Shown here: one piece after another, positions 1 through 64,000 of the stretch
How the letters are laid out: each line of letters opens with the position of its first letter
How positions within the stretch are numbered: position 1 is the stretch's first letter
Assembly: GCA_029856045.1 (NCBI GenBank)
Contig: JAHQWG010000028.1
Location: 96,001-160,000 of the forward strand
Reading direction: 5' to 3'
DNA length: 64,000 bases
Source of the DNA: Promethearchaeia archaeon
GTDB taxonomy: Archaea; Asgardarchaeota; Lokiarchaeia; Sigyniarchaeales; SOKP01
Translations under genes and position numbers: made by a program
Notes under the pieces: model-generated
The model's database searches: none
What the model was told of the DNA's origin: nothing
The model's input: the letters and a program-made list of their open reading frames with translations, nothing else

Positions 1-34
1 ATATTTAAATTCTCGGTAGATCACAAAGCTTTGT

Positions 35-538
35 ATGGATGATAGAATTGATGATCTTTACAATAAACTTGGACAATTATTTGTAGAAGTGGAAAAAATA
101 ACCGATAATGTTGGATTAATAAAAAATAATCTTGATACGATTTCTAAGACTAAGGGCTCATTTGGTTTAAAGGCGATTGCAAAATCAAGCCTTCTAAAAG
201 ATTTTGAACCTATTGAAGGAATTGGAACTAGCACTAAAAGATATAAATTATTTTTCAGGTTTATTAAGGATGAATGGAAATCAACTGTAAATGATTTTCT
301 GATTGGTATAAAACAACAAGATCGATCCTCTAATTACGACTTAAAAGCATTGGGTATAAGGATCCATATTAATGATACACGAAAATTACGACAATTAGCT
401 AAACAAGTTATTTCGCTCCTCCATATTTCATGCGAGATTAATAGTATTGATAGTACCACTATTTTACGTGAGATTATCCAAGAAATAAACGCAAAAAGTG
501 ATACTATGGTTAGAAATATAAAGGAAAAAATTCATTAG
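35..538 (+). CDS. hypothetical protein
   Basis: 167-aa ORF, ends 17 nt before the next gene on the same strand; no recognisable motif. Confidence 0.55.
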   Translation: MDDRIDDLYNKLGQLFVEVEKITDNVGLIKNNLDTISKTKGSFGLKAIAKSSLLKDFEPIEGIGTSTKRYKLFFRFIKDEWKSTVNDFLIGIKQQDRSSNYDLKALGIRIHINDTRKLRQLAKQVISLLHISCEINSIDSTTILREIIQEINAKSDTMVRNIKEKIH

Positions 539-555
539 CACAAGTAAAAATCATT

Positions 556-1479
556 ATGAAAGAAAATACGATACTACAAAATTTTTATAAAACCTTAGAA
601 ATAAATGGTTATAGAGGGCAAATTATTTCTGCAAAATATATTCCAGACTTGCGGAACGACATTCGAAAGCATTATGAACAAAATCTTATTTATCCAGAGT
701 TATATAAAGAATATAAAGCATATTTTGAGTTTGAACCAGATGTGGATTTCGCTCAGATAAATTCTCTTTTCATAATCGCGGTTCCCGTGCCTCAATTTAA
801 GGTTATTTTCCATTGGAATAAAAAAAAGATTTCTTTACTTATACCCCCTACATATTTACATAATCTTGAGATAATAAACAAAGTGAAGGAACTCCTAACC
901 GAGATATTCAAGCCGGATGGGTATAATTTCGCATATGCCAACCTTCCTGAAAAAACCTTAGCAGTACGTAGCGGATTAGCCGAATATGGGAGAAATAATA
1001 TCACTTATGTGCCGGGAATGGGTAGTTTTCATTACTTAACAGCATTTTATTCGGACTTTCTTGTCGAACAAAATAATTGGCAAGAATTACGAATCATGGA
1101 TATGTGTAAGGAGTGTTCTGCCTGTGTTCGAAAGTGTCCCACCGGAGCAATCCCAACGGATCGCTTTCTATTACGTGTTGAGAAGTGTCTTACATATCAT
1201 AATGAACTACCAGGAGATATCTCCTTTCCAGATTGGATTGATCCTACATGGCATAATTGTTTAGTTGGTTGCCTTCATTGTCAGAAAGTGTGTCCTGCAA
1301 ATAAGAAAGTTATAAATTGGATCGAACCTGGACCAACATTCAGTGAAGAGGAGACAAAATTGATCTTAAGTCGAAAAAATGTAGATCAACTGTCCGAAGA
1401 GACGAGAAAGAAAATAGAAGAGCATGATTTGCTTGATTATTTTGAGCTTATTCCACGAAATTTAAGTGTTTTATTATAA
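556..1479 (+). CDS. epoxyqueuosine reductase (QueG)-like 4Fe-4S double-cluster protein
   Basis: KTLAVRSGLAEYGRNN, CKECSACVRKCPTGA, CLTY and CLVGCLHCQKVCP motifs typical of the QueG-like family. Confidence 0.75.
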   Translation: MKENTILQNFYKTLEINGYRGQIISAKYIPDLRNDIRKHYEQNLIYPELYKEYKAYFEFEPDVDFAQINSLFIIAVPVPQFKVIFHWNKKKISLLIPPTYLHNLEIINKVKELLTEIFKPDGYNFAYANLPEKTLAVRSGLAEYGRNNITYVPGMGSFHYLTAFYSDFLVEQNNWQELRIMDMCKECSACVRKCPTGAIPTDRFLLRVEKCLTYHNELPGDISFPDWIDPTWHNCLVGCLHCQKVCPANKKVINWIEPGPTFSEEETKLILSRKNVDQLSEETRKKIEEHDLLDYFELIPRNLSVLL

Positions 1480-1705
1480 GAGAATTCCTATAAAAAGATT
1501 AATACAACGTTTGCTATACTTAATTGACGATATGTTTGATAATTTGAAAGAAGAATTGATTAAGGTCTTGAGATATAGTTCTAACAACTTGTTGAATCAC
1601 TTTTGTATTTTTATCATAAAGAGAGATTTTTTAAATATATTAAGTTAATTTTAAGTGATAAACCTTAAAAAATGAAATTTTTGAAATATTATAGAGTTGA
1701 AAAAA

Positions 1706-2494
1706 ATGAGTTATGAAGATATAATTTATGAAAAAAAGGAGGGGGTTGCTCGCATAACTATCAATCGACCTCAGCGCTATAACGCATGTACACAGCACAC
1801 TGTTCATGAATTGATCGACGCTTTCAATAGGTGTATGGATAATGAAATTGGCGTTGTGGTATTCACCGGTGCAGGGGAGAAGGCGTTTTGTACCGGTGGG
1901 GATCAAACGACCCGCGAGAAGGGCGGATACAAGGGGGAGTATATGTTACCGTTGGAGGTGGGCTGGCAACGCGTGACGCTTCTGATCCGCACTCTACCCA
2001 AACCGGTCATCGCTCGAGTGAACGGGTACGCGATCGGAGGAGGTCATGTATGGCATGTTAATTGTGATCTCAGCATTGCAGCAAAACATGCGCAGCTTGG
2101 GCAAGCAGGTCCTCGCGTAGGTTCTTTTGATCCAGGGTATGGAACTGGTGACTTAATGCGTGCCGTGGGCATGAAACGTGCCAAAGAAATTTGGTTTCTA
2201 TGTCGTCGATATACAGCACAACAAGCATTGGAAATGGGACTTGTGAATGCTGTTGTACCGTATGAAAAATTGGACGAGGAAGTGGATAAATGGTGTCAAG
2301 AACTGTTAGAAAAGAGCCCAACAGCGCTGAGAATGCTCAAATATGCTTTCTTGGCCGAAACTGATGGAGTAACAGGTATCACACAGTTAGGAGTTGGGGG
2401 ACTAGGTCTTTACTATGGCACCGAGGAGGCTGTGGAAGGAAAGAATGCATTTTTAGAAAAACGCAAACCTGATTTTAATAAATTCAGAAAATAG
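1706..2494 (+). CDS. MenB/BadI-family crotonase (ring-cleaving 2-ketocyclohexanecarboxyl-CoA hydrolase-like, or DHNA-CoA synthase)
   Basis: FCTGGDQ, YAIGGGH, GPRVGSFDPGYG, EIWFLCRRY, EGKNAFLEKRKPDF; ATG at 1706 preferred over TTG at 1697. Confidence 0.8.
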   Translation: MSYEDIIYEKKEGVARITINRPQRYNACTQHTVHELIDAFNRCMDNEIGVVVFTGAGEKAFCTGGDQTTREKGGYKGEYMLPLEVGWQRVTLLIRTLPKPVIARVNGYAIGGGHVWHVNCDLSIAAKHAQLGQAGPRVGSFDPGYGTGDLMRAVGMKRAKEIWFLCRRYTAQQALEMGLVNAVVPYEKLDEEVDKWCQELLEKSPTALRMLKYAFLAETDGVTGITQLGVGGLGLYYGTEEAVEGKNAFLEKRKPDFNKFRK

Positions 2495-3354
2495 TGAGGG
2501 TTATGGATATTAAAAAAATTTGTATAATTGGAGCAGGTATTATGGGTCATGGGATTGCGCAATTAGTTGCAACTCATGGATATGATGTAAACCTTGTAGA
2601 TGTAAATGATGAAGTTTTAAATAAAGCAAAAGCCTCTATTGAAAAGAGTCTCAACAGATTTTTTGTAGCAAAAAATAAGATTACTGCTGAAGAAGCTGAA
2701 AAAATTCTAGATAGGATTAGTCTAAATGTTAATAGGGATGATGCAGTTAAAGACGTACAAATGGGAATTGAGGCTGTGTTTGAAGATATTACTTTAAAGC
2801 AGCAATTATTCTCTGAGCTGGATGCTATATGCGATAAAGATGTAATTCTTGCGTCTAATACATCTTCATTGAGTATTACAGATATTGCTATAAAATCTAA
2901 AAATCCAGATAGGATCGTAGGGATTCATTTCTTCAACCCGGCTCCAGTTATGAGATTAATAGAATTAATAAAAGGGAAGAATACATCTGATGAAGTCTTA
3001 AAAACGTCAAAAAAGTTCTCTGAGAGCTTAAATAAAACTGTAGTGACCGTAAATGATGCTCCTGGCTTCGTAACAACTCGGCTCATTTATGTATTATGTA
3101 ATGAAGCTGCAAACATGAAAATGGAAGGAATCGCCAGCACAGAAGATATTGATATTGCTTGTAAATTGGCGTTCAATTTTCCCATGGGTCCTTTAGAACT
3201 AAGTGATCTCGTAGGGAATGATATTTATTTGCATATAGGAGAATATTTAGAAAAGGAATTCGGAGATAAATATAAACCGTGCCCTATTCTAAAAGAAATG
3301 GTTGATAAAAATTTATTGGGAAGAAAATCTAAAAAAGGCTTTTATGAATATTAA
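2494..3354 (+). CDS. 3-hydroxyacyl-CoA (3-hydroxybutyryl-CoA) dehydrogenase
   Basis: GAGIMGHGIA Rossmann motif, EAVFE, SNTSS, GIHFFNPAPVM, PMGPLEL. Confidence 0.92.
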   Translation: MRVMDIKKICIIGAGIMGHGIAQLVATHGYDVNLVDVNDEVLNKAKASIEKSLNRFFVAKNKITAEEAEKILDRISLNVNRDDAVKDVQMGIEAVFEDITLKQQLFSELDAICDKDVILASNTSSLSITDIAIKSKNPDRIVGIHFFNPAPVMRLIELIKGKNTSDEVLKTSKKFSESLNKTVVTVNDAPGFVTTRLIYVLCNEAANMKMEGIASTEDIDIACKLAFNFPMGPLELSDLVGNDIYLHIGEYLEKEFGDKYKPCPILKEMVDKNLLGRKSKKGFYEY

Positions 3355-3396
3355 CTTTTAGCTTAAATCATTACCTTAATTTTTTTCTTTTATTTT

Positions 3397-4539
3397 TTAT
3401 TTTAACTCTTCCCGTGCAATGATTAAGTTCTGTATCTCGGAAGTTCCACCTCCGATCATAAAGAATTTAGCATCTCTCATATATCTTTCAACAGAATAAT
3501 CGTCTGTATATCCATCTCCACCGTGAATCTGAACTGCTTCTGATGTGATTTCTACAGCAGTTTTACTTGAGAAAACTTTTGCCATTGAAGCTTCCTTAGT
3601 TATATTCATGTTCATTTCATTTAATTTTGCAGCATTATAAGTTAATAGTCGTGCAGCCTGTAACTTTGTAGCCATTTCTGCAATTTTTAATTTAATAAGT
3701 TGAAATGATGAGATTGGTTTATTAAATTGAATTCGATTTTTTGCATAATATTTGGAATCCTCTAAAGCCGCCAGAGATATACCATTACTCTCGGAACTCA
3801 AGGTCAACCTTTCTATATTAAAAGTAGCCATCAAACTTTGAAATCCACTTCCCTCTTCGCCGATAAGATTTTCTTCTGAAACTTCTATATTTTTAAACTG
3901 AAGAATCCCATTATATATTCCATTTATTCCCATTAAACCATAAGGATTTTCAATTGTTAAGCCGGGAGTATCTTTTTCCACTAAGAATACACTCATTCCA
4001 TTTCGGGGATCAACATTATTATTTGTAATGCACCAAATAAAATAATAATCTGCTATTCCCACATTAACAATAAATCTTTTAGAACCATTTAGGAGATAAA
4101 TGTCTCCCCTTTTTTCTGCTACAGTTTTTATTCCCGCCACATTAGAACCTGCATCTTTTTCTGTAACACAAATACTGCATAATTTTTCTCCGGTAGCAAT
4201 TTTTTTCAGGTAATTTTCTTTTTGAACTTCATTTCCAAATTTATTAAGAAGGAATCCATCTAAAATACAAGGCGTTCGAGTAACACTGATTGAGGTATTA
4301 ATTCTCGAAATTTCTTCAGTTATCATACAATGAGCAATCATTCCAAACTCCGAACCATTGTATCTTTTTGGAATTAAAGGTCCAATTAATCCCTTTTTTC
4401 CAATTTCTTTAATCAAAGAAGGAGGAATTTTTCTATTCTGATTAATTTCATTCTTTATCGGTTCTAATTCTGTTAATAAAAACTTTCTTACATCTTCCCG
4501 TAATGCGTAGTGTTTCTCTGAAAAAAATAATTCGTTCAT
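3397..4539 (-). CDS. acyl-CoA dehydrogenase
   Basis: TEKDAGSNV, NGSKRFI, RIQFNKPI, AVQIHGGDGY, ERYMRDAK, GGTSEIQ. Confidence 0.93.
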   Translation of the reverse strand: MNELFFSEKHYALREDVRKFLLTELEPIKNEINQNRKIPPSLIKEIGKKGLIGPLIPKRYNGSEFGMIAHCMITEEISRINTSISVTRTPCILDGFLLNKFGNEVQKENYLKKIATGEKLCSICVTEKDAGSNVAGIKTVAEKRGDIYLLNGSKRFIVNVGIADYYFIWCITNNNVDPRNGMSVFLVEKDTPGLTIENPYGLMGINGIYNGILQFKNIEVSEENLIGEEGSGFQSLMATFNIERLTLSSESNGISLAALEDSKYYAKNRIQFNKPISSFQLIKLKIAEMATKLQAARLLTYNAAKLNEMNMNITKEASMAKVFSSKTAVEITSEAVQIHGGDGYTDDYSVERYMRDAKFFMIGGGTSEIQNLIIAREELK

Positions 4540-4691
4540 CTAATCATCACTAATTTGTTTTTCATACTATTTTATATTATGAGTTAATTTTAAATATTAA
4601 ATTTTTAATTAATTAAAAAATACATCTCCTAAAACAATTATGCAAATTATACCTAAAATCATAAAAGTAATGCCATTATAAAACATTTAAA

Positions 4692-5087
4692 ATGAAAGGA
4701 ACCTACATTTTAGAAATCAGCTTTCAAAATGATATCGAATTATCAATTGGAAGTTTAGGTTTAATTCATTTTAAAAAAGGTTTCTATTACTATATCGGAT
4801 CAGCAATGGGTTCTCAAGGTTCCTCTGCTTTACTTAATCGTGTTAAGCGTCATCTAAAGAATTCTAATGAAAAGAAAAGATTTTGGCATATAGATTATCT
4901 CCTTGAAAGTAAGAATGCTCTTTTAACCAAAATTATTCTTATCCCCTGTCAAATCAAATTAGAATGTGAGTTTGCAAGAAGTTTTTTACAATTGACAGAT
5001 AATTTTATTCCAAACTTTGGAAGTAGCGATTGTAATTGTAAAACTCATTTATTACATTTTACAAAATCCAATAATTTGTTCAAATAA
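4692..5087 (+). CDS. DUF123 / GIY-YIG-like endonuclease
   Basis: MKGTYIL...YYYIGSA, RVKRH, WHIDYLL, FGSSDCNCKTHL. Confidence 0.85.
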   Translation: MKGTYILEISFQNDIELSIGSLGLIHFKKGFYYYIGSAMGSQGSSALLNRVKRHLKNSNEKKRFWHIDYLLESKNALLTKIILIPCQIKLECEFARSFLQLTDNFIPNFGSSDCNCKTHLLHFTKSNNLFK

Positions 5088-5171
5088 TCAATTGAAAGAA
5101 AGAAAAAATCAAAATTAATATTCAATTTTTCATTTATATTTAAAAAAGAAAAATAAAGTTGATTTTTACAA

Positions 5172-5660
5172 TTGCAGATGGTTACTCACTTTTTGGTCGG
5201 AATTATCATACAGAAATATCTTTTTGGAATAATTCCGTTTCCCTTTGATATTATATTAATATTAATATTGGCATTTTTATCGCATATTCTCGTTGATTGC
5301 CTTTCAAGATTGACATTTCATACACCCGAACCACAAAAAGGTGATAAAATCTGGCTATCCTGGCATATTATTATTTATGTGGCGAGCTTTCTGGTTTTCA
5401 TAATTTTTTTTAATCCGTATTGGCTGGCTATGATTGCATCAATCTTATTCGATATTTGGGACTGGTATACTCTAAGGGCAATACAACGTCATATTAAAAA
5501 AGATCCAAACTGGGGAAAAAAATATTTTTTACATCCAATAGTCGATAAAATAAGAAGTAAATTCTTTATGTGGCTCCCAGATCTTACCTACAACCATAAA
5601 GGTATAATAGTTGAGATAGTTATCATAATTTCATTATTGTGTATTATCTTATTTCTCTGA
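5172..5660 (+). CDS. membrane protein, possible metal-dependent hydrolase
   Basis: multiple hydrophobic segments with THFLVG, SHILVD and DIWDW His/Asp motifs. Confidence 0.6.
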   Translation: MQMVTHFLVGIIIQKYLFGIIPFPFDIILILILAFLSHILVDCLSRLTFHTPEPQKGDKIWLSWHIIIYVASFLVFIIFFNPYWLAMIASILFDIWDWYTLRAIQRHIKKDPNWGKKYFLHPIVDKIRSKFFMWLPDLTYNHKGIIVEIVIIISLLCIILFL

Positions 5661-5761
5661 AATAATTTCGTTTTTAAATACAAATAATAAGATCTGTTTA
5701 TTCTAATTATTTATAGTTAAATTCTATAATAACATTAATTTCACAAAAAGGTAAAGAAAAA

Positions 5762-7231
5762 ATGGAAAATATAACCCAAAAAGAATTGAGAAAAATACAG
5801 AAGCTGGAAAAACGCCAAGGAATGTTGACAGCATATGTAAGTAAAGTAGGAAAATTGCTACTTTATATTCTTCCACTGGTACTTGTGGTAATTACAATAC
5901 TAACACTCTTTCAAATCTCAATGTATGCTATCTTCTATGTAGTTTTGTTAATTTACGGAATAAATTCATTGATCTTATTCTATGGCGCAAGTTTAACAAA
6001 GAAATCATTTCAATCCAGATTAAAGTTTGAAAGAAGACGTGGTCGACCCATCGATTCTCTTGATGGATTTGATTTGCTCTCTTCTAAAGTCCAGCGGGTG
6101 ATAAATTTACTCAAAATTATTGCTCTTGTGTGTATTGTGTCTTTAACATTATTTATCATTATGTTGGCATATAATACAGTCGAATTAGGTTATGCAGCGA
6201 TTGGTTTTACTTTGGTGGGGTTGGGTTTAGCTTTAATAATCAGAAGTTTGAATTTAAAGGTTTCAGAGGTAAATGGCCTCCAAGATTTTTACAAACCAAC
6301 AACACATCAAATCTTTTTAGATAACTTTTTCGCAGAAATCTTTTCAAATCATTTGGACCCTGTAACATTTCTTAAATGGGATGATTATATGTTAGGGCTC
6401 CAAAAGATTTTGAATCCCAATTTCGTCCAAAAAATTAAAGAGCAAGAGCCAGATGAGATGCCAATAACGTTTGCGATAGAAAAAATGCTCTTTCTATTTT
6501 ATTTGAAATATCAAAATGTATTATCTGATGAATTAATAGCTCAAGAACTGAAAGAAGTAATCAACATTGACGATAAAGTCTTTAATATTGAAAAGGGGTT
6601 GTTAATGGAAAATAATTGGTATTTCTCCAAAAATGATATCTATAAAATATTTAAATTCATCAAGAGATATAATCCTGGTTTTTTCAATATAATAGACCGA
6701 CTACAGTTAGAATTAGCAGATAATATCGAGCGACTTTCCAAGGATCCAATATACATGGACTCCTCATCCCAAGAAATTGTCTATGTAAATGATGAACTTA
6801 ACATTATGATTTATCTATTTAACAATACATCAACAGGAAAAAAATATTCAGTGAGGGTAATCGCCCCAGGCTTTGATCCGAAGGAACTCGTTTTAGATAT
6901 TGAAGTTGAAGGACGAGGGACCTTTAAGATCCCTGAAAAACCAATTCCATTAACAGCAATGGGCGAAACGGATATTTGTGGAGTATTATCTGTGATGTTA
7001 GAAAACGGCGATACCACCTGGATAACATTGGAACCGAGAGAAGTTGGTGAGCAGACTATTCAGATATTTTTAGAATCTGTAGATGGAACAATTATTGAAG
7101 GAAAGACAAGGTCTGTGAAAGTTGTTAAAAATTTTAAGGATAATCTTAAGAAAATAACCTCGATCGGATCTTTGCTTGGTGGGTTGGCTGTTCCCCTTTC
7201 AAAAGTGATTCTACCAGGTATAATGCCTTAA
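5762..7231 (+). CDS. hypothetical membrane protein (about 4 N-terminal TM helices plus a soluble domain)
   Basis: long ORF with hydrophobic N-terminal segments; family not recognised. Confidence 0.75.
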   Translation: MENITQKELRKIQKLEKRQGMLTAYVSKVGKLLLYILPLVLVVITILTLFQISMYAIFYVVLLIYGINSLILFYGASLTKKSFQSRLKFERRRGRPIDSLDGFDLLSSKVQRVINLLKIIALVCIVSLTLFIIMLAYNTVELGYAAIGFTLVGLGLALIIRSLNLKVSEVNGLQDFYKPTTHQIFLDNFFAEIFSNHLDPVTFLKWDDYMLGLQKILNPNFVQKIKEQEPDEMPITFAIEKMLFLFYLKYQNVLSDELIAQELKEVINIDDKVFNIEKGLLMENNWYFSKNDIYKIFKFIKRYNPGFFNIIDRLQLELADNIERLSKDPIYMDSSSQEIVYVNDELNIMIYLFNNTSTGKKYSVRVIAPGFDPKELVLDIEVEGRGTFKIPEKPIPLTAMGETDICGVLSVMLENGDTTWITLEPREVGEQTIQIFLESVDGTIIEGKTRSVKVVKNFKDNLKKITSIGSLLGGLAVPLSKVILPGIMP

Positions 7232-7376
7232 TAATAATTTTTTTTTTTATTTTCTTTTTTAAAGAATGCTTATATTAGGTTATTTATTCATATTAGCCAA
7301 GAATTTAAAGATATAATTAATTTAAATCCTCTAATTTTAATTTTTCTGGCAATTATTTAATATTATGGAAATAACT

Positions 7377-7955
7377 TCAATTTTCTTGAACTTCTATTTT
7401 CCTTTTTTTGAAACCATGTTCGATTAAATTTTCAATTATCGGTTTCATCGTTGGACAAACTTCCCAATTACCCTTATATTCACACCGCTCACACTCTTTA
7501 GTAATGTGATTAGCTCTAACGTAAGCTATTACTCCAGTATAGAAATTTACTAGAAATAGCGATAATATTTTTAATATAAGAAATATCGGAAGATATATTA
7601 CGGCAACAATATAGAATCCCGTTCCAATTCCTATTGACACTTTTGAAAGAATTTTAAGAATTTTAAATTTTGTCAGATGGAAGATATTCAATAAAATTGC
7701 CAAAAAAAAAAGAAACGAAAGAAAATATAAAATAAAAAGATTTTGTAAACTCAAATCTATGAAGAGAATTGAAAAGATAATTGTAAGAATAATTGTAGGG
7801 TAATATGTAAAGCATCCTATACAAAACCTATATTTTCCAATATGATACACATGATCAGAGAAATGTTCACAATTGGGATGGTGAGATAAAACTATAGGTT
7901 TTATATCAGAAAAAAATAAAGAGACTCGTTTGAATTTTATCTTTAAACTTGTCAT
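7377..7955 (-). CDS. Cys/His-rich membrane protein (DUF2085-like)
   Basis: SHHPNC...H...FCIGC N-terminus, 4 TM segments, C-terminal CERC...CP. Confidence 0.6.
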   Translation of the reverse strand: MTSLKIKFKRVSLFFSDIKPIVLSHHPNCEHFSDHVYHIGKYRFCIGCFTYYPTIILTIIFSILFIDLSLQNLFILYFLSFLFFLAILLNIFHLTKFKILKILSKVSIGIGTGFYIVAVIYLPIFLILKILSLFLVNFYTGVIAYVRANHITKECERCEYKGNWEVCPTMKPIIENLIEHGFKKRKIEVQEN

Positions 7956-8037
7956 GCTTTTACTTATTCTTGATTTAATATAAAAGGAAAAAAAAAGATA
8001 ATTAAAAAATTAAATTTTATCTTAACAGAATCTCTTA

Positions 8038-8253
8038 CTACTTACGTACAATCAGGTAGATGATACATCCTATACAACCAGTGATAAGTACAATGATGAG
8101 CCAAAGGGCTCCTCCCATTTCTCTTTTCTCGGCATCTCTGTAGACCCATACACATAACGCTATTGATACTATGCACCAGATAACAAAAAGTACGATGAAG
8201 ATGGTCATAAAACCAGCAAGCGCAGCAAGAGGATCATAGTCAATTAATAACAT
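8038..8253 (-). CDS. small membrane protein, PLDc_N-like hairpin domain
   Basis: WVYRDAEKR...LWLIIVLITGCIGCIIYLIVRK. Confidence 0.75.
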   Translation of the reverse strand: MLLIDYDPLAALAGFMTIFIVLFVIWCIVSIALCVWVYRDAEKREMGGALWLIIVLITGCIGCIIYLIVRK

Positions 8254-8537
8254 TTTTTATCACATTGAATTTTTTATTTTTTTGTTTTCAAAATATTTTA
8301 ATTATTGAATTAGTATTCAACGTATAATAATTATGCAACCTAGTTATTTAAAGTTTCATTATTAAATGCACATTAATCATAATATTATTTGTAAGATTGT
8401 GCTGCTTAAATAAATCTCTGAAATCTTTGAGGTTTTAAAGAAGTTAGCGACAAAAATGATTCTTTTAAAAATCTAAAAAAAATAGAAAGAAATAGTAAAA
8501 AATTTTTAATTTTCTTATTTTAAGCAATATTGGCGCC

Positions 8538-8963
8538 TTATACTTTACTTCCACAATGGGGGCAGAATGTAGCTTGCGCTGGAATGGAAGCTCCGCAAGT
8601 AGGACAGAATTTTTTGTCCTTTTCTATTGGTTTTCCAGTTTCAGGTGGTGCGGGTGCTCTCTCCTCATACGGAGTTGTTGCTTGAGTAGTTGTTGGAGCG
8701 GTATAACTGGGAGGAGCTTTTTGTTCTCCTCCAATTGGTTTTCTTACAATTAAATAAATAATACATCCTAAACAACCTACGAGAAGCACAATAATTAGCC
8801 AAACCGTGTTATCCATACCCCGTTTTTCTGCATCTTTATAAACCCATACACCTAAAATAATTGGAATAATACAACCCAAAATAATAAGGGGTATCAATAA
8901 TACCATCATCATACCCATAATTGCTTCATAGGGGTCATAACCATATAACATTTTTTCACTCAC
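8538..8963 (-). CDS. PLDc_N-like membrane protein with C-terminal zinc ribbon
   Basis: WVYKDAEKRG...IIYLIVRK, Pro/Thr linker, CPTCG...FCPHCG. Confidence 0.8.
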   Translation of the reverse strand: MSEKMLYGYDPYEAIMGMMMVLLIPLIILGCIIPIILGVWVYKDAEKRGMDNTVWLIIVLLVGCLGCIIYLIVRKPIGGEQKAPPSYTAPTTTQATTPYEERAPAPPETGKPIEKDKKFCPTCGASIPAQATFCPHCGSKV

Positions 8964-9137
8964 TTTTACTTTATTTTTATGTTTATTTTTTTTTTTTTGA
9001 ATTTCAATTAAATTTATTGTAATAAGATTATTTAAAAATTTATAAAGGTTTTGAATGATTGTTTGATTAATAAATATTTGGTTTAATTATGCTAATAATT
9101 AATAAAATTTTTAATTAATTTAAATTTTTGATATAAA

Positions 9138-9503
9138 ATGAAAGATCTGTTAGGAATAAAAAATTTGAAAAGTGATTTATCTGCAATGAAAAATGAGATG
9201 ACTAAAATCAGTTCAGAAATTTCTAAGATGAGCGAAAACATAATATATCTTAGTGATAAAACATCGCAGAGTATGGACAGAGTATCCTCAGAACTTCATG
9301 AAATGAATTTAACAATAAGGGAAGCAATGAAAATAACTTCTGATACAATTAAAGAGATGAGTGAAAACTTTTCAAAAGCATTAAAAGATGCGCTGAGAGA
9401 TATGTCTGAAATGAAAGTCAAGGTTGAGGTTAGAGATTCGATTTTGAAAACTCTTGGAATTGATAAACTTCTTCCGGAGTTTTTAAAAAAATCTAAAAAA
9501 TAA
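9138..9503 (+). CDS. hypothetical coiled-coil protein
   Basis: Met/Ser/Glu/Lys-rich heptad-like helical sequence. Confidence 0.65.
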   Translation: MKDLLGIKNLKSDLSAMKNEMTKISSEISKMSENIIYLSDKTSQSMDRVSSELHEMNLTIREAMKITSDTIKEMSENFSKALKDALRDMSEMKVKVEVRDSILKTLGIDKLLPEFLKKSKK

Positions 9504-9514
9504 AAATATAGAAA

Positions 9515-10927
9515 TTATAAATTTTTAAGTTTTTCTTCATGCAATTTTGTCAATTTTATTCGATTTTCTGCTAATTGTTTTCCTTTGATGGGATAGAAAT
9601 ATAATCCAATGGCACCGATCAATAGAACAATACATGGAAAAATTCCTATTAAAAATCGAAGACCTGTTATTACATCAGCTCCTGGGTTCGGTGTGTAAGT
9701 TGACCATTCAGTGCCTGAAAATACCAAGCCAATTACTGCAAAATTAATGACCGCCGATAACCTGATAAGGAAATTGATGATTCCATAATAAATACCGGCT
9801 CGTCGTGTTCCATGCTTGATTTCATCTTCATCAATGATCTCCGCAAGACATTGGTCATAGAAATAAATAGTTGCACCCAATCCGACACCGGTGAATATCA
9901 TCACAATGAGACCCACAATATAATCTGGTGTTAACATGTAAATCAACATACACAATCCCCAAACTATCATTCCTATCATTCCAACTATGCGAGCGCCTTT
10001 TTTTTTACGCAATTTTTCCCAAAAAGGAATACTAAAAAAAGCTACTATAAAAGCCGCAAGCAAAACTAATCCTATTAGTTCTGAATCTAGCACTCCATGT
10101 ACGTGTGTCTCAAATAGAGGAATTAATGTAGGTAATAGATTAACACAGATCCAATAAGTAAGTCCAGGGATGAGAAATACTAGAAATGACTTATTTTTAA
10201 ATGTAAATTTCATTGTGTTTATAAAAGACGGTGCGGTTTCAGCATCTTTTACAAATATTTTAGGTTCTCGAAGACCCCATTTCACTGCGATGAAAAGAAA
10301 AACAACAACTATAATTGCAATAATGATTCCTGTAAGTTGATATTGACCCAATGTATCAGGAAGACCCAATTTATTTGCCATATCTTCAATAATAAGTGTA
10401 GGCATAACAAAAGCAAAGATTAATGCAATAAGAACGAACATTACACGGGTTCGCCCTACTTCACTCCTTTCTTTCATAGAAACGAACATTTCCGAAAAAA
10501 TTGCATTATAATTTAAATTAAATGCCGTGTAAACCGAGTCAAATATAATAAGTATAATCAATAAATAAATAAGATTGACTACATCGGAGTTAGCATAGAT
10601 AGGGGGTGTAAAAAGTAAAATCATTATAATCGCTAGTGGAATAATAGCACCGACCATCCATGGAGTTCTGCGTCCCCACTTAGATTGTGTCCGATCAGAA
10701 AGATAACCAATGAGCGGATCATTAATACTATTCCATATACTCCAAAGGATAAAAGCTAGACTAATCCATAGAACTGGCAATCCAATCACAGTGAAATAGA
10801 AAAGAAAAATCAAAAATGAAAAACTCTGGTAGGCAACATTATCTCCAACTTCAGCAAGAGAGTAAGCCAATTTCATACGAGAATCTTTTCGAGGTTTCAC
10901 TTCGTTCTTAGAGTTCATTTCGTTCAT
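9515..10927 (-). CDS. MFS transporter, glycoside-pentoside-hexuronide (MelB-like) family
   Basis: WNSINDPLIGYLSDRTQSKWGRRTPW, RRAGIYYG, about 12 TM segments. Confidence 0.9.
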   Translation of the reverse strand: MNEMNSKNEVKPRKDSRMKLAYSLAEVGDNVAYQSFSFLIFLFYFTVIGLPVLWISLAFILWSIWNSINDPLIGYLSDRTQSKWGRRTPWMVGAIIPLAIIMILLFTPPIYANSDVVNLIYLLIILIIFDSVYTAFNLNYNAIFSEMFVSMKERSEVGRTRVMFVLIALIFAFVMPTLIIEDMANKLGLPDTLGQYQLTGIIIAIIVVVFLFIAVKWGLREPKIFVKDAETAPSFINTMKFTFKNKSFLVFLIPGLTYWICVNLLPTLIPLFETHVHGVLDSELIGLVLLAAFIVAFFSIPFWEKLRKKKGARIVGMIGMIVWGLCMLIYMLTPDYIVGLIVMIFTGVGLGATIYFYDQCLAEIIDEDEIKHGTRRAGIYYGIINFLIRLSAVINFAVIGLVFSGTEWSTYTPNPGADVITGLRFLIGIFPCIVLLIGAIGLYFYPIKGKQLAENRIKLTKLHEEKLKNL

Positions 10928-11086
10928 TTTTTTAACCTTTTTTTTTATAAATATTTTGAATCATAATGATTAAATTTTAAAAATTAATTATATTTTAACT
11001 CTTTGATTAATATCAATATAAATATTTGCTAAAAAAAGAGACTATATAAGATCCAGAAACGAAAAAATAGAAAAAATAAATAATAT

Positions 11087-12295
11087 TTAAGTAATTTTTT
11101 TCTCTTTTAAGAAGAATGCTAGAATGGATATAACAATGAGCAATATGGATTGTATTATCAAAACAAGAAAATAATCACCGTTGAGCAATTTCAAACCTTC
11201 GAAACCGAGGATAAAAATAACTCCTCCTATTTGTCCAAACATTAATAAAAATCCGTTTGAACTTGCTTCTGAAACGGGGCTTGTAATATCTATAGCGTAT
11301 TCTAAAGCAACTGGTGCAGCGGAGATTAAACCGAATCCAAAAAGAAAACCGAAGAGATATAATAAATTTTCATCATATGCAAATAAAATAATGAATAGAG
11401 AAATAGTTGCAATTATACACGATAAAATTATTAGAATTTCTCGTTTCTTGAATTTATCTGATAAAATAGACATTACTAAACATCCAATGATGCCACCTAT
11501 TAAAATTATACTTCTAAATATACCTGTAAATATGGCATCATAACCTCTAGGTACAAAAATTTTTTCTATATATATCGTTATTGTATGAGAGACGCCAAGT
11601 CCAATGAGAAAAACGATAACTAATATTAGAAATTTTTTATTTGTAAATAGTTTTTTAAGACCTGCAAAAATAAATACCTTTTCTTCTGAAATTTCTTTTG
11701 AAGGTGGACTAGGAGGTTTATCTTTCACAAAAATTATGAAAAGTAAACCTGATATTAAGGCTATTACCCCATAAATCGATAGCATGGCTTGGAAACTAAT
11801 GTCTTCGACAATAAATGGTGTTATAAAAAAGCCTAAAGCGATGCCAAGGAACTGTGAAATTAATGAAATCCCAGTTGCAGTTGTGCGTTCTGATTCTGGA
11901 AACCAGTTTGCAGATAATTTGGTAACACTATTTAACATAAAAGGCTGACCAATTGCAATTCCTATTTGAAATATTAAAACAAGCATAAAATCACCCATTG
12001 TAAAGATACGTAAAAACCCAAAGATTGCTGCAAGTAATGCTCCAAGTCCAGCTCCGATTTTAAAGCCAAATTTATCAATCACCCATGATGCGAGAAATGT
12101 AACTGGGATATAGACAACCATAAATGTCATTGACAATAAATAAATTGATAATTCATCGACGCCATAAAATGTCATTGCAGAAGAGGTTACAGCTGCAAAA
12201 CTTATCCAGAGAATTTGAATTACTATGTTTGAGAACATAAATAATAACAGAATAGTCCAACGCATTAAGTATATTTGTACTTCTTTATAAGTCAT
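11087..12295 (-). CDS. MFS transporter (FLVCR/SLC49-like)
   Basis: WVIDKFG, GQPF, KLSANWFPESERTTAT, ITSPVSEASSNG. Confidence 0.85.
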   Translation of the reverse strand: MTYKEVQIYLMRWTILLLFMFSNIVIQILWISFAAVTSSAMTFYGVDELSIYLLSMTFMVVYIPVTFLASWVIDKFGFKIGAGLGALLAAIFGFLRIFTMGDFMLVLIFQIGIAIGQPFMLNSVTKLSANWFPESERTTATGISLISQFLGIALGFFITPFIVEDISFQAMLSIYGVIALISGLLFIIFVKDKPPSPPSKEISEEKVFIFAGLKKLFTNKKFLILVIVFLIGLGVSHTITIYIEKIFVPRGYDAIFTGIFRSIILIGGIIGCLVMSILSDKFKKREILIILSCIIATISLFIILFAYDENLLYLFGFLFGFGLISAAPVALEYAIDITSPVSEASSNGFLLMFGQIGGVIFILGFEGLKLLNGDYFLVLIIQSILLIVISILAFFLKEKKIT

Positions 12296-12594
12296 AATTT
12301 TTCATCAATTTAATGGATATAATTATATTTTTTAAATTAAATTATATTTAAATTAACAATATATTTAATGTTGTAAATAAATTTTTATTAAAAACAAATT
12401 CTGAATTACCTTGAAGTTAAAAATTAAAGATCCAAAAAACCCAATATCTAAAAGGTTTTGAGATAATTATTTCTAAGGGAGAAATTGAAAAAAGAGATTA
12501 CGAGAAATTAATATTTCTAAAATTCAAAACTGAGGGTATTCATACAATCAAAATCATAAAAAAAGCCTGAATAAAAAAATTCTTTTTATTTTTT

Positions 12595-13335
12595 CTATTT
12601 CCCCAATCGGCGAGTTCTTCTTAGGTATTCTCTAATATCTTTTATCAGCATTTCCTCATTATAATCAGGCCAAAAATCGTCGCGAAATCTAAACTCTGCG
12701 TATGAAGCATCCCACAATAAAAATCCTGAAATTCTTTTGCCATCTTTCATTCCTGTCCGGATAATGTAATCTAATTCGGGAAAATCTTTAGTGTATAAAT
12801 AATTTTTAATTAAATCAATATTTACATCCTTTGGGTCTATCTTATCCTCCAAGATTGATTTTACTGCGTCGATTATCTCTAATCTCCCATCATACATTAT
12901 GCATATATTCAAAAATTTTTGGTCGTGGTCTTTTGTCTTTTCAATAAGTTCATTAATTTTTTTTCTTACATCAAGTGGCAATAGTGATAATCTACCGATT
13001 ACATTTATTCGAACTTTCTCTTCTTTTATAACCGGATCGTTGCTGATAATATCAATTACATTAATAATCAAACCATAAATATACTGAAGTTCTTGGGGAC
13101 TTCGTTTTTTAACGTTTTCATTTGATAATGCAAAGATGCTTAAATATTTAATACCCAGATCTAACAAGCTAAATAATATTTTCCTTAAAGTTTCATACCC
13201 TGCCAAGTGTCCCAAATTAACATTAAGATTTCTTTTTTTTGCCCATCGGCGATTTCCATCAAGAATAAGTCCAATATGTCTGGGTAATTTGCCCTTTGCT
13301 TCTTTTTTCAATTTTTCCAAGCTGTTTGCCACCAA
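12595..13335 (-). CDS. uppS: cis-prenyltransferase (undecaprenyl/polyprenyl diphosphate synthase)
   Basis: HIGLILDGNRRWA, LSNEN, YDGRLEI, IIRTG...RISGFLLW, WPDY, RRLGK. Confidence 0.92.
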   Translation of the reverse strand: MVANSLEKLKKEAKGKLPRHIGLILDGNRRWAKKRNLNVNLGHLAGYETLRKILFSLLDLGIKYLSIFALSNENVKKRSPQELQYIYGLIINVIDIISNDPVIKEEKVRINVIGRLSLLPLDVRKKINELIEKTKDHDQKFLNICIMYDGRLEIIDAVKSILEDKIDPKDVNIDLIKNYLYTKDFPELDYIIRTGMKDGKRISGFLLWDASYAEFRFRDDFWPDYNEEMLIKDIREYLRRTRRLGK

Positions 13336-13615
13336 GATATAATAAATAAATTATACTAAAAAATTTTAATATCTTTTCTAAATGGATACAGTAATCAATT
13401 AATCGAATTTTGATTTAAAATTTAACTTTTTAACATTATTAATAATATGAACAGTTTAAATTATTAAAATTAAGAGAATTTTTAAAATAGATGTTATCCT
13501 TAAGAAAAACAATTATTAAAATCATGTTTTATTTTAATAAATAATTGTTTATATATTTCACATTTTTTTTCGAAGAAAAAAAGAAATTAAACAATAAAGA
13601 AGTGAGAAGATTTCT

Positions 13616-15259
13616 ATGAAGAATGGTAAAATTCAGTTTAGCGATATAGGAATCGACTCTATTGGTTTTTATGCACCAAGATTTTGCTTAGATTTAAAAG
13701 ATCTTGCAATTTTACGGAAAGTTGATCCAAATAAATATAAAAAGGGATTGCTTTTAAAAGAGATGAGATTCCCTGAAATTGGTGAAGATATTGTATCAAT
13801 GGGTTTAAAAGCCGCTCATAATGCTTTAATTAGGGGTCGTATTGAGCCAAAAAATATTGATGCCGTATTTGTTGGAACTGAAACAATAACTTATGCTGTT
13901 AAATCAGTTTCAAATATACTTGCTCAATTATTAGGGATTTCAATAAATTCTTTAACTCAAGATGTATATAATGCTTGTGCTGCAGCTACACTTGCTATAC
14001 TTAATGCAATTGCTTTAATCGAAAAAGATGTAATTAAAAGAGCATTAGTAATTGGAGCCGATGTGTCTTCCTACAATTTAGGTAGTCCTGGAGAGCCCAC
14101 ACAAGGAGCAGGTGCAGTTGCTTTAGTTTTATCCAAAAATCCACGAATTGCGACCTTTAGTAAGAAATTTGGAAAAATTTCAGGAAATGTTAATGATTTT
14201 TATAGACCTGTTAATAAAGAAGTTCCAACTGTATTTGGACGATATTCTGTTGATTCTTATCTTAATTTTCAATTGGGAGCATTTGATGATTTAACCAAGA
14301 ATATTGGTGATTTTTATGCGGACTACTATGTATTTCACGCTCCTTATTCGAAACTCGCATTAAAATGTATGCAACAAATAATTCTTAAGCGGTGGACTGC
14401 GAAAATACGTGACGTATTAAAAGTTGAACCTAATCATATAAGAGCTTCAATAGCTCGAAAAATTAATGACTTTTTCCAAAATATAAGCATTATTCCTGAA
14501 TTTATTTCCGTTAAATTGAAAGATAAAGGTTTTGCATTAACCCAGTTAGACCATCTCAAAAATTGGGTGCTTGCAAATATCAAAAATAGAGTAATACCTC
14601 AATTAAGGGTTCCTCAACATTTTGGGAATATGTATAGTGCCTCAGTATGGGCTCAAATATTATATATTTTTGAGAATTTTTCTCGTGTGAATGATACAAT
14701 TTATTTTGGATCCTATGGTTCAGGAGCAACTTGTATTACTGGTTTGTTAAAAGTTCAACCAAGATTTCATAGTGTTGTTAAAAGAAAACCACAAATAAAT
14801 GATTATTTTAAGATAAAGGAACTTAAAAGTGCTGAAGAATACGAGCAAATAAAGCAAGGTCTATTAACTCCACGTATTAGCTTGGGACATATAGAGGAAT
14901 ATCAAAAAAATAAAGCAAAAGGTTTTACACTGCATTTTTGTGATGAAGGATGTATAATTCCACACATGGAGGGATTAAATTATTGTCCTAAAGGGCATTC
15001 TGGTTTTTATACGAAGTTTTTCCCACTATTTGCGGTGTTAATTTCTGATCCGATAGATGCAAATGGAAATAACCTTAGGTTTCTAAAAGAGGATTTAGTA
15101 AGAATTCAAGGTTACCCAAAAATCGGAAATCTTTTAGAATGTGAGATGCGCCGTGTTGAAAGTACATTTGAAGATCAATCATTAAGTAGTGGATTGTTAA
15201 ACTGGACCCCTACTTATATTCCTTTAGATAAATCAGTTTATCATTACATTCAGCCTTAG
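13616..15259 (+). CDS. hydroxymethylglutaryl-CoA synthase with C-terminal DUF35-like (zinc ribbon/OB) extension
   Basis: VGTET (Glu), NACAAA (Cys), EPTQGAGAVA, FHAPY (His), GNMYSAS, GSYGSG; extra C-terminal CxxxC...CPKGH...KIGNLLECEMRR. Confidence 0.88.
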   Translation: MKNGKIQFSDIGIDSIGFYAPRFCLDLKDLAILRKVDPNKYKKGLLLKEMRFPEIGEDIVSMGLKAAHNALIRGRIEPKNIDAVFVGTETITYAVKSVSNILAQLLGISINSLTQDVYNACAAATLAILNAIALIEKDVIKRALVIGADVSSYNLGSPGEPTQGAGAVALVLSKNPRIATFSKKFGKISGNVNDFYRPVNKEVPTVFGRYSVDSYLNFQLGAFDDLTKNIGDFYADYYVFHAPYSKLALKCMQQIILKRWTAKIRDVLKVEPNHIRASIARKINDFFQNISIIPEFISVKLKDKGFALTQLDHLKNWVLANIKNRVIPQLRVPQHFGNMYSASVWAQILYIFENFSRVNDTIYFGSYGSGATCITGLLKVQPRFHSVVKRKPQINDYFKIKELKSAEEYEQIKQGLLTPRISLGHIEEYQKNKAKGFTLHFCDEGCIIPHMEGLNYCPKGHSGFYTKFFPLFAVLISDPIDANGNNLRFLKEDLVRIQGYPKIGNLLECEMRRVESTFEDQSLSSGLLNWTPTYIPLDKSVYHYIQP

Positions 15260-15264
15260 GGTCA

Positions 15265-16473
15265 ATGATGTTTAAAAATGTTCCCAAATCTATTGCAAAT
15301 CAATTAAAAAACGACCATAATGAGATTTTAAACTATCTAATTAAAAGGAATTATAATATTCATTCTCTCCCTACAAACAGAAAGGCAATATCTAAAGAGG
15401 GAGAAGCATATACACTGGCATATCCTATTCAAGGAGTACTTAAATATCATGGGTTAGTAAGTAAAGAACACCGAATCTCTTATTTTCCCAGTGTTTCTTT
15501 TAATAATAATGCAGGTTTTACAGTCACTTATTTAAAATTTGATAAGCAATTAAAAGAAGATATTGCAATTTTAAATGGAGAAAAATTATCAAACAATAAT
15601 TTAAAGAGAATTGTAATTTCTTTAGATCTAATTAGAGAATATTCAAAAATTAAGGTAAAAGCTTTATTAATTTCAAGTAATTTTTTAAATTCTTCGCATA
15701 AATTGTTAACTGGTAAAGGATTAGGAACATCTGCTTCTGGATCTGCAGCTCTTGCTTTAGCTGCAATTTCGGTATTATATAACAATGAATCAGAATATAT
15801 TGAAAATAATCGATTAATTAGCTTATTTTCTAGATATTTAGCTGGATCTGGAACACGTAGTGCCGCAGGAGGATTCGCACTTTGGTTGAGTCATCCTACA
15901 ATAGATCCATTTGACTGTTTTGCAATCCGCCTTGATAGAGAAGAACACAAAAAATTTGTTAATAAAATTTCCCTTATAACTATTCCAATCAATTCTGATT
16001 TAAAAACCGAACAGGTTCATAAGATTGCCCCAAAATCGCCTTTTTTTCCTTCTTGGTTAAAAGAACGGAAAAGAAAGGTTTTTGATTTCTTTTACGCATT
16101 AGATAATTGTGATTTGAATAAAATTGGAGAATTAGCGGAATATGATACAATGTGTTTGCATTTAATAACAATGACTGCCCAACAAAAACAAAATATTATT
16201 GCTTGGAAACCAGATACTCTAGCGATTATGCTTCGAGTTCAAGAACTACGTGCATCCGGTTATAATGTATATTTTTCAATCGATACGGGTCCTTCAGTGG
16301 TATTATTAACATATAAAAATGAAAAAAATAGTTTAATTAATAATTTAAAAGATTTAAATCCAAATTTTGACATTATTGAGGGACAAATTGGAGGAGCAAG
16401 TAAGTTAATTCATGCTAATTCTCCCAATGCTCAACTGCTAAAAGAAGATATAAATAAATTTAATATTTCTTAA
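15265..16473 (+). CDS. mvaD: GHMP-family mevalonate decarboxylase, phosphomevalonate decarboxylase type
   Basis: YPIQGVLKYHG N-terminal motif, GLGTSASGSAALA, AGSGTRS, SIDTGPS. Confidence 0.85.
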   Translation: MMFKNVPKSIANQLKNDHNEILNYLIKRNYNIHSLPTNRKAISKEGEAYTLAYPIQGVLKYHGLVSKEHRISYFPSVSFNNNAGFTVTYLKFDKQLKEDIAILNGEKLSNNNLKRIVISLDLIREYSKIKVKALLISSNFLNSSHKLLTGKGLGTSASGSAALALAAISVLYNNESEYIENNRLISLFSRYLAGSGTRSAAGGFALWLSHPTIDPFDCFAIRLDREEHKKFVNKISLITIPINSDLKTEQVHKIAPKSPFFPSWLKERKRKVFDFFYALDNCDLNKIGELAEYDTMCLHLITMTAQQKQNIIAWKPDTLAIMLRVQELRASGYNVYFSIDTGPSVVLLTYKNEKNSLINNLKDLNPNFDIIEGQIGGASKLIHANSPNAQLLKEDINKFNIS

Positions 16474-16490
16474 ATTATATATGTAAAATA

Positions 16491-17771
16491 ATGAATGATA
16501 TCAACTCTAATATTCCTGGATTTTATAAATTATCAATTGATGAACGTCAACAAGTAATAACTAAACTTGTTAATCTTAATACAGAAGATCTTAAGTTGTT
16601 AAAAAATTATGGATATATTTCTCCTTCTCAACTAGATACATTAATAGAAAACGTTATAGGAAGCTTTCACTTACCACTTGGTATTGCCTGTAATTTTAAA
16701 ATTAATAATAAAGATTACATAATACCAATGGTTATTGAAGAACCATCTGTTGTGGCTGCAGCTTCAAACGCTGCAAAAATTGCGAGAAAATTAGGTGGTT
16801 TCTATTCTGAAAAAGTCAAGTCAATTATGTTTTCTCAGATACAAATCACGAATATAAAAGATATTAAAACTGCAAAAGACAATATTCAAAAAAATAAGGA
16901 AACTATCCTAAAAATTGCAAATGAACAGGATCCCTTGTTAGTAAGTTTAAATGGTGGAGCAATTGATCTTGAAATTCGGGAAATATCAACAAGAAAAGGA
17001 CCCATGTTAATTATCCATTTATTAGTTAACGTTTTGGATGCAATGGGCGCAAATGTCGTAAATACCATGGCAGAAGCGGTGGCTCCATATTTAGAAGATA
17101 TTTGTAATGGTCATATTTATTTACGAATTTTATCTAACTTAGCGATACATCGTCTTGCAAGGTGTAGAGCTGTTTTTGATAAAGAGTTATTAGGTGGAGA
17201 TAAGGTAGTTGAGGGAATAATAAATGCTTATGAATTTGCACTCGCTGATCCTTTCAGAGCAACAACGCATAATAAAGGTATAATGAACGGAATTATAGCT
17301 TTAACAATGGCTACAGGAAATGATACCCGCGCTATTGAAGCTGGGGCTCATGCATTTGCGGCATTAAGTGGAAATTATTCTCCTTTGACAAAATTTCAAG
17401 TTGATTCAGATGGAAACTTAGTTGGAGAAATAGAATTACCTCTTGCTCTTGGCATTATAGGGGGTATGACTAAAATACATCCAATGGCGCGGTTAGCGTT
17501 AAAGATTTTGGATATTAAAAGTGCTAATGAGCTTTCTCAAGTAGCTGCGGCTCTTGGCTTGGCTCAAAATGTAGCTGCTCTAAGGGCTTTGGCTTCAGAG
17601 GGAATTCAGAAAGGACATATGTCCCTACATTCGAGAAATATTGCAAAACTGGCGGGTGTACCTGAAGAATTAATAGAAAAAGTTGCACAAAAGTTAGTGG
17701 AAGATAAAAAAATTAGAGTTGATTATGCGAAAGAAATATTGCAAAAAATAATTGATGGTGAAAACCTTTAG
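16491..17771 (+). CDS. mvaA: class II (bacterial-type) HMG-CoA reductase
   Basis: ENVIG, EEPSVVAAAS, DAMGAN, ILSNL, THNKGIMNG, GNDTRA, GIQKGHMSLH. Confidence 0.93.
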   Translation: MNDINSNIPGFYKLSIDERQQVITKLVNLNTEDLKLLKNYGYISPSQLDTLIENVIGSFHLPLGIACNFKINNKDYIIPMVIEEPSVVAAASNAAKIARKLGGFYSEKVKSIMFSQIQITNIKDIKTAKDNIQKNKETILKIANEQDPLLVSLNGGAIDLEIREISTRKGPMLIIHLLVNVLDAMGANVVNTMAEAVAPYLEDICNGHIYLRILSNLAIHRLARCRAVFDKELLGGDKVVEGIINAYEFALADPFRATTHNKGIMNGIIALTMATGNDTRAIEAGAHAFAALSGNYSPLTKFQVDSDGNLVGEIELPLALGIIGGMTKIHPMARLALKILDIKSANELSQVAAALGLAQNVAALRALASEGIQKGHMSLHSRNIAKLAGVPEELIEKVAQKLVEDKKIRVDYAKEILQKIIDGENL

Positions 17772-17862
17772 TTTTTAAAATTTGTTAATTTAACTTTTCT
17801 AAAAAAAGATAATAATGTAAATAATTGTATTATTAAAAATAAGTCTTAGATGATTGAAATTT

Positions 17863-19164
17863 ATGGGATTTAGAGAATATATAAATCAAATTGATGAGAA
17901 AGGCCTTCTTCGAAAGGTGGACATTGAAGTATCTAAGAAATTAGAGATCTCTGGAATTTTAAAAGAGATTGAACCAACCCCAGTAATGTTTAATAATATT
18001 AAAGGATCGGAATTTCGCGTGATTGGAAATTTATTCTGTACTAAGAATGTAATTGCTTCATATTTCGACGTATCTCCGGCAGATCTCATACCAATGCTTT
18101 CTAAAGCGATAACTGAACGCTCAGAACCAGAGATCGTGTCAAACGCCCCTTGTCAAGAGATAATAGAATCAAGCGTAGATTTAGATAAATTACCAATTTT
18201 ATTCCATTGCGAAAAGGACGGCGGAAATTACATTAGTTCCGCAGTTGTTATCACTAGAGATCCTGATTATGGACAAAACCTGGACTTTCATAGAGCCATG
18301 CAGTTTTCCAAAGATAAATTTGCTACTCGAATAGTTAGAGGTCGTCATTTTCATAAATTTTTAGAAAAAAATGGTGAACTAGAAGTCGCTTTTTGTATTG
18401 GAAATAGCCCTAACATTCTTATTGCAGGAGCAACTTCTGTGGATATTGGAGTTGATGAATTGCATATTGCAAATGCATTAGAATCAATAAAAGTTGTTAA
18501 AGCAAATTCAGTTGATCTTTTAATTCCTGCAGAAGCTGAATTTGTTTTAGAAGGAAGGGTCTATATGGAAGAAAACCATGCTGAGGGTCCCTTTGTCGAT
18601 TTGACAGAAACCTATGATGTTATAAGAGAAGAACCTATTTTTGAAGTTAAAAAAATCACACATAGAAAAGATGCGATTTGGCAAGCCTTATTACCGGGGG
18701 CGCTTGAACATAAAATATTAATGGGTATGCCAAGAGAACCAACGATTTTTAATAAAGTGAATGAAACAGGAGTTAAATGCTTAGATGTTAATATAAATCC
18801 TGGGGGATGCTCCTGGTTACATGCAATTGTGCAAATTGATAAAAAATCAGAAGAAGATGGAAAAAAAGCTATTAATGGTGCTTTTACTGGCCATACTAGT
18901 TGTAAACACGTGTTTATTGTAGATAAAGATATTGATATTTATAATCCATTATCTGTGGAATGGGCAATGGCAACTCGCTTTCAAGGTGATATTAGAATGA
19001 TTATTAAAGATAAAGAACCAGGAAGTAGTTTAGATCCTAGCGCAGAGCCAGGTACAAAAATGACAACTAAAATTGGATTTGATTTAACAAAACCACTTGT
19101 AGTTAAAGGAAAGAGCTTTGATATAGCGGATTTCCCAAAAGTAGACTTGAACAAATATTTTTAA
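17863..19164 (+). CDS. UbiD-family decarboxylase; likely anhydromevalonate phosphate decarboxylase
   Basis: EGPFVDLTETYD, EHKILMGMPRE, VDKDIDIY...VEWAMATR, GSSLDPS; lies directly upstream of aconitase X genes inside a mevalonate operon; ATG at 17863 preferred. Confidence 0.85.
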   Translation: MGFREYINQIDEKGLLRKVDIEVSKKLEISGILKEIEPTPVMFNNIKGSEFRVIGNLFCTKNVIASYFDVSPADLIPMLSKAITERSEPEIVSNAPCQEIIESSVDLDKLPILFHCEKDGGNYISSAVVITRDPDYGQNLDFHRAMQFSKDKFATRIVRGRHFHKFLEKNGELEVAFCIGNSPNILIAGATSVDIGVDELHIANALESIKVVKANSVDLLIPAEAEFVLEGRVYMEENHAEGPFVDLTETYDVIREEPIFEVKKITHRKDAIWQALLPGALEHKILMGMPREPTIFNKVNETGVKCLDVNINPGGCSWLHAIVQIDKKSEEDGKKAINGAFTGHTSCKHVFIVDKDIDIYNPLSVEWAMATRFQGDIRMIIKDKEPGSSLDPSAEPGTKMTTKIGFDLTKPLVVKGKSFDIADFPKVDLNKYF

Positions 19165-19177
19165 TATAGAGGAGTCG

Positions 19178-20377
19178 ATGAGATTGAAATTAACATCAGA
19201 AGAAAAAGAGATGTTGGAAGGTAAGCAAGGAAGATCTGCTCAAAAATCCATGGAGATATTAACCACATTAGGTGAAATATTTGATGCAGAATGTATGATT
19301 GAGGTTTATAGCGTGCAAATAGCAGGAGTTTCCTATGCAAATTTAGGGGAAGCAGGTCTAGAATTTTTAAATGAGATGGCAGAAGATGGAAAGGTTAGGG
19401 TTTTAACAACTTTAAATCCAGCTGGAATGGACCGAGAAAATTGGCAAGCTTTAGGAATTGAAGAAGAATTTGCTATTAATCAAAACCGTGCTATAGATGC
19501 TTTTGCAAAAATGGGTATAATTACAACATGTTCTTGTACACCATATTTAATAGGAAATGTACCTCACTTTGGTCAGCATATTGCTTGGGCTGAGAGTAGT
19601 GCTGTCTGCTATTCAAATTCTGTCATTGGTGCTCGAACAAATCGTGAAGGTGGTCCGAGTGCGCTAGCTGCTGCTTTAACTGGAAAAACACCAAAATATG
19701 GTTATCATCTAGACAAAAATCGTCATGGACAGGTCTTATTTGAAGTTAAGGTTCCAGTGAAAGGTACAGATGAATTTGGCGTGTTAGGAAAAATAATTGG
19801 GGATAAATTGGTTGAATTAGGAAAGAAAATACCTTATATTACTGGAATTTCTTCAGCAACAGTTGAGGAACTTAAGTCATTTTGCGCTTCAGTGGCTACT
19901 TATGGAGGTACAGCATTATTTCATATGGAAGGCATAACCCCAGAATATAATATGTATCCTAAGCCAAAAGATGATATTTTTGAAATTAATCAGGATAACC
20001 TTAATAAAACTCGGTCTGATCTTATTGATGATGATATTGAAATTGATTTCGTTAGTATTGGGTGTCCTCACGCTTCAATTCACGAAATAGCAACAATTGC
20101 AAGTTTATTGAAAGGTAATAAAGTAAATAAAGAATTTTGGATTACTACTGCTCGACCTACAAAAAGAATTGCAGATGAAGCTGGCTATTCTAAAATTATT
20201 GAGGATGCTGGGGCCAAATTCGCTTCAGATACATGTTGTGTTGTAGCTCCTATTAAAGGTCGCTTTAAAGGAATTATGGTAGATTCAGCTAAAGCGTGTT
20301 ATTATGGCCGTGCAAAGAATAAATTTAAAGTAAAAATTGGCTCAATCGAAAAATGTGTTGAGGAGGCGGTAAAATGA
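19178..20377 (+). CDS. aconitase X catalytic subunit; likely phosphomevalonate dehydratase large subunit
   Basis: GVSYANLG, TLNPAG, TCSCTPY, AWAESSA, GARTNREG, IGCPH, DTC; SD-like GAGGAG upstream. Confidence 0.88.
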   Translation: MRLKLTSEEKEMLEGKQGRSAQKSMEILTTLGEIFDAECMIEVYSVQIAGVSYANLGEAGLEFLNEMAEDGKVRVLTTLNPAGMDRENWQALGIEEEFAINQNRAIDAFAKMGIITTCSCTPYLIGNVPHFGQHIAWAESSAVCYSNSVIGARTNREGGPSALAAALTGKTPKYGYHLDKNRHGQVLFEVKVPVKGTDEFGVLGKIIGDKLVELGKKIPYITGISSATVEELKSFCASVATYGGTALFHMEGITPEYNMYPKPKDDIFEINQDNLNKTRSDLIDDDIEIDFVSIGCPHASIHEIATIASLLKGNKVNKEFWITTARPTKRIADEAGYSKIIEDAGAKFASDTCCVVAPIKGRFKGIMVDSAKACYYGRAKNKFKVKIGSIEKCVEEAVK

Positions 20378-20763
20378 AGTTAGAAGGAAGAAAAATTTAT
20401 AAAGGAACTGCTGAGGCAGAAGCAATTGTAACAAAAGATGGTATTTCATTTTATGGTGGCGTTGACCCTGATACTGGTAAAGTTGTCGAGGTTGGACATG
20501 AACTTGAAGGTCAATCCATAACAGGAAAAGTTTTAGTCTTTCCTACTGGTAAGGGTTCAACTGTAGGGTCATACACAATGTATAGAATGAAAAAAAAAAA
20601 TACGGCACCAGTAGCAATCGTAAACAAACAAATAGATACAATCGTAGCAGTAGGTTGCATAATTAGTGAAATTCCTTGTGTAGATAAAATTAATATTAAT
20701 AATATTAAAACCGGACAAAAAGTTATTGTTAATGGTTCCGAAGGTACTGTGGAGGTGAAATAA
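20374..20763 (+). CDS. DUF126 aconitase X swivel subunit; likely phosphomevalonate dehydratase small subunit
   Basis: ISFYGGVDP.TG, GKVLVFP.GKGSTVGSY; 4-nt overlap with the large subunit gene. Confidence 0.9.
   Translation: MKLEGRKIYKGTAEAEAIVTKDGISFYGGVDPDTGKVVEVGHELEGQSITGKVLVFPTGKGSTVGSYTMYRMKKKNTAPVAIVNKQIDTIVAVGCIISEIPCVDKININNIKTGQKVIVNGSEGTVEVK
20751..20758 (+). promoter_or_regulatory. Shine-Dalgarno site for mvk
   Basis: GGAGGTGA ends 5 nt before ACG at 20764. Confidence 0.7.
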
Positions 20764-21730
20764 ACGGGAACTGGAAAAGGATATGGAAAGACCATCCTTT
20801 TTGGCGAAATTTTTTTCCCACTTCGGGGATAAACGCAATCATTTTGTGGTTTATGGTCTTCCCGCAATCGCATCGGCGTTAGGCGCTAATACAATCGCAG
20901 AAGTTAAAGTTGTTGAGGGACAAGGGTGGACTGTTGTCGATCAGAGACCCGCTACGACCGGCTATAAAAAAAAGAAATATGATGAAGGAATGCAATCAAT
21001 TAAAAATGTAATCAAGCATTTAAAAATAGATACAGAGAGTCAAAAACTTGGAATAACTTTTGCTGGAGATTTAATTGCTGCGAGTGGAGTTGGTGCTTCA
21101 GCGGCTCAATGTACATCACTAGCTCGGGCTTTAAACGACAGCTTTAATCTAAATTTAGACGATGAAAAGATAAATGAAGCTGCGTATGAAGGAGAGAAAG
21201 CATATCACGGAACCCCATCTGGTATTGACAACACAGCTTCAACTTATGGAGGATTGATTTGGTTTGTGAAAAACTTGAATGGTGGGAAAAATACTATGGA
21301 CCTCTTGCAATCACCAATAAAAATGCCATTAATAATCGCTAATTCAGGAATAACTGCTTCTACGATAGAAGTAGTTGCTGATGTTCGGCGTTTAAAAGAT
21401 AAAAATCCTAATAAATTTGAGAAAATTTTTAAGGAATATAAAGAAATAGCAGATAAAGCAAAAATGGCCTTACTTGAAGGAAATATTATTTCTTTAGGTA
21501 ATTTAATGAATCAAAACCACAAATTACTCCAAGAAATTACGGTTTCAGGAGAAATAAATGATAAATTAGTTCAAATAGCGTTAAAAAATGGAGCGATTGG
21601 TGCTAAAATGACAGGAACCGGGCGTGGTGGTTTAGTAATTGCTTTAGCTGAAAATAAAGAAATACAAGAAAAAATAGCCAAGGCAATCGAAAAAGGGGGT
21701 TATGATGCCTGGAAAACCATAATTGGATGA
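20764..21730 (+). CDS. mvk: mevalonate kinase; proposed spliced CDS join(20764..20808,20840..21730), 311 aa, ACG start
   Basis: exon 1 reads (M)GTGKGYGKTILFGE and exon 2 reads HFVVYGLPAIA; downstream SGVGASAA, HGTPSGIDN, GAKMTGTGRGG; SD GGAGGTGA at 20751-20758. Gene identity is secure, the splice model is inferred. Confidence 0.85.
20809..20839 (+). other. candidate 31-nt bulge-helix-bulge-type intron in mvk
   Basis: insert ATTTTTTTCCCACTTCGGGGATAAACGCAAT lies between GAA (Glu) and CAT (His) of the conserved GEH motif; folds as a hairpin with both junctions in 3-nt bulges. Confidence 0.65.
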
Positions 21731-21742
21731 GATTGATTTAAA

Positions 21743-22552
21743 TTGAATAACAATAATGAAATTTATCTATTGAAGTTAGGTGGAAGTTTATTAACTGATA
21801 AAAATAGACCCTTTTCTATTAGGAAAAATGTTGTTAAAAGCGCAGTTCAACAAATTATAGATGCTAATGAAAAATTAATATTAATTCATGGAGGAGGTTC
21901 GTTTGGCCATCCTCTTGCAAAAAAATACAACCTTTCAAAAGGAATAGATGCATCGATTCAAAATCAAATTCTTGGACTTACTGAAACTCACCAATCAATG
22001 AACAAATTCAATTCCTATTTAATTAATCAATTTTTAGAAAAAAAATATCCTGTATTATCAATTCAAGCTTCCAGCATTTTCATCAAAGATTCTCAAAATA
22101 TCTCAACTCAATCGATTAATGTTATTGAAACCGCCTTAGATCTTGATATTTTACCTATTTTGTATGGAGATATAATCCTTGATTCAAAGGGGTCATTCTC
22201 AATTATTTCTGGGGACCAAATCATCGTTGAATTATGTGAAAAAATTAAAAAGTATAATATCTTTAAAGTTATTTTCGCTATTGAAAAAGATGGATTATTC
22301 ATTAAAGAAAGAGTTAATAGCAAATTGAATATAAAACTGGCGAGAGAATTAAAATTCGAAGATTTAGATATAATTGAAATCGCTGATTTAGAAAGTAAAA
22401 TTGATGTAACAGGCGGAATTAAAGGTAAAATTAATAAAATCAAACAAATTTGTCAACAAAATATTCCCGTTCAAATAATAAATGGTTTAAAAGATGAATT
22501 TATACTTAAAGCATTAAAAAATCAAAATATTATTTCAACCAAAATAAAATGA
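21743..22552 (+). CDS. ipk: isopentenyl phosphate kinase
   Basis: LKLGGSLLTDK, IHGGGSFGH, YGD, SGDQI, DVTGGIKGK; mevalonate operon context. Confidence 0.9.
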   Translation: MNNNNEIYLLKLGGSLLTDKNRPFSIRKNVVKSAVQQIIDANEKLILIHGGGSFGHPLAKKYNLSKGIDASIQNQILGLTETHQSMNKFNSYLINQFLEKKYPVLSIQASSIFIKDSQNISTQSINVIETALDLDILPILYGDIILDSKGSFSIISGDQIIVELCEKIKKYNIFKVIFAIEKDGLFIKERVNSKLNIKLARELKFEDLDIIEIADLESKIDVTGGIKGKINKIKQICQQNIPVQIINGLKDEFILKALKNQNIISTKIK

Positions 22553-22562
22553 GCAAAGAATT

Positions 22563-23645
22563 ATGAATGAAAATGATATAAATAAGAGAAAACTGGATCA
22601 TCTAAAAATCCCAATTGAGGAGGATGTTCAACATTCTGAAAATTACTTCAAATATATTAAATTAATGCATCATTCTCTCCCTGAGGTAAATTTTGAAGAT
22701 ATCGATTTAACTACAAAATTTTTTGATAAACAAATATCGGCACCTATTTGTATTGCGGCTATAACTGGCGGACATGAAATTTCTAAAGAAATCAATAGGA
22801 TTCTTGCTACAGCCGCAGAATCAGAGAAAATCATAATGGGAGTGGGTAGTCAACGTGCTGGATTAGAAGATCTATCAACAGAGAACTCCTTTAAAGTGGT
22901 TCGAGAAGTTGCGCCTAATATTCCACTAATTGGAAATATTGGTATAGGGCAAATAAGTGAGAAAAATTTCAAAATTGAAAATTTTAAAAAATGCATTGAT
23001 ATGATTAACGCTAACGTAATGGCAATACATTTCAATGCTTTACATGAATTAGTTCAGGATAATGGGAATATCTCATATAATCTTTTCCGTTCAAATTTTC
23101 AAAAAATAAGAGAAAATATTAAGATTCCAATAATAGCAAAAGAAGTTGGAACTGGAATTAGTAAAGAAATGGCTTTAACACTTGAAAATCTCGGATTTGA
23201 TGGATTTGATGTAGGGGGTTCAGGTGGAACAAGTTTTGCTGCAATTGAATCAAAGCGAAAGAGTTATGTCGTTGAAAAATATTCACGTAACCCAGCAGAT
23301 CTTTTTAAAGATTGGGGAATACCAACTCCTGTAAGTATAATTAATGTAAGGAAAGTTTCAAATAAATTTATTATTGCGACCGGTGGACTTAGAAATGGAG
23401 TTGATATTGCTAAATCCATTATTTTAGGTGCTGATATTGGCGGATTTGCTTATAATTTCCTAGTATCTGCGTGGAAAGATTATCAAAATGATACTATTAG
23501 CAATACCATAAAGGAAATTAGAACTTTAAAGCATGAGATACGCTCTTGTCTATGGTTAATGAATTTAAAGAATATAAATGAATTAAAGAATAGTTCTAAT
23601 AAAAGAGTTATTCTTGGTATATTATATGAGTGGTTAAATCAATAA
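22563..23645 (+). CDS. fni: type 2 isopentenyl-diphosphate delta-isomerase (FMN-dependent)
   Basis: RKLDHL, ITGG, GVGSQR, GNIG, HFNALHE, KEVGTG, GGTSFAAIE, WGIPT. Confidence 0.93.
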   Translation: MNENDINKRKLDHLKIPIEEDVQHSENYFKYIKLMHHSLPEVNFEDIDLTTKFFDKQISAPICIAAITGGHEISKEINRILATAAESEKIIMGVGSQRAGLEDLSTENSFKVVREVAPNIPLIGNIGIGQISEKNFKIENFKKCIDMINANVMAIHFNALHELVQDNGNISYNLFRSNFQKIRENIKIPIIAKEVGTGISKEMALTLENLGFDGFDVGGSGGTSFAAIESKRKSYVVEKYSRNPADLFKDWGIPTPVSIINVRKVSNKFIIATGGLRNGVDIAKSIILGADIGGFAYNFLVSAWKDYQNDTISNTIKEIRTLKHEIRSCLWLMNLKNINELKNSSNKRVILGILYEWLNQ

Positions 23646-23651
23646 TTCTGC

Positions 23652-24719
23652 TTAAAACTTACGCTCAATGACATATTTTAGTAAATTTTCAAAAAATTCT
23701 GCCTCAGATTGATTAATATTTGGAATTAACTCATCAAGCTGAATCCTAGCAATTTTAGCATAATCATTTACTAGGTTCTTACAAGAATATACAGTCTCAG
23801 CTTCAAGAAATAAATCCTTGACTTCTTGAATTTCCTCATCTTTTATATCAGGATTTCCAATTAAATCAAGGATCTTTTCTTTTTTATTGTAATCTAATTT
23901 TTCAAGAGCATCTATTAACAAACAAGTTTTCTTACCTTCCCTTATATCTCCATTTGTAGGTTTTCCAGTAATTTTTTCATCTCCAAAAGTTCCTAATATA
24001 TCATCGGTCATTTGAAAGATGATTCCTAGATTAATCGCATATTTAGAGATGTTTTGAAGAAATTTATCCTCAACTCTAGCATAATTCGCGCCAATTAACA
24101 TTGCTTTTTCTATTAATGCACTGGTTTTTAATGAAATCATTTCAATATATTCTTGCATTCGTAAAGATTCTCGATTTACCATGTCTAATTCGATTAATAC
24201 ACCATTACTGATCTCTTTAAATGCCTGTTCATAATATTTAATAGCTGTAAGATTTTGGTCGAGATTAAACTCATTATCAAAAAAAGCTTCTAAACCAAAA
24301 AAGAACGCTGAATCTCCACCTATAATCCCTATAGAATTACCATAATCTTCTTTATTCATTTTTTGAAACGTTAACTTCGAATAGTATTGTTTAAATCTAT
24401 AATGAAATGCGGGACAATTTCGCCTAAAATCATCCTTATCTATAATATCATCATGAATTAATGAAGCGTTATGAAGAAATTCTACACCTACACTGGGAGA
24501 AACAATCTTATCATCTCTTTCGAGGTTAAATGCGTTATATGTAGCAATGCAAATCAAAGGTCGTAAACGTTTTCCACCAACTAAAAAATAATCCATTAAC
24601 TCTTGATAATAATCTTTTAAAAATGGATTCTTTACCTCATTTAACTTCTTTTCATAAATTCTCTTTATCGCATTATTGATTTTAGGCTTGTACATATTCA
24701 AATATTCTGGAACTTTCAT
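23652..24719 (-). CDS. trans-polyprenyl diphosphate synthase (GGPP synthase family)
   Basis: GGKRLRP, LIHDDIIDKDDFRR (first Asp-rich motif), KT, FQMTDDILG (second Asp-rich motif), DIREGKKT. Confidence 0.92.
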   Translation of the reverse strand: MKVPEYLNMYKPKINNAIKRIYEKKLNEVKNPFLKDYYQELMDYFLVGGKRLRPLICIATYNAFNLERDDKIVSPSVGVEFLHNASLIHDDIIDKDDFRRNCPAFHYRFKQYYSKLTFQKMNKEDYGNSIGIIGGDSAFFFGLEAFFDNEFNLDQNLTAIKYYEQAFKEISNGVLIELDMVNRESLRMQEYIEMISLKTSALIEKAMLIGANYARVEDKFLQNISKYAINLGIIFQMTDDILGTFGDEKITGKPTNGDIREGKKTCLLIDALEKLDYNKKEKILDLIGNPDIKDEEIQEVKDLFLEAETVYSCKNLVNDYAKIARIQLDELIPNINQSEAEFFENLLKYVIERKF

Positions 24720-25031
24720 AATTTCAATATTTCAACTTGTAATGAATCAATATAGTAAATATTAATTAAAGAAATATTATTAAAAGAATCTAAATATTTT
24801 TATATTTTTTCAGAACTTTAAGCGTTTAAATTTTTAAAAGTTATTAAATAATTTTATTTATTTTTTCTTGATTTTTTTTTTCTTAAAGTGAGAATGTATA
24901 TTAGTTAAGAAAATGTGAAAGAAATTACGTAAGTAAATAGAAGAAAAAGTTTTACTTTTTTATAAAAAAAAATTATGTTTATAAATAATAATGACTCCAT
25001 ATTAGATAGAAAAACCAATGGTGGATAATTT

Positions 25032-25355
25032 ATGATAAATAATAAAAATGAATGGAATCAATTAAAATTAAATTTAATTAAGGCAGATGCTAATTCTAGA
25101 AAAAATATTTCAAAAGCCATATTAAAATCCTTAAGAAAAGAATTAATTGAAAAATTAAATAAGAAACTAGACATACTTAAGGGAAAATTTTTTAATATTG
25201 ATTTCGATTCTAAAACTAAAACCTATTCTATGTATGATCCCACCATCACTGAGAAATATTGTGATATTGTCGGTGAAGATGAAATTAGCTTTTTTTTAGA
25301 AGCATTATTATATGAATATATTGGGTTATATGAATCACGAAGAGTAAGAATCTAA
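25032..25355 (+). CDS. hypothetical protein
   Basis: 107-aa ORF, no motif recognised. Confidence 0.5.
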   Translation: MINNKNEWNQLKLNLIKADANSRKNISKAILKSLRKELIEKLNKKLDILKGKFFNIDFDSKTKTYSMYDPTITEKYCDIVGEDEISFFLEALLYEYIGLYESRRVRI

Positions 25356-25520
25356 AAAATAAAGCAAGGTACTCTCTTTTTACTTCATTTCAAGTGTTAA
25401 TTTTATTAGAAAATTGATTATATTATAATATTATAAGTCCAAAGAATTACTAGTTAACACTTATACTTGGGAAAGCGCTACTTGGTTGTTCTAAACACTA
25501 TATATTCATTAAAAAAGTGA

Positions 25521-25727
25521 AAAAAAGAGAAACAGATAAAAATTGCAACTCTAGCCATAGCACATGGTGGAAATATACGATTAGGAACTGAAGATTATCC
25601 TTTTATTAAGAAGTGGATTCCTGCAAAAGATAAAGCCGAACTTATAGCTCGAATGGTAAGAATATGTAAAGAAATGGGACGAGAAATTGCAGATCCATTG
25701 GATGCACAGAAAATTTTAGGGGTCTAA
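25521..25727 (+). pseudogene. C-terminal remnant of a beta-keto acid cleavage enzyme (Kce/DUF849 family)
   Basis: startless frame IATLAIAHGGNIRLGTEDYPFI...AELIARMVRICKEMGREIADPLDAQKILGV*; in-frame TGA at 25518 just upstream. Confidence 0.75.
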
Positions 25728-25849
25728 TCTAATTGTCGGTTTATCAAATTTTATTGGTATAAGAAAAAAAAATTTATATATTTTTATCTTAAGTGAAATT
25801 ATCATTAATAAGAATTTATTAAATTAAATTTAAATAAAGAGTTAAAAGT

Positions 25850-27328
25850 ATGAAAATTCAAATAGTATTTATTGGTAAACCTCAATGGGAGGCTGGCTGG
25901 CCTTATTTAGGATATGATAATGAACCTTTGAGAACATCCATTCTCAACCATCTAAACAAGAAATATCCTAAAGTTGAGTTTAGCCAGAGTGAAATGGTTT
26001 CAACTGACGATGAGCAATTAGTTAAGAAAATCAAAGAAGATATTTTTAACGCAGATGGGATATTAATCTATACCATTGGTCACTATGGTGAGCCAGCAAT
26101 AGTAAAAGCAGGCATAGAATTTATCGAAATTGGGAAACCTACAATTTTAGCAAATTATATCTATGGGGGAGATCATACATTTACAAAAATTTACACCACA
26201 ATAAAAGATAAGAATTTACCTGTAATTCCTATATCTTCACAAAATATTGAAGATTTTGATAAACAAATTGAAAATATGATTAATATCCTAAATATTAAAG
26301 GAAAGAAAGTCTTAGTTTATGCCACCGATTCAAAAAAGATAAATTGGGAGGGACTTTTGGGATTGGTAAATCCAGAAAGGAAAAAAGTTTTGAAAGAACA
26401 TCCAGAATTCATTGAACAAATTGGAAAAATGAGAGAGGGAGAATCTGAATTGTATCTCGATTTAATTGGACTTGACCAAGCACATCAATGGAGAAGAGAT
26501 GAGGATAAATACAAAGAAAATCTTAAAAAGATTTTTGGAATTGAGATGATAAGAGAAAATCCAGAAGACATTAGAAAGTATTATGATGAAATAAGTGAAG
26601 AAAAAGCTACCAAAATTGCAGAGAAATGGATTAAAAATGCAAGAGAGATTGAACCTACTGAAAAAACCATTTTAAATTCTGCAAAATTATATCTGGCGTT
26701 TAAAAATATCTTAAAAGAAAAGAAATACGATTTTGTTGCTCCTGACTGCGGAACTCTTCTTATAAGTGGTATTTTTCCAGCTTATCCTTGCATGGCTTTC
26801 TTCGAATTAAGTAATGAAGGTCTTTATGGAATTTGCGAATCGGACATGGATTCTGCTACAAGTTATATTTTTGGTTTATATTTAACTGGACGACCGGGAT
26901 ATGTTTCAAATCATGCTCTTGATTTAGTCAATAATCAAGTTACTTACATGCATTGTCTTGCTCCAAATAAATTATATGGTGTCGATGACCCTTCTGCCGA
27001 ATATGATATTGTATATCACGGAGAAACTGGATTTTTAGGAGCGACTCCTCGCGTTAAATTCCCAATAGGAGAGATTGCAACAACGATAAAAATCAGTGTA
27101 TTTGAAAAAAAAATTGCCATCCGTCAAGGAAAGATTATAGATAATGTCGTAGATAAAAAAGGATGCACCTCGAAGATGCTTGTAGAAAGTGATGTGAAAG
27201 CGATTTTGGAAAATTATGACTGGGAGACCTTTGGCTGGCATAGAGTAACTTTTATTGGAGACTGGAAAGAAAAATTTGTAATTGGCGCTAAATTGCTTGG
27301 ATTAGATGTTATAGAAGAAGATAAATAA
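25850..27328 (+). CDS. L-fucose/L-arabinose isomerase-like protein
   Basis: YPCMAF...CESDMDS, MHC, C-terminal GWHRVTFIGDW...LLG; sugar transporters downstream. Confidence 0.7.
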   Translation: MKIQIVFIGKPQWEAGWPYLGYDNEPLRTSILNHLNKKYPKVEFSQSEMVSTDDEQLVKKIKEDIFNADGILIYTIGHYGEPAIVKAGIEFIEIGKPTILANYIYGGDHTFTKIYTTIKDKNLPVIPISSQNIEDFDKQIENMINILNIKGKKVLVYATDSKKINWEGLLGLVNPERKKVLKEHPEFIEQIGKMREGESELYLDLIGLDQAHQWRRDEDKYKENLKKIFGIEMIRENPEDIRKYYDEISEEKATKIAEKWIKNAREIEPTEKTILNSAKLYLAFKNILKEKKYDFVAPDCGTLLISGIFPAYPCMAFFELSNEGLYGICESDMDSATSYIFGLYLTGRPGYVSNHALDLVNNQVTYMHCLAPNKLYGVDDPSAEYDIVYHGETGFLGATPRVKFPIGEIATTIKISVFEKKIAIRQGKIIDNVVDKKGCTSKMLVESDVKAILENYDWETFGWHRVTFIGDWKEKFVIGAKLLGLDVIEEDK

Positions 27329-27462
27329 ATAGATTTTGATATAACTTTTTGAATCTATGCCCAAATGAATAATCCTTAAAAAACCAGAAAATCTTAAATA
27401 TTGCCTAATCTGATTTGGAAATAACTTTATATACTCAGAGAATTAAATTTAATTTGATTACT

Positions 27463-28824
27463 ATGAATGAAAAAAAAGTAAAAGATAAAGTACATTCTTT
27501 AAGCGGACATCTTCTGTATTCTCTGGGAGCTATTCCTTCATCACTTCCATATCAAATAGTAGGTTCTTTTATTGTATTGTTTTATCAAGTAACAATTGGA
27601 CTTGATCCTCTTCTATTTGGTACTTTATGGGTAATTTATGGTATCTGGAATGCAATTAATGATCCTTTAGCTGGGTATTTAATGGATAAAAAGGTGACTA
27701 AATGGGGTCGTCGAGTTCCATACATTATCGTTGGAACTATTCCTTTTACTGTTGGATTTATGCTTTTATGGTGGGTTCCATGGACAGATCAGATAGCTAT
27801 ATTTTTTCATGCTTTACTAATGCTATTTTTATTCGACCTTGGTTTCACATTGGCAATGACTGCTTGGTCTGCATTGTACACGGAAATGTATGAAGATGAA
27901 GCAGAAAGAGCAACAATGGTAGCTATGAAAGATACCTTTGCGTTTATGTCAGGTATGGTTGGTGTTATAATAGCTCCTATGGTTGCTTCAGCTACTAATT
28001 GGACACTGACAGGTATAATTTTTGGATTAACAATACCAATCTCTATGTATTTATCACTTCTCGGAACTGAAGAAAGAAAAGAGTATCAAATAGATAAACC
28101 TTTATCATATATTCCTGCATTTAAAGAGACTCTTACGAATAAGCCATTCTTAATTATTACATTGACATATGCAATTACTGACACTGTATTTGGCTTAACC
28201 ATGATGGTTCTTCCTCTTTATGCTTTATTTGTTCTGGAAGTGGAAGAAGGATTGGTTGGTGTTGGTCTCTTGGGAATCGCATTAGGAATTCTTATTAGTG
28301 TGCTATTTTGGAGATGGATGTATGCAAAAAAAGGACCAAAATATGGATTACTCCTATCACTGGGAATATTTACGGCAACAATTTGGCCTATTTTTCTTGT
28401 AAATGATTTTACCATGCTAATACTTATAACAATCATACCAGGTTTTGGAGTAGGTGGAATGTTGATGACTGAACCAGCAGTCAGCGCAGCGATTGATTAT
28501 GATGAATTGAAAACTGGAAAAAGACGTGAAGGAACGTATAACGGAGTTTTTGGATTTATAGTAAGGTTATCTCTTGTGTTCACGGCTGTAACTCTAGCAA
28601 CTGTTCAAATATTTACTGGCTTTGAATCGGGAGCAGACACTCAATCACCCACTGCTTTATTCGGTTTAACATTATTAATGTCACTAGTTCCTGTTCTTGG
28701 AGGATTATGTGCCTTAATAGCTTTTAAATTCTTCCCAATAAACTACAAAAATTTCTGCGAACAACAAGAAAAACTAAAGGTTCTTCATGAAAAACGATTA
28801 ACTGAATTAGAAAAAACTCAATAA
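27463..28824 (+). CDS. MFS transporter, GPH/MelB-like family
   Basis: WNAINDPLAGYLMD...WGRRVPY, IDYDELKTGKRREGTY; ATG at 27463 preferred over TTG at 27415. Confidence 0.9.
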   Translation: MNEKKVKDKVHSLSGHLLYSLGAIPSSLPYQIVGSFIVLFYQVTIGLDPLLFGTLWVIYGIWNAINDPLAGYLMDKKVTKWGRRVPYIIVGTIPFTVGFMLLWWVPWTDQIAIFFHALLMLFLFDLGFTLAMTAWSALYTEMYEDEAERATMVAMKDTFAFMSGMVGVIIAPMVASATNWTLTGIIFGLTIPISMYLSLLGTEERKEYQIDKPLSYIPAFKETLTNKPFLIITLTYAITDTVFGLTMMVLPLYALFVLEVEEGLVGVGLLGIALGILISVLFWRWMYAKKGPKYGLLLSLGIFTATIWPIFLVNDFTMLILITIIPGFGVGGMLMTEPAVSAAIDYDELKTGKRREGTYNGVFGFIVRLSLVFTAVTLATVQIFTGFESGADTQSPTALFGLTLLMSLVPVLGGLCALIAFKFFPINYKNFCEQQEKLKVLHEKRLTELEKTQ

Positions 28825-28980
28825 ATCATTAATCTAAAATTTTTTTTTCTTTTTTTAATAAACGGGAGCTATAATTAATATTTAATCAAAAATTTCTTAT
28901 GGTCATTTACAGAATTTTTATTAGTTTATTTATTCTACAATTAATTAAAAAGATTTTTATGAATAATATGTGAAAAAATT

Positions 28981-30333
28981 ATGAATGAAATGGAAATAGT
29001 ATCTCGGGGTAAAAGTTCAACGAATAGAAATGTTATGTTTGGTTTACCAAAATTGGGAACATCTATTATCATGGGATTTGCGGATTTTGCTTTAGCTACT
29101 CTTTATATTTTAGGTTATCAAATAACTCCATTTCTCGTTGGTGTTGCTTTAGCATTGGGAAAACTTACGATTGCTTCGTCTCAGTTCTTTTTTGGGTGGA
29201 TTAGTGATGCTAAATATACTCGATTGGGTAGAAGAAAGCCATATTTAATAATTATGAGTCCAGTACTTGGATTATCTTTTATATTATTATTACTTCCAAG
29301 TCTGATATTAGACCTCAATGATCTTAATATAATATTTATTTGGTTAGTTGTATGGTATCAAATTTTTAATATATGCTATGGAGTTACTTCCCCATACAAT
29401 TCTTGGATGGCTGAACAATTTAGAGTTGAAGACAGACCCAGAGCGTCTCAATACCAACAATTTTTTGGAATGGTTGGAATGGCAATAATTACAGCCTTTT
29501 CAATGGTTGTTTTAACATCTTTTATTGATAAAATAATAGAAGACCCAGAGAGTATTCCGTCAGAGTTTTTATATAGTGTGATAATATTTGGGATTATCCC
29601 TATAGTATTATTTTATTTAGTTAGCTTTTTATTACCTATAGAGCCAAAATTCAAAATCGAATCAAATTTATTCCAAAATTTAAAGACTATTCTAAAAAAT
29701 AAGAATTTTGTATTAGTAACAATTATGCAAGGTATATCTAGCGTTGCTACTATGATGATTACTGCGATAATGTTACTATTCATCGAAGTAGTTTTAGATT
29801 TTAATACTACTGAATATTATGTCGCTGCAGCTATTATGATTTTTGGTATATTAGGTTTTTTATATATTTGGAGAAAGTTGATAGAAAAATTAGGAAAAAA
29901 ACGAAGTCTTCTATATATTTTTCTATCAAATGTTTTTGTCACTCTATTAACTTTATTAGGATTATTACCCATGGAATCATCTTTTATATTTGGTATTTTG
30001 TTTATTCTTGGATTGGCAGGGTGCTTAGGTGGGTGGTCTTTATTTCCAGCTATTATGTATGCAGATATTGCTCAAGATGATGAAATAAAAACAGGAGAAT
30101 TAAAAGCAGGAATATATATAGGTTTTCCTAGTATAACTCTAAATCTTTTTCAAGCTCTATCTCTATTCATTATGGGGATTATATTAGAATTACCTGATAT
30201 TACTGTTGGGAGTTTGCAATATTCTATAGGTTTAATATTATGGGGGCCAATTTGTTCGCTAATATTCATTATTACTTATTTATACACGAGAAAATTTATA
30301 CAACTTGATTTTGAGTGGGAAAAAAATCAATAA
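28981..30333 (+). CDS. MFS transporter, GPH-like
   Basis: GWISDAKYTRLGRRKPY, ADIAQDDEIKTGELKAGIY. Confidence 0.9.
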   Translation: MNEMEIVSRGKSSTNRNVMFGLPKLGTSIIMGFADFALATLYILGYQITPFLVGVALALGKLTIASSQFFFGWISDAKYTRLGRRKPYLIIMSPVLGLSFILLLLPSLILDLNDLNIIFIWLVVWYQIFNICYGVTSPYNSWMAEQFRVEDRPRASQYQQFFGMVGMAIITAFSMVVLTSFIDKIIEDPESIPSEFLYSVIIFGIIPIVLFYLVSFLLPIEPKFKIESNLFQNLKTILKNKNFVLVTIMQGISSVATMMITAIMLLFIEVVLDFNTTEYYVAAAIMIFGILGFLYIWRKLIEKLGKKRSLLYIFLSNVFVTLLTLLGLLPMESSFIFGILFILGLAGCLGGWSLFPAIMYADIAQDDEIKTGELKAGIYIGFPSITLNLFQALSLFIMGIILELPDITVGSLQYSIGLILWGPICSLIFIITYLYTRKFIQLDFEWEKNQ

Positions 30334-30477
30334 AACAAAATTAAATCAAGAATTTTAATTTTCTTTTATTTAATTCTAATATTTTTCAAAATGTTTTTAT
30401 TTCAATATTAAATATTTTTTTTACAAGTTGTTTTATTATTTTGTATAATAAATATTTTAAAAAAAGATGAAATTCTT

Positions 30478-31851
30478 ATGAGTCAAGAAAAAGAGGATTT
30501 ATGGACTAAAAGTAAAAAAGGTAAATTTTTAACTTTTGGAATGCCAAAATTTGGGACATCGCTTATTATGGGATTTGCAGATTTTGCGCTATTAACTCTA
30601 TATACTTTAGCTTACCAATTGCCTCCAGTTCCCACTACTTTTGCTTTAGGCTTAGGAAAACTTACGATTGCTGCCGCTCAATTCGGTTTTGGATGGATTA
30701 GTGATGCTAAATATACTCGATTTGGGAGAAGAAAACCTTATTTAATTATTCTGAGTCCAATACTTGGATTATCTTTTATATTTTTACTATTGCCAAGTTT
30801 ATTAATAGATATAACTGATATAACAGCATTATTTCTTTGGTTGTTAATATGGTATCAAATTTTTAATGTATGTTACGGTGTTACTTCACCCTACGGATCT
30901 TGGATGACCGAACAATTTATAATTGATGATCGGCCAAAAGCGTCTCAATACGAACAATTATTTGGTATGATCGGAACTGCAGTAATTTCGGTTTTTTCAA
31001 TGGTTGTTTTAACGGCTTCTATTGAGGATATCCAAGCAAACCCAAATATTATTCCATCAGAGTTTTTATATAGTGTGATAATATTTGGGATTATCCCCGT
31101 TGTATTATATTATCTGGCAACCTTTTTAATGCCCACAGAGCCCCATTTTAAGATAGAATTAAATGTATTTCAAAACCTAAAAATGACGTTAAAAAACAAG
31201 AATTTTATATTAGTAACTCTTATGATTGGTATTGCTAGTTTAGCTTGGACTCCAGTAGGTAATCTAATTTTATCTTATATAGAAGTGGTTTTAGTTTTTG
31301 ATTTTATGACTAATATTATAGCTTCAGCTATTTTCGTTATAGGGATACTTGTTTTCTTATATGTATGGAGAAGGCTTGTACATAAATTGGGAAAAAAAAG
31401 AAGTATTTTATATGTATTTCTAATAGCAATTGTTATCCTTCCATTCTCTTTATTAGGCATGATCGCGATGGATTCAACTTTAATATTTGGATTACTTTTT
31501 ATGCTTGGGTTAACAGGGTGTATAAGTGGTTGGTTTTTACTTCCTCCAGTTTTTTTCTCAGATATTACTGAAGATGATGAAAAAACAACAGGTGAATTAA
31601 GATCAGGAATTTATAAAGGTTTTCCTAGTATTTTTCTAAACATCTTCCAATTTCTAGGTTTATTAATGGTAGGATTTTTATTAGATTTACCTGAAATTAA
31701 CGTAGGAACTTCAAGTTTTTCTATAGGATATGTTATTTGGGGCCCAATATGTTCTTTAATATTGATTGTCGCCTATTTATACTCTAGAAAATTTATTAAA
31801 CTTGATTTTGAGTGGGAAAAAAATTCAATAAAAGAAAAAGAAATAAAGTAA
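30478..31851 (+). CDS. MFS transporter, GPH-like; tandem paralog of 28981..30333
   Basis: near-identical segments shared with the previous gene (FGTSLIMGFADFAL, IPSEFLYSVIIFGIIP, LDFEWEKN). Confidence 0.9.
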   Translation: MSQEKEDLWTKSKKGKFLTFGMPKFGTSLIMGFADFALLTLYTLAYQLPPVPTTFALGLGKLTIAAAQFGFGWISDAKYTRFGRRKPYLIILSPILGLSFIFLLLPSLLIDITDITALFLWLLIWYQIFNVCYGVTSPYGSWMTEQFIIDDRPKASQYEQLFGMIGTAVISVFSMVVLTASIEDIQANPNIIPSEFLYSVIIFGIIPVVLYYLATFLMPTEPHFKIELNVFQNLKMTLKNKNFILVTLMIGIASLAWTPVGNLILSYIEVVLVFDFMTNIIASAIFVIGILVFLYVWRRLVHKLGKKRSILYVFLIAIVILPFSLLGMIAMDSTLIFGLLFMLGLTGCISGWFLLPPVFFSDITEDDEKTTGELRSGIYKGFPSIFLNIFQFLGLLMVGFLLDLPEINVGTSSFSIGYVIWGPICSLILIVAYLYSRKFIKLDFEWEKNSIKEKEIK

Positions 31852-31951
31852 TTTTTTGAATTCCTTAAATAAAAAACCATTAAAACCAGTAGAGAAAACT
31901 TAATAACCTATTAAACTATTTTTTTTTTTAATTGAATTAAAAGCGATAAGA

Positions 31952-32105
31952 GTGAAATTAAAAGATGAAGTGGGGGTTATTCCCAGAGCTGGAGCAGGTA
32001 TTGGAGAAGGTGTTCCCATTTTATTATCTAAAGAGGGAGCTAAGGTTAGTTGTAATTCAATATCTGAATCTGCTTTAAAGGTAACTGAAAAAATTATAAA
32101 TTCTA
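31952..32105 (+). pseudogene. N-terminal remnant of an SDR oxidoreductase
   Basis: KLKDEVGVIPRAGAGIGEGVPILLSKEGAKV resembles a decayed TGxxxGIG Rossmann start; runs into the convergent SDR gene. Confidence 0.6.
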
Positions 32106-32113
32106 TTTTTAAA

Positions 32114-32890
32114 TTATCTTGTTGTCCAACCACCATCCAAACGTAAATCCGCTCCCGTCATGTAAGAGGATTCTTCAGTTGCTAAAAATAGAATTCCTGT
32201 AGCGATTTCTTCTGGTTTAGCCCATCTCCCCAACACTCCTTCTTCTTCAAATTCTTTTTTTACTACCTCATAATCAACCCCTCTATCTTTTGCCTGTTTA
32301 GCTACATCACTTTGTAACATCGGAGTGTCTGTAGCTCCTGGACTCACACTATTGACTCGGATTCCATAAGGAGCCAAATCTAACGCTAAAGCTCTTGTGA
32401 ATCCTAAAATACCAGCTTTAGTGGAGCAATAATTTGCATGATTGACTTGTCCAATGTGAGCGGCAACTGAAGCTAAGGTTATAATTGAACCAAATTTTTG
32501 ATTTTTAAAATATGGAATAGCATATTTACATGTATAATAGGTACCCTTAAGATTAACATCAATCAATAAATCATAATCCTCATCTGGAAAATCTTCAATG
32601 GGACCTACTCTTACAACACCAGCATTACATATCAATATATCCATTTTTCCATATTTTTTTATGGTTGTATCAATCATATCTTTAACTTCAGCAGGTTTAG
32701 TTACATCCACTTTCATAAATATTGTATTTTCTTTTCCATCTTTTATCATTTCATATGTTTCGTTTAAACCCTTTTCATCAATATCTGAAATAATTTGAAT
32801 CGCACCCTCTTTAGCAAATAGAATTGCAGTAGACCTACCAATGCCGGAGGCTGCACCAGTTAATACTACTACTTTATCTTTTAATCTCAT
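32114..32890 (-). CDS. SDR family oxidoreductase
   Basis: TGAASGIG, NAG, catalytic Ser and YCSTK, PGATDT, DGG. Confidence 0.93.
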   Translation of the reverse strand: MRLKDKVVVLTGAASGIGRSTAILFAKEGAIQIISDIDEKGLNETYEMIKDGKENTIFMKVDVTKPAEVKDMIDTTIKKYGKMDILICNAGVVRVGPIEDFPDEDYDLLIDVNLKGTYYTCKYAIPYFKNQKFGSIITLASVAAHIGQVNHANYCSTKAGILGFTRALALDLAPYGIRVNSVSPGATDTPMLQSDVAKQAKDRGVDYEVVKKEFEEEGVLGRWAKPEEIATGILFLATEESSYMTGADLRLDGGWTTR

Positions 32891-32916
32891 TTGATTTACC
32901 TTTAAAAAAAATTAAG

Positions 32917-32982
32917 ACATTTAGATATGAAGTATTTCTCTGAAATATATTTTATTCTTTAGATTATAAATAATACTAGATA
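32917..32982. repeat. duplicated upstream (promoter) region of SDR copy 1, with palindrome TATTTC-TCT-GAAATA (32933-32947)
   Basis: alignable with 33975-34044. Confidence 0.65.
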
Positions 32983-33172
32983 ACAAAGAGCATTAAAAAG
33001 GAAAAAATAAGATTTTAATATTTGTTTAAAATATAATAAAACGATCGAAGAAAGTTAAGAATCCAGCCTTTATGGCAGTAAATGGATATATTCTATTTGA
33101 TTACGATTATTTTGTGAACAATTTTTCATTACAAGTAAATAAATATATAAAAATTAAAACATATTCAAATGT

Positions 33173-33949
33173 TTATCTAATTTTCCAACCTCCATCTATG
33201 CGTAAATCTACACCATTAATATAAGATGATTCATCAGTTGCTAAAAAGAGAATACCAGTAGCTATTTCTTCAGGTCTCGCCCATCGACCCATCACTCTCT
33301 CTTCTTCAAATTCTCTCTTAACCACGTTGTAATCAACACCTCTATCTTTTGCTTGTTTAGATACATCATTTTGCAACATAGGTGTATCAGTAGCTCCAGG
33401 ACTAACACTATTTACCCGAATTCCATAAGGTGCTAAATCTAATGATAAAGCTCGTGTAAACCCTAATACTCCTGATTTCGTAGAACAATAATTTGCATGA
33501 TAAATTTTCCCCATATGAGCTGCTACAGAGGATAAGGTTATGATTACACCATATCTTTGTTTTTTGAAATATGGTACAGTATATTTGCAAGTATAATAAG
33601 TTCCTTTAAGATTAACATCGATCAATAGATCATAATCCTCATCTGGAAAATCTTCAATAGGACCCACTTTCACGACTCCAGCATTACATATTAAAATATC
33701 TATCCTTCCATATTTTTCAATAGTAATATCAATCATATCTTTAATTTCAGCGGGTTTAGTAACATCTACTTTCATAATTATCGTATTTTCTTTTCCTTTA
33801 GTTATCAATTTATAAGTTTCTTTCAAACCTTCTTTATTAATATCAGAAATAATTTGAATTGCTCCTTCTTTTGCAAATAAAATTGCTGTTGCCCTCCCAA
33901 TACCTGATGCTGCACCCGTTAATATTACAATTTTATCTTTTAATCTCAT
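33173..33949 (-). CDS. SDR family oxidoreductase; tandem duplicate of 32114..32890
   Basis: same length (258 aa) and highly similar sequence. Confidence 0.93.
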   Translation of the reverse strand: MRLKDKIVILTGAASGIGRATAILFAKEGAIQIISDINKEGLKETYKLITKGKENTIIMKVDVTKPAEIKDMIDITIEKYGRIDILICNAGVVKVGPIEDFPDEDYDLLIDVNLKGTYYTCKYTVPYFKKQRYGVIITLSSVAAHMGKIYHANYCSTKSGVLGFTRALSLDLAPYGIRVNSVSPGATDTPMLQNDVSKQAKDRGVDYNVVKREFEEERVMGRWARPEEIATGILFLATDESSYINGVDLRIDGGWKIR

Positions 33950-33974
33950 TTTTCTTAACTTTAATGGTTTTTGA

Positions 33975-34044
33975 ACATTTTAAATATAAAGAATTTCTCT
34001 GAAATATAGTTTATTATTTAGATTAAAAAAAAAGATACTAGATA
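33975..34044. repeat. duplicated upstream (promoter) region of SDR copy 2, with ATTTC-TCT-GAAAT (33993-34005)
   Basis: alignable with 32917-32982. Confidence 0.65.
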
Positions 34045-34085
34045 TCTATAAAAAATATTGGGAAAAAAAAGTAAAATAAAAGCAA

Positions 34086-35636
34086 TTATTGAAGTGTATA
34101 TGCTGCAATTTTTTGAAGTTCCTCATTCTTAAGAAATTCTGATGTAGGTAATTTTTGTATTAAGTTTCCATCATCAAGAATTATAACTGTTTTTGAATAT
34201 TGGGCGATAACGCGGGGATCATGAGTTATAATAATGATTGTGTGTTTTTGTTCATGAAGATCTTGAAGAATTTTCATAAATTCTTGAATCATACGATAAT
34301 CCTGACCAGTAGTAGGCTCATCTACTATTAAAATCTCAGGTTTTAGAACTAAAACCGAAGCTAATGCTAATCTTTGGCGAATTCCCTTACTAAGATAAAA
34401 TGTTGATTCATATATTTCTTCAAATTTTCTTAAATCTAATAGATCGATAATTTCATTGTATCGATTTTTAATTTCATCATCGGGAAATTTAAGATTTTTT
34501 AAACCAAATTCAATTTCTTCTCTAATAGTATTTTTAAATAATTGATGGTCAGGGTTTTGATAGCAAAAACCAATAATTTGTGCCATCTGTGTGATAGAAT
34601 ATTGCAAAACAGGATCACCTCTAATAAAGACTTCTCCTTGCTGAGGTCTGAGAAGCCCATTAAAATGCTTTATTAGAGTTGTTTTTCCAGAACCATTTTT
34701 TCCTATAATAGAAATAAAATCCCCATTAAAAATTTTAAGACTTATATCTTTTAGAGCTTGAGTATTATTAGGGTAAGTAAAACTTAGATTAGATATTTCA
34801 ATTATTGGATCCTGTTCTGTCGTTACATATTTACCCGTACTTATTTGTTCTGAAAATTTTAGATTCTTAGAAATTCCATTTTGGGATAAATGTATTGGAA
34901 TATAAATTCCCAATTTGTTTAAAAGTTCCTTATGTTTTAAAAACTCAGAAGTTGCTCCGTTAAATCTAATTTCTCCATTATCGAGAAGTATTATTCTATT
35001 ACAAAATTGAACAATTTTTTCAGTTATATGACTAACCAATATAATTGTCAAATCAAACTCTTTTCTTATTTCCTCAAGTATTTCAATAATTTCATATTTT
35101 CCTATAGGATCGAGATCAGATGTAGGTTCATCTAAGATAAGTATCTCGGGTCTCATTGCCATAATTGAAGCAATAGCAACACGCTGTTTTTGACCTCCAG
35201 AGAGCTCATCGGGTGATTTTTGCTCAAACCCTTCTAATCCAACAAGTTTTAATGCCCATTCAATTCGTTTCTTAATTTCTACACGATCAAGACCTAAAGT
35301 TTCAAGACCAAGAGCAATTTCATCTTCTACTGTTATCATTATAAATTGAGTTTCAGGATCTTGAAATACTAAACCAATACGCTGTCCCAATTCTGTCATT
35401 TTCGCTGTTCGAGTATTTTTACCAAGAACTTCAACATTTCCTTTGATCCATCCGCGAGTTCTTAAAGGAATTAGTCCATTAATACAACAACATAGAGTGG
35501 ATTTACCTGCACCCGTCGGGCCCATAATTCCAATAAACTCACCTTGAGAGATTTTTAAATTAATTGATTTAAGAACCAGATCCTTTGAAGCTTTATATTT
35601 CCATGAAAAATCATTAAATTCTACAACAGTTTTCAA
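34086..35636 (-). CDS. ECF transporter ATPase, fused duplicated A-A' domains
   Basis: two Walker A motifs (GPTGAGKST, GKNGSGKTT), FQDPETQ / YQNPDHQ, LSGGQKQR, DEPT twice. Confidence 0.92.
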   Translation of the reverse strand: MKTVVEFNDFSWKYKASKDLVLKSINLKISQGEFIGIMGPTGAGKSTLCCCINGLIPLRTRGWIKGNVEVLGKNTRTAKMTELGQRIGLVFQDPETQFIMITVEDEIALGLETLGLDRVEIKKRIEWALKLVGLEGFEQKSPDELSGGQKQRVAIASIMAMRPEILILDEPTSDLDPIGKYEIIEILEEIRKEFDLTIILVSHITEKIVQFCNRIILLDNGEIRFNGATSEFLKHKELLNKLGIYIPIHLSQNGISKNLKFSEQISTGKYVTTEQDPIIEISNLSFTYPNNTQALKDISLKIFNGDFISIIGKNGSGKTTLIKHFNGLLRPQQGEVFIRGDPVLQYSITQMAQIIGFCYQNPDHQLFKNTIREEIEFGLKNLKFPDDEIKNRYNEIIDLLDLRKFEEIYESTFYLSKGIRQRLALASVLVLKPEILIVDEPTTGQDYRMIQEFMKILQDLHEQKHTIIIITHDPRVIAQYSKTVIILDDGNLIQKLPTSEFLKNEELQKIAAYTLQ

Positions 35637-35645
35637 TTTTGTTCA

Positions 35646-36437
35646 CTAAAATAATTCTAGAAAGAGGAATACAAAACTTTTATTGATAAGAGATAAATAG
35701 ATAGAAAAAAATAGAAGTATGAATAAGCCAATAATGATTGCATAATCCTTTTTCTTAATTGGAAAATAATGATAAGTAGTCCTATTTTTTGAGCGTAATG
35801 GAATTCCTCGTGATTCAATAGATGCAGCCATGTCTTCTGTTTTTTTGAACATTAAAACAATTAATACAATAAAAATTGATATAAAATTTTTAATTCTTTT
35901 AGGTATTGAAGCACGTTCAAATTCAACCCCTCGAGTCATCATGGCTTCTCGGACAATAGAATATTCTTGTTGGAACATTGAGAGACCTCGAAAAGTCATA
36001 CTTATAATTAAAGTAACAGTAAAGGGTACCTTAATTGAACGTAATCCATGAATTAAATCTCGATCGGAGATCCCAGCAAAAAAGAATATCATTAAAAAGA
36101 ACATATTAATAATGCGTAAGTAGTATCTCGAAGCAATATAAATCGACTGATCACTAATTAATATATGCCAATTCCCAACCCATGTTTCAAAAAAGATGAT
36201 ATCTCCTTCTACTGGAGTAAAAAAGCACCATACAATATAAATAGATAAAGAAGAAATTAAAATGCCAATAATAATTTTTCTAAATTTCCTTGAAAATATA
36301 GGTATTTTAGCCAATAAACCCAAAATGATGATCAATATAAGGAGGCAAATTAAATCAAAAACGTTAGAAAAGAGTAAGACAACAAAGCTTAAAATAAACA
36401 CAATAGATATCTTTGTAATTGGATGTAGTTTGGTCAT
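35646..36437 (-). CDS. ecfT: ECF transporter transmembrane T component
   Basis: LHPITK, TM segments, AMMTRG and SIESRG Arg motifs. Confidence 0.88.
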   Translation of the reverse strand: MTKLHPITKISIVFILSFVVLLFSNVFDLICLLILIIILGLLAKIPIFSRKFRKIIIGILISSLSIYIVWCFFTPVEGDIIFFETWVGNWHILISDQSIYIASRYYLRIINMFFLMIFFFAGISDRDLIHGLRSIKVPFTVTLIISMTFRGLSMFQQEYSIVREAMMTRGVEFERASIPKRIKNFISIFIVLIVLMFKKTEDMAASIESRGIPLRSKNRTTYHYFPIKKKDYAIIIGLFILLFFSIYLSLINKSFVFLFLELF

Positions 36438-36503
36438 GAAAGATTCTGATGGAATATAAGAAAAAAAAGTTTTTGAAAGAGTTGAGATTAAATCTCACCT
36501 CAT

Positions 36504-37271
36504 TTATGAAAACCACTTGTCTACAAATATTGAAGTTTCTTTTATTTTTCCAGTTAAAGATACCATCATTGGTGTAGCTATTGCAGACAAGACAATCAAA
36601 TCTCCTGCAAACCAACCTATTACTCCGATCCAATATGCTTCAGCTGAAGGTTCGCCTATGAATACATTAATACCCCAAATTCCCCACAATGCTGAAGTAA
36701 TTGCTGCTCCAAATATTCCAAAAATTACATATAGTAACCATGAACGAGATGGATTTATTATGTACATAAATATTATTAAAACTACTGCAACTATTAAAGT
36801 TATTAGCCACAGTACTTCTAAGCCACCTATAGCTGTTGCGATTGCTGATACTATAAGATTTATAACTAAAATTGCGAGCAATATATACATTTCTTTTTTA
36901 CGCTTTAAATTTGCTCCGATATCTACATCAGCTTTAAAAATTCTGAATGCTAAAAGAGGTACAAATCCCTCAATGAAATCTGCCATGGCCCAAACAAAAC
37001 TCCAAGGACCAAAACCTGAGACAAAACCAAGAATAACGCATGAAAAATAACCTGCAAAACAGCCCCACATACCTAACCATAAACTTAATGGGACATACAC
37101 AGCTGCAGCTAAATAAAGACCAGAAACTCCAGGAAATGGTGCTACTGGGGCAAGAATTACCGCATAAATTGCTAAAATCGCACTAACTCCTGTAGCTAAG
37201 GCAGTAACAACTAAATGCCTCCAAGTAACTCCAATTCTTACCTCTTCCATACCAGAACTAGAATTATTCAT
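36504..37271 (-). CDS. ECF transporter substrate-binding S component (substrate unknown)
   Basis: very hydrophobic protein, first gene of an S-T-A operon; P...GLYLAAAVYVPLSLWLGMWGCFAGYF. Confidence 0.7.
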   Translation of the reverse strand: MNNSSSGMEEVRIGVTWRHLVVTALATGVSAILAIYAVILAPVAPFPGVSGLYLAAAVYVPLSLWLGMWGCFAGYFSCVILGFVSGFGPWSFVWAMADFIEGFVPLLAFRIFKADVDIGANLKRKKEMYILLAILVINLIVSAIATAIGGLEVLWLITLIVAVVLIIFMYIINPSRSWLLYVIFGIFGAAITSALWGIWGINVFIGEPSAEAYWIGVIGWFAGDLIVLSAIATPMMVSLTGKIKETSIFVDKWFS

Positions 37272-37424
37272 TTTTTATTCAACTTGTTTTTTCTTTTTAT
37301 GATTTTAATTAGATTTATTTTCGTGTTACAAATTGTCTAATTTTTATTTAAACTTTAATATATTAATGGATTATTCTATATTTCTGTTTCTTGCATATTA
37401 GGAGAAAAATGTATGTTAAAAAGA

Positions 37425-37640
37425 TTATATTACATAGATATTTTTATCGAGAGTAGAAAGTTTTCCACATTTCGATTCAGTAATTCGATAACAATCTTCA
37501 ATTCCGACTAAACAAAATTTTTTAAAAAGTTTGCCAAACTTCAATATCTAACACCATATTTTCTTCAAAATTCAGATCAGGAGTTTTCATTATATCAAGT
37601 AGATGAAATTCTTCGCATTCAAAGCCATTTTCATTTCTCC
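37425..37640 (-). pseudogene. frameshifted C-terminal remnant of an M24 (Xaa-Pro) peptidase
   Basis: GFECEEFH...FEENMVLDIEVWQTF / ...VGIEDCYRITESKCGKLSTLDKNIYVI*; no N-terminal part. Confidence 0.6.
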
Positions 37641-37738
37641 TTAATAATATTAATTAATTTAATTTTTAATATAGTTAAAGATTTTTTACTTGATGAGATA
37701 TATTAATTAAATCTTCAATAATAAAAAAGGTTCAAGAA

Positions 37739-38506
37739 ATGGGAATTAGAGTAGAAAAAAAAGGAGTTGTAACCACAGTAATTATTGATAATCCTAAAGT
37801 TAAAAATGCAATTGATCGGAAAAATGCATCTTCACTTGCAAATGCGTTTCGAGAGTTTAAACAGGATGAGAATGCACGTGTGGCGGTTCTCTGGGGTGCA
37901 AATGGAATATTTTGTTCGGGTGCAAATCTAAAGGCAATAGTAATGGGAAATGGAAATAGAATAGAGAAGAAAGGAGATGGGCCAATGGGATCAACTAGGA
38001 TGGTCTTATCTAAACCTGTAATTGCTGCAGTTGCAGGGTATGCGGTTGCTGGAGGATTGGAACTCGCTTTATGGTGTGATTTGCGAGTGGTTGAAAAAAA
38101 TGCAGTTTTTGGAGTCTTTTCTCGCAGATTTGGAGTCCCCCTTATCGATGGTGGTACGGTACGTCTTCCAAGACTTATTGGATTAAGTAATGCATTGGAT
38201 ATGATAATTACTGGACGACCTATTACTGCTAAAGAGGCATTTAGGATGGGTCTTGCAAATCGAGTTGTTGATGTTGATAAGTCAAGAGAGGATGCTGAAA
38301 AATTAGCGAGAGAAATTGCTACATTTCCACAAACATGTCTTAGAGAGGATCGATTATCGGTATATGAACAATTTGGATTAAATTTAAAAGATGCATTAGC
38401 AAATGAATTTGAACATGGTCTTAAAACTTTAGCAAGTCAAGAACACTTAAAAGGATCTCAAGTCTTTATGGATGGGAAAGGAAAACATGGGAAATTTTTT
38501 AATTAA
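37739..38506 (+). CDS. enoyl-CoA hydratase/isomerase family protein
   Basis: FCSGANL, GPMG, SKPVIAAVAGYAVAGGLELALWCD, GVPLIDGGTVRLPRLIG. Confidence 0.92.
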   Translation: MGIRVEKKGVVTTVIIDNPKVKNAIDRKNASSLANAFREFKQDENARVAVLWGANGIFCSGANLKAIVMGNGNRIEKKGDGPMGSTRMVLSKPVIAAVAGYAVAGGLELALWCDLRVVEKNAVFGVFSRRFGVPLIDGGTVRLPRLIGLSNALDMIITGRPITAKEAFRMGLANRVVDVDKSREDAEKLAREIATFPQTCLREDRLSVYEQFGLNLKDALANEFEHGLKTLASQEHLKGSQVFMDGKGKHGKFFN

Positions 38507-38555
38507 TCCCTTATCTATATTAATATAAATCCAATATAAAAAAATTGAAAATAAG

Positions 38556-38759
38556 ATGAGAAGATTACTTATTATTTATGGAATTTTTGTTATTTTTACA
38601 ATTATTACAGTTATAATTTGGATTATGTATTTTATTGATATTTATTTTCTTTTTCAATATACTAGTTATAACAATCCACTTTTATTTTTAGGAATTTTAT
38701 TTATGATAATTGAGGGTATATTAGAAGTAATTACTATGTTTATTAAGAGAAGATATTAA
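38556..38759 (+). CDS. small two-TM membrane protein
   Basis: 67-aa ORF with two hydrophobic helices and a basic C-terminus. Confidence 0.5.
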   Translation: MRRLLIIYGIFVIFTIITVIIWIMYFIDIYFLFQYTSYNNPLLFLGILFMIIEGILEVITMFIKRRY

Positions 38760-38959
38760 ATAAATAATTGAAAATCTTTACATTTCTAAAAAGATTAACG
38801 TAATTCTATTGAAATTTGTAATTTCTTTTTACCTCCCTTTTCTCTATTTTCAAAGAAGATCTTTAAGTTGGGTAAATTTAACATACATTATTCTTTATAT
38901 TTCTTTTTGAAAAAAAGTTGAAAATCCAAAAATAATTAAATCTGTCAAGGAACAAAATT

Positions 38960-38978
38960 AAAAAAAAAAAAAAAAAAA
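38960..38978 (-). terminator. oligo-T run, putative archaeal intrinsic terminator of 39019..42444
   Basis: 19-nt A run on + (T run on -) about 40 nt downstream of the stop codon. Confidence 0.45.
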
Positions 38979-39018
38979 TTAATTTTTATATTATATATTA
39001 GTAATATCGCAGATTCCT

Positions 39019-42000
39019 TTATGTTCTTCTAGATAATATTAATACAACTACACCGAGAGCTGCCAAGCAAACTCCTCCTACAGCCATTCCCATGAATATC
39101 CCACTACCTAGTGTATATGGATCTGCTGGTAATCCCATTTCTTCTTTTGCAAGAACAGGAACAACATTGTCTCTAAAGTTTGTTATCCATGTGGTCATCA
39201 TCCCCATTTGGGTATTACTCAAACCAAAAGTTGCTTTTAGCTCAGTATATTCATTAGAACTTGAATCCGCTGCCTTATACCATTTCTGAAGACCACTGGG
39301 GTCAACTATTGATGAGGAGTTTCTTTTATCAAAAAGAATCTCAGCAACTGATAACGAAATACTTGATGCCGTCGGACAACCTACTTCTAATCCTGTAATA
39401 TTATCAAATGGGAGTACAATTCCTTCTGGAAACATTTTCTCACCGAGAATCGTACAATTAGCCCACTGTTCAAAGAATAGTACTTCTGCATAATCCGATA
39501 AGGACATTCCTAACTCTTCTGCTGCGAGAATTGGGACAACATCGTCTTTAAATGAATTTTCCCATAGCCAATCAAGGATTAAACTCATTTGGGTTGTATC
39601 CAAACCAAAAGTTGTGCGTAATTCAGTTTGAACTGTAGTATCTGTAGCTGCATCAAGCCATTTATCAATTCCAGTATCATTAACAAATGTTGAGCCATTT
39701 ACCTCATTCCAGAGAAGTTCACATACAGCAAGAGAGATATTTGATTCTGTTGGAATACCTACTTCGAAACCAGTAAGACCACCACCTAGATCCAATCCTT
39801 GTGGATACACAGCTTCACCGAGAATTGTACCATTAGCCCATTGTTCATAGAAAAGAGTTTTTGCATATGATGGTATTGTCATTCCTCTTCCCAATGTTGG
39901 ATCAGCAAAAAGAGCTGGAACGAAAATATCTATAATATCTTCTAACCAGTCGAGCATTAATCCCATTTGGGATATATCCAAACCAAATGTTCCACTTAGA
40001 TTTAACCAAATGTCAAGTTCTGTAGCTGCATCGCGCCATTTTAGAAGTCCAGTATCATTTACAAATGATGAGGGGTTTGTATCATCCCAAAGTGCATAAC
40101 ATGCTGTGAGCGAAATACCAGAGGAGGTTGGAACACCTACTTCAAAGAGTCCTTTAAGCGCTTCCCCTCCTGAAATTGGGAGATCAATTCCATCTGGATA
40201 TTGAGGTATACCTTGGATAGTTCCATTAGCCCATTGTTCATATACTAGAATTTCTGCATAAACCGTTGTTGTCATTCCATATCCTCCTAAAGCCACTGGG
40301 AGTGCAAAGAATGGGGGAACAATATTTTCCTTAACTATGGTAAATAACCAAGGGAGAATTAATTCAATTTGGCCCGAAGCCAGACCGAAAGTAGCGTTTA
40401 ATAAACTCTCTATTGTTGTATTTCCTTCAGATGCTAAATACCAAGATCCAAATCCGGTGGTTGTATTGATAAATGAATATGGATTTGAAATATCCCAGAG
40501 AGCTTTAGCAGATGTATATGAAATATTTGATGGATTGGGTGGAAGTCCAACTTCAAATCCAATGACAGGTCCAACTAAATCCCCAATAAAATCACTGAAA
40601 TCAATTCCGCCTGGAAACATTTCCTCCCCAAGCATTGTACCATTAGTCCATTGTTCGTAGAACATATATTCAGGAGCAGCATCCAATGTTATGAGATATT
40701 CATATGAAAAGAGAGTTGGTGCAACAATGAGTGTCCAACTATATAACCAGCCAAGAAGTGCATTCATTTTATCATTTCCCAAACCAAGAGTCGTATTTAA
40801 GACTGCATAACTAGCAGGATCTCCAGCTAATGCACCGAGCCATACCATAAGTCCAGCACTATTGATAAGTGAATAGGAGTATGACGAATTCCATAGATCT
40901 ATGGCCGTCGTAAGCGAAATATTAGATCCATATGGATAAATACCCACTTCAAACCCATAGAGGGTTCCAGGGAGACCAAGAAATTCATTAAAGTTAAGTC
41001 CTAGTGGAAACATAACCTCACCGAGAATTGTACCATTAGCCCATTGCTCATAGAATATAATTTCTGGAGCTGCCTCCAGTGATATCCCTTTTTCAGTCTC
41101 AAAAAGAATTGGGGCAATATTTAGCATCCAATTATATAGCCAACCAAGCACTATTCCCATTTGAGTATCATTCAGACCAAAAGTTGTCTTTAAGGCTATA
41201 TAACTAGCAGGATCCCCAGCTAATGCACCAAGCCATACCATAAGTCCAGTATCATTAACAAAAGATGAGGAATTCATATGATCCCAAAGATCTAAAGCTG
41301 TCATATAAGAAATATTAGTTTTGATCGGAATACCCGCTTCAAATCCATAGAGGGGATCATCATATCCTTCAATAAAAAGACTCATGTCAAGTCCATCTTC
41401 GGAAATCGTGGCATTAGCCCATTGTGCATAGAATATAAATACTGCCAATTGTGATGGAGTCATACCACCATACATCAATGGAACATAAAAAGGAACCTCA
41501 ACAGTCCACAAATAGTTTTGTATATATCCTGCTATAGCACCTAGGTTGGCCCAAGTTGTATTATAGCCCGCTTTCATTAAGCCCTGTATAGTGACATTTC
41601 CAGCTGCTCCTAACGCATAGTATCCCATAAATTCTAACAGTCCTATACCTAAGTCAGTATCTGTTATTAATCCTGGCAGTCCATAAATTGGGTTCCCATA
41701 TAATAAATAGTCTTGACCAGGCCGTGTATAGCTGAGATTTAACATACCAGAGGTCATATTCTCTGAAACACCTTGAACTGGACATGTTGTATTTTTCTGG
41801 ATAGTTTTGTTATTGAAAAAATGTTCTTTACCAAGAGTCAAATCACCTGAAAAAGTAATGTATCCTAAAAAATCTATGGTTTGATTAATTAGTTTTGCTG
41901 CGGTTGAACCATTGACTATATCAGGTAAAGCTCCCATTGCCCTGCTTTTAGTTTCGTTTAAAGTCTCAAGATAAGCTGTAAAATTAATCATATTTTCAAT

Positions 42001-42444
42001 TTCTGGAATGAATTGAGTTTTAGTTTCATTAAGAGTATTAAGATATGCTGTAAAATTGACCAAGTTTTCAATTTCTGGAATAATTTGAGTTTTAATTCCA
42101 CCTAAAACCTCAGGAATTGCTTGGGTCTTGACATTATCATCAAATACCGGAATTGCCATTCCTTTTACTGTCTTAAGAATTTCAAGAATTGCTTCAGACT
42201 CCACCATATTCTCAATTTCTGGGAGAGCTCCGTCTCTGATACCTGATAGCACAGTAGGAATTCCCAAAACTTTAACGTTTTCTTCTAATTCAGGTTCTAC
42301 TTGATCCTTAATACCCAAAAGTGCCTCAGGAACGCCTTTAGAGACCTCATTACGAAGGTAATCATTTATTACAAATCCACTTGGTATTAAAAGACCACCA
42401 ATTACTAATAATAAAATTGATGCTGTTAATTTTTTAGTAGACAT
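39019..42444 (-). CDS. 1141-aa repeat-rich membrane-anchored (probably glyco)protein
   Basis: N- and C-terminal hydrophobic helices, six ~125-139-aa xEQWANxT repeats, N-terminal 12/24-aa proline-punctuated repeats, many NxS/T sequons. Confidence 0.85.
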   Translation of the reverse strand: MSTKKLTASILLLVIGGLLIPSGFVINDYLRNEVSKGVPEALLGIKDQVEPELEENVKVLGIPTVLSGIRDGALPEIENMVESEAILEILKTVKGMAIPVFDDNVKTQAIPEVLGGIKTQIIPEIENLVNFTAYLNTLNETKTQFIPEIENMINFTAYLETLNETKSRAMGALPDIVNGSTAAKLINQTIDFLGYITFSGDLTLGKEHFFNNKTIQKNTTCPVQGVSENMTSGMLNLSYTRPGQDYLLYGNPIYGLPGLITDTDLGIGLLEFMGYYALGAAGNVTIQGLMKAGYNTTWANLGAIAGYIQNYLWTVEVPFYVPLMYGGMTPSQLAVFIFYAQWANATISEDGLDMSLFIEGYDDPLYGFEAGIPIKTNISYMTALDLWDHMNSSSFVNDTGLMVWLGALAGDPASYIALKTTFGLNDTQMGIVLGWLYNWMLNIAPILFETEKGISLEAAPEIIFYEQWANGTILGEVMFPLGLNFNEFLGLPGTLYGFEVGIYPYGSNISLTTAIDLWNSSYSYSLINSAGLMVWLGALAGDPASYAVLNTTLGLGNDKMNALLGWLYSWTLIVAPTLFSYEYLITLDAAPEYMFYEQWTNGTMLGEEMFPGGIDFSDFIGDLVGPVIGFEVGLPPNPSNISYTSAKALWDISNPYSFINTTTGFGSWYLASEGNTTIESLLNATFGLASGQIELILPWLFTIVKENIVPPFFALPVALGGYGMTTTVYAEILVYEQWANGTIQGIPQYPDGIDLPISGGEALKGLFEVGVPTSSGISLTACYALWDDTNPSSFVNDTGLLKWRDAATELDIWLNLSGTFGLDISQMGLMLDWLEDIIDIFVPALFADPTLGRGMTIPSYAKTLFYEQWANGTILGEAVYPQGLDLGGGLTGFEVGIPTESNISLAVCELLWNEVNGSTFVNDTGIDKWLDAATDTTVQTELRTTFGLDTTQMSLILDWLWENSFKDDVVPILAAEELGMSLSDYAEVLFFEQWANCTILGEKMFPEGIVLPFDNITGLEVGCPTASSISLSVAEILFDKRNSSSIVDPSGLQKWYKAADSSSNEYTELKATFGLSNTQMGMMTTWITNFRDNVVPVLAKEEMGLPADPYTLGSGIFMGMAVGGVCLAALGVVVLILSRRT

Positions 42445-43044
42445 AACATATACTAATTTGTCTATGTTTTATTTAAATATATCGACAAACATATCCATAT
42501 AGGTTTTTTCTTCTCCCAGTTCAAAAATGACTAAACATGAAAAGAACAAACTTAAAACAAAAATACTTTCTTGAGATTATACTTTAATAAATCTTTGAAG
42601 AAATTTAAGAGTGAAATCAAGTGAGCTATTTATTTAATAATTTGTTTCGTTTTTCAAAATATTTAAAATTTTTTCTATAATCATTATATCTTTCTTCAGG
42701 TGGTTCTTTTAAAAATTGCGGGTCAACTTTATGAAATTATCTACTTCACGAATTTGGGATAAGTAAAAAAAGAAAAAAGTCAGATTCTTGCAAATCCTCA
42801 TATATCACTATTATCTCCAGAAAAAATTAATAACAACATAGTAAAGATTTGAACATTATTTTAAGCAGAAAAATAAATACTTCTAATTTCTGTAAATCAG
42901 CCATATTTCCCCTTGTTTTGAGATGTCCTTCAATAAAAACCTTTATTGGGGGGCAATATTTCCATAAGCAATATCTCCAAAAAGTTCAGAATTCATTTCT
43001 ATAAAGGAATTTTATACATAATTTGAGATTAAATATAAAAAAAG

Positions 43045-44190
43045 TTATGGTAATCCCATTGATAAATAGGTTGGACAATAAAGAGGTTTTTCAAATTTTG
43101 GGATTGATAAACCGCTTTTCATAGCTTTTAACATAATGACTTCCATGGGATGTTGTAAAAGACCTATACTAGTAAATGCTCTTCTTAAGTCAACATCAGA
43201 TTTTGTACTTAGATATATAAAAACTCCTTCTTTCCGTTGAACAGTCGCTTTAAGAATTTTATCAATTAAATATAAATACCCAAAATGCAAATCCCTTTTA
43301 TTCATGAAATAGGATTTATCAAGATAAATTTCATGAAGAAGGGAGAAACCAAACTTGAATTTTAGTTTTTTTAAGCACAATAGTGAACTTGTGAGAGTAC
43401 CTCCTCCAATTGTAACACCATTTTTTTTGATGAGAACATAAGTTGGCTCATAATCTTTATTGGGAACGTTGATTCGCATCCATCGATATATCTTTCGATC
43501 ATATGGATAAAAACCAGTATAATTTTTGGAAAGAATTCGATTTATGACATCCATAACTTCCCAATGTCTATTATTATGCACGATTTCATAGGAAAAATTT
43601 CTAAAAGATGAGTCTAATTTAATTCTTAATCGATTTAAAAATCTCCCGCCATAATTTAATGTAACAAATATAGGGAGTGCTGGGGAAAGAAGTGGATTAT
43701 CTTTAATAAACTTAAGAAAATATGGAAATCCGATGGTCGCGTACCCATGTTCAACATCTTCATATCCCATCTTTAAGTAAATTTTTTCTCGTGGAAAACC
43801 TTTAGGATCTGCTGTAAGGATAGAGTAATCACAATCCCTTGATTGCATATAACTAAATGCCATCTCCATTAATTTTTTTGCAATCCCCTGGCGTGTATAA
43901 CGAGGATCTGTGCTAACATCATTAACATCACCTACTAGATACTCATTACTATTAAAAAGCACCCTTTCAACTCGATTAACAATAACCATGCCTACGAGTC
44001 TATCATTCTCTGAATCTTCAGCAATTTGAATCATCTCGGGTTCAAAATCAGGATCAGAAGGATAACGCCAATGCCATTTGCTTTCTGTATCAATTCGTGA
44101 AATACCAGTCATTTGGAATGCATCAACAAATAAATGCGCAAGTTGCTTCTCGTCTCCCTCATTATAATGACGATATGTTATATTAACCAT
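43045..44190 (-). CDS. GNAT family N-acetyltransferase
   Basis: DVSTDPRYTRQGIAKKLM acetyl-CoA motif A, YLKMGY. Confidence 0.85.
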   Translation of the reverse strand: MVNITYRHYNEGDEKQLAHLFVDAFQMTGISRIDTESKWHWRYPSDPDFEPEMIQIAEDSENDRLVGMVIVNRVERVLFNSNEYLVGDVNDVSTDPRYTRQGIAKKLMEMAFSYMQSRDCDYSILTADPKGFPREKIYLKMGYEDVEHGYATIGFPYFLKFIKDNPLLSPALPIFVTLNYGGRFLNRLRIKLDSSFRNFSYEIVHNNRHWEVMDVINRILSKNYTGFYPYDRKIYRWMRINVPNKDYEPTYVLIKKNGVTIGGGTLTSSLLCLKKLKFKFGFSLLHEIYLDKSYFMNKRDLHFGYLYLIDKILKATVQRKEGVFIYLSTKSDVDLRRAFTSIGLLQHPMEVIMLKAMKSGLSIPKFEKPLYCPTYLSMGLP

Positions 44191-44379
44191 GGTCTATTTA
44201 ATCAGTTCCATTTATAAATAAAATATAATTTAATAGGAATTTAATTTTTTATTTCAAAAATATTAACATGTAAAAAATACGGAGATTTTCGTTAAATTAA
44301 AATAGTTTTAAATTTAATTAAATTTTATTAACATATTTATAAATATAATTTAAAAATCCTATTTTACTTAGAATATAAT

Positions 44380-44739
44380 GTGATTTTTATGGGAGAAAGA
44401 AATATTCAAGGAATATTAGAATCTTTACGTGAGATTAAAGGCGTTCATGGAGCAGTTTTAATTGAGAAATTTGCAGGAATTGTAGGTGAAGCCCTTCCCG
44501 GCTGGATTGATAGTGATGCAATCTCTGCCATGGTTAATTTGATTCTTAAAGTGGGCCAAAGAGCTACAAAAGAATTAGAACAAGGTTCATTTATTAGTGC
44601 CACATTAGAAAATACAATGGGAAAGCTTTTATTTTCTGAAGTAGCTGGTAAAATTTTATGTGTAATCGCAACGAACGAAGCTAAGCTGGGGATTATCAAA
44701 TTAAAATTAGATGCTGCGAAGAAGGCTTTAACTGGTTAA
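44380..44739 (+). CDS. roadblock/LC7 domain protein
   Basis: IKGVHGAVLI...G, ISAMV, ELEQG, AKLGIIKL pattern. Confidence 0.85.
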   Translation: MIFMGERNIQGILESLREIKGVHGAVLIEKFAGIVGEALPGWIDSDAISAMVNLILKVGQRATKELEQGSFISATLENTMGKLLFSEVAGKILCVIATNEAKLGIIKLKLDAAKKALTG

Positions 44740-44740
44740 A

Positions 44741-46219
44741 TTAACTCTTTTTATATTTTTTTATTTTATTAGAAAGTAACTCTAATAAGATTTCTCGAGT
44801 TAATTCTGGGTCTAATCGACCTTTTGTTTTTTTCATACACTTTCCAATTAAAGCTTCTAAAGCTCGTGGATTCTTTTCAAAATCTCTTATTATATCTAGA
44901 TTATCTGTAATTACTTCTTTTGTAATTTTAAGAATATATTCTTTATCAGAAATTCTTCTCTTACCTGTTTTTTCAATTAAAGCTTTAACATTAAATCCCA
45001 CCATAAGATCTGGAATAAAAGATTTGGCTATTTTTCCAGTTATTTTACCATCTTTAATAGCATTTATTAAATCTACAAGATGTTTTGGTGTTATTTTGGT
45101 TTCTTGTATTATCTTATTATTATTATTTAACCATCTCGAAATATCATTCATTAACCAATTACAATATAATTTATATTCTTCAGAGTCAAAAGATGGGTCA
45201 GATTTTACTCCTTCTTCATAAAAATCAGCGAAATTTTTATCCAGAACTAAATTATATGAGTCAAATTCAGTCAATCTATATTCTTTTCGAAACCTTACTG
45301 ATCTCTCATTTGGCATTTCTGGTAATTCACTTTTAACTTTTTGAATAAAATCGCTATTAATTTCTATTGGAACTAAATCTTGTTCAGGAAAATAGCGATA
45401 ATCCTCCTCCAATTCCTTAGTTCGTAATGGAATTGTGATCCTTCTTTTATCATCCCAATGTCTTGTTTCTTGAATTAATTTTTTTCCTCTTTTAAGTATG
45501 TTTTTTTGCCTAATAATTTCGTGTCTTAAAGCTCTTTCAACTTCTTTAAAACTGTTGATATTTTTAACTTCACTGCGATCGTAGCCCTTTATCGAAATAT
45601 TTGCATCAACTCTAACTGAACCTTCAAGCTCGAGATTTGAAATTCCTGTATATTGAACGATTGATTTTAATTGTTTGAGAAATTCTCTAGCTTCTTCTGG
45701 AGAACTAATGACGGGTTCAGAAACAATTTCAATTAAACAAACACCAGAACGGTTATAATCTATTAAAGTGAATGGTGAAGTTGCTATGCTTCCCTTATGT
45801 ACTAACCGTGCAGGATCCTCTTCAAGATGAATTCTATTCAAAATTATATCTTTTTTATGATTATTTAATCTAATAGTTGTTTTTCCCCCATCTGCAAAAG
45901 CTTTGCCCCCTGCTTTATTATACTGGCTAATCTGGAATCCTTTAGGGAGATCTGGATAAAAATAATTCTTTCGAAAGAACCAAAATTGATTATTGATTTT
46001 ACAATCTAAAGCTAATGCTAATCTAATAGCAAGTTCGATTACTTTTTTGTTAACAACAGGAAGTGAACCTGGTAAGCCAATACAAATAGGACAAACATGA
46101 GTATTTGGTTCTGTGCCTCGATAATCATTACTGCAGCTACAAAAAAGTTTGGTTTTGAGATTTGTTAATTGAATATGAATTTCTAATCCAATCATTATTT
46201 CATTATTTTGGATACTCAT
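44741..46219 (-). CDS. gatB: Asp/Glu-tRNA amidotransferase subunit B
   Basis: IGLEIHIQL, TKLFC, RKNYFYPDLPKGFQISQ, HLEED, RVDANIS, DYRYFPE. Confidence 0.96.
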   Translation of the reverse strand: MSIQNNEIMIGLEIHIQLTNLKTKLFCSCSNDYRGTEPNTHVCPICIGLPGSLPVVNKKVIELAIRLALALDCKINNQFWFFRKNYFYPDLPKGFQISQYNKAGGKAFADGGKTTIRLNNHKKDIILNRIHLEEDPARLVHKGSIATSPFTLIDYNRSGVCLIEIVSEPVISSPEEAREFLKQLKSIVQYTGISNLELEGSVRVDANISIKGYDRSEVKNINSFKEVERALRHEIIRQKNILKRGKKLIQETRHWDDKRRITIPLRTKELEEDYRYFPEQDLVPIEINSDFIQKVKSELPEMPNERSVRFRKEYRLTEFDSYNLVLDKNFADFYEEGVKSDPSFDSEEYKLYCNWLMNDISRWLNNNNKIIQETKITPKHLVDLINAIKDGKITGKIAKSFIPDLMVGFNVKALIEKTGKRRISDKEYILKITKEVITDNLDIIRDFEKNPRALEALIGKCMKKTKGRLDPELTREILLELLSNKIKKYKKS

Positions 46220-46229
46220 GATTTTTCCC

Positions 46230-47702
46230 TCATTTTATTGCAGGTACAGTTTTTCGATAAATATTCAGTTCTTGCTCTAATTGATATCCGATGTTAAGAA
46301 TACCCTTTTCATCAAAATAATTGCCAATAATTTGAAATCCTATAGGCAAATCATTACTATCAAAACCACAAGGGATTGTTATTGCAGGTAAACCAGCAAG
46401 GTTAACGGGACATGTTAACACATCATCCATGTACATTTGTAATGGATCATCTACTTTCTCTCCAATTTTAAACGCTGTTGAGGGCATTGTTGGACAAATA
46501 ATAAAATCACATTTTTTATAGGCTTCTTGAAAATCTTTTTTGATTAAAGTTCTCACTTTCAGAGCCTTAATATAATACATGTCGTAGTATCCAGCAGATA
46601 AAGCATAAGTGCCTAAAAAGATTCTTCTTTTTACTTCAGTTCCTAAACCTTCATTTCTGGTCCTGCTAAAAACATCATAAACATCGCCTTTTAAATTTTG
46701 ACTCATTTTTCCATACCTTAGCCCATCATATCTCGCTAAATTCGAGCTTGCTTCACTCATACATAGTAAATAATACGTAGCGACAGTATATTCAAGATGT
46801 GGAATTGTCACCTCTACTGTAGTTCCTCCTAAACTTTCCAATTTTTTAATTGAGTTTTTTACTGAGCTTTTTACTTCATTATTGACCCCTTCTCCAAAAA
46901 ATTCTTCGGGGACTCCTAAAATCTTTTTATCGATTGATTTTTTTAATTCTGCGGTGTATTTATCTACTTTTATATTTACTGAAGTGGAATCCAAGGGATC
47001 TTTACCAGCCATAATTTCAAGTAATAATGCTGAATCGTATACACATTTAGTTATTGATCCAATTTGGTCTAATGAGTTGGCAAATGCCACTAAACCATAC
47101 CTTGAGATCCTTCCATACGTCGGTTTTAATCCTACAACACCGCAAAATGAAGCAGGACATCGAATACTTCCACCTGTATCACTTCCTAAAGCTAATATTG
47201 TCTGTCCTGATGCGATACTGGCCGCAGAACCACCACTTGATCCTCCAGGAACTCTTGAAATATCCCATGGATTGAATGTAGGTCCATAACAGCTGTTTTC
47301 TGTAGAACTTCCCATAGCAAATTCATCCATATTTGTATTTCCAATATGAATTGCTCCCTCTTGTTCTACAAGACGTTCAATGACGAAAGCATTGTATGGA
47401 GGATGATATCCCTTTAATATTTTTGAACAACAAGTAGTAGGAAAACCTTTTAGACAGATTAAATCTTTATTTGCTAAAGGTAGTCCACAAAGTTTCCCAA
47501 CTTTTTTACCTTTTTGAATTTTTATATCATATTCTTTTGCCTTTTTGAGTGCTTTATCTTTTGATAGATTGATAAAAGAATGAAGGAGATTATCAGTTGC
47601 CTCAATTCTGTCAAATGTTGATTGAATTAAATCACTAACTGTAATTTCTTTATTTATTATCTTTTCGATTAATTCATATCCCATGTAATTGTAGAGTTCC
47701 AT
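46230..47702 (-). CDS. gatA: Asp/Glu-tRNA amidotransferase subunit A
   Basis: NMDEFAMGSS, GGSSGGSAA, GSDTGGSIRCPAS, SSNLARYDG; ATG at 47702 preferred over TTG at 47711. Confidence 0.96.
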   Translation of the reverse strand: MELYNYMGYELIEKIINKEITVSDLIQSTFDRIEATDNLLHSFINLSKDKALKKAKEYDIKIQKGKKVGKLCGLPLANKDLICLKGFPTTCCSKILKGYHPPYNAFVIERLVEQEGAIHIGNTNMDEFAMGSSTENSCYGPTFNPWDISRVPGGSSGGSAASIASGQTILALGSDTGGSIRCPASFCGVVGLKPTYGRISRYGLVAFANSLDQIGSITKCVYDSALLLEIMAGKDPLDSTSVNIKVDKYTAELKKSIDKKILGVPEEFFGEGVNNEVKSSVKNSIKKLESLGGTTVEVTIPHLEYTVATYYLLCMSEASSNLARYDGLRYGKMSQNLKGDVYDVFSRTRNEGLGTEVKRRIFLGTYALSAGYYDMYYIKALKVRTLIKKDFQEAYKKCDFIICPTMPSTAFKIGEKVDDPLQMYMDDVLTCPVNLAGLPAITIPCGFDSNDLPIGFQIIGNYFDEKGILNIGYQLEQELNIYRKTVPAIK

Positions 47703-47806
47703 TAATAACAAACCAAACTTCTTAATAATTTAGAATAAACTTCTCTTAAATTAAATTATTTTTGATCATATTGTGTATTTCTAAAAAATTTAACTGTAGT
47801 GCTACA

Positions 47807-49114
47807 TTAAGGTGCTTTTCTGGTTAAAGTTCTAGGGAAAGGAATGGCATCTTTAATATTATCCAACCCACAGATCCAAGAAACGACTCTTTCCACACCT
47901 AAACCATAACCTGAATGAGGAACACTGCCATATCGTCTCAAATCAAAATACCAGTCATAATTTTTTGGATCTTCGCCATCTACTTCTAATCTCTGAATCA
48001 TATCACTCACGGATGTATTTCTTTCTGACCCACCGATAATTTCACAATATCCTTCTGGAGCTAACATATCAAAACATAATGCTTCTTTAGGATTTTCTTC
48101 ACTGGGTGGTTTATAAAAACCCATAATTTCTGTGGGATAATGTGTGACAACCACAGGAACCTTAAAATGTTCTACTATTTTTTCTTCTTCAATAGTTCTT
48201 AAATCCTTACCCCAAGGAACATTCATTTGGTATTTCTTATTAAGAAGATCTAAAGCTTCTGCATACTTAATTGTAGGATATTCTGCTTTCGTGTAATGCT
48301 CTAGAAACTTAATATCTCTCTTTAAAATTTCAAGTTCTTTCCTATTATGTTTTAAAACTTTTTGTATAATAAATCTGATTTCGTCTTTTGCAACTTCGGT
48401 GACCTCATCAAGCTTCATCCATGCAGCTTCCATTTCAGCCATCCAAAATTCTGCTAAATGTCTGGAAGTTTTTGATCTTTCTGCTCTAAAAGTTGGTCCC
48501 ATATTGTAAATTTTCCCTAATGTAAAAATCCCAGCCTCAGCATATAATTGCCATGTTTGGCTTAGATAGATTTTATCTTCAAAATATTTAACTTCAAATA
48601 ATGTAGCACCACCTTCGGACTGGATAGGTTGGAAAATTGGCGCGTCAAATTCATAATAACCCCGATTTCTAAAAAATTCATGAATAGCCCCAACAATTGT
48701 ATGTCGAATTTTTAAAACTGCGTTTAATTTCCTTGATCTTAACCATAAATGCCTATTATCATATAAAAGTTCGGGTGATTGATATTCTGTAATTGGAAAA
48801 GGTTCGGAAATTTGGATAATTTCTAAATCAGTTACAGAAATTTCATAACCTGTGGGAGCTCTTTCATCCTTCTTTAATTCACCCGAAACTTTGATTGAAG
48901 ATTCAGTTGTTAATTGTTCAGCTTTTTCAAAGAGTTCTGGATTTCTATCTTTAGAAATAACACATTGTATTATGTCAGATTCATCCCTTAAAACAATGAA
49001 TACAAATTTGTTCGATTTTCTTATTCTATGTACCCAACCTCTCAAATTTACATTAGTAGATTCCTTTTTCAGAGCTTCCTTAATTGTTATATATTTTGAT
49101 TCTTTCATTGCCAA
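47807..49114 (-). CDS. asnS: asparagine--tRNA ligase
   Basis: OB-fold N-terminus, RHLWLRS, FRAERSKTSRHLAEFW, EIIGGSER, RRYGSVPHSGYGLGVER. Confidence 0.85.
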   Translation of the reverse strand: MAMKESKYITIKEALKKESTNVNLRGWVHRIRKSNKFVFIVLRDESDIIQCVISKDRNPELFEKAEQLTTESSIKVSGELKKDERAPTGYEISVTDLEIIQISEPFPITEYQSPELLYDNRHLWLRSRKLNAVLKIRHTIVGAIHEFFRNRGYYEFDAPIFQPIQSEGGATLFEVKYFEDKIYLSQTWQLYAEAGIFTLGKIYNMGPTFRAERSKTSRHLAEFWMAEMEAAWMKLDEVTEVAKDEIRFIIQKVLKHNRKELEILKRDIKFLEHYTKAEYPTIKYAEALDLLNKKYQMNVPWGKDLRTIEEEKIVEHFKVPVVVTHYPTEIMGFYKPPSEENPKEALCFDMLAPEGYCEIIGGSERNTSVSDMIQRLEVDGEDPKNYDWYFDLRRYGSVPHSGYGLGVERVVSWICGLDNIKDAIPFPRTLTRKAP

Positions 49115-49159
49115 ATTAGATCACACTATTTGTTAATTTATTTGGGATAAAAATTAAAT

Positions 49160-49954
49160 CTATTCTTTCTTTTTATCGTTTTTTTTCAGTAGATATTGTG
49201 CAAATATATTCATATATAAACATTCTTCAGGGTCCATTTGCATCGAACTTGGTGGTTTTTCTATAAATCTAACTGGTGCCCCTTTAATTAAAACAATGGG
49301 TGTTTGCTCATCAGCTTCACCGAGTAAAATTTGAGCTGCACTTACTAAATCGTCTGCTACAGCTCGTTGGGTAATTTGAAGTGGTCTTCCAAATAAATCG
49401 GCACGGCCTCGACAATCTTCAATTGGTTCAAAACCCGAAACTGCAATAGCTACACCAATGGTTCCTTTTTTTAAAGGTTGAACTCTTGAGTCGGCAATTA
49501 TTACTCCCAAATGTTTTAAATTGAATTCCTTTAAAAAAAAATTTCGATATTGATTAACAGTTTTTTGAGGGTTTTTTGGTAATAAAACAACAAAATTTTC
49601 ACCACCTGAATTTGAATGATCAATTCCTGCATTTGCAATTAACATACCGTTGATTTCTGCTAATACTACAGTATCTATTCCACCTAATACCATATCAGCT
49701 TCGCTTAATATCAACTCTACAATACGTTCATCCATTAAATATTTTAATGCTAACTCTTTTGCTTGATCTGAAACGTTTCTAATACTTGTAAGATCTACTA
49801 CTCTTCCTTGTGCAGTAGCAATAATTTTCTCAGAAATTACTATTATATCCTTATCACCAAGAATAATATCATTATCCTTGAATGTATCTAAAATAATTTG
49901 AAATAAATCATCATTGGGTTTAATAATTGGCAATTTCACACTATTAACAATCAT
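49160..49954 (-). CDS. cofE: coenzyme F420:gamma-glutamyl ligase (CofE) family protein
   Basis: SEKIIA, ANAGIDHSN, IIADS, GRADLFGRPLQIT, AVADDL, GEADEQTP. Confidence 0.88.
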   Translation of the reverse strand: MIVNSVKLPIIKPNDDLFQIILDTFKDNDIILGDKDIIVISEKIIATAQGRVVDLTSIRNVSDQAKELALKYLMDERIVELILSEADMVLGGIDTVVLAEINGMLIANAGIDHSNSGGENFVVLLPKNPQKTVNQYRNFFLKEFNLKHLGVIIADSRVQPLKKGTIGVAIAVSGFEPIEDCRGRADLFGRPLQITQRAVADDLVSAAQILLGEADEQTPIVLIKGAPVRFIEKPPSSMQMDPEECLYMNIFAQYLLKKNDKKKE

Positions 49955-50060
49955 ATAATCATCTATTATGGACTCAAGATAATTTCTCTTATTATAATAA
50001 AAGAAAATAATTAATATTTCATAATGTTTATTATTTTATAATAAAAAATTTCATAGAGAT

Positions 50061-50948
50061 GTGCGGGTTCATATGAACTTGATTAATATTAAATTGTTTG
50101 ATTGCTTAGAAATAGGAGATTCACATCCAATTGTTATCATGGGAGTTATAAATTTAAGTCCAGAATCTTTTTTTAAAGGTTCTGTTTTAAAAAATTTGAA
50201 TGATCTATCTTCCATTGTTAAAAATATGATTCAGAATGGCGCTAAAATTATAGATGTTGGTGCGCGTTCGACAGCTCCATGGTCTGCGAAAATTTCTATT
50301 GATGAAGAATTAAAACGGATAATACCTGTAATAAAAAGGGTATGCAAATTAATCCCACAAGAGATAATAATCTCCGTTGATACTCAATACAGGAAGATTG
50401 CAGAAAAATGCTATGAAATAACGAAGGAACACAATAAGTATATGATTATTAATGATGTTTCTAATCTTAAAACAGATTCGACTCTGAAAGATTTAATAAT
50501 TGAAAAAGAAATCCCGATAATATTAATGGCATCAGAGAAAATACCTGGAGACCTTCTGTCAATTGAGGAGATTACGGATAAATTAAAGGAATCGATAATA
50601 TCTCTAGAGAATGAGGGTTTTGCAGGTGATAAAACTATAATAGATCCGGGAATTGGAGCCTGGATTAAGGAAAAAACGTTCCAATATGATATTGGTATAA
50701 TCAATAATCTTAATAAACTAAAATCTCTAAAGAAGCCAATACTTGTTGCAATATCCAGAAAATCTTTTATTGGAAATGCATTGGATATTCCCGATCCTAA
50801 AGATAGATATTTTGGATCATTGTCATCTACGGCTATTGCTATTTATAATGGTGCTCATATAGTTAGAACTCACGATGTGGAGAAAAATTTCCTTGATTTC
50901 ATAAAAATGTCTAAAATAATAAGAGAGCATAGGAAAAATTGGATTTAA
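50061..50948 (+). CDS. folP: dihydropteroate synthase
   Basis: MGVINLSPESF, IDVGARSTAP, ISVDT, INDVS, IDPGIG, SRKSFIG, VRTHDV. Confidence 0.9.
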   Translation: MRVHMNLINIKLFDCLEIGDSHPIVIMGVINLSPESFFKGSVLKNLNDLSSIVKNMIQNGAKIIDVGARSTAPWSAKISIDEELKRIIPVIKRVCKLIPQEIIISVDTQYRKIAEKCYEITKEHNKYMIINDVSNLKTDSTLKDLIIEKEIPIILMASEKIPGDLLSIEEITDKLKESIISLENEGFAGDKTIIDPGIGAWIKEKTFQYDIGIINNLNKLKSLKKPILVAISRKSFIGNALDIPDPKDRYFGSLSSTAIAIYNGAHIVRTHDVEKNFLDFIKMSKIIREHRKNWI

Positions 50949-51211
50949 ATGATATCATCTTCTTGGAACAGAGTATTTTTTGAATAATAATTGTTAATAA
51001 AATTACGCAACTCATTTCGAAAAGCAATAATAATTTCATATTTTCATTCTAGATTTTGATAATTTATTTCCCAAAATTGATAAAAAAAACTCCCATAGGT
51101 TTATATCGTTAAGTAACTTATATTTATATTGAAACCTACAAATAAAGAATACGTTTTCACCTCTAATAAATCAAATTTAATTAGAAAAAAATAGGTAGGA
51201 AGGATTAAATT

Positions 51212-53224
51212 TTGGATTCAAATAAACACCCCCAGAATCAAAACAATTCCGTTTATGATGCAGAAAGTATTAAGGTTTTAAAGGGACTAGAAGGAGTTAG
51301 AAAAAGACCTGCCATGTATATTGGTGATACTGGGGAAAATGGACTGCACCACCTTATTTTTGAAGTCATTGATAATTCAATAGATGAAAGTTTGGCAGGA
51401 TTTTGCGATAAAATTGATATTCTTATCAATTCTGATAATTCTGTTGAGATTAGAGACAATGGACGTGGAATTCCAATCGGAAAACACCCAGAATATGAGA
51501 AATACACTCCAGAAGTTATTCTTGAGCATTTACATGCAGGAGGTAAATTTGATAGTAAAGCATATAGGATATCAGGTGGCTTGCATGGAGTGGGGCTTTC
51601 TGTTGTGAGTGCACTAACTGAAAAATTGATTGTTGAAATAAAAAGAGAGGGAAAATTTTATAAACAAATATTTTCTAAAGGCTTAAGTGTTTCCGAACCT
51701 GAAATAATAAATTTACCAGAAAATGAAGTGAATATAACTGAAACCAAAATCTCATTCTATCCAGATAATGAAATATTTGATTTTAATCCCGAAGATGATA
51801 TATGGAATATTAATAAAATATCTAATCGCGTGAGAGAATTAGCTTTTCTTAGTCCCAACACAAAATTTTCAATCCTAAATGAAAATATTGAAGAACCCAT
51901 TGAATATTATTTTAAGGAGGGCTTGATAGATTTTGTATCTTTTCTTAATAAAAATAAGAAATTACTGATTCCAAGTCCAATTTATTTTAAAAAAGCTTTT
52001 GTTAAAAAAAAAGAATCTGGTACGGAAGAAATTTTAGTTGAAGTCGCTATGCAATATAATCAAAGTTATGGGACAAACATTTTAACTTTTGTAAATACAA
52101 TCAATACTATAGAAGGGGGTACTCACTTAACCGGATTTAAAGGTGCATTAACAAGGGTTATGAATTCATACCTTGAAAATGAACAATTTAAGAAATTTAA
52201 AGACGTGATATTATCAGGAGAAGATGTTAAAGAAGGATTAACAGCAATTCTCTCAATAATGTTGCCTGATCCACAATTTGAAAGCCAAACAAAGATAAAA
52301 CTAGGAAATCCTGAAGTAAGACAAATAGTTAGTAAGATTGTATCTAATGAATTAGAAAAATATTTGGAAGAAAATCCAGAGACTGCAAAATCAATAATTT
52401 ATAAAGCGTTGGAAGCAAAAAAAGCAAGGGATGCTGCTCAAAAAGCGAGATCGTTAATTCGTAGGAAGTCTGCTTTAGATTCAATTCGATTACCTGGTAA
52501 ACTTGCAGATTGCTCTTCAAGTGAATCAGAAAAATGCGAACTTTTTATTGTTGAGGGATCCTCGGCTGGTGGTTCGGCCAAACAAGGGCGTGATAGAGAA
52601 TTTCAAGCCATTTTACCTTTACGAGGGAAAATTCTAAATGTTGAAAAATCCCGAATTCATAAAATTCTTAATAATAACGAGATACAAGCAATGATTAAAA
52701 CTATTGACGCAGGAATTGAGGGTATAGATGATGAACCTTTCGATTTATCTAAACTTCGTTATCACAAAATTATTATTATGTGTGATGCAGACATCGATGG
52801 ATCTCATATTGAAACACTTTTATTAACTTTTTTCTTTAGATATATGCGCCCATTAATTGAAAAGGGACATCTTTACATTGCTTTACCTCCTTTATACAAA
52901 ATTAATTATAAAAAATTTGAAAAATATGCATTCAATGACAAAGAAAGGGATAATACAGTTAAGGATTTAATGGAAAAGTACAAAATAAAAATAGAAAACA
53001 AGGGATCTATAAAAATACAGCGGTATAAAGGTTTGGGAGAAATGAATCCTCAAGAGTTATATGAAACAACGATGAAAAAGGATAATCGATCACTTTTAAG
53101 AGTTAAAATTGAAGATTTCATTGAAACTGATCAAATTTTTTCTCAATTGATGGGAGATGAAGTCCAACCCAGAAAAAAATTTATTGTAGAGAAATATAAG
53201 GATGTAAAAGTCTTGGATATTTAA
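51212..53224 (+). CDS. gyrB: DNA gyrase subunit B
   Basis: VRKRPAMYIG, EVIDNSIDE, DNGRGIP, LHAGGKF, PGKLADC, VEGSSAGG, PLRGK, DADIDG, QRYKGLGEM. Confidence 0.96.
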   Translation: MDSNKHPQNQNNSVYDAESIKVLKGLEGVRKRPAMYIGDTGENGLHHLIFEVIDNSIDESLAGFCDKIDILINSDNSVEIRDNGRGIPIGKHPEYEKYTPEVILEHLHAGGKFDSKAYRISGGLHGVGLSVVSALTEKLIVEIKREGKFYKQIFSKGLSVSEPEIINLPENEVNITETKISFYPDNEIFDFNPEDDIWNINKISNRVRELAFLSPNTKFSILNENIEEPIEYYFKEGLIDFVSFLNKNKKLLIPSPIYFKKAFVKKKESGTEEILVEVAMQYNQSYGTNILTFVNTINTIEGGTHLTGFKGALTRVMNSYLENEQFKKFKDVILSGEDVKEGLTAILSIMLPDPQFESQTKIKLGNPEVRQIVSKIVSNELEKYLEENPETAKSIIYKALEAKKARDAAQKARSLIRRKSALDSIRLPGKLADCSSSESEKCELFIVEGSSAGGSAKQGRDREFQAILPLRGKILNVEKSRIHKILNNNEIQAMIKTIDAGIEGIDDEPFDLSKLRYHKIIIMCDADIDGSHIETLLLTFFFRYMRPLIEKGHLYIALPPLYKINYKKFEKYAFNDKERDNTVKDLMEKYKIKIENKGSIKIQRYKGLGEMNPQELYETTMKKDNRSLLRVKIEDFIETDQIFSQLMGDEVQPRKKFIVEKYKDVKVLDI

Positions 53225-53261
53225 TTTTATTTTTTTTATCACTAAAAATTAGAGTGAAATT

Positions 53262-55709
53262 ATGAGTTCAGAAAAAATTTTCGAAAAAAAAATTGGAATT
53301 GAGTTAGAGGAAAGATATATTGATTATGCAATGTCCGTGATTGTTGGGCGAGCTATTCCTGATGTTAGAGATGGATTAAAGCCGGTCCATAGACGAATAC
53401 TCTATACAATGTATAGAGACAATTTCCTTTATACTAGACCCTTTGTTAAAAGTGCTAAAATAGTTGGGTATGTGCTTGGTGATTATCATCCTCATGGAGA
53501 CCAAGCCATTTATAATTCATTGGTTCGATTAGCTCAAGATTTTTCGATAAGATATCCTCTGATTCAAGGTCATGGTAATTTTGGTTCTGTTGATGGTGAT
53601 CTACCCGCAGCGATGCGATATACAGAAGCAAGGTTAGCACAAATTTCAAATGAAATTTTTGAAGATATCACAAAAGAGACAGTAGAGTTTGTGGATAATT
53701 TTGATGGATCAAATAAAGAACCAAAAGTTTTACCTTCAAAATTTCCAACTTTATTAGTAAATGGAACGAGTGGAATTGCGGTTGGAATGTCGACTAATAT
53801 GGCGCCGCACAATTTAACCGAAATTTGCAATGGTATTATTGCGAAAATTGAAAAACCAGAAATTTCAATTACAGAACTCTCAAAAATTATCAAAGGTCCC
53901 GACTTCCCAACTGGAGGGATTATTATAAATCCCAAAAGCATATTACAATCATATAAAACGGGTCGAGGAAAATTAATAATAAGAGGAAAAATTTCTGTAG
54001 AAACCAATAAGAAAGATAAGACAGCAGTTGTAATAACAGAAATTCCTTATTTAGTAAATAAAACTTCTCTTATGCATTCAATTGCAAAACTCATTAGCAA
54101 TAAAGAGATGCCAGATATTAAAGCCTTAAGGGATGAGTCAGATCAAAAGGGTATGAGAATAGTTATTGAACTCTCCAAGGATGGAGAACCTAAACTTGTT
54201 GAAAATATTCTCTATAAAAAAACAAAACTCCAAGATTCATTTAATATAATTAATTTAACACTAATAAATAAAGGATTAAAACCCAAAATCCTAAATTTAC
54301 TTGAATTAATTAAAGAATATTTAAATCATAGAGAAAGAGTTATATACAAACGTTCTGTATTTAACCGAGATGAGGCTAAAAAGAAATTACATAAAATTGA
54401 AGGTTTATTAATTGCTCTCGATGATATTGATAACATCATTCAAATAATAAAAAGTTCTAAAGACGCAGCAGAAGCAAATAAAAAATTGATAACAAAATAT
54501 AGTCTAACCAAAATTCAATCTGAGGCAATTTTATCTATGAGACTTTCAAGGTTAACAAGCTTAGAAAGACAAAAACTGGTAGATGATAAAAAAGATTTAA
54601 TCATTAAGATAAAAGAACTTGAAGAAATTATTGCAGATGAAAAAATAAGATATAAAATTATAAAAAATGAGTTAATAGAATTATCCAAAAAGTTCGGTGA
54701 TAAACGTAGAACACAGATCATAGATTTATCTCATCAAAAAGAGATTAAACGACAAGATTTAATCAAGATTAAATCAAATATTGTTATACTTACTAGCAAT
54801 CAATATATTAAACGACTTCCGACAGAAGTTTATCAACGACAGCTACGGGGCGGTAAAGGGAAAAAAATTATGAAAATGGATGAAGAAGATTTCATACAAG
54901 ACATTTTCTCATGTGTCACACATGATTCTATCTTATTTTTTACTAGTAAGGGACGAATTTATTCCCTAAAGTGTTATAACCTTCCAAAACAATTAAGAAC
55001 ATCTAAAGGTCGCTCAATCATTAGATTACTAAACCTAAAAGAAAATGAAAAAATCGCCCATATGATTCCGATTAGCAAATTCTCAGAAGATGATAAACTT
55101 ATTTTTGTAACTAAAAATGGGTTAGTCAAGAAAACTTTATTAAAATATTTCTTAAAAATATCAAAAAGTGGAATAATTGCAATCAAAATCAGACCAGATG
55201 ATGAGTTGATAACAGTATTAAAACTCGAAGATGAAAATAAAGATATTTTTATTGGAACAAAAAATGGTTATGCCTCTAGATTTGCCGTTAAACAACTTAA
55301 AAATCTAGGAAGGACAGCAATGGGCGTGGGGGGTATAAAATTACGAGAAAATGATGAGGTAATCGGTGTTTTATTAACGGATGAGAAAACCAAAATTCTC
55401 ACTTTAACTAAAAAAGGATTAGGAAAATGTAGTTCGATTAAAGAATACAGAAAAACCTCAAGAAACGCAAAAGGAGTTATAAATATTCATTTTAAATCGA
55501 AGGATGATGAAGTAATCGCTATACAACGGGCTGCGGGGCAAGATCTATTAATAGGAACTAAAAAAGGACAAGTAGTAAGAATCCATTCTGATTCAATTAG
55601 AGTTAGCCACAGAGTCACACAAGGAGTTAAAGCAATGGATCTTTACGAGGATGATGAGGTCGTTACTATAGGAAAATGTACAGAAGTGGTAAACGACAGA
55701 TTAAAGTAA
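53262..55709 (+). CDS. gyrA: DNA gyrase subunit A
   Basis: DGLKPVHRR, YHPHGD, AAMRYTE (catalytic Tyr), GyrA-box-like QLRGGKG, beta-pinwheel C-terminal domain. Confidence 0.96.
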   Translation: MSSEKIFEKKIGIELEERYIDYAMSVIVGRAIPDVRDGLKPVHRRILYTMYRDNFLYTRPFVKSAKIVGYVLGDYHPHGDQAIYNSLVRLAQDFSIRYPLIQGHGNFGSVDGDLPAAMRYTEARLAQISNEIFEDITKETVEFVDNFDGSNKEPKVLPSKFPTLLVNGTSGIAVGMSTNMAPHNLTEICNGIIAKIEKPEISITELSKIIKGPDFPTGGIIINPKSILQSYKTGRGKLIIRGKISVETNKKDKTAVVITEIPYLVNKTSLMHSIAKLISNKEMPDIKALRDESDQKGMRIVIELSKDGEPKLVENILYKKTKLQDSFNIINLTLINKGLKPKILNLLELIKEYLNHRERVIYKRSVFNRDEAKKKLHKIEGLLIALDDIDNIIQIIKSSKDAAEANKKLITKYSLTKIQSEAILSMRLSRLTSLERQKLVDDKKDLIIKIKELEEIIADEKIRYKIIKNELIELSKKFGDKRRTQIIDLSHQKEIKRQDLIKIKSNIVILTSNQYIKRLPTEVYQRQLRGGKGKKIMKMDEEDFIQDIFSCVTHDSILFFTSKGRIYSLKCYNLPKQLRTSKGRSIIRLLNLKENEKIAHMIPISKFSEDDKLIFVTKNGLVKKTLLKYFLKISKSGIIAIKIRPDDELITVLKLEDENKDIFIGTKNGYASRFAVKQLKNLGRTAMGVGGIKLRENDEVIGVLLTDEKTKILTLTKKGLGKCSSIKEYRKTSRNAKGVINIHFKSKDDEVIAIQRAAGQDLLIGTKKGQVVRIHSDSIRVSHRVTQGVKAMDLYEDDEVVTIGKCTEVVNDRLK

Positions 55710-55774
55710 TAAATAATAGATTATTGGAAAAAATCCAAATATTAATTCAGTTTGAGATATTTAAAAAATTAAAA

Positions 55775-56329
55775 TTATAAATAACGAATTTCAGGTTCAA
55801 TTTTCTCCCTTGACAAAGTTAAAAACCCATATGAGTTAATATCCGTAAATTTCTTATCAGTTGGGGTTCCGGGATTAATGAAATATTGATTATCAACCTT
55901 CTCGGTTAATGGCTTGTGTATGTGTCCAAATAATATAATGTGATATTTTTCCAAATCAATATGTTTCTTTAAACGTCGAATCACCATATTAGGACCACCC
56001 CAACCATGTAATAATAAAATGTTATATCCATACGCAGTTAATTCTATGCGTTCAGGCAATTTAGAATTTATCTTCGAATCATCCATATTCCCCCTAATTC
56101 CAATAACTTTATCCCTTCCAAATATATCTTGCAAGCCTTCATACACGCTATAATCCGTAAAGTCACCCAAATGAAATACATAATCCACCTCCTTATCTAA
56201 AAAATCATCAATAATTACTTTAGGAATTTCTGCACATCGAGAAGGGATGTGAGTATCTGCTATCAAACCAATAAAAATTTCATCTTTACTATCATCAATC
56301 ATAAGAAGATACCCAACTTTTGGACTCAA
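55775..56329 (-). CDS. YfcE/Vps29-like metallophosphoesterase
   Basis: ADTH, HLGD, RGNMD, HG, GHIH, NPG; true start may be the ATG at 56302. Confidence 0.88.
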   Translation of the reverse strand: MSPKVGYLLMIDDSKDEIFIGLIADTHIPSRCAEIPKVIIDDFLDKEVDYVFHLGDFTDYSVYEGLQDIFGRDKVIGIRGNMDDSKINSKLPERIELTAYGYNILLLHGWGGPNMVIRRLKKHIDLEKYHIILFGHIHKPLTEKVDNQYFINPGTPTDKKFTDINSYGFLTLSREKIEPEIRYL

Positions 56330-56492
56330 TTTTTGAGATATCTTATTAGTAGAAATTATTTAAATACTTTAAACAATATTAAATTAATATAATTTAATTA
56401 ACATTAATTTAAGAGAATTCTTATAAATTATATAACAATCTTTCTTTATCAAAATTAATAGAGGAAATTTATTTAATAGGAGAGGATTAAAT

Positions 56493-57113
56493 ATTCCAAG
56501 TCGTCGCGGAGATGGAACACTTGTATTCAAAGTTGTATTCTGGGGTCCCTCTTTAGGAGGGAAAACTACTGCTTTAGAATGGGTTTACAAGAAGGAGGGG
56601 CTTGCTTCAGGTGATATGCAGCAAATAGCTGACCCAACTGGAAGAACCCTCTTTTTTGACAGAGTTGTCGCTCGAGTAAGCAATGTAGTTTTTCAAGTAT
56701 ATACCGTTGCTGGCCAGAGACGCCATAAGTTCCAGAGACGAACGGTCCTCAAAGGAACTGACTGCATCCTCTTCTTTTGGGACAGTTTAATCGACCAGTG
56801 GGAAGAAAATATATGGAGTTTAAAAGAATTATTACAATTTTATGGAGATAAATTAATTTCTAAAAGTTTTTCTGACCCAGCGGAAGTTCCACTCGTTGTT
56901 TGTGCAAATAAACGTGATTTAGAAGATATTGTAGAGATAAATAAGATTCGCGAAGTTCTTGATAAAGCTAAGTTAAATCAAACGTTGGTCTATGAAACGA
57001 TCGCAATTACCGGAGTTAATGTGAAGCGAGGATTTGTTTATGCTGCACGCCAGGGGGTGCTAAATCATTATAAAAAACTTCAGGGCGAAGTGTCCGAGCA
57101 AGAGACTGCGTAA
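56493..57113 (+). CDS. MglA-like small GTPase, extended upstream to a probable ATT start
   Basis: P-loop KVVFWGPSLGGKTT lies in frame upstream of the ORF-track ATG (56616); RTLFFD, YTVAGQ, NKRD; SD-like GGAGAGGA upstream. Confidence 0.85.
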   Translation: MPSRRGDGTLVFKVVFWGPSLGGKTTALEWVYKKEGLASGDMQQIADPTGRTLFFDRVVARVSNVVFQVYTVAGQRRHKFQRRTVLKGTDCILFFWDSLIDQWEENIWSLKELLQFYGDKLISKSFSDPAEVPLVVCANKRDLEDIVEINKIREVLDKAKLNQTLVYETIAITGVNVKRGFVYAARQGVLNHYKKLQGEVSEQETA

Positions 57114-57139
57114 AATTTTAATTTTGTATTTGGGTTAAT

Positions 57140-59338
57140 TTAGATTATTTCTTGAACAATTTTATTTATTTCATCTAAAATATTGCTAATTTTTTCTTTT
57201 ACTTTTATTACGCTAATTTTTTCATCTTTTTGGATAATATCATTTACTTTTTCTTCTGATTTCATACCAATCTTTGATAATTTTTGATGATTAGAATTGT
57301 TGGGATCAAATTCAGGTATGGAGAAATCAAATGGTCGTTTATGAATATGGCGACTACTTTTTACAATCTTGATATTTTCACTAAGGATGGGTGCATTTAA
57401 AATACTTGTTAAATAATAGGCTTCTTCCTTGTAATTAGTTGAGAAATAATAATTTTCAGAACAAATAATGATTTTTTCTATCTCATTATTAATTACTGCA
57501 GATTTTATATTGGAACCGCTTGCGTTGTAAACTACTAGAAATTTTTTATTTGAATTTTGTTTGCTTAATTTATTCCAATAGTTTAGATTATCAAAAAGGG
57601 TGTTAATATTGCTTGTTCCTTTCTTGAATTTCTTGTAGGAATTATTAATTTTATTATAAAACTTTTCTCCGTAAGGAAGTTTTTCAAGGTATTTCTTAGA
57701 GAAATTTAATTTATCGTTAACAGGAAGAAAAATATTTCTTATTTTTTTTATGTAAAATGGAACGAGATCTTTATTCAAAAATGTTTTAAAATGAAAATTA
57801 TTTTCAATTAATTCTTCTTTAAAAAAATTTTTATTCCAAGGTGGTTTGGCTTGTTTTATTGAGTTTATATCAGGAGAAATTATTAAAATATTATCAGATT
57901 CCTGAACACCAACTATACAAAAATAAGTTAAAGCTCGAGGGACTAATGTAGCTCCTTGAAAGAATCTTTTTTTGTAATAGCTTGTTGAGAACTTTTTTAA
58001 TTTATGGTATTGCTCACTTGGAATAATAGATTTTGCACCTTGTTCGCTTATCTCAACAGAGAAATAATTGGTTTCTTTAATTAAATTCAAATTTTGGTCA
58101 AATATTTTTGCAGGAATTGGATATTTACTTTCAATTAAAGTTTTAGATATACTATTAATCTTATTTTGGGAATAATCAAATTTTGATTTGAGTATTATGA
58201 AATCCATATTAAAAAAAGTATATTTTTCAAAATCCCAGATTTCTAAATCATAGAAAAACTTGAAAGCTCGAAATTTTAAGCAGTGATCACCGGTTAAGAC
58301 GCTTTTAGTTAAGATTAAAAAAATAGTTCCATTATTTTTTAGAAATAATTTGGGGGTCTGGTAAAAAAATAATGAGGCTATCTCGATATGAGTAATATAT
58401 TGACTCTTAGGTTTTATTCCCAATCTATCTGCTAAATTTCTAAGATTAATTTGATATTTTTTATCATTTACATCTTTATATGTTAACCATGGAGGGTTTC
58501 CGATTATTAAATCAAATTTATTTTTAAAATCTTGATATGGAAATAGGAAATCATCTGTAGGATTTAATGGATCAAATCGATAAAAATTGACGGTAGGCAA
58601 AAAGTCCTCTAAAATATTATATATATCTTGAATATTTAAAAGGAAATTTGCAGTAGTTACTAAAATTGCTATTGGGTTTATGTCTAATCCGTAAATATTG
58701 TTTAAATTTTTTATTTTCTCTTTATTATTTAGGTCAGAATTTAGTATTATTTTTATTATTTCCATTAAAAACATACCTGAGCCACATGAACAATCAAGAA
58801 CTTTCATGCCTAATGAATAAGCATCTTCAATCATCAATATAGCTAGGTTTTTTGGAGTGAAATACTCTCCTTTTTCATGTCGAGCAGATTGATTAATCAT
58901 TTCTTGATAAATATGAAAAAATAAATCTTCATTTGAAATTTTATAATTCCCTATTTGATCTACGATTAAATTAGTAAATGAATCAGCATTGGAAAGCCAA
59001 TTGAATATCTCATTTATTTTTAAATGCTTTAATTTTTTATTAAATATTTCTTTTGTTTTATTTTTTTCTTGAATATTATGTAATTGTCTCTCTATGAAAT
59101 GTAAAATAATGGTCTTTACTAAATAATATAGATATGTATGGTTTAGGAATAGTTGGTGTGTTAGATTTTGTGATTTATATAATTTTTCAAAAGATTTCTT
59201 CCATTTGTTAAAATAAAAATCATAAGTTTTTCTTGATTTTCTTTTTGATTGATTTAAGTATTTAATTGAATTTTGAAAAAAAGCAGATTTATTTCCAAAC
59301 AATGTTGAGAGTTTTCTTGAATCTATAATAGAGTTCAT
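57140..59338 (-). CDS. N6-adenine DNA methyltransferase (orphan)
   Basis: GEYFTP, VLDCSCGSG, GLDINP, IGNPPW; target-recognition-like C-terminus. Confidence 0.87.
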   Translation of the reverse strand: MNSIIDSRKLSTLFGNKSAFFQNSIKYLNQSKRKSRKTYDFYFNKWKKSFEKLYKSQNLTHQLFLNHTYLYYLVKTIILHFIERQLHNIQEKNKTKEIFNKKLKHLKINEIFNWLSNADSFTNLIVDQIGNYKISNEDLFFHIYQEMINQSARHEKGEYFTPKNLAILMIEDAYSLGMKVLDCSCGSGMFLMEIIKIILNSDLNNKEKIKNLNNIYGLDINPIAILVTTANFLLNIQDIYNILEDFLPTVNFYRFDPLNPTDDFLFPYQDFKNKFDLIIGNPPWLTYKDVNDKKYQINLRNLADRLGIKPKSQYITHIEIASLFFYQTPKLFLKNNGTIFLILTKSVLTGDHCLKFRAFKFFYDLEIWDFEKYTFFNMDFIILKSKFDYSQNKINSISKTLIESKYPIPAKIFDQNLNLIKETNYFSVEISEQGAKSIIPSEQYHKLKKFSTSYYKKRFFQGATLVPRALTYFCIVGVQESDNILIISPDINSIKQAKPPWNKNFFKEELIENNFHFKTFLNKDLVPFYIKKIRNIFLPVNDKLNFSKKYLEKLPYGEKFYNKINNSYKKFKKGTSNINTLFDNLNYWNKLSKQNSNKKFLVVYNASGSNIKSAVINNEIEKIIICSENYYFSTNYKEEAYYLTSILNAPILSENIKIVKSSRHIHKRPFDFSIPEFDPNNSNHQKLSKIGMKSEEKVNDIIQKDEKISVIKVKEKISNILDEINKIVQEII

Positions 59339-59463
59339 AGTAGAATTGAATTAAAATTTGCTTTAATATATAAATAAATCTTGTTCCTAATAAAAACAGA
59401 TGAAATTATTAATTTAAATTTAGGAATTAAATGATATGTTTTAAAAATCTTTTTTTATGGGCA

Positions 59464-59994
59464 TTACCTCATAAAAGATGGAAGCATATTCGAGAAGATC
59501 TGTTCAATTCTCACTAATTTTTTTTTTTCTTTAACAAGAGTTCCTATTAAAATAGAATTAGTTAATTCTTTTTTTACCAAAGATGCTGCACTGAATACAA
59601 CTTCTTTTTCATTCATAACTAAGAGACATTTTACATTAGGGTTATTCACAATACTTACATTGGATTTTGTTTTTAAGTTATCGTAGTATTGTTGAAATTC
59701 TTGTGGGATAAATCTTCTGTCATTAATTATCATAAGTACAGGGATTCCCTTTTTAGCTACACTTAAAATATTTTCAGAATAGAAAGGTCCAATTTTTGGG
59801 GTTATTATTTTTAAACTAGATACAGTTGAGTTTATAACTGATAAAATTTTCTCATTTAGTGCTTCTTTTTTACCTTCAATTCCAGATGGAAAAAGATCAA
59901 TCAGACCGACAATGGAGATAATTTTTTGTTCGAGTTCATTTACCTTATCTCTTAATTTAGTATTTTCTAATCTTAATTGTGATATTCTATCCAT
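59464..59994 (-). CDS. coiled-coil plus degenerate phospholipase D-like fold protein
   Basis: N-terminal coiled coil; LKIITP, KGIPVLMII, VKCLLVMNEKEVVFSAASL resembling HxK(x4)D...GSxN without the catalytic residues. Confidence 0.55.
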   Translation of the reverse strand: MDRISQLRLENTKLRDKVNELEQKIISIVGLIDLFPSGIEGKKEALNEKILSVINSTVSSLKIITPKIGPFYSENILSVAKKGIPVLMIINDRRFIPQEFQQYYDNLKTKSNVSIVNNPNVKCLLVMNEKEVVFSAASLVKKELTNSILIGTLVKEKKKLVRIEQIFSNMLPSFMR

Positions 59995-60078
59995 ACAAAT
60001 TTCCTTGTTTTTTATTTTATTTATTATGTTTTATTAATTTTGAATATTTAAATTATTTTTGTTTCTCTGGTTAACAAT

Positions 60079-62652
60079 TTATTCAAGCATTTTCCAGGGC
60101 TTTCCGAAAAGAAGAAATGAATTAAAAGCAATGATTGATTCTACATTTATGTCTTGTTGTATATCTATTTCTTTTTGGTCAACATTTGACGCCACCTTAT
60201 TTAGAAGAATTTTTTGTCGTGCTTTCAATACAGAAATTCCTTGACTAAACCCATCAGTTAGATTATTATATATATTTGAAATTAATTGCCTTGTATTATC
60301 GTTAAAATCGTATAAAATTCTTATAATAATTCCAGTTATCTCGTTTTGATCGAAATTTTGAATTATCTTAGAAATAACCTTTAAAATTGATGGTAATTGA
60401 TCTCCCAAAAGATTGAATATACGTACATTAAAGAAAATGAATGGTTTTTTGCTAGTAGTAGTCTTTTTTATAGCATAATTAATATCTGAAATAGAAACTG
60501 TTTGATAATCATTAGTAATAAAATAACTATTTTTTGGATTCTCGGTTGAATAAAATAAATTTCCAATGATATGAATGATGTCATTAGTGCCTGAGATTAT
60601 ACTATTTAAAACATTTTCTCGGGTTAAATTTTCTTGTATGTAATATTCCATATGGTCAACGAAAGAAGATTCACTGAAATATTGGATAATATGATTTAAC
60701 TCATTTACACCTTCATTAAAGGGATACATTAACACATTATTTTTTGTGGCATCATCCCATTTTGATGGAAGCATTAAATTTAAACTCCCAAAAGTTAATA
60801 TATTAAATTTTTGTTTCGATTGATCTAAAGGCAAAATAGGTATGTTCGAATTAATTCCTCTTAAATCAGGTTCTCCTAGAGAGTATCCAATAGGATATTT
60901 CAAAGAAAAGAATCCAGACCCATCGTGGATTAAATCAAACGGTATATTTATTTTATCAAGTATTAAAAATATGTGAGGAATATGATCTGTACAATCTTGT
61001 TTCAATTTTAAAAATATATTTCTAAGTTTTTTTGGAAGAGATAAATACAGAAGTTTTCCAAAATCTACAAATGTTATATCTTTTTCAACTTCTATATTCC
61101 AAAAAAGATCATTATAAATTTTAATTAAATAAGCGTCGTTCCAATATTCATCAACAATTATATCTTGAAATTCTTGTGAATCCTCGAATTTTCCAAAATA
61201 ATTTATTTTCCCATTATCTCTAATTCTTATTGAGAGATATTCGATTTTCAGATTCTCTTTTTCGTCGAATAGATTAAATAATCCTTCATCTTGTTGATCG
61301 AAAAAAGTCATATTTTCAAGTTCCTGAGAATATTCATTTGGAAATTCTTGTAAATTTGTCAATAATGGTTGTATTTTTTTGGATAAAAATTTATTTATAT
61401 TTTCGCTTAAATTTATATCCTGTTCTTCAAAAAATGCTCTATAAAACATTGAATTCCAAAATTCAAATTTTTCAGGTGTAATAAATTTAGTTTTTAGCCT
61501 CCAAATAAAATTATAGACATAAAAGTAATGCACTATTTGTTTAGCATTTGAAGGAGTTGAAATATTTTTTTGTAATTCTTCTAATGATCTCAAAAGATAT
61601 TTTTTTTCTTTTAGATCTCTAAAATTTTTGCAAGCGTCAGCCCAATGTTCAATTAAAAGAAAATTATATTTATTTTTATAGAATTCTTTAAAATAATTCC
61701 CTAAAAACTTATATAAATTAAATGATATCTCAAATCGATTTCTTTTTAGTAAAAAATATAAGTATTTCTTTATATAATCAACAGCATCATCTAGGGAATT
61801 GAATTGAATAATCTTAAGAAAAATATTCTCAATTAAACTCAATATCCAGCTAGATTCTCCGATATCATTCAAATACATCAATAAATTTTCTAAATCTGAG
61901 AAGATCTCATTAAAATTTGTTTCATTTATTTTTATTTTTGATAAATGAGAGAATTCACTTTTTAATTCAGGGCGTAATTTATCTACCATAATATTATTTA
62001 TCTCTTTTACAAATTCTTCAGAATTCTCCTTTAATTGAAATGAGATTCCAATATTTTCTATAAAAACATATAGTAATAAGGTTCTTTTAGTAGGCTCAAT
62101 TTTTTTTAGAAATTCCCATAAAAAATTTACAGAAAAATAATATATTGATGATGGAGAAACTGATTTATTAAGGTAAATGGATAGAATTTGGTATTTAAGT
62201 AATTCATGATAATTTCCTTCATCTTTCATAATGTTTGAAAGAGAGTTTAGTAATTTTATTAAACCATTAATTGAAACGTCTGGTTGATTAATATAAGATT
62301 TGATAAGATTTTTTCCGTGATTTAGTAATTCATAATATTTGTTTTGTTTAGCCAAAAAACCAAAATAACGATTATAAGAATCATAATATTTTATAACGTC
62401 AAAAATTGAGCCCTCGTCGGTTTGTTGAATTAGAGACTGCAAATATTTATCCCAAGAATTATTTAAAATTTCATTTAATTGGTCTTTTTTTTGAAGGTTT
62501 ATCCAATCTGCCTTTTGAATATCAAAATATAGCTTTGTGAATAACTTATCTGCCCATTTATGATTTCCTAACTTTAACAATTTTCGACCTTGGATTATTT
62601 GCTGTTCAAAATTCTTGAAAAACTCTTGGTTTTTTTCATTTTGAGAACTCAT
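60079..62652 (-). CDS. large helical protein with a degenerate C-terminal CHAT (caspase-like) domain
   Basis: FGKLLY, IPFDLIHDG, DIIHIIGN, FIFFNVR, GISVLKARQ, FLLFGKP match the CHAT skeleton. Confidence 0.65.
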   Translation of the reverse strand: MSSQNEKNQEFFKNFEQQIIQGRKLLKLGNHKWADKLFTKLYFDIQKADWINLQKKDQLNEILNNSWDKYLQSLIQQTDEGSIFDVIKYYDSYNRYFGFLAKQNKYYELLNHGKNLIKSYINQPDVSINGLIKLLNSLSNIMKDEGNYHELLKYQILSIYLNKSVSPSSIYYFSVNFLWEFLKKIEPTKRTLLLYVFIENIGISFQLKENSEEFVKEINNIMVDKLRPELKSEFSHLSKIKINETNFNEIFSDLENLLMYLNDIGESSWILSLIENIFLKIIQFNSLDDAVDYIKKYLYFLLKRNRFEISFNLYKFLGNYFKEFYKNKYNFLLIEHWADACKNFRDLKEKKYLLRSLEELQKNISTPSNAKQIVHYFYVYNFIWRLKTKFITPEKFEFWNSMFYRAFFEEQDINLSENINKFLSKKIQPLLTNLQEFPNEYSQELENMTFFDQQDEGLFNLFDEKENLKIEYLSIRIRDNGKINYFGKFEDSQEFQDIIVDEYWNDAYLIKIYNDLFWNIEVEKDITFVDFGKLLYLSLPKKLRNIFLKLKQDCTDHIPHIFLILDKINIPFDLIHDGSGFFSLKYPIGYSLGEPDLRGINSNIPILPLDQSKQKFNILTFGSLNLMLPSKWDDATKNNVLMYPFNEGVNELNHIIQYFSESSFVDHMEYYIQENLTRENVLNSIISGTNDIIHIIGNLFYSTENPKNSYFITNDYQTVSISDINYAIKKTTTSKKPFIFFNVRIFNLLGDQLPSILKVISKIIQNFDQNEITGIIIRILYDFNDNTRQLISNIYNNLTDGFSQGISVLKARQKILLNKVASNVDQKEIDIQQDINVESIIAFNSFLLFGKPWKMLE

Positions 62653-62702
62653 ATTTTTATTAACTCAACTAAAACTAATTAAAATTAATTATATTTGACA
62701 CT

Positions 62703-63905
62703 TCAATCTTCATCTACTTCGTTAGAAGGAGGTTGGGATATAACCTCACCATTTTGATTTTTATTTTGAAAATTTGGATTTTCAATCCATCCTTTCGTAA
62801 TTAATCCACGAGAATATAAAATAGAGGCTCCAATCCAACCCATATCATCTCTTCCTGTTGGTGTAATAACCTTAATTTCATCTCTGATTTTTTCGGAAAA
62901 AAACTTACCAACTTCCACTTTTAATCTTTTACCAAGATCTTTAATTAGGCTAGTTCCGCCACAAAGAATAATATTTTGGAGTAATTCCAACCAATCATTC
63001 CTATTCCATGTTTTAACAAGATCTGCAATCATTTTTGGTAATTCTATAATATCCAAATGAATTCGATTTGGATTGAATAAAGGTTCGGGAATCATTATTC
63101 TTTCATAATTAATCGTAAAAATACATCCATCAGGTAGTTGAATTTCTTGGTCAAAAGAACTTAACCCTTCTTCAATTTTTTTTTTAGTTTCTTTAGGATT
63201 AAAAACACATATTGAAGATCTATCTTTTATTTCTCGTGCAATCCATTTATCTATATAATTTATTTTGTATTTCTTATTAAATAATATTAAATCCATAAAA
63301 TATTCAGTAAGATCCTTTCCTGCAATTGGAAAAAAGTCGCGAGCTGAGAAATTACTAAATCCATGTAAATATGTTGAAACAAACGAATTTTGCTCTCCTA
63401 GATTGATAACAACCCCTGTATTTTTACCTATGGCAGATAAAACACAATCAGAAAAAGTAAGAAAATTAATTTGGGGGAAATTTAATTCATCTAAAAATAT
63501 CTGTTGCATTTTTTTTTTATCATTCTCTGAACTAGTAAAAGGAAATAAAACAATTAATGGCTGTTGGAAAAAAAAGTTCTGTTCTATTCCCAATTGATGA
63601 TAATAATATAAAAAGAATTTTTTCAAGACGTTATAATTTTTTTCTATTACAAATTGATGATTATTCAAAATATCTTTATATTTTAACGCTTCAGACCCAT
63701 ATAGATGTTTTTCTGTATTCTTAGAAATAACAATATCCTTTAATCCTGAAATATTATCTGATTTATATATGGGATCTGTTATATCCGTATATATACTTGG
63801 AACTATAATATCGGGAAGATCGTCTCCCGCAAAACCTAACCGAAAATTAGCAGAACCTATATCTAAGATTAGGGGACGCAAAAACTCTTCTTTCTCATTT
63901 TCCAT
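62703..63905 (-). CDS. actin-family (actin-related) protein, divergent
   Basis: ILDIGSANFRLGFAGDDLP..IVPS, PIAGKDLT, AREIKD, LPDG, ER..IPEPLFNP, NIILCGGTS, WIGASIL. Confidence 0.93.
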   Translation of the reverse strand: MENEKEEFLRPLILDIGSANFRLGFAGDDLPDIIVPSIYTDITDPIYKSDNISGLKDIVISKNTEKHLYGSEALKYKDILNNHQFVIEKNYNVLKKFFLYYYHQLGIEQNFFFQQPLIVLFPFTSSENDKKKMQQIFLDELNFPQINFLTFSDCVLSAIGKNTGVVINLGEQNSFVSTYLHGFSNFSARDFFPIAGKDLTEYFMDLILFNKKYKINYIDKWIAREIKDRSSICVFNPKETKKKIEEGLSSFDQEIQLPDGCIFTINYERIMIPEPLFNPNRIHLDIIELPKMIADLVKTWNRNDWLELLQNIILCGGTSLIKDLGKRLKVEVGKFFSEKIRDEIKVITPTGRDDMGWIGASILYSRGLITKGWIENPNFQNKNQNGEVISQPPSNEVDED

Positions 63906-64000
63906 AATATTTTATATGCAATTTATCCTTAAAAAAACCTTGTTATTACACCAAAAAAACTGTGAAATCCGTGGTTTTTAGGAGAACTAAGAAATATTAA

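What the first reader, a model, noticed from the sequence alone, without database searches (positions are those of the whole stretch)
15265..20763. Two alternative lower mevalonate routes encoded in one operon
Seen: a GHMP decarboxylase with the PIQGxxKYHG N-terminus sits in the same co-directional cluster as a UbiD decarboxylase and both aconitase X subunits, plus IPK, and no phosphomevalonate kinase is present. Known: haloarchaeal/Chloroflexi phosphomevalonate decarboxylase (motif recalled from Haloferax) converts MVA-5-P to isopentenyl phosphate using ATP. The Aeropyrum/Methanosarcina-type route does the same via an Fe-S dehydratase and a prFMN decarboxylase without ATP. Organisms usually have one or the other. 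Inference: redundancy allowing a switch between an ATP-saving O2-sensitive route and an ATP-consuming O2-tolerant one, or a pathway replacement caught in progress.
Basis: partly seen in the sequence, partly recalled or inferred. Interest (0 to 1): 0.75.

Follow-up and report, generated by a model that had tools for sequence, protein, structure and literature searches.

The report
Dual mevalonate-phosphate routes in Asgard cluster
This Loki-type Asgard archaeon keeps, in one gene cluster, both the ATP-saving iron-sulfur/prenyl-flavin route and an ATP-driven decarboxylase route for the same lipid-precursor step. Relatives show this is a long-kept but dispensable backup, a kind of pathway mosaic already recorded in Asgard genomes.

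Summary
Window 13616-23645 (+) holds HMGS, a 402-aa MVD-family decarboxylase, class II HMGR, UbiD, AcnX large and small subunits, MVK, IPK and IDI2. The genome has no PMK, one UbiD, one AcnX and a UbiX elsewhere.

- **The decarboxylase:** it belongs to the ~400-aa Lokiarchaeial "PMD" clade, which carries the N-terminal helix seen in Thermoplasma MBD. It keeps every PMD-type signature, the catalytic triad and the two adenine-binding residues that MBD has lost.
- **AcnX:** it keeps all cluster and MVA5P ligands of T. kodakarensis phosphomevalonate dehydratase.
- **Relatives:** the same layout recurs in 13 species-level genomes of four genera. dN/dS is 0.17-0.40, so selection is purifying but the weakest in the cluster. 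Other relatives show deletion scars, a different DMD-like decarboxylase beside AcnX, or the PMD-only form.

The dual state is therefore old, selected and repeatedly lost, not a single replacement caught midway. A regulated switch is untested, although a conserved TATA-like spacer splits the cluster in two.

Mosaic MVA gene sets are already published (Zhu 2024, including PMD+AcnX+AMPD counts in its Table S3). Activities here are inferred, not assayed.

The parts
12595..13335 (-). cis-prenyltransferase (UPPS-type), divergent from the cluster
   Evidence: PF01255 208 bits. It holds the same position in relatives.
13616..15259 (+). HMG-CoA synthase (bacterial/eukaryotic type) with a ~130-aa C-terminal tail that matches no Pfam family
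   Evidence: PF01154 and PF08540, TIGR01835 236 bits. The tail has no Pfam hit. Homologues in relatives are 528-578 aa (one cut at a locus edge).
15265..16473 (+). MVD-family decarboxylase of the Lokiarchaeial ~400-aa clade; inferred ATP-dependent phosphomevalonate decarboxylase (MVA5P to IP)
   Evidence: Families. PDB hits 6n0x (PMD) and 7t71 (MBD). Signature columns. Trees. AF2 model pLDDT 96. Foldseek TM 0.89-0.93 to PMD and DMD chains, with the longest alignment to 7t71. dN/dS 0.31-0.40.
16491..17771 (+). class II HMG-CoA reductase
   Evidence: PF00368 359 bits, TIGR00532 474 bits.
17772..17862 (+). AT-rich spacer. A T-run and a TATA-like block follow the HMGR stop, and a GAGATGA ribosome-site-like motif precedes the UbiD ATG. 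Possible internal promoter or terminator.
   Evidence: Sequence. The first ~35 nt and the last ~20 nt are conserved across genera while the middle varies. In two relatives 1-2.5 kb of other DNA is inserted here. The function is inferred only.
17854..19164 (+). [quoted passage not shown] The likely start is the ATG at 17863 (433 aa).
   Evidence: Pfam and TIGR00148. It is the only UbiD in the genome. It lies next to AcnX in the fetched loci that keep the AcnX cluster (19 of family f1, two of f24). Homologues are 433 aa. UbiX is at contig C11.
19178..20377 (+). AcnX large subunit; inferred phosphomevalonate dehydratase (PMDh) large subunit
   Evidence: PF04412 495 bits. Best PDB hit 7cnr_A, E 7e-100, with C110, C283, C342, A47-S50, N53, N79, E129, S131 and K361 all conserved (residues from PMC8184944).
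20374..20763 (+). AcnX small (swivel) subunit of PMDh
   Evidence: PF01989 121 bits, NF003046 178 bits. 7cnr_B E 7e-40, with the GKGSTVGS catalytic Ser motif identical.
20764..21730 (+). mevalonate kinase, the only one in the genome. The reading frame is interrupted by a 31-nt insert at 20809-20839 inside the GKxILFGEH motif.
   Evidence: TIGR00549 209 bits. No second MVK by tblastn. The insert is seen in the sequence. See earlier finding e1-5583025.
21743..22552 (+). isopentenyl phosphate kinase
   Evidence: NF040647 207 bits, above the cut-off of 120.
22563..23645 (+). type 2 IPP isomerase
   Evidence: TIGR02151 361 bits.
23652..24719 (-). short-chain (GGPP-type) prenyl diphosphate synthase, convergent with the cluster
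   Evidence: PF00348 183 bits.

Best explanation
The cluster encodes a complete mevalonate pathway with two parallel branches from mevalonate 5-phosphate to isopentenyl phosphate. MVK upstream and IPK downstream are shared by both.

**Branch 1, the archaeal route.** The AcnX heterodimer (a [4Fe-4S] phosphomevalonate dehydratase) makes trans-anhydromevalonate phosphate. The UbiD enzyme (AMPD) decarboxylates it using prFMN supplied by UbiX, which is encoded on another contig.

**Branch 2, a one-enzyme bypass.** The 402-aa protein is an ATP-dependent phosphomevalonate decarboxylase of the Lokiarchaeial clade. It would phosphorylate the 3-OH of MVA5P and then eliminate phosphate and CO2.

The bypass gene was inherited vertically within the order. 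It has been kept beside the archaeal route in at least 14 sampled species under purifying but comparatively relaxed selection. It is dispensable, because relatives have deleted it or replaced it with a DMD-like decarboxylase.

I read it as a backup that needs no Fe-S cluster, no prFMN and no anoxia. It costs one extra ATP per IPP.

**Shown:** gene content, residues, fold, phylogeny, conservation and selection.

**Inferred:** both enzyme activities, co-expression and the physiological role.
For: **Gene set and absences**
- Gene content and family scores.
- No PMK; one MVD-family gene, one UbiD and one AcnX in the genome; UbiX present.

**The decarboxylase is PMD-type**
- IQG, KYHG, G154, T248, H252, D294 and S338-x-D340-T341 match the PMD state.
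- The triad K60/R198/D340 is kept.
- The adenine-binding pair S137/N139 is 100% conserved, while the MBD clade mostly has Arg there (50% and 88% of its rows). PMC5177888 reports that MBDs lack both adenine-binding residues.
- The discriminators of the 6n0z N20K/H194M mutant are in the PMD state here: His252 is present and there is no Lys.
- The AF2 model has pLDDT 96. Its best Foldseek hits are A. thermophila PMD and bacterial DMDs (TM 0.89-0.93). 7t71 MBD gives the longest alignment, which includes the N-terminal helix.

**Orthologues are the only available route elsewhere**
- In all 7 sampled genomes of the sister family, which includes close kin of Promethearchaeum, the orthologue is present and no AcnX was found.
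- Zhu 2024 calls PMD the sole route in MK-D1.
- Members from AcnX-positive and AcnX-negative genomes do not differ at the signature columns.

**AcnX and UbiD are mevalonate-type**
- All ligands of TkAcnX with bound MVA5P are conserved (PMC8184944).
- In two relatives UbiX lies inside the cluster.

**Conservation and selection**
- The same layout occurs in 13 genomes of four genera.
- dN/dS is 0.31-0.40 within the genus and 0.17-0.24 in other pairs. Neighbouring genes range from 0.03 to 0.30, with mevalonate kinase overlapping the decarboxylase range.

**Trade-off reported in the literature**
- ApPMDh is sensitive to O2 and H2O2, and the archaeal route saves ATP.
Against: - No member of the Lokiarchaeial clade has been assayed.
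- The protein scores far below the NCBIfam equivalog cut-offs (153 against 475 for PMD; 161 against 560 for MBD).
- In the unrooted tree it lies on the MBD side of the strongest split, and it shares the MBD-like N-terminal helix.
- Its dN/dS is the highest in the cluster within the genus. Relatives have deleted the gene, so it is not essential.
- UbiD could not be compared directly with a characterised AMPD. The best solved hit is 6h6v, a UbiD-family decarboxylase with no named substrate.
- There are no expression data. The only MVK needs an unusual 31-nt insert removed.
Confidence: 0.6

Rival explanations
1. The 402-aa protein is MBD-like or has a new function: an ATP-independent decarboxylase of a 3-phosphorylated intermediate, or a prenyl-diphosphate-binding regulator like GGPP-activated PtoMBD. 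It would then not be a true bypass.
For: The best NCBIfam score is to the MBD model (160.8 bits). It sits on the same side of the 100-supported split as MBD and carries the N-terminal helix that PtoMBD has and PMD and DMD lack. 7t71 gives the longest structural alignment.
Against: Both adenine-binding residues, H62, Y61 and E292, which the MBD clade has lost, are invariant here. There is no M3K: this is the only MVD-family gene in the genome. Orthologues must act as PMD in genomes that have MVK and IPK but no AcnX, UbiD or PMK.
Confidence: 0.12
2. The decarboxylase gene is a leftover on its way to loss and contributes nothing. The archaeal route carries all flux.
For: It has the highest dN/dS in the cluster within the genus (0.31-0.40). 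Relatives show deletion scars at exactly this slot. 36 of the 69 family genomes searched have AcnX and no MVD-family gene.
Against: The frame is intact at 400-409 aa in all 14 AcnX-positive genomes of four genera. All catalytic columns are invariant. dN/dS is well below 1. Six relatives carry a DMD-like decarboxylase beside AcnX, two of them with scars of the lost gene, and three more carry another subtype elsewhere. This argues for continued selection for such an enzyme.
Confidence: 0.13
3. The protein is a diphosphomevalonate decarboxylase of a eukaryote-type route.
For: JGI and some NCBI records name homologues 'diphosphomevalonate decarboxylase'. TIGR01240 gives a weak hit of 100 bits.
Against: No PMK was found in a 100%-complete genome. 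His252 replaces the Met of DMD, and the Lys of DMD is absent. The IQG/KYHG/SxDTG motifs differ from the NIA/KYWG/TxDAG of DMD-like rows. The TIGR01240 score is below its cut-off of 171.
Confidence: 0.03
4. The AcnX and UbiD genes serve a non-mevalonate function, such as hydroxyproline dehydratase or an aromatic-acid decarboxylase, so only the PMD branch is real.
For: [quoted passage not shown] The best solved hit for UbiD is 6h6v, a UbiD-family decarboxylase with no named substrate.
Against: The AcnX is split, and it matches TkAcnX far better (E 7e-100 against 3e-62). N79 and the GVS loop that bind the 5-phosphate are conserved, as are the three Cys of the Type II cluster. The genes sit between HMGR and MVK in the family f1 loci fetched, and UbiX is inserted in the cluster in two relatives. 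Zhu 2024 counts the homologues in this order as AcnX and AMPD.
Confidence: 0.03

Closest known systems
Haloarchaea/Chloroflexi-type phosphomevalonate decarboxylase (e.g. Anaerolinea thermophila PMD, PDB 6n0x; NCBIfam NF040704 MvaD)
   Same: GHMP/MVD fold (TM about 0.9). IQG..KYHG, His252 (H194 in AthPMD), the SxDTG Asp loop, the P-loop, the triad and the adenine-binding Ser/Asn. It sits in a pathway with MVK and IPK and no PMK.
   Different: Only 28-29% identical. About 75 residues longer, with a confident N-terminal helix (residues 8-27). It scores 153 bits against a cut-off of 475. It lies on the other side of the best-supported split in the tree. Here it coexists with the AcnX/UbiD route.
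[quoted passage not shown]
   Same: N-terminal extension with an extra helix. Shared motifs (GSGTRSAAG, WLS.P.ID, W264). Same side of the tree. Catalytic Asp.
   Different: MBD has lost the two adenine-binding residues and H62, Y61 and E292, and it needs M3K and M3P5K. This protein keeps them all, and the genome has no M3K.
Archaeal mevalonate pathway of Aeropyrum pernix / Methanosarcina mazei (PMDh = AcnX Type II, AMPD = UbiD, UbiX, IPK)
   Same: Split AcnX with all TkAcnX ligands. UbiD adjacent, UbiX in the genome, MVK and IPK present.
   Different: Here a PMD-type decarboxylase is embedded in the same cluster. HMGS is of the bacterial/eukaryotic type with an extra tail, and HMGR is class II.
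Mosaic MVA gene sets of Asgard archaea (Zhu et al. 2024, PMC11052028)
   Same: That study reports Lokiarchaeial PMD sister to MBD. It reports CR-4 'DMD' without PMK, and Hodarchaeales with PMK+DMD plus AcnX+AMPD on one contig. Its Table S3 counts PMD+acnX+AMPD in one Lokiarchaeial MAG and about a dozen Bathyarchaeia and Thermoplasmatota genomes.
   Different: As far as I could read, the text does not describe or discuss the PMD-in-archaeal-cluster layout. It also does not cover its conservation across genera, its selection regime, the deletion scars or the non-orthologous replacement.
PMD-only clusters of the Promethearchaeum/Lokiarchaeum family
   Same: Orthologous decarboxylase (42-51% identity). 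The same HMGS-decarboxylase-HMGR order.
   Different: Those clusters lack UbiD and AcnX and use a different MVK type (29-34% identical to the window's).

Membership tests
Phosphomevalonate decarboxylase (PMD, EC 4.1.1.99) | MVD/GHMP fold | tested here: met
   PF22700 82 bits. AF2 model pLDDT 96, Foldseek TM 0.89-0.93 to PMD and DMD chains.
Phosphomevalonate decarboxylase (PMD, EC 4.1.1.99) | Catalytic Asp/Lys/Arg triad and P-loop | tested here: met
   K60, R198, D340 and G152-x-G154-x-S156 are conserved in 93-100% of the Asgard clade rows.
Phosphomevalonate decarboxylase (PMD, EC 4.1.1.99) | ATP (adenine) binding residues retained, unlike MBD | tested here: met
   S137 and N139 are 100% conserved. 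The MBD clade mostly has Arg at both columns (50% and 88% of rows). The criterion comes from PMC5177888. The mapping of these two columns to the published residues is my inference.
Phosphomevalonate decarboxylase (PMD, EC 4.1.1.99) | PMD-versus-DMD discriminators (His instead of Met; no Lys after the WG/HG motif) | tested here: met
   H252 is present and L64 stands in place of Lys. The same criterion is used in PMC11052028.
Phosphomevalonate decarboxylase (PMD, EC 4.1.1.99) | Scores above the curated equivalog model NF040704 | tested here: not met
   152.8 bits against a cut-off of 475. The Promethearchaeum orthologue P0070 behaves the same way. The model was built on haloarchaeal-type sequences.
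Phosphomevalonate decarboxylase (PMD, EC 4.1.1.99) | ATP-dependent conversion of MVA5P to IP | not testable with these tools
   Needs an enzyme assay. Indirect support: orthologues are the only candidate for this step in AcnX-free genomes.
[quoted passage not shown] | Loss of adenine-binding residues, and M3K and M3P5K partners present | tested here: not met
   The residues are retained. There is no second MVD-family (M3K) gene in the genome. NF040847 scores 160.8 bits against a cut-off of 560.
Diphosphomevalonate decarboxylase (DMD) | A PMK partner and the Lys/Met substrate-diphosphate residues | tested here: not met
   No PMK. His is present, not Met, and there is no Lys. TIGR01240 scores 100 bits against a cut-off of 171.
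AcnX Type II phosphomevalonate dehydratase (PMDh) | Split large and small subunits; three Cys ligands of the [4Fe-4S] site; MVA5P-binding residues including the 5-phosphate-specific Asn79 | tested here: met
   Alignment to 7cnr_A and 7cnr_B: C110, C283, C342, A47-G48-V49-S50, N53, N79, E129, S131 and K361 are conserved, and the small-subunit GKGSTVGS motif is identical. Leu27(S) is Tyr here (PMC8184944).
trans-Anhydromevalonate phosphate decarboxylase (AMPD, UbiD family) | UbiD fold with a UbiX partner, orthology to characterised AMPD, and MVA gene context | tested here: inconclusive
   All three UbiD domains are present. It is the only UbiD in the genome and lies adjacent to AcnX. UbiX is in the genome, and inside the cluster in two relatives. 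No characterised AMPD sequence was available for direct comparison.
Mosaic (chimeric) MVA pathway gene sets of Asgard archaea | Marker enzymes of two MVA pathway types in one genome or contig | tested here: met
   PMD-type plus AcnX and UbiD within 5.5 kb. The phenomenon is published.

The most novel reading that the evidence does not exclude
Having an MVD-type, ATP-driven bypass beside the Fe-S/prFMN route is itself under selection in this Asgard family, as a fail-safe.

Two non-orthologous decarboxylases have been installed in the same cluster: the Loki-type PMD and a DMD-like enzyme with the PMD-type His. One has displaced the other in genomes that still carry the scar of the first.

The bypass may break a circular dependency. 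AMPD needs prFMN. UbiX makes prFMN from dimethylallyl phosphate. Dimethylallyl phosphate comes from the very pathway that AMPD serves. The bypass may also protect against oxidative or iron stress on the [4Fe-4S] dehydratase.
Probability: 0.3. Interest if true: 0.6.

Novelty: new member of a known kind. Interest (0 to 1): 0.45.

Why it matters
The evolution of the mevalonate pathway is usually told as a series of replacements: archaeal type to haloarchaeal type to eukaryotic or Thermoplasma type. Asgard archaea sit at the centre of that story.

This cluster and its relatives show that the proposed intermediate state, with the old and new routes side by side, is not hypothetical or fleeting. It is a stable and heritable configuration. 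Single genera contain the dual form, the AcnX-only form, the PMD-only form and the form replaced by a DMD-like enzyme.

That gives a natural comparative system for testing what selects for the ATP-saving versus the oxygen-tolerant route. It also supplies candidate enzymes: an unassayed PMD clade that is the closest ATP-binding relative of MBD.

It does not overturn anything. Mosaic MVA gene sets in Asgard archaea are already published.

Tried and rejected
- **The search for related loci with the single protein** returned only three near-identical MAG contigs. The survey was done with the genome search instead.
- **The search for homologous proteins with UbiD** was meant to find a source name such as AMPD. 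It listed only Asgard UbiD homologues at 86% identity or above (mostly unnamed or labelled Promethearchaeota), named 'UbiD family decarboxylase' or '2,5-furandicarboxylate decarboxylase'. It gave no help with orthology to a characterised AMPD.
- **The sigma-70 promoter and intrinsic terminator scan** found fewer promoter-like sites than in shuffled sequence (47 against 57.8). It does not apply to archaea.
- **Pfam on the HMGS tail** gave nothing, even at E up to 10.
- **A literature search for the prFMN/DMAP circular dependency** in the archaeal MVA pathway found nothing usable. That idea rests on my own inference.
- **Assembly chimera or contamination** as the cause of co-occurrence is rejected. 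The layout recurs on 12 independent contigs.
- **A recent hybrid origin by recombination** between a PMD-only and an AcnX-only cluster is not supported. The HMGS and HMGR genes of the dual clusters are no closer to those of PMD-only clusters. AcnX-only and DMD-like relatives carry scars of the gene.
- **A second MVK or a hidden PMK** was looked for. The three other GHMP kinases are a pantoate kinase and two sub-threshold galactokinase/MVK-like proteins with no PMK signal.

Full report
**1. What is there**

The window is G000:C36:96001-160000 of a 3.34-Mb genome that is 100% complete. Its nearest public relatives are 'Promethearchaeota archaeon' MAGs, that is, Loki-type Asgard archaea.

From 13616 to 23645 nine co-directional genes lie 4-17 nt apart or overlap. 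The exception is one spacer of about 90 nt. Pfam and NCBIfam identify them as:
- HMG-CoA synthase (547 aa);
- an MVD-family protein (15265-16473, 402 aa);
- class II HMG-CoA reductase;
- UbiD (17854-19164);
- AcnX large subunit (19178-20377);
- AcnX small subunit (20374-20763);
- mevalonate kinase;
- isopentenyl phosphate kinase;
- type 2 IPP isomerase.

A cis-prenyltransferase diverges upstream and a GGPP-type synthase converges downstream.

In the whole genome there is:
- one MVD-family gene;
- one UbiD;
- one AcnX;
- a UbiX on contig C11, at 219 bits above its cut-off;
- no PMK by three families.

The other GHMP kinases are a pantoate kinase and two sub-threshold galactokinase/MVK-like proteins.

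**2. The decarboxylase**

*Sequence relatives.* The protein scores about equally on the MBD and PMD equivalog models (161 and 153 bits), far below both cut-offs. Its best solved relatives are A. thermophila PMD (6n0x, E 6e-31) and P. torridus MBD (7t71, E 2e-27).

*Homologues in public data.* Sequence searches recover a large family of proteins of about 400 aa. Almost all named members come from Promethearchaeota. They include the cultured Promethearchaeum (51% identity) and Lokiarchaeum ossiferum (48% identity, named phosphomevalonate decarboxylase by its source).

*Labelling the tree.* I scanned representatives against NCBIfam. P0193 is a true MBD (566 bits against a cut-off of 560). P0191 is a true haloarchaeal PMD (603 bits against 475).

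*Tree topology.* An IQ-TREE (PMSF, SH-aLRT) of 81 rows gives three partitions:
- MBD plus N-extended intermediates (support 98);
- the core Asgard clade (support 100);
- classical PMD with DMD nested inside it (support 100).

This reproduces the published statement that MBD is sister to Lokiarchaeial PMD (PMC11052028). The tree is unrooted.

*Signature columns.* The Asgard clade has the PMD state at I55-Q56-G57, K60-Y61-H62-G63, G154, T248, H252, D294 and S338-x-D340-T341.
- It keeps the K60/R198/D340 triad.
- It keeps S137 and N139, where the MBD clade mostly has Arg (50% and 88% of its rows).
- Vinokur et al. reported that MBDs retain the triad but lack the two nearly invariant adenine-binding residues (PMC5177888). 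I infer that S137 and N139 are those two residues.
- His252 corresponds to H194 of AthPMD. The residue aligned with N20 is Leu, not the Lys of DMD.

*Predicted structure.* An AlphaFold model built on 65 sequences is very confident (pLDDT 96, pTM 0.94). It shows a helix at residues 8-27 ahead of the canonical fold. Foldseek ranks AthPMD and bacterial DMDs first (TM 0.89-0.93). 7t71 gives the longest alignment, 372 columns. This fits the extra N-terminal helix described for PtoMBD (PMC9254496).

*Conclusion.* By sequence and fold this is an ATP-binding, PMD-type enzyme of a distinct clade. It is the closest ATP-competent relative of MBD. Its activity has not been assayed for any member.

**3. 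The other branch**

*AcnX.* The large subunit matches T. kodakarensis AcnX (7cnr/7cns, solved with MVA5P bound) at E 7e-100. The match to the hydroxyproline dehydratase type is E 3e-62. Every residue named for TkAcnX is conserved:
- the cluster ligands C110, C283 and C342;
- the phosphate loop A47-G48-V49-S50;
- N53 and the MVA5P-specific N79;
- E129, S131 and K361.

The small subunit has the identical GKGSTVGS catalytic-Ser motif.

*UbiD.* It has all three family domains and is the genome's only copy. It precedes AcnX in the fetched loci that keep the AcnX cluster. In two relatives a UbiX gene (PF02441) lies inside the cluster. I could not compare it with a characterised AMPD, so that assignment rests on context and on the published KO-based counts for this order.

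**4. How common is the dual state?**

I searched 301 Asgard genomes with the decarboxylase and with AcnX.

*The ~400-aa orthologue (E below 1e-90) occurs in 24 genomes:*
- 16 of the window's family f1, including all four of its genus;
- all 7 of the sister family f2;
- the single genome of f3.

*AcnX occurs in 256 of 301 genomes.* It is in none of f2 or f3.

*Co-occurrence.* Of the 16 f1 genomes with the orthologue, 14 also have AcnX. In 13 of those the two genes share a contig.

*Gene-order variants within f1:*
- **V1, the window's layout.** HMGS, decarboxylase, HMGR, UbiD, AcnX-L, AcnX-S, MVK, IPK/IDI2. Found in 12 genomes of three genera. G117 carries both genes on separate short contigs.
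- **V2.** The decarboxylase sits between AcnX-S and MVK (G207).
- **V3.** A different 339-aa DMD-like gene sits in that same slot, in six genomes. It scores 233 bits on TIGR01240, is 27-31% identical, and has the PMD-type His. It is nested in DMD-like rows. This is the 'CR-4 DMD without PMK' of Zhu 2024.
- **V4.** No MVD-family gene.
- **V5.** Decarboxylase only. UbiD, AcnX and the usual MVK are replaced by another MVK type (29-34% identity). Found in all of f2 and f3 and in two f1 genomes.

Across all Asgard genomes sampled, 36 of the 53 with any MVD-family gene also have AcnX.

**5. Is the gene alive?**

- Its frame is intact (400-409 aa) in every V1 and V2 genome.
- Nei-Gojobori dN/dS is 0.31-0.40 within the genus and 0.17-0.24 in five other close pairs. 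Neighbouring genes range from 0.03 to 0.30; mevalonate kinase (0.12-0.30) overlaps it.
- Selection is therefore purifying but the most relaxed in the cluster within the genus. Elsewhere it is similar to that on MVK.
- Signature columns do not differ between members from AcnX-positive and AcnX-negative genomes.

**6. History**

*Gene tree.* The decarboxylase tree follows taxonomy. The f1 rows cluster together. The AcnX-positive rows fall on one side of a branch (support 87). The f2 and f3 rows lie outside. This indicates vertical descent.

*Deletion scars.* In the HMGS-HMGR gap of genomes that lack the gene, tblastn finds remnants:
- 26 C-terminal codons at 62% identity directly before HMGR in G273 (E 4e-8);
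- 15 codons in G243 (E 8e-4);
- 21-24 internal codons in G141 (E 0.002-0.01).

G273 and G243 are V3 genomes. There the DMD-like gene has displaced the Loki-type gene while the AcnX/UbiD route stayed.

*Other occupants of the slot.* Elsewhere it holds UbiX or a glutamate-dehydrogenase-like gene.

*Reading.* The dual state is ancestral at least within part of the family. It has been lost or replaced repeatedly. It is a long-lived polymorphism rather than one replacement caught in the act.

**7. One operon or two?**

The ~90-nt HMGR-UbiD spacer begins with a T-run and a TATA-like block. In other genera this block reads TTTTATAAAA followed by a conserved ~20 nt. The spacer ends with a GAGATGA motif before the UbiD ATG, and its middle is variable.

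In two relatives 1-2.5 kb of other DNA is inserted here. This suggests that the UbiD-to-IDI2 half can be transcribed on its own. That would leave room for separate regulation of the half that carries the decarboxylase. This is inference from sequence conservation only.

**8. Mechanism proposed**

MVK makes MVA5P. Two routes then lead to IP:
- PMDh and AMPD dehydrate and decarboxylate it without ATP. They depend on a [4Fe-4S] cluster that is sensitive to O2 and H2O2 (PMC10040528) and on prFMN.
- Alternatively, the PMD-type enzyme spends one ATP to do the conversion in one step.

IPK then makes IPP.

The bypass would keep isoprenoid synthesis running when the Fe-S or prFMN-dependent enzymes are compromised. 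It could also prime prFMN synthesis, because UbiX uses dimethylallyl phosphate, which derives from this same pathway. That last point is my inference from the established UbiX reaction. I found no paper on it.

**9. Novelty**

Zhu et al. 2024 already describe the following:
- mosaic MVA pathways in Asgard archaea;
- the Lokiarchaeial PMD;
- the CR-4 DMD without PMK;
- Hodarchaeales contigs with PMK+DMD plus AcnX+AMPD.

Their Table S3 counts PMD+acnX+AMPD in one Lokiarchaeial MAG and in about a dozen Bathyarchaeia and Thermoplasmatota genomes.

What appears to be new here:
- the conserved cluster layout;
- the selection regime;
- the deletion scars and the non-orthologous displacement;
- the residue-level argument that the Loki clade is ATP-dependent.

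I therefore class this as a new member of a known kind, of moderate interest.

Noticed in passing
window 20764-20860: The only mevalonate kinase gene is interrupted. TGTGKGYGKTILFGE (20764-20808) is followed by a 31-nt insert (20809-20839), and HFVVYGLPAIA then resumes in another frame. The exon-1 frame starts at ACG directly after the AcnX small-subunit stop. An earlier finding of this scan reads the insert as a BHB-type mini-intron.
   Followed up: partly
window 14840-15259: HMG-CoA synthase carries a ~130-aa C-terminal tail with CDEGC...YCPKGH (zinc-ribbon-like). It matches no Pfam family even at E up to 10. Homologues in relatives are also 528-578 aa, so the tail is conserved.
   Followed up: partly
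L051-L056, L058-L060, L062, L070, L071, L073, L074, L085: In many relatives (genera g2, g3, g4, g6 and g9) IPK and IDI2 appear as one ORF of 630-637 aa (an IPK-IDI2 fusion). In the window's genus they are separate genes.
   Followed up: no
L059:15129-15689 (+) and L071:7077-7637 (-): A 186-aa UbiX-type flavoprotein gene (PF02441) occupies the HMGS-HMGR slot in two relatives. This is the slot where the window has the decarboxylase. In L070 the slot holds a Glu/Leu/Phe/Val dehydrogenase-like gene.
   Followed up: partly
window 13616-24719 versus L048 and L049, and other close pairs: Synonymous divergence is very uneven along the cluster. For the window against L048, dS is 0.13 for the decarboxylase, 0.65 for UbiD and 1.15 for the AcnX small subunit. 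The decarboxylase is repeatedly among the lowest. This suggests recombination between lineages within the cluster. Nei-Gojobori estimates in a 30% GC genome are rough.
   Followed up: no
window 17772-17862; spacers of L050-L063, L071, L072: A block directly after the HMGR stop is conserved across genera (CCTTTAG TTTTATAAAA..GT..TTCTGTAAC). A GAGATGA motif before the UbiD ATG is also conserved, and the middle of the spacer varies. Candidate archaeal promoter or terminator element.
   Followed up: partly
G000:C36:282418-283533 (L005:1282-2397), outside the window: A 371-aa GHMP kinase scores about equally on the galactokinase and mevalonate kinase models (125-136 bits), all below their cut-offs. 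Its substrate is unknown, and it has no PMK signal.
   Followed up: partly
L064:2100-4435: In relative G267 a phytoene/squalene synthase and an amine-oxidase (phytoene desaturase-like) gene lie between the HMGS and HMGR genes of the rearranged MVA cluster.
   Followed up: no
L065-L069, L085 (PMD-only clusters): PMD-only clusters use a mevalonate kinase only 29-34% identical to the one in AcnX-containing clusters. Loss of UbiD and AcnX therefore goes together with an MVK swap.
   Followed up: partly

What the first reader, a model, noticed from the sequence alone, without database searches (positions are those of the whole stretch)
20764..20863. Candidate bulge-helix-bulge intron splitting the conserved N-terminal motif of mevalonate kinase
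Seen: the frame starting at 20764 reads GTGKGYGKTILFGE (to 20808). After a 31-nt insert (20809-20839) the sequence resumes in another frame as HFVVYGLPAIA. Removing the insert restores the GHMP-kinase GKxILFGEH motif and a 936-nt open frame. The RNA folds with a central helix GGCG(20803-06)/CGCA(20834-37) (3 G-C pairs plus one G.A mismatch), 3-nt bulges AAA(20807-09) and AUC(20838-40), and an inner stem UUUUUUUCC/GGGGAUAAA. A perfect 8-bp exon-exon duplex AAGACCAU(20788-95)/AUGGUCUU(20853-60) lies further out. Known: archaeal splicing endonuclease EndA cuts after the 2nd nucleotide of each bulge. That predicts cuts after 20808 and 20839, exactly the junctions implied independently by protein homology. 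Archaeal mRNA introns are mainly known from crenarchaeal cbf5. Inference: this is a relaxed-BHB mRNA intron in an Asgard metabolic gene. It could make lipid-precursor supply depend on splicing, because the unspliced ORF (ATG 20783) lacks the conserved Lys and Glu.
Basis: partly seen in the sequence, partly recalled or inferred. Interest (0 to 1): 0.92.

Follow-up and report, generated by a model that had tools for sequence, protein, structure and literature searches.

The report
tRNA-type mini-intron in Asgard mevalonate kinase
The only mevalonate kinase gene of this Loki-type Asgard archaeon is broken inside its active-site motif by a 31-base insert shaped like a tRNA intron, so the enzyme for membrane-lipid precursors can almost certainly be made only after the mRNA is cut and rejoined, which the papers I could search confirm for the coding part of only one archaeal gene (cbf5).

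Summary
Window 20809-20839 is a 31-nt insert between the codons for GKTILFGE (20764-20808) and HFVVYGLPAIA (20840 onward). It sits in the single mvk gene of a 100%-complete Promethearchaeota (Lokiarchaeia-type) MAG. The sequence is identical in five independent assemblies.

An insert of 28, 30 or 31 nt lies at exactly this site in 64 distinct related sequences. It is cleanly absent (GAA|CAT) in 43 others, including three genomes of the same genus.

All 29 genome copies have a stop in the exon-1 frame inside the insert. In 8 of 29 the exon-2 frame is also closed, and 30-nt versions carry in-frame stops. Frameshifting or an unspliced ORF therefore cannot rescue the gene. Exon 1 is still under coding selection.

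The fold is a relaxed bulge-helix-bulge (HBh'). It has a 4-pair central helix, two 3-nt bulges, a 9-bp intron hairpin and a distal exon-exon helix. 90.6% of cells pair (about 42% when slid), and 9 pairs show compensatory changes. The predicted cuts give exactly the junction that homology requires.

The genome encodes an alpha/beta EndA with the crenarchaeal-type loop, and RtcB.

This scan has already noted the same mvk intron in other genomes. I found no paper describing it.

The parts
20751..20758 (+). Shine-Dalgarno-like GGAGGTGA, 6 nt upstream of the mvk start position
   Evidence: Read. The same arrangement occurs in related genomes.
20764..20766 (+). Putative non-canonical start codon ACG, directly after the TAA of the DUF126 gene
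   Evidence: It aligns with ATG/TTG/GTG/CTG start codons of orthologs. ACG is kept in 9 related genomes. Inference only; initiation was not tested.
20764..20808 (+). Exon 1 of mvk (15 codons, TGTGKGYGKTILFGE)
   Evidence: GKTILFGE is invariant in 29 intron-bearing copies. 12 of 19 variable columns are third codon positions.
20785..20795 (+). 5' strand of the distal exon-exon helix (pairs with 20853-20862, one bulged A at 20787)
   Evidence: 96-98% of cells paired. At least 7 of 8 core pairs are present in 28/29 intron-bearing copies but in only 3/43 intronless copies.
20803..20806 (+). Central BHB helix, exon strand GGCG
   Evidence: The Gly codon is GGC in 28/29 intron-bearing copies, against a mix of GGA/GGC/GGT/GGG in intronless ones. 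The one GGT copy has a compensating CGC>CAC change in the intron (row L083).
20807..20809 (+). 5' bulge AA|A; predicted cut after 20808
   Evidence: Geometry. The rule that cleavage falls between the 2nd and 3rd bulge residues is from PMC2738675.
20809..20839 (+). 31-nt intron
   Evidence: Same-site 28/30/31-nt inserts occur in 64 distinct sequences. The insert is precisely absent in 43.
20810..20833 (+). Intron hairpin: 9-bp inner helix h' (20810-18 with 20825-33) and 6-nt loop (20819-24)
   Evidence: 7 of 9 pairs show changes on both sides across 64 sequences.
20834..20837 (+). Central BHB helix, intron strand CGCA
   Evidence: The last position is U, giving a G.U pair, in 21 of 64 sequences.
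20838..20840 (+). 3' bulge AU|C; predicted cut after 20839
   Evidence: The cut gives the GAA|CAT junction seen in intronless orthologs.
20840..21730 (+). Exon 2 of mvk (296 codons plus stop)
   Evidence: TIGR00549 scores 208.9 bits against a cut-off of 163.
20853..20862 (+). 3' strand of the distal exon-exon helix
20783..21730 (+). Unspliced 315-aa ORF (MERPSFLAKFFSHFGDKRN-HFVVY...), the form called in public databases
   Evidence: Its N-terminus is not conserved (28 distinct peptides in 29 copies). The frame is closed by a stop in 8 of 29 relatives.
20170..21020 (.). Tract of about 850 nt, centred on the intron site, in which this genome differs strongly from its intronless congeners (a recombination mosaic)
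   Evidence: Sliding identity is 96-99% in the flanks and 50-88% in the tract. The direction of exchange is not resolved.

Best explanation
The 31 nt at 20809-20839 are a tRNA-type (bulge-helix-bulge) intron in the mvk pre-mRNA.

Proposed mechanism. In the transcript of the mevalonate operon, exon-1 GGCG pairs with intron CGCA. A 9-bp intron hairpin stacks on that helix. Two 3-nt bulges (AA|A and AU|C) lie on opposite strands, and a 10-bp exon-exon helix further out holds the two exons together. The genome's alpha2-beta2 splicing endonuclease (EndA, with the crenarchaeal-type loop that allows relaxed motifs) cuts after 20808 and after 20839. RtcB joins the exons and probably circularises the intron. 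The mature mRNA encodes a 311-residue mevalonate kinase with the intact GKTILFGEHFVVYG motif.

Consequence. This is the only mvk, so isoprenoid lipid synthesis depends on this splicing.

Shown here: the sequence, conserved site and size, the closed reading frames, covariation, exon synonymous-site constraint, and the enzyme genes.

Inferred: the cleavage and ligation themselves, and use of ACG as the start codon.
For: 1. Position and clean absence. Inserts of 28/30/31 nt lie at the identical codon boundary in 29 genomes and 35 further metagenome contigs. The junction is an exact GAA|CAT in 43 intronless orthologs, including 3 congeners at 88-90% protein identity.

2. The reading frames need removal. 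All 29 genome copies have a stop inside the insert in the exon-1 frame. In 8 of 29 the exon-2 frame is closed with no start after the stop. The 30-nt versions carry in-frame stops.

3. Exon 1 is coding. GKTILFGE is invariant and 12 of 19 variable columns are third positions, while the alternative-frame peptide differs in 28 of 29 copies.

4. Structure. 90.6% of 1529 cells pair against 40-44% when slid. 9 pairs have changes on both sides (49 cells). No shuffle of 500 reaches any of the five measures (29-sequence MAFFT version). One exon GGC>GGT change is compensated by intron CGC>CAC.

5. Exon synonymous sites are constrained only when the intron is present. GGC occurs in 28/29 intron-bearing copies against 11/43 intronless. 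The distal helix has at least 7 of 8 pairs in 28/29 against 3/43. In the 5 independent contrasts the direction never reverses.

6. The cuts predicted by the 2nd/3rd-bulge-residue rule (PMC2738675) equal the junction required by homology.

7. Machinery. There are two EndA paralogs. One is closest to the A. pernix catalytic subunit 3P1Z_B (E 1.8e-38) and aligns without gaps across the loop region, with Tyr/His/Lys kept. The other lacks the His. RtcB is present. Asgard EndA is reported as (alpha-beta)2 with the L1 loop (PMC5829648).

8. The genome has a single mvk. The next GHMP kinase is galactokinase-like.

9. The sequence is identical in 5 independent assemblies.
Against: The motif is relaxed. 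The outermost central pair is G.A in this genome and in 43 of 64 sequences. The outer helix next to the 3' bulge is a single U-A pair followed by an internal loop.

The local fold is no more stable than shuffled sequence (z -0.69).

RNAalifold prefers a competing exon-exon pairing, GCGAA with UUUGU, which has no covariation.

The 35 extra metagenome sequences were retrieved with a pattern that fixes both strands of the central helix. They therefore cannot add variation there. Alignment A3 was also fitted to the model.

The spliced ORF lacks a canonical start codon.

No spliced-junction contig with intron-type exons was found in the metagenome collection. Whether that collection holds RNA-derived contigs is unknown to me.
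Confidence: 0.87

Rival explanations
1. The insert is removed or skipped at the RNA or translation level, but not by EndA. Candidates are translational bypassing (as in phage T4 gene 60 or the yeast-mitochondrial byp elements), programmed frameshifting on the U-run, or another nuclease/ligase pair.
For: The hairpin lies just after the take-off position. This genome has a U7 run (20810-16) that could be slippery, and a +1 shift there would reach the exon-2 frame. No RNA data were obtained to exclude these routes.
Against: Bypassing needs matching take-off and landing codons. The take-off codon here is GAA, while the codon before CAT is AAT, AAA, TAT, TAC, TAG or TAA.

Frameshifting cannot work in the 30-nt versions, where the frame is unchanged and stops are in frame. 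It also fails in the copies whose exon-2 frame ends in TAG/TAA just before CAT. The U-run is not conserved. Frameshifting would also insert about 10 residues inside the invariant GEH motif.

The conserved 3-nt bulges on each side of a 4-pair helix, with cuts falling exactly at the junction, are what EndA requires. None of these alternatives explains that.
Confidence: 0.06
2. The intron-bearing allele is a disabled or decaying gene, or MVK activity comes from the unspliced 315-aa ORF starting at ATG 20783, or from another kinase.
For: The unspliced ORF is open in this genome and in 21 of 29 relatives, and it is what gene callers report. A second GHMP kinase scores 124.6 bits on TIGR00549, below the cut-off of 163.
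Against: The gene is otherwise intact and under purifying selection across 64 sequences and several genera.

Exon 1 is conserved as protein although it lies out of frame with exon 2. The alternative N-terminus is not conserved, and it is closed by stops in 8 of 29 copies.

The unspliced product lacks the Lys and Glu of the GKxxLFGEH motif. That these residues are catalytically important is from my own knowledge of GHMP kinases and was not tested here.

The other kinase has the galactokinase-type N-terminus APGRICLFGEHQDY, and its best family match is galactokinase.
Confidence: 0.04
3. The insert is an assembly or sequencing artefact.
For: The source is a MAG, and the insert contains a T7 homopolymer.
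Against: 131 of 131 nt are identical in five contigs from five samples, from both JGI and Logan assemblies. Homologous inserts occur in 64 distinct sequences from many projects.
Confidence: 0.01

Closest known systems
BHB intron in the cbf5 (pseudouridine synthase) pre-mRNA of Crenarchaeota (Watanabe 2002; Yokobori 2009, PMC2738675)
   Same: It is a short intron inside the coding region, at or next to a catalytic motif. It has an unconventional (relaxed) BHB with cuts between the 2nd and 3rd bulge residues. The host has a hetero-oligomeric EndA. The intron shows patchy presence and absence among relatives, with precise loss.
   Different: The gene is different (mvk, a metabolic enzyme) and so is the phylum (Asgard/Promethearchaeota). 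The intron is only 28-31 nt. Here a distal exon-exon helix and exon synonymous-site constraint are documented. Splicing of cbf5 was shown experimentally; this one is inferred.
BHB intron in the 5' UTR of Haloferax volcanii HVO_1309 mRNA (Schwarz 2020, PMC7714728)
   Same: It is an mRNA substrate of the archaeal splicing endonuclease other than tRNA or rRNA.
   Different: It lies in the untranslated leader, not in the reading frame. The host is a euryarchaeon with a homodimeric EndA. It was shown in vivo and in vitro.
Non-canonical tRNA introns of Asgard and Thermoproteales archaea (PMC5829648; PMC11291895; bioRxiv 10.64898/2026.10.13.758758)
   Same: They have the same size class (about 30 nt), the same presumed enzymes, relaxed HBh'-type motifs, and repeated gain and loss.
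   Different: The host RNA here is a protein-coding message, so accuracy to the nucleotide is needed to keep the reading frame. No sequence similarity to other places in this genome was found.
Translational bypass elements (T4 gene 60; byp elements of Magnusiomyces mitochondria). Recalled from my own knowledge, not looked up.
   Same: They are short hairpin-containing inserts inside ORFs that are absent from the protein.
   Different: Those need matched take-off and landing codons. None exists here.

Membership tests
Archaeal BHB (EndA-spliced) intron | [quoted passage not shown] | tested here: met
   GGCG/CGCA with bulges AAA (20807-09) and AUC (20838-40). The inner three pairs are standard in 62-64 of 64 sequences. 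The outermost pair is G.U in 21 and G.A in 43.
Archaeal BHB (EndA-spliced) intron | Flanking helices h (exon-exon) and h' (intron) next to the bulges, as in the canonical hBHBh' form | tested here: inconclusive
   h' is met: 9 bp directly adjacent, with 7 pairs covarying. h is only one invariant U-A pair (20802-20841), followed by a 6/11-nt internal loop and a 10-bp distal helix. The motif is therefore of the relaxed HBh' type, not canonical.
Archaeal BHB (EndA-spliced) intron | Cuts between the 2nd and 3rd bulge residues give a functional joined RNA | tested here: met
   Predicted cuts after 20808 and 20839 give GAA|CAT. This is identical to intronless orthologs and restores GKTILFGEHFVVYG. 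The rule is from PMC2738675.
Archaeal BHB (EndA-spliced) intron | The host encodes a splicing endonuclease able to cut relaxed motifs, and an RNA ligase | tested here: met
   The alpha subunit (contig C15) is closest to the A. pernix catalytic subunit with the loop region aligned. The beta subunit (C14) lacks the His. RtcB is on C27. Loop function was not assayed.
Archaeal BHB (EndA-spliced) intron | The intron is absent from the mature RNA | not testable with these tools
No exactly spliced contig was found in the metagenome collection.
cbf5 intron family of Crenarchaeota | Located in cbf5 at the catalytic Asp codon, in Desulfurococcales/Sulfolobales | tested here: not met
   The gene is mevalonate kinase (TIGR00549). 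The organism is Promethearchaeota. It works like the cbf5 intron but is not a member of that family.
Programmed translational bypass or frameshift | Matched take-off and landing codons, or a conserved slippery site, with a frame that a shift can rescue | tested here: not met
   There is no GAA/GAG before CAT. The U-run is not conserved. The 30-nt variants and terminal TAG/TAA codons block rescue.
Mevalonate kinase (GHMP kinase, TIGR00549) | Full-length match above the curated cut-off, including the N-terminal GKxxLFGEH motif | tested here: met
   Exon 2 scores 208.9 bits (cut-off 163) from profile position 11. Exon 1 supplies the motif. The intronless ortholog P0004 covers profile positions 3-276 at 226.5 bits.

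The most novel reading that the evidence does not exclude
The mvk mini-intron is one member of a population of tRNA-type introns in Asgard protein-coding genes, and these introns spread and disappear between lineages by homologous recombination of the flanking exons.

In this reading the intron allele, with its co-adapted exon codons, moves as a block of roughly 0.85 kb. Obligatory endonuclease/ligase splicing of mRNAs for essential enzymes would then be a normal part of gene expression in the closest archaeal relatives of eukaryotes. It might also be used to gate enzyme synthesis, here membrane-lipid precursor supply.
Probability: 0.3. Interest if true: 0.9.

Novelty: new member of a known kind. 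Interest (0 to 1): 0.8.

Why it matters
In the papers I could search, endonuclease-dependent splicing of an archaeal coding sequence is confirmed experimentally for one gene only, cbf5 in Crenarchaeota. The one other mRNA case is a 5' UTR intron in Haloferax (PMC2738675, PMC7714728).

This case would extend that list in three ways:
- The gene is an essential metabolic enzyme and is the only copy in the genome.
- The host belongs to the Asgard archaea, the closest archaeal relatives of eukaryotes.
- The intron is conserved across several genera and is common in environmental sequence.

There is also a practical consequence. Public databases hold dozens of mis-framed or truncated mevalonate kinase entries for these lineages (315, 309, 319 and 293-294 aa). 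Metabolic reconstructions that require the N-terminal motif could therefore score the pathway wrongly.

The case also offers a clean test system: a 91-nt substrate with known natural variants, and intron-plus and intron-minus alleles within one genus. It could be used to study Asgard EndA specificity and how such introns are gained and lost.

Tried and rejected

**Spliced transcripts through protein databases.**
- The nearest 311-aa (intact) proteins to this genome's copy are only about 92% identical. All five members of its own 90% cluster are the unspliced 315-aa form.
- Mixed pairs at 97-98% identity (P0030/P0032, P0072/P0146) are different DNA alleles, not cDNA.

**Exact spliced junction in the metagenome collection.** A search with intron-type exons gave 0 hits. 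The unspliced form gave 51. I do not know whether that collection contains RNA-derived contigs, so this says nothing either way about splicing.

**Paralogous copies.** A blastn-short search for copies of the intron elsewhere in the genome gave only chance matches inside ORFs.

**Rfam.** No family matched within 20500-21100 at E up to 1.

**De novo genome-wide scan.** I considered scanning for other BHB-shaped inserts in genes and dropped it. My estimate was hundreds of chance hits without a protein database in the script box.

**AU test.** I tested whether the 5' tract breaks the clade of this genome with its congeners. The clade is not rejected (p 0.36), so the direction of the recombination stays open.

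**RNAalifold.** On the MAFFT alignment it returns the distal helix plus an invariant exon-exon pairing instead of the BHB. I set this aside because that pairing has no covariation, whereas the BHB helices do.

Full report
**What is there**

The window is contig C36:96001-160000 of a 3.34-Mb MAG in 55 contigs, rated 100% complete. The record titles of its nearest relatives are Promethearchaeota/Promethearchaeia, that is, Lokiarchaeia-type Asgard archaea.

The finding lies in a co-directional mevalonate-pathway cluster:
- aconitase-X large subunit, DUF521, 19178-20377
- aconitase-X small subunit, DUF126, 20374-20763
- mevalonate kinase
- isopentenyl phosphate kinase, 21743-22552
- type 2 IPP isomerase, 22563-23645

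Directly after the TAA of the DUF126 gene, the frame at 20764-20808 reads TGTGKGYGKTILFGE. A 31-nt insert follows (20809-20839). Then 20840-21730, one base out of frame, reads HFVVYGLPAIA... to the stop.

Exon 2 alone scores 208.9 bits on TIGR00549 mevalonate kinase, starting at profile position 11. An intronless ortholog starts at profile position 3. The 15 upstream codons therefore supply the missing N-terminal motif.

The genome has no other mvk. The two other GHMP-kinase hits are weak. The better one has a galactokinase-type N-terminus, APGRICLFGEHQDY, and scores below the MVK cut-off.

**Not an artefact**

The 131 nt around the insert, including the odd ACG start position, are identical in five contigs assembled from five different samples.

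**Comparative evidence**

Among 41 related genomes and 65 GTDB-species loci, I found 29 distinct loci with an insert of 30 or 31 nt at exactly this codon boundary. 43 loci have an uninterrupted ...GGN GAA|CAT TTT.... The three other genomes of the same genus, at 88-90% protein identity, lack the insert.

A pattern scan of metagenome contigs added 51 intron-bearing contigs, including 28-nt versions. In total there are 64 distinct sequences.

On a protein tree of exon 2, the insert is confined to one strongly supported clade of 62 rows. It is absent from the 10 more distant Asgard rows. Its distribution needs at least 5 changes on starred branches, and 12 on the best tree. The two deepest branches of the clade carry it, which fits an old intron with repeated precise losses. 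The root was not inferred, so this is not shown.

**Why it must be removed**

- In all 29 genome copies, the exon-1 frame runs into a stop inside the insert.
- In 8 of 29 copies, the exon-2 frame is closed by a stop within or at the end of the insert, with no start codon after it.
- The 30-nt versions do not shift the frame but carry in-frame stops.

No single frameshift, and no unspliced ORF, can therefore serve as a general solution.

Exon 1 is nevertheless under coding selection in its own frame. GKTILFGE is invariant, and 12 of 19 variable columns are third codon positions. The peptide read in the other frame (MERPSFLAKF... in this genome) differs in 28 of 29 copies.

Translational bypassing is also unsupported. 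The take-off codon GAA has no matching landing codon before CAT.

**Structure**

Its energy is unremarkable (z -0.69), so the case rests on comparison.

I tested a four-helix structure on the alignments:
- a central helix, 20803-06 with 20834-37
- 3-nt bulges at 20807-09 and 20838-40
- an inner helix, 20810-18 with 20825-33
- one closing U-A pair, 20802 with 20841
- a distal exon-exon helix, 20785-95 with 20853-62

On the 29-sequence MAFFT alignment, 90.9% of cells pair, against 40-44% when partners are slid by 1-3 columns. Six pairs have changes on both sides.

On 64 sequences aligned with a covariance model, 90.6% of cells pair. Nine pairs (49 cells) have changes on both sides. None of 500 shuffles reaches any of the five measures.

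Two caveats apply to the 64-sequence result. The alignment was fitted to the model. The metagenome sequences were retrieved with a pattern that fixes both strands of the central helix.

Within the central helix, one genome changed the exon Gly codon from GGC to GGT, and its intron changed CGC to CAC. That is a C-G to U-A compensation (row L083).

The strand order (central helix, then bulge, then flanking helix, on both strands) is that of natural BHB motifs. Cleavage between the second and third bulge residues (PMC2738675) predicts cuts after 20808 and 20839. This is exactly the GAA|CAT junction seen in intronless orthologs.

The outer helix next to the 3' bulge is only one base pair. The motif is therefore of the relaxed HBh' type, with a distal exon-exon clamp.

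**Exon constraint**

Synonymous sites of the exons behave differently when the intron is present.

| Feature | Intron-bearing copies | Intronless copies |
|---|---|---|
| Gly codon before the junction is GGC | 28 of 29 | 11 of 43 (GGA 18, GGT 10, GGG 4) |
| Distal helix has at least 7 of 8 core pairs | 28 of 29 | 3 of 43 |

The one intron-bearing exception at the Gly codon is the compensated GGT.

In the five phylogenetically independent contrasts available, the direction never reverses. Five contrasts cannot reach p < 0.05.

**Machinery**

The genome encodes two EndA paralogs.
- One is most similar to the catalytic subunit of the Aeropyrum pernix heterotetramer (3P1Z_B, E 1.8e-38). It aligns without gaps across the region that holds the crenarchaeal-specific loop, and it keeps Tyr, His and Lys.
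- The other has lost the His, as structural beta subunits have.

RtcB is present. This matches the published statement that Asgard archaea have (alpha-beta)2 EndA with the L1 loop, which confers broad substrate range (PMC5829648).

**What is missing**

Searches for a spliced form in protein clusters and metagenome contigs found none. Cleavage, ligation and use of ACG as the start codon remain inferences.

**Extra observations**

- *Start codon.* The start position is ACG, 6 nt after GGAGGTG. The same ACG occurs in nine related genomes, while others have ATG, TTG, GTG or CTG there.
- *Recombination mosaic.* This genome and its intronless congeners are 96-99% identical over the flanking 3 kb, but only 50-88% identical in a tract of about 850 nt centred on the intron site. 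In that tract this genome is closer to other genera (up to 92%) than the genus background is (about 79-84%). This hints that the intron allele was imported by homologous recombination. An AU test does not reject the alternative (p 0.36).
- *A second pair.* L100 and L101 show the same break at the intron site.
- *Mis-called public ORFs.* About 48 of the 120 best database clusters are mis-framed or truncated ORF calls caused by this intron. One example is the Loki's Castle entry KKN20588.1.

**Comparison with what is known**

The closest published case is the cbf5 pre-mRNA intron of Crenarchaeota. It shares the enzyme type, the relaxed motif, the position at a catalytic motif, and a patchy distribution (PMC2738675). 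The only other mRNA substrate I found in print is a 5' UTR intron in Haloferax (PMC7714728).

Papers on Asgard introns that I could search deal with tRNA genes only (PMC11291895; bioRxiv 10.64898/2026.10.13.758758).

Earlier notes of this scan report the same mvk intron in other genomes, and other mRNA mini-introns in this genome (dnaG, ychF, a mutase subunit). I used these as leads only and did not verify the non-mvk cases.

**Verdict**

I file this as a new member of a known kind: an EndA-type intron in an mRNA. I put about 0.87 confidence on the splicing mechanism, and interest is high.

Noticed in passing
window 20751-20766: The mvk reading frame has no ATG/GTG/TTG. The codon aligned with the start codons of orthologs is ACG, 6 nt after GGAGGTG and directly after the upstream TAA. 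Nine related genomes share the ACG, and others have ATG, TTG, GTG or CTG there. This may be non-canonical initiation or termination-reinitiation.
   Followed up: partly
window ~20170-21020 (compared with L004, L005): Recombination mosaic. Identity to the intronless congeners is 96-99% in the flanks but 50-88% in a tract of about 850 nt covering the end of DUF521, all of DUF126, exon 1, the intron site and the first 180 nt or so of exon 2. The intron allele seems to be exchanged as a block. The direction is unresolved (AU p 0.36).
   Followed up: partly
L100 vs L101 (ENA contigs): Two environmental alleles are 96.3% identical from the first base of exon 2 onward. Their exon 1 sequences are only about 69% identical. 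One carries the intron and the other does not, so the similarity break coincides with the intron site.
   Followed up: partly
L120, L125, L128, L132, L134 (metagenome contigs): Five contigs (three distinct sequences) from one set of samples (Ga01804xx) carry a 28-nt version of the intron with a shorter hairpin. 30-nt versions also exist, with in-frame stops instead of a frameshift.
   Followed up: partly
protein clusters P0002, P0112, P0053, P0119 and others: Public ORF calls for this gene are often wrong because of the intron. They appear as 315/309/319-aa proteins with a spurious N-terminus, or as 293-294-aa truncations. Examples are KKN20588.1 (LCGC14_0934010, Loki's Castle) and MCK4687162.1.
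   Followed up: yes
genome contig C36:282418-283533 (L002 643-1758): A second GHMP kinase of 371 aa has a galactokinase-type N-terminus. It scores 136 bits on a galactokinase model and 124.6 bits on TIGR00549, both below their cut-offs. Its substrate is unknown.
   Followed up: partly
whole genome G000: ARAGORN finds only 25 tRNA genes in a genome rated 100% complete, and 13 of them have an anticodon-loop intron. This fits the heavily interrupted tRNA genes reported for Asgard archaea.
   Followed up: no
window 19178-20763: Both aconitase-X subunits (DUF521 and DUF126) sit directly upstream of mvk and overlap by 4 nt. This suggests the archaeal anhydromevalonate-phosphate route; that link is from my own knowledge and was not tested. 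Related genomes of the same family carry a different, standard-type mvk only 33-41% identical to this one.
   Followed up: no
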